Part shown: piece by piece, positions 1 through 5,816 of the stretch
How positions within the stretch are numbered: the stretch's first letter is position 1
How the letters are laid out: every line of letters begins with the position of its first letter
Assembly: GCF_006345805.1 (NCBI RefSeq)
Contig: NW_021829836.1
Location: 1-5,816 of the forward strand
Origin: Octopus sinensis
Lineage: Eukaryota
Length of the DNA stretch: 5,816 nt
Reading direction: 5' to 3'
Program-made: the position numbers and the translations under genes
Notes under the pieces: model-generated
Seen by the model: only the letters and a program-made list of their open reading frames with translations
Database searches by the model: none
What the model was told of the DNA's origin: nothing

Positions 1-146
1 GCGTAACTGGTACTTATTTAATCGACCCCGAAAGGATGAAAGGCAAAGTCGACCTCAGCGGAATTTGAACTCAGAACGTAGCGGCAGACGAAATACGGCT
101 ACGCATTTCGCCCGGCGTGCTAACGTTTCTGCCAGCTCGCCGCCTT
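1..146 (-). mobile_element. tRNA-derived SINE, family A (5' part; 3' part runs off window start)
   Basis: Minus strand reads AAGGCGGCGAGCTGGCAGAAACGTTAG (A-box-like, 120-137) ... GTTCAAATTCC (B box, 60-70) ... GTCGACTTTGCCTTTCATCCTTTCGGGGTCGAT..AAGTACCAGTTACGC (resembles the Meta-type SINE central domain as I recall it). Near-identical second copy at 5340-5456. Confidence 0.9.
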
Positions 147-170
147 GCAGTTGATATATACGTATGTCAA

Positions 171-418
171 GTGAAGGTGCGTGGCTTATTGTTTAAGACA
201 TTCGGTTTACGATCGTAAGGTCGTGAGTTCAATTCCAGGCGACGCGTTGTGTCCTTGAGCAAGACACTTTATTTCACATTGCTTCAGTCCAATCAGCAGG
301 CAAGAATGAGTCGTACCTGTATTTCAAAGGGCCGGCTTTGTCAAATTTTGTGTTACATTGGACCTCTCTGAGAATTTCGTGAAGAGTACATGTATCTGTG
401 GAGTGCTCAGCCACTTGC
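171..418 (+). mobile_element. tRNA-derived SINE, family B
   Basis: A-box-like GTGGCTTATTGTT (181-193), B box GTTCAATTCC (227-236), then GCGACGCGTTGTGTCCTTGAGCAAGACAC central block shared with the minus-strand copy at 4938-5163. 3' boundary approximate. Confidence 0.8.
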
Positions 419-453
419 GACGGAGCGTCAGTTATACGGATGCCATTTTACGA

Positions 454-620
454 ATGGCTTCGTGGTAAAGATGTCAGCTTAGCAACCATGCGGTTTTCGG
501 TTCGATTCCCACAGCTCAGTACCTTGAACAAATCTCTTCTGCCATAACTCTAAATCTACCAAAGCTTCGTGAGTGCAATTTAGTCGGCAGAAACTGCGCG
601 GAAGCCCGTCTGACGTGTCT
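454..620 (+). mobile_element. Degenerate SINE family C head
   Basis: B box GGTTCGATTCCC (499-510); aligns by eye to 3442-3605 (ACCTTG..CAA.T.TCTTCT..CATA, GTGAGTG, GAAACTG, GAAGCCCGTC) with many substitutions. Confidence 0.75.
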
Positions 621-719
621 GTTTTTGTTTTGGGAACATCCCGCTCAATACCAGTCATAATCCAGTTTAATACCATCACCTGGATCAATGTTCTGTTAAC
701 AGACTCCACCTGTCTCAAG

Positions 720-729
720 CATTCGAACC
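720..729 (+). repeat. Left copy of putative 10-bp target-site duplication CATTCGAACC
   Basis: Exact match to 1157-1166; the pair abuts the ends of the dimer. Confidence 0.75.
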
Positions 730-947
730 GCCATTCAAGAATTTGGACCTGGAGATCTCCATTTCCAGCGACTTCGAGGGTCATCTCCCAGTGGTGTTGG
801 GCGTCAACGAAGAGCCCTGGACTACAACAAGACGACCAAAGTTTCTTTTTTTTTTCCAAGGTCTGGGGTCTCCCGCCCCTAAGCCCTAAACCATCACCTA
901 ATCACCCTTACCCGTCTTGTTGCTTAACAACAACAACAACAACAGCA
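730..947 (+). mobile_element. ~218-bp short retroelement-like unit, copy 1, with (AAC)n tail
   Basis: About 90% identical to 948-1156 by hand alignment; ends in (AAC)6-AGCA tail (926-947); immediately preceded by CATTCGAACC (720-729). Confidence 0.75.
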
Positions 948-1156
948 GCCATTCAAGAATTTGAACCTGCAGATCTCCATTTCCAACGACTTCGGAGGCC
1001 ACCTCCCAGTGGTGTCGGGCGTCAACGAAGAGTCCTCGACTACAAGACGACCAAAGTTTGGTTTTTTTCCAAGGTCTGGGGTCCCGCCCCTAAGCCCTAG
1101 ACCATCATCTAATCACCCTTATCCGTCTTGTTACTTAACAACACCAACAACAACAA
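948..1156 (+). mobile_element. ~209-bp short retroelement-like unit, copy 2, with (AAC)n tail
   Basis: Starts with the same GCCATTCAAGAATTTG as copy 1; 9-bp stem-loop 1073-1103; imperfect (AAC)n tail; immediately followed by CATTCGAACC (1157-1166). Confidence 0.75.
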
Positions 1157-1166
1157 CATTCGAACC
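1157..1166 (+). repeat. Right copy of putative 10-bp target-site duplication CATTCGAACC
   Basis: Exact match to 720-729; directly follows the (AAC)n tail as expected for target-primed reverse transcription. Confidence 0.75.
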
Positions 1167-1668
1167 AAATTATCCTCCAGCCTGAGGATATTTCCCCTTC
1201 TACTTCCTGTTAGCTATTGAAATACTTGTATAAGTTATAGGGGGCACTGCCATTCTTCTTCTGATTAAACAGAAAAAAATATGAAAGCGAGCGACTTAAC
1301 CATATAACCACGCCCCGAATAACAACATGTACACGGAGGCTACCTCGTTGGCCCGTTATAATCTTTTATAGATTTAACCACTGACATAAGATCCTGTTTG
1401 ACTTGTTACAAAATCGGTTATCTTTGACGTAAATTACATGTATTGCTTCATTGCTGTTATTATTACATGAACCAAGATTAAGAGATCTTCATTGTTATAT
1501 AAGCTCACTCATGTTAGGGGTAGAAAAAATACTTAATTGCTTGTAACACTGCAACTTAGCGCCAACAGTTAGTTTTAACACAGTTACTCATTCTTAACTA
1601 CTCATGCGTTCCATTCACGCCTTGAGTGTTCACTCATGATGTAAACCACTAAAACGGGTATTCGCAGG

Positions 1669-1685
1669 TTTTTTTTTTTTTTTTT
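1669..1685. repeat. Poly-T tract (T17) within a T-rich stretch to ~1720
   Basis: Direct reading. Confidence 0.95.
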
Positions 1686-1905
1686 AGTTTTCGTTTATTT
1701 TATTATTTTTTTTTCTTGTTATAGCCCGCAACATTTTTTTCATACCGCCCAAAACCCACCCAATTTCGACGAAAGGAAATAAAAAAAAATCGTGTTTAAA
1801 CACAAATCTAATTCAAAGTATAACTACACAAAATATCGTTAGCTAAATCCGAAGAGTAAAAAATATCAATGTTCAATGCAGAACCTTGAGTAAGCTTTTT
1901 TTTAA

Positions 1906-1982
1906 TATAGCTTCGGGCCGAAAAAAGACTTGTTAGTGTATTTGGTTAACGGAAACTGAAAGAAGTCTGTCGTGTATATATA
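1906..1982 (+). mobile_element. 5'-truncated SINE family C fragment
   Basis: TATAGCTTCGGGCCGAA...TTTGGTTAACGGAAACTGAAAGAAGTCTGTCGTGTATATA matches 3538-3610. Confidence 0.85.
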
Positions 1983-2075
1983 TTTCCCTTCTTTCCTGAG
2001 CGTCAAATAATACTTTAATTGTTCCATGTCCTCGCGTTGCTGTGTTTTTTTCTGTGTTTTCTTGTTTGGATTAAC

Positions 2076-2107
<32 letters not shown>

Positions 2108-2566
2108 ATATAATATAATATGATATAATATAATATAATATAAATCTATATATTATATGTAAATAATATATAAATATATGCATATATACATTCATATATG
2201 TACATATCTACATATATATATGTATATATATACAAGCATATATGGGTACAGGACATCAAAAAACGTTGAGAAACGCAATGAGAAACGGAAACATAAAAAC
2301 AAAAACATAGAAAACGAACTTTTTTTCGAACAACGAAAAAAACAAACAGAGAAATGAGACATGCAACATAAAGAATATTCCCCTTCATCAGTTGTTCCTG
2401 TTTCATCTACTTCGCGTTTCGAAGGTAAGGACAATACGCGACTTCGTTGAAACAATCCTTCCCGCAAAGCAAAGTAAATAAAATTTGAGATTTTTTGCGG
2501 AAGGTGAAAGTGGTAACAAGAACAGGACAGTGAGAACAAGACAGTAAAAACAAACGGTGAGGGCTT
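1983..2566. repeat. Probable interspersed repeat relic (possibly Penelope-like terminal region) interrupted by a TA microsatellite
   Basis: Single copy in this window; assignment rests on my recollection of a recurring octopus repeat plus hammerhead-core words at 2385-2420. Not verifiable here. Confidence 0.3.
2076..2232. repeat. Degenerate (TA)n / AT-rich microsatellite
   Basis: Direct reading. Confidence 0.95.
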
Positions 2567-2583
2567 ACACACACAAACGCACA

Positions 2584-2628
<45 letters not shown>

Positions 2629-2690
2629 GTGTGTGTAAGTATACGTGTGTGCGTTTGTGTGGTGTATGTGTGTGCGTGTATGTGTGTATG

Positions 2691-2742
<52 letters not shown>

Positions 2743-2754
2743 TGTGTGTGTGTG
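2567..2754. repeat. Compound microsatellite (AC)n-(AT)n-(GT)n
   Basis: Direct reading; long pure TG run ~2695-2740. The GT part doubles as the internal linker of the SINE C tail that follows. Confidence 0.95.
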
Positions 2755-2921
2755 ACCACTGGTTGACAAACGGTGTCTGTTTGTTGATATCCCTGTAGCT
2801 TAGTGATGCGGCAAAAGTACTGGGATGGATTCGTTCGACTAAAAATTCTTCAAGTCAGTGCCCCAGCATGGCCGCAGTCTAATGACTGAAACGAGTAAGA
2901 GATAAGAGATAAAAAGAAAAA
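2755..2921 (+). mobile_element. SINE family C 3' module (headless, internally deleted)
   Basis: GGTTGACAAAC..., GCGGCAAAA, CCAGCATGGCCGCAGTCTAATGACTGAAACGAGTAAGAG + A-rich tail; matches 3670-3840. Confidence 0.85.
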
Positions 2922-3020
2922 GGCCGATTACATCCTGGCACCAATACCGGAAGGCGAAGGGCCTAGCTGGATGCTTCCACAAGGCATTTGGTCCGCCTCT
3001 CAAACAGTTCCACCGATCCA

Positions 3021-3100
3021 CCGACCTAGGTCGATAATCTTCCGTCAAAGTTGACCACGGTAAGATTCGAACTTACATCGCAGAGAATCAGAATAAATAG
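3021..3100 (-). mobile_element. Old degenerate family A-like SINE fragment
   Basis: GTCAAAGTTGACCACGGTAAGATTCGAACT (3044-3073) resembles GGCAAAGTCGACCTCGGCGGAATTTGAACT (5380-5409); minus-strand B-box-like GTTCGAATC at 3064-3072. Confidence 0.5.
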
Positions 3101-3160
3101 CATGTGGTACACTACCCATTGTTCGAGTAACTCCGTAAAGAAGCATTTTTAGATCGTGTA

Positions 3161-3400
3161 TTTTTTACTTGTTTCAGTCACTGGACTGCGGCCATGCTGG
3201 GATCACCAAAAACGGTGACATGCACACACACACACACCACACACATTTATGATAGGCTTCCAGAAAATGTCCGTTTCCCAAAATTTCACTCACAAAGCAC
3301 TGGTCGGTCTGAGGCTATGGTAGAAGATACTTGCCCCAGGTGGGGCGCGGTAGGACTGAACTCGAAGTCACGTGATTGCAAAGCAAGCTTCTTAACCACA
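3161..3400 (-). mobile_element. SINE family C, inverted copy (head lacking first ~15 nt, CA linker, most of the 3' module deleted, terminal motif kept)
   Basis: 3246-3400 reverse-complements to the C head; 3161-3207 reverse-complements to GGTG.TCC.AGCATGGCCGCAGTC.A.TGACTGAAACAAGTAAAA; CA repeat 3223-3245 between them. Confidence 0.85.
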
Positions 3401-3441
3401 CACACACACACACATATATATAAGCACTTATAAACACAATA

Positions 3442-3840
3442 GGCGCAGGAGTGGCTGCGTGGTACGTAACTTGCTTACCAACCACATGGTTCCGGGTTCA
3501 GTCCCACTGCGTGGAACCTTGGGCAAGTGTCTTCTACTATAGCCTCGGGCCGAACAATGCCTTGTGAGTCGATTTGGTAGACGGAAACTGAAAGAAGCCT
3601 GTCGTATATATGTATATATATATATGTATGTGTGTGTATGTTTGTGTGTCTGTGTTTGTCCCCCTAGCATCGCTTGACAACCGATGCTGGTGTGTTTGCG
3701 GTTCGGCAAAACAGACCGATAGAATAAGTACTGGGCTTACAAAGAATAAGTCCCGGGGTCGAGTTGCTCGATTAAAGGCGGTGCTCCAGCATGGCCGCAG
3801 TCAAATGACTGAAACAAGGAAAAGAGTAAGAGTAAAGAGA
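3442..3840 (+). mobile_element. Full-length composite SINE family C: tRNA head + CORE-like block + TA/GT linker + 3' module
   Basis: A box TGGCTGCGTGG (3452-3462), B box GGTTCAGTCCC (3495-3505), ACCTTGGGCAAGT (CORE-SINE-like word), microsatellite linker ~3605-3655, 3' module ending CAGCATGGCCGCAGTCAAATGACTGAAACAAG + (AAGAGT)-like tail. No clear TSD. Confidence 0.9.
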
Positions 3841-3854
3841 GATACACGCACACA

Positions 3855-3950
3855 TTCACGGCAAAAGAGAAACGATAGAATAAGTACTAGGCTTACAAAC
3901 ATAAGTCTTAGGGGTAGATTTCCTGGGGTAAAATACAACCCTTTAAGGCG
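3855..3950 (+). mobile_element. Internal fragment of SINE C 3' module
   Basis: CGGCAAAAGAGAAACGATAGAATAAGTACTAGGCTTACAAA matches 3703-3743; ends at TAAGGCG (cf. AAAGGCG 3774-3780). Confidence 0.8.
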
Positions 3951-4050
3951 TATACATGTGTCTGTGTGTGCGTGCGCGTGCGTGTGTGTCTGTATGCGTG
4001 TAAGTATGCATGTGCTTATGTGTTTATGTGTGTATGTGTGTGTGTGTGCT
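3951..4050. repeat. Degenerate (GT)n microsatellite
   Basis: Direct reading. Confidence 0.9.
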
Positions 4051-4200
4051 TGGTTAAGAAGCTCGCTTTGTAATCACGTGGTTTCCAGTTCAGTCCTACC
4101 ACGCGGCACCTTGGGCAAGTGTCTTCTACCACAGCCTCGAACTGACCAATGCCTTGTGAGTGAAATTTTGTAGACTAACATCGTATGGAAGTCCATCGTA
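4051..4200 (+). mobile_element. SINE family C head (same subfamily as 3246-3400)
   Basis: TGGTTAAGAAGCTCGCTTTGTAATCACGTG...GTTCAGTCCTACC...CACCTTGGGCAAGTGTCTTCTACC...GTGAGTGAAATTTTG. Confidence 0.9.
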
Positions 4201-4220
4201 TATGTGTGTGTGCGTGTGTG

Positions 4221-4298
<78 letters not shown>

Positions 4299-4321
4299 TG
4301 CGCGTGTCTGTGTGTGTGTGC
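4201..4321. repeat. (TG)n microsatellite, pure (TG)36 at 4225-4296
   Basis: Direct reading. Confidence 0.97.
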
Positions 4322-4700
4322 AGCTTTACTCTTCGCGAATCAGCTCCTGAGGTGGTTTATAAGGCTAATATTAGCATAAAACCCTCGGTAACAGAGTAGG
4401 GGTACTAATAATAACAATAATCGTAGGGTCGCCAATGTTAAATTTTATTAAAAGGCACATTATTTAGCCAGGACTTTTTTCTTCACAACACCGCAAACTA
4501 CCGCAACGTCATTATCGTTTTTCACATTTTACGACGGAAATGTGTCAGATCGCTGTCCGTGGGACTATTGACATTATAGGAAATAAATGAAAAGTGAATT
4601 TAACAGCTTTTGTGAATGATTTACCTGGTTACAATGGCATTTGCAGGATGTAGATTTAATCGCGTGATCGTCAAATATTGCGGTCAATTCTCATAATATA

Positions 4701-4916
4701 TTAGCTTGTCCGGAAAGTTCGTACCGATTTGTAGTAGCTTGCCTTTCGACTTACCGTCCCAGGCACCTCAATTCTGGGAAGAGGGTATTTTCAAGTTAAA
4801 GGAAAGATTGTGCAACAAAATGGTTCATATTTGGTTGATTAAAAATATAATGGCAAGTATTTATTGACCTTTTTCTTTCCTTTAAAAATCGGCACGAACT
4901 TTCCGGACAACCCAAA
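4701..4916 (+). mobile_element. Internally deleted mariner (Tc1/mariner) non-autonomous element
   Basis: TIRs 4701-4730 and 4886-4915 (27/30 complementary), TA at 4699-4700 and 4917-4918; relic peptide FWEEGIFKLKER (4772-4807) then, after a frameshift/deletion, VQQNGSYLVD* (4810-4842), matching the mariner transposase C-terminal pattern F(Y/W)xxGIxxLxxRWxxxxxxxGxY. Confidence 0.9.
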
Positions 4917-4937
4917 TATATATGTGTTATAAAAAAC

Positions 4938-5163
4938 TAAATGCGCCCTTTTAAAGCCTAGCCAGGCTCATGGGCCTGGTTTCCCGGTTTCAATGGCGTA
5001 TGTGTATCTCAGCGTTACTCATTTTTGCCAGCTGAGTAGACTGGAGCAACAGGAAATGAGGTGTTTTGCTCAAGAACACAACGCGTCGCCCGGTCAAGGA
5101 ATCGAAACCACAATCTTACGATCATGATGCGGACACCCTAACCACCAGGCCACGCGCCTCCAC
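4938..5163 (-). mobile_element. tRNA-derived SINE, family B head with alternative 3' tail
   Basis: A box TGGCCTGGTGG (5142-5152), B-box-like GTTTCGATTCC (5098-5108); shares head and central block with 171-311; 3' part differs. Confidence 0.85.
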
Positions 5164-5249
5164 AATATATATGTGTTACTTAATAAAAATTTTGTTCATG
5201 TTTCATCTGTGCTACCCAGCGCTAAACAAATGTATAGTCATAAACAAGT

Positions 5250-5456
5250 TCTTATTCTTTATTGCCCACAAGGGGTTAAACACAGAGGACACAAACAAGG
5301 AGAAACTAAGGGATTAAGTCGATTATATCGATCCCAGTGCGTAACTGGTACTTAATTTATCGACCCCGAAAGGATGAAAGGCAAAGTCGACCTCGGCGGA
5401 ATTTGAACTCAGAACGTAACGACAGACGAAATGCCACTAAGCATTTCGCTCGGCGT
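5250..5456 (-). mobile_element. SINE family A, 5'-truncated (A box lost), with 3' tail
   Basis: 5340-5456 near-identical to 1-119; B box 5398-5408; continues into a 3' tail ending GGGCAATAAAGAATAAG. Confidence 0.9.
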
Positions 5457-5527
5457 TTGACTAAACCTTTCAAGACGATGCTCCAGCATTGCCGCAGTAG
5501 AATGATGAAAACAAGTAAAAGATAAAA
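5457..5527 (+). mobile_element. Terminal fragment of SINE C 3' module
   Basis: GACTAAACCTTTCAAGACGATGCTCCAGCATTGCCGCAGTAGAATGATGAAAACAAGTAAAAGATAAAA matches 2838-2915 and 3770-3825. Confidence 0.8.
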
Positions 5528-5816
5528 CATTAACGGACTAATTTAGCAATCATATTCATCGATTTATTTTATGAAGTAAGAGTAATATTTTAAAGTATAT
5601 TCGTTGCTATTTCTAGCAGACTGAACGACCACACAGAGCCGCATTCGTAATCTCGTAGCATCAACAAGTATTATTAATGACGTCATTCCTATCAGCAATC
5701 CATTCGGATTTCCCCGTGTTGTCTTCCGTATGTAAGCGGGAACATTATGGGTGCTATTGTCCTCCTCAAAGCACTGCTTGGCTGATGATACACTCAAAGC
5801 GGAGGTGTGATGACGT

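Follow-up and report, generated by a model that had tools for sequence, protein, structure and literature searches.

SINEs commonly insert into the tail of a copy that is already in place, as with Alu elements in Alu A-tails and with Feilai in Aedes aegypti. In such pairs, known also from other SINEs that end in a 3' repeat, the second copy follows the tail of the first and the second target-site duplication (TSD) is hidden in the repeat. Among LINEs, microsatellite-specific families are known, with Dong inserting in (TAA)n and Waldo, Mino, Kibi and Koshi in other repeats. Stringent-type SINEs, such as eel UnaSINE1/UnaL2 and the mollusc MESC and V-type elements, are short and non-coding, carry a 3' stem-loop domain followed by a tandem-repeat tail of varying length and are flanked by TSDs of about 10 bp; the tails of the mollusc MESC and V-type SINEs are (CA)n, (CAAA)n or (CACT)n (PMC4758252). 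LP-SINEs of gastropods and bivalves have no Pol III head. They end in a tandem repeat, their head is recognizably derived from a LINE 5'UTR and several of them carry a poly(A) signal before the tail (PMC4758252).

The octopus genome consists to about two-thirds of repeats, with LINEs (12.9%) and SINEs (11.6%) as the most abundant TE orders (PMC13282606). Recently active LINE families include RTE, Dong-R4, CR1 and L1-Tx1, with Dong-R4 being the most active LINEs in Octopus vulgaris; Penelope-like elements are active as well, and of 900 SINE families with recent activity 893 are unclassified (PMC13282606). An octopus RTE with a microsatellite at its 3' end has been described, and RTEs are said to be the source of many SINEs (PMC9115989).

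Here we analyzed a 5,816-nt stretch of Octopus sinensis DNA (the window) that contains, at positions 720-1166, a tandem dimer of a short AAC-tailed unit. The units have neither a recognizable Pol III head nor coding capacity, and the DNA around them is that of an octopus.

Anatomy of the dimer and its insertion site

Two units stand head to tail on the + strand, unit 1 at 730-947 (218 nt) and unit 2 at 948-1156 (209 nt). Each ends in an AAC tail and both are enclosed within one perfect 10-bp TSD, exactly where the original prediction had placed units, tails and repeat (Table 1). An end-to-end alignment of the units spans 218 columns. It shows 13 transitions and 5 transversions, 18 substitutions in all, besides internal indels at three places (3, 2 and 2 nt). 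The earlier hand count, at about 15 substitutions plus a few small indels, comes close. Identity is 88.8% over 215 columns in BLAST and 91.5% for the core without tails. Divergence of ~9-11% together with a 13:5 excess of transitions is typical of two members of a family or of aged copies. Unit 2 contains nine CpGs and unit 1 seven, and position 69 is TpG in unit 1 and CpG in unit 2; this hints weakly that unit 1 is the older of the two.

Table 1 Features of the dimer and its insertion site, in window coordinates.
Feature	Positions	Strand	Basis or remark
Target-side 15-mer TCAAGCATTCGAACC	715-729	+	resembles unit bases 6-20 (TCAAGAATTTGAACC in unit 2)
Left TSD copy CATTCGAACC, 10 bp	720-729	.	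perfect direct repeat with 1157-1166
Unit 1 body, starting with GCCATTCAAGAATTTG	730-925	+	91.5% core alignment to unit 2; no tRNA, Rfam or Pfam match
Predicted long-range stem of unit 1, 10 bp: CAACAAGACG (825-834) / CGTCTTGTTG (913-922)	825-922	+	inverted repeat, just 5' of the tail
T10 run inside unit 1	846-855	+	read from sequence
Unit 1 tail: (AAC)6 (926-943), then AGCA (944-947)	926-947	+	TRF and reading
Unit 2 body, 16-nt start as in unit 1	948-1136	+	alignment
Predicted stem of unit 2: ACAAGACG (1042-1049) / CGTCTTGT (1124-1131)	1042-1131	+	MFE and centroid folds
T7 run inside unit 2	1062-1068	+	read from sequence
Unit 2 tail: AAC AAC ACC AAC AAC AAC AA, into CA of the TSD	1137-1156	+	TRF array 1137-1158
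Right TSD copy CATTCGAACC, 10 bp	1157-1166	.	perfect direct repeat with 720-729

The same 16-mer opens both units without a mismatch, in support of the claim that their 5' ends are identical. That claim is exact only to about 4 nt. At the internal junction, (AAC)6-AGCA-GCCATTC, the border between the units is ambiguous by up to the four nucleotides AGCA, which may be part of the unit 1 tail, a 5' extension of unit 2 or non-templated bases. The array that TRF reports in the tail of unit 1 (926-944) has a period of 3 and a 100% match. At the other end the border between tail and TSD is ambiguous by 2 nt, since CA may either end the tail or open the TSD. The sequence to the left of unit 2, CAACAACAGCA, agrees at 10 of 11 positions with the one that closes the unit 2 tail region, CAACAACAACA; this match is compatible with a TSD made of AAC repeats, though trivially.

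Both copies of the TSD directly abut the dimer and no copy lies between the units. Simple arithmetic puts the chance of an exact 10-mer at two fixed positions at ~1e-6. This TSD, together with a microsatellite tail set against its 3' copy, fits a non-LTR insertion on the + strand, the kind of event originally proposed. Since the tail is next to the 3' TSD copy and each unit has a tail of its own, the arrangement carries the signature of TPRT on the + strand.

At the center of the TSD is the palindrome TTCGAA. Read on the other strand, the TSD gives GGTTCGAATGC (719-729), which resembles a B box at 1 mismatch. The 15-mer that ends at the insertion point matches unit bases 6-20 at 13 of 15 positions in unit 2 and at 12 of 15 in unit 1. 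When 154,226 15-mers of the window and the octopus loci served as background, only 4 of them scored 13/15. The likeness could reflect a target preference, common ancestry from tRNA-like T-arm motifs, or chance. We found no support for the target being an older, diverged copy of the unit family: a collinear alignment to the empty site gave only 6/300 and was not significant under three other scorings, and nhmmer found nothing. When the left flank was aligned locally to the unit with permissive settings, the score exceeded 999 of 1000 shuffles, a result that is not robust. The similarity of the flanks to a neighboring composite SINE, of which they might have been part, was not significant.

Ahead of the tail, an 8-10-bp stem is predicted in both units (Table 1). 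The outer 8 bp of the unit 1 stem are kept in unit 2, where the stem encloses an inner 10-bp hairpin, GGTCTGGGGT / GCCCTAGACC. Fold z-scores are -1.55 for unit 1 and -2.28 for unit 2, two sequences that offer no covariation. The position of the predicted stem is suggestive of the 3' recognition domains of repeat-tailed LINE/SINE pairs.

Promoter, ribozyme and coding searches, and copies elsewhere

An internal T10 run would terminate transcription of the sense strand by Pol III. The T10 run of unit 1 and the T7 run of unit 2 are present as originally described. On the sense strand of the dimer no B box was found at up to 2 mismatches, and default ARAGORN gave 0 tRNA calls in 720-1166. The sole A-box-like site on this strand is a weak one in unit 1 (784-794, 2 mismatches). 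Rfam gave no match in 720-1166 at E up to 1, ribozymes included. Taken with the box scan and ARAGORN, this agrees with the description of the unit as headless, in the sense of having no recognizable Pol III head. Relaxed ARAGORN made 3 weak calls in the dimer against 0.17 expected from shuffles, and these were not relied upon. Rfam matches elsewhere in the window are microsatellite artefacts. We also rejected a minus-strand element, whether tRNA-like or a SINE with a poly(A) tail, as the structures are poor and occupy non-homologous positions in the two units and the microsatellite would fall at the 5' TSD.

The hammerhead core CUGANGA is absent from both strands of the units; its sole exact match, at 1182-1188, is in the right flank, outside the units. 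A 5' end defined by a ribozyme would be speculative, as the units have neither an Rfam match nor a hammerhead core. By eye, unit bases 1-6 and 61-66 form a weak 6-bp pairing.

Neither unit has a reading frame with similarity to any protein or Pfam family, and the same comparisons detected no remnant of a LINE ORF in the units. Six-frame translations of both units had no match among 5.8 billion proteins, a database that is nearly devoid of bulk octopus ORFs: a six-frame query from the commonest SINE of the window matched only 4 annotated proteins in it (72-90% identity, three of them from Octopus bimaculoides), and the ORFs of the window are absent from it too. A likeness of unit frame +2 to the N-terminus of mariner transposase found no support from Pfam or BLASTP. 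Terminal inverted repeats, which would be expected of a DNA transposon or MITE (Mutator-like, with a 9-11-bp TSD), are absent both from the dimer and from the single units, and a scan of 700-1200 found no AATAAA or ATTAAA poly(A) signal.

Measured against the definition used by SINEBase (PMC3531059), the units have the length and coding properties of a SINE (<700 bp, non-autonomous, non-coding; here 218 and 209 nt) and a 3' simple-repeat tail, (AAC)n, in both copies. That definition also calls for a 5' head of tRNA, 7SL or 5S origin that contains a Pol III promoter. Lacking such a head, the units fall outside the SINEs in this sense.

Comparisons within the window gave no significant similarity between the unit and the neighboring SINEs, in line with the original view that it is unrelated to the surrounding tRNA-SINEs. 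As a minus-strand SINE module, a candidate that we discarded, unit 1 scored 36 (10/500 shuffles) and unit 2 only 23, in gap-heavy alignments. The overall proposal of a non-LTR kind of retroposon, lacking a Pol III head and unrelated to its neighbors, is thus partly supported.

No further copy of the unit occurs within the 5,816 nt of the window. We also searched ~72 kb of non-gap octopus DNA from three loci, two of O. bimaculoides and one of O. sinensis, using blastn and a two-unit nhmmer profile. The loci were reached through annotated proteins, and two others obtained in this way proved not to be from octopods. This yielded 0 copies of the unit and dozens of copies of the SINEs of the window. 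More than 100 SINE matches to the window fall in the 44.7-kb O. bimaculoides locus, and mean SINE identity of the window is 88.8% to the O. sinensis locus and 84-85% to O. bimaculoides. Zero copies in ~72 kb only bounds the unit family at below roughly 1e5 copies, that is, as not hyper-abundant. In the first 400 kb of an O. vulgaris transcriptome supplement, a k-mer search of both strands found the SINE of the window and not the unit; one transcript carries the other SINE of the window.

Collections that contain no octopus DNA were scanned as well. An 18-mer of the unit had 0 matches in viral contigs, and a 16-mer had 80 chance matches there, none of which extended past the 16-mer; the abundant SINE of the window is likewise at 0 in the viral contigs. 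Two scans of metagenome contigs and a search of GTDB genomes, both without octopus DNA, returned 0 unit matches. Strings of the unit sequence had no match in the full text of the literature. The ~72 kb octopus sample, which is far too small to be decisive, contained no LINE that could be the partner, whether by an (AAC)n tail or by a common 3' region, and the only LINE 3' end recovered from the octopus loci has an (AAT)n tail. In what follows we assume that the unit belongs to a multi-copy family. That family may already be catalogued.

Origin of the dimer

Our preferred reading, held tentatively, is that the units are short, LINE-dependent, non-autonomous non-LTR retroposons and that the dimer arose by two insertions, the second primed in the AAC tail of unit 1. 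Each unit of ~215 nt would have no Pol III-type head and would consist, at its 3' side, of a stem-loop domain followed by the (AAC)n tail. It would be copied by the reverse transcriptase of a putative LINE, of the type that recognizes a specific 3' end and itself has a microsatellite tail. At an empty site of the form ...CTGTCTCAAGCATTCGAACCAAATTATCC..., the bottom strand would be nicked at ...GGTTCGAATG^, the terminal TG would pair with CA of the AAC tail and the RNA would be copied through to its 5' end, while a top-strand nick 10 bp away would give rise to the duplication of CATTCGAACC. Unit 1 would have been inserted first, making the visible TSD, and a second RNA of the family would later have been primed inside the (AAC)n tail of unit 1, where the complementary (GTT)n strand could pair perfectly with the RNA tail. 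The TSD of this second insertion would be invisible because it is made of AAC repeats.

We rank sequential insertion first because it is the commoner route in well-studied genomes. As the first insertion lies outside an AAC repeat, tails would be preferred targets at most. The two-insertion reading offers no specific account of the junction AGCA with its G. Nor does that reading predict the 13/15 likeness of the target to the 5' end of the unit. A short family with a defined 5' terminus, as originally proposed, presupposes that each unit was retrotransposed independently of the other.

At the level of sequence, four routes to a dimer fit this one locus: re-insertion into a tail, a template jump, a multimeric RNA and a DNA duplication. 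Chimeric retrocopies exist in mammals, and the R2 reverse transcriptase reportedly performs end-to-end template jumping in vitro. In a single event of this kind the enzyme would copy the unit 2 RNA and jump to the 3' tail of the unit 1 RNA, leaving both within one TSD. The single TSD without an internal copy would be explained, as would the stop of both units at one 5' nucleotide within about 4 nt, as for a physical RNA end, and AGCA may then be non-templated bases added before the jump. We consider such a jump rather unlikely, however, as the RNAs would have differed by up to about 9% at that time unless all divergence arose later, no feature of the locus sets it apart from sequential insertion, and in genomes where both have been counted template-jump chimeras are much rarer than tail-directed re-insertion. 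Should a single copy instead have undergone a later DNA duplication, through replication slippage or unequal exchange, the shared 5' ends would say nothing on the RNA terminus. The units are indeed adjacent and collinear, short homologies are available in CATTC (at unit bases 3-7 and again where the right TSD begins) and in AAC (TSD and tail), and by calculation 10/10 identity of the TSD copies would still be expected ~40% of the time at about 8.5% core divergence. What makes this improbable is the junction: had the two TSD copies recombined unequally, one would be expected in mid-dimer, where there is none, an exchange at CATTC or AAC predicts tail/CATTC or AAC/CGCC as opposed to the observed AGCA/GCCATTC, and a duplicate ending exactly at the ends of the element requires a coincidence.

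A unit length of ~215 nt is typical of Penelope- or retrozyme-type tandem repeats, and the dimer might derive from a multimeric or circular RNA of this sort, in which case the monomer borders would be RNA-processing sites. Penelope-like elements insert as tandems with a bias to microsatellites (PMC8557442) and are among the active elements of octopus (PMC13282606), and animal non-LTR retrozymes form tandem repeats that occur as monomers, dimers and multimers (10.64898/2026.07.22.740005). Against this origin, to which we give little credence, stand the lack of CUGANGA on both unit strands and of any Rfam ribozyme at E up to 1, an upstream unit that is not 5'-truncated and hence forms no pseudo-LTR, the lack of a recognizable 30-40-bp 'tail' extension, and the clean 10-bp TSD with one microsatellite tail per unit, which is LINE-like. 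Bolder still, and highly improbable in our view, would be a promoter-less cephalopod retroposon family whose 5' end is set by an unrecognized self-cleaving or processing motif, whose multimers are laid down in one reverse-transcription event and whose targets resemble its own 5' end (13/15 at 715-729), in effect a hammerhead-less, microsatellite-tailed analogue of a retrozyme. LINE copies are mostly 5'-truncated, and the units could also be two such truncated copies, both reduced to the 3' end of a LINE with an (AAC)n tail and cut off alike, for instance at a strong reverse-transcription stop. The unit has no recognizable promoter, and octopus RTE elements have 3' microsatellites and RTEs are said to give rise to many SINEs (PMC9115989). 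Two independent truncations at one nucleotide are nevertheless unlikely, and no frame resembles a protein or Pfam family while RTE ORFs run almost to the tail, a weak argument given a protein database nearly without bulk octopus ORFs; we regard LINE stubs as quite improbable.

Under the preferred reading of two successive insertions, the unit is probably an uncharacterized retroposon of the ordinary LINE-dependent type, in a genome full of such elements. Should a genome-wide family be confirmed, with a defined 5' end, no head, AAC tails and a tendency to form multimers, it would provide a clear example for the poorly described non-Pol III short retroposons of molluscs and help to classify part of the hundreds of 'unclassified SINE' families of Octopus vulgaris. 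It would also offer a natural system for studying tandem insertion by the reverse transcriptases of LINEs or Penelope-type elements. Were the dimer a LINE stub or a duplication confined to this locus, this would be a matter of routine repeat annotation. The dimer has no evident bearing on host gene function.

Comparison with known systems

Tail-directed SINE pairs are formed by Pol III SINEs with known copy numbers, whereas the preference for AAC tails suggested here comes from one locus. With microsatellite-specific LINEs the dimer would have in common that the tail motif is also the preferred target motif, and it shares with them that tandem copies are split by the repeat. It differs from them in that its outer insertion lies in unique sequence and has a normal 10-bp TSD.

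Penelope-like tandems and non-LTR retrozymes also combine head-to-tail copies per insertion, an association with microsatellites and short non-coding units (PMC8557442; 10.64898/2026.07.22.740005). Unlike a Penelope-like insertion, the dimer consists of two full-length units with the same start, with no 5'-truncated upstream copy and no 30-40-bp extension. Retrozymes carry a type I hammerhead in each unit, a feature that the dimer does not share. Like the unit, the R2-derived SIDEs are short and non-autonomous and have no Pol III promoter, and they have a precise 5' end such as is proposed for the unit (PMC3414825). They are rDNA-specific and have an HDV-like ribozyme (PMC3414825), whereas the dimer has no ribozyme match in Rfam.

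The stringent-type SINEs come close in overall design, as they too are short and non-coding and end in a tandem-repeat tail of variable length, within a ~10-bp TSD (PMC4758252); their 3' stem-loop domain before the tail would have its counterpart in the predicted stem of the units. The units differ from them in having no tRNA, 5S or 7SL head and in their internal T10 and T7 runs. With LP-SINEs the unit shares the missing Pol III head, the tandem-repeat end and the mollusc host; set against these elements, it has no AATAAA or ATTAAA signal before the tail and a head without recognized LINE origin. Overall, LP-SINEs are the nearest described mollusc elements to the unit (PMC4758252).

The target site and the 5' end of the element

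In base identity, the insertion target site is similar to the element's own 5' end. The 15 nt directly 5' of the insertion (715-729, TCAAGCATTCGAACC) are identical at 13 of 15 positions to bases 6-20 of unit 2 (953-967), the second of the two head-to-tail copies, and at 12 of 15 to the same bases of unit 1 (735-749). The empirical background frequency of such a likeness is 2.6e-5. Side-by-side copies of target and 5' end are predicted by none of the mechanisms considered. The 10-bp target site duplication (TSD) has the palindrome TTCGAA at its centre and, read on the opposite strand, resembles a Pol III B box, as does part of the head of unit 2 (see the table). To the right, a perfect 7-bp hairpin (1171-1190; TATCCTC stem, CAGCCT loop, GAGGATA stem) starts 5 nt 3' of the right TSD. 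Farther on, an unannotated AT-rich stretch is followed by a T-rich run of 46 nt (1669-1714, ~73% pure T), which may be the A-tail of a further retroposon in antisense orientation.

Features located in the window and in L081, an O. bimaculoides locus used for comparison
Feature	Position	Strand	Description
B-box-like TSD read GGTTCGAATGC	719-729 and 1156-1166	minus	close to the Pol III B-box consensus, 1 mismatch
B-box-like stretch GGTTCAAATTC in unit 2 head	957-967	minus	2 mismatches
tRNA-derived SINE copies	1-118 and 5339-5456; 3227-3416 versus 4033-4220; 1881-1983; 3441-3840; 2849-2917
MITE-like element	4701-4915		33-nt terminal inverted repeats, 88% complementary, 149 nt between
5'-truncated LINE 3' end	L081 5904-6380 (CM046608.1)

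Other repeats in the window

At least three families of tRNA-derived SINEs are present in the window, in several copies; some are composite, with (TA)n or (TG)n arrays inside. The same families fill the O. bimaculoides and O. sinensis loci, and matches of the window SINEs average 88.8% identity to O. sinensis, higher than the 84-85% to O. bimaculoides. The MITE-like element is bounded by the terminal inverted repeats TTAGCTTGTCCGGAAAGTTCGTACCGATTTGTA / ...AAATCGGCACGAACTTTCCGGACAA... Rfam 'miRNA' matches at 2571-2739 and 2174-2251 (mir-5014, mir-3149, mir-297 and others) are artefacts. They coincide with microsatellites of the types (AC)n, (GT)n and (TA)n, and every one scores under its gathering score.

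Mariner-like and LINE sequences at other loci

Two non-octopod loci reached through proteins, L084 and L085 (ENA assemblies ERZ25067548 and ERZ25073780), carry mariner-like ORFs with 50-59% identity to the octopus copy. None of the octopus SINEs was found on these contigs, which are eukaryotic within assemblies with prokaryote-style gene calls. In the LINE 3' end of L081, a C-terminal ORF fragment of 77 aa carries a restriction-endonuclease-like motif of the RPD...D...K type; also present are a 3' UTR of ~230 nt and an (AAT)5 tail. The nearest relatives of this LINE, at 85-93% identity, lie on short contigs; further relatives, at 66-74% identity, come from sea cucumber, sea anemone, corals and shrimps, which is a wide spread for a single LINE lineage.
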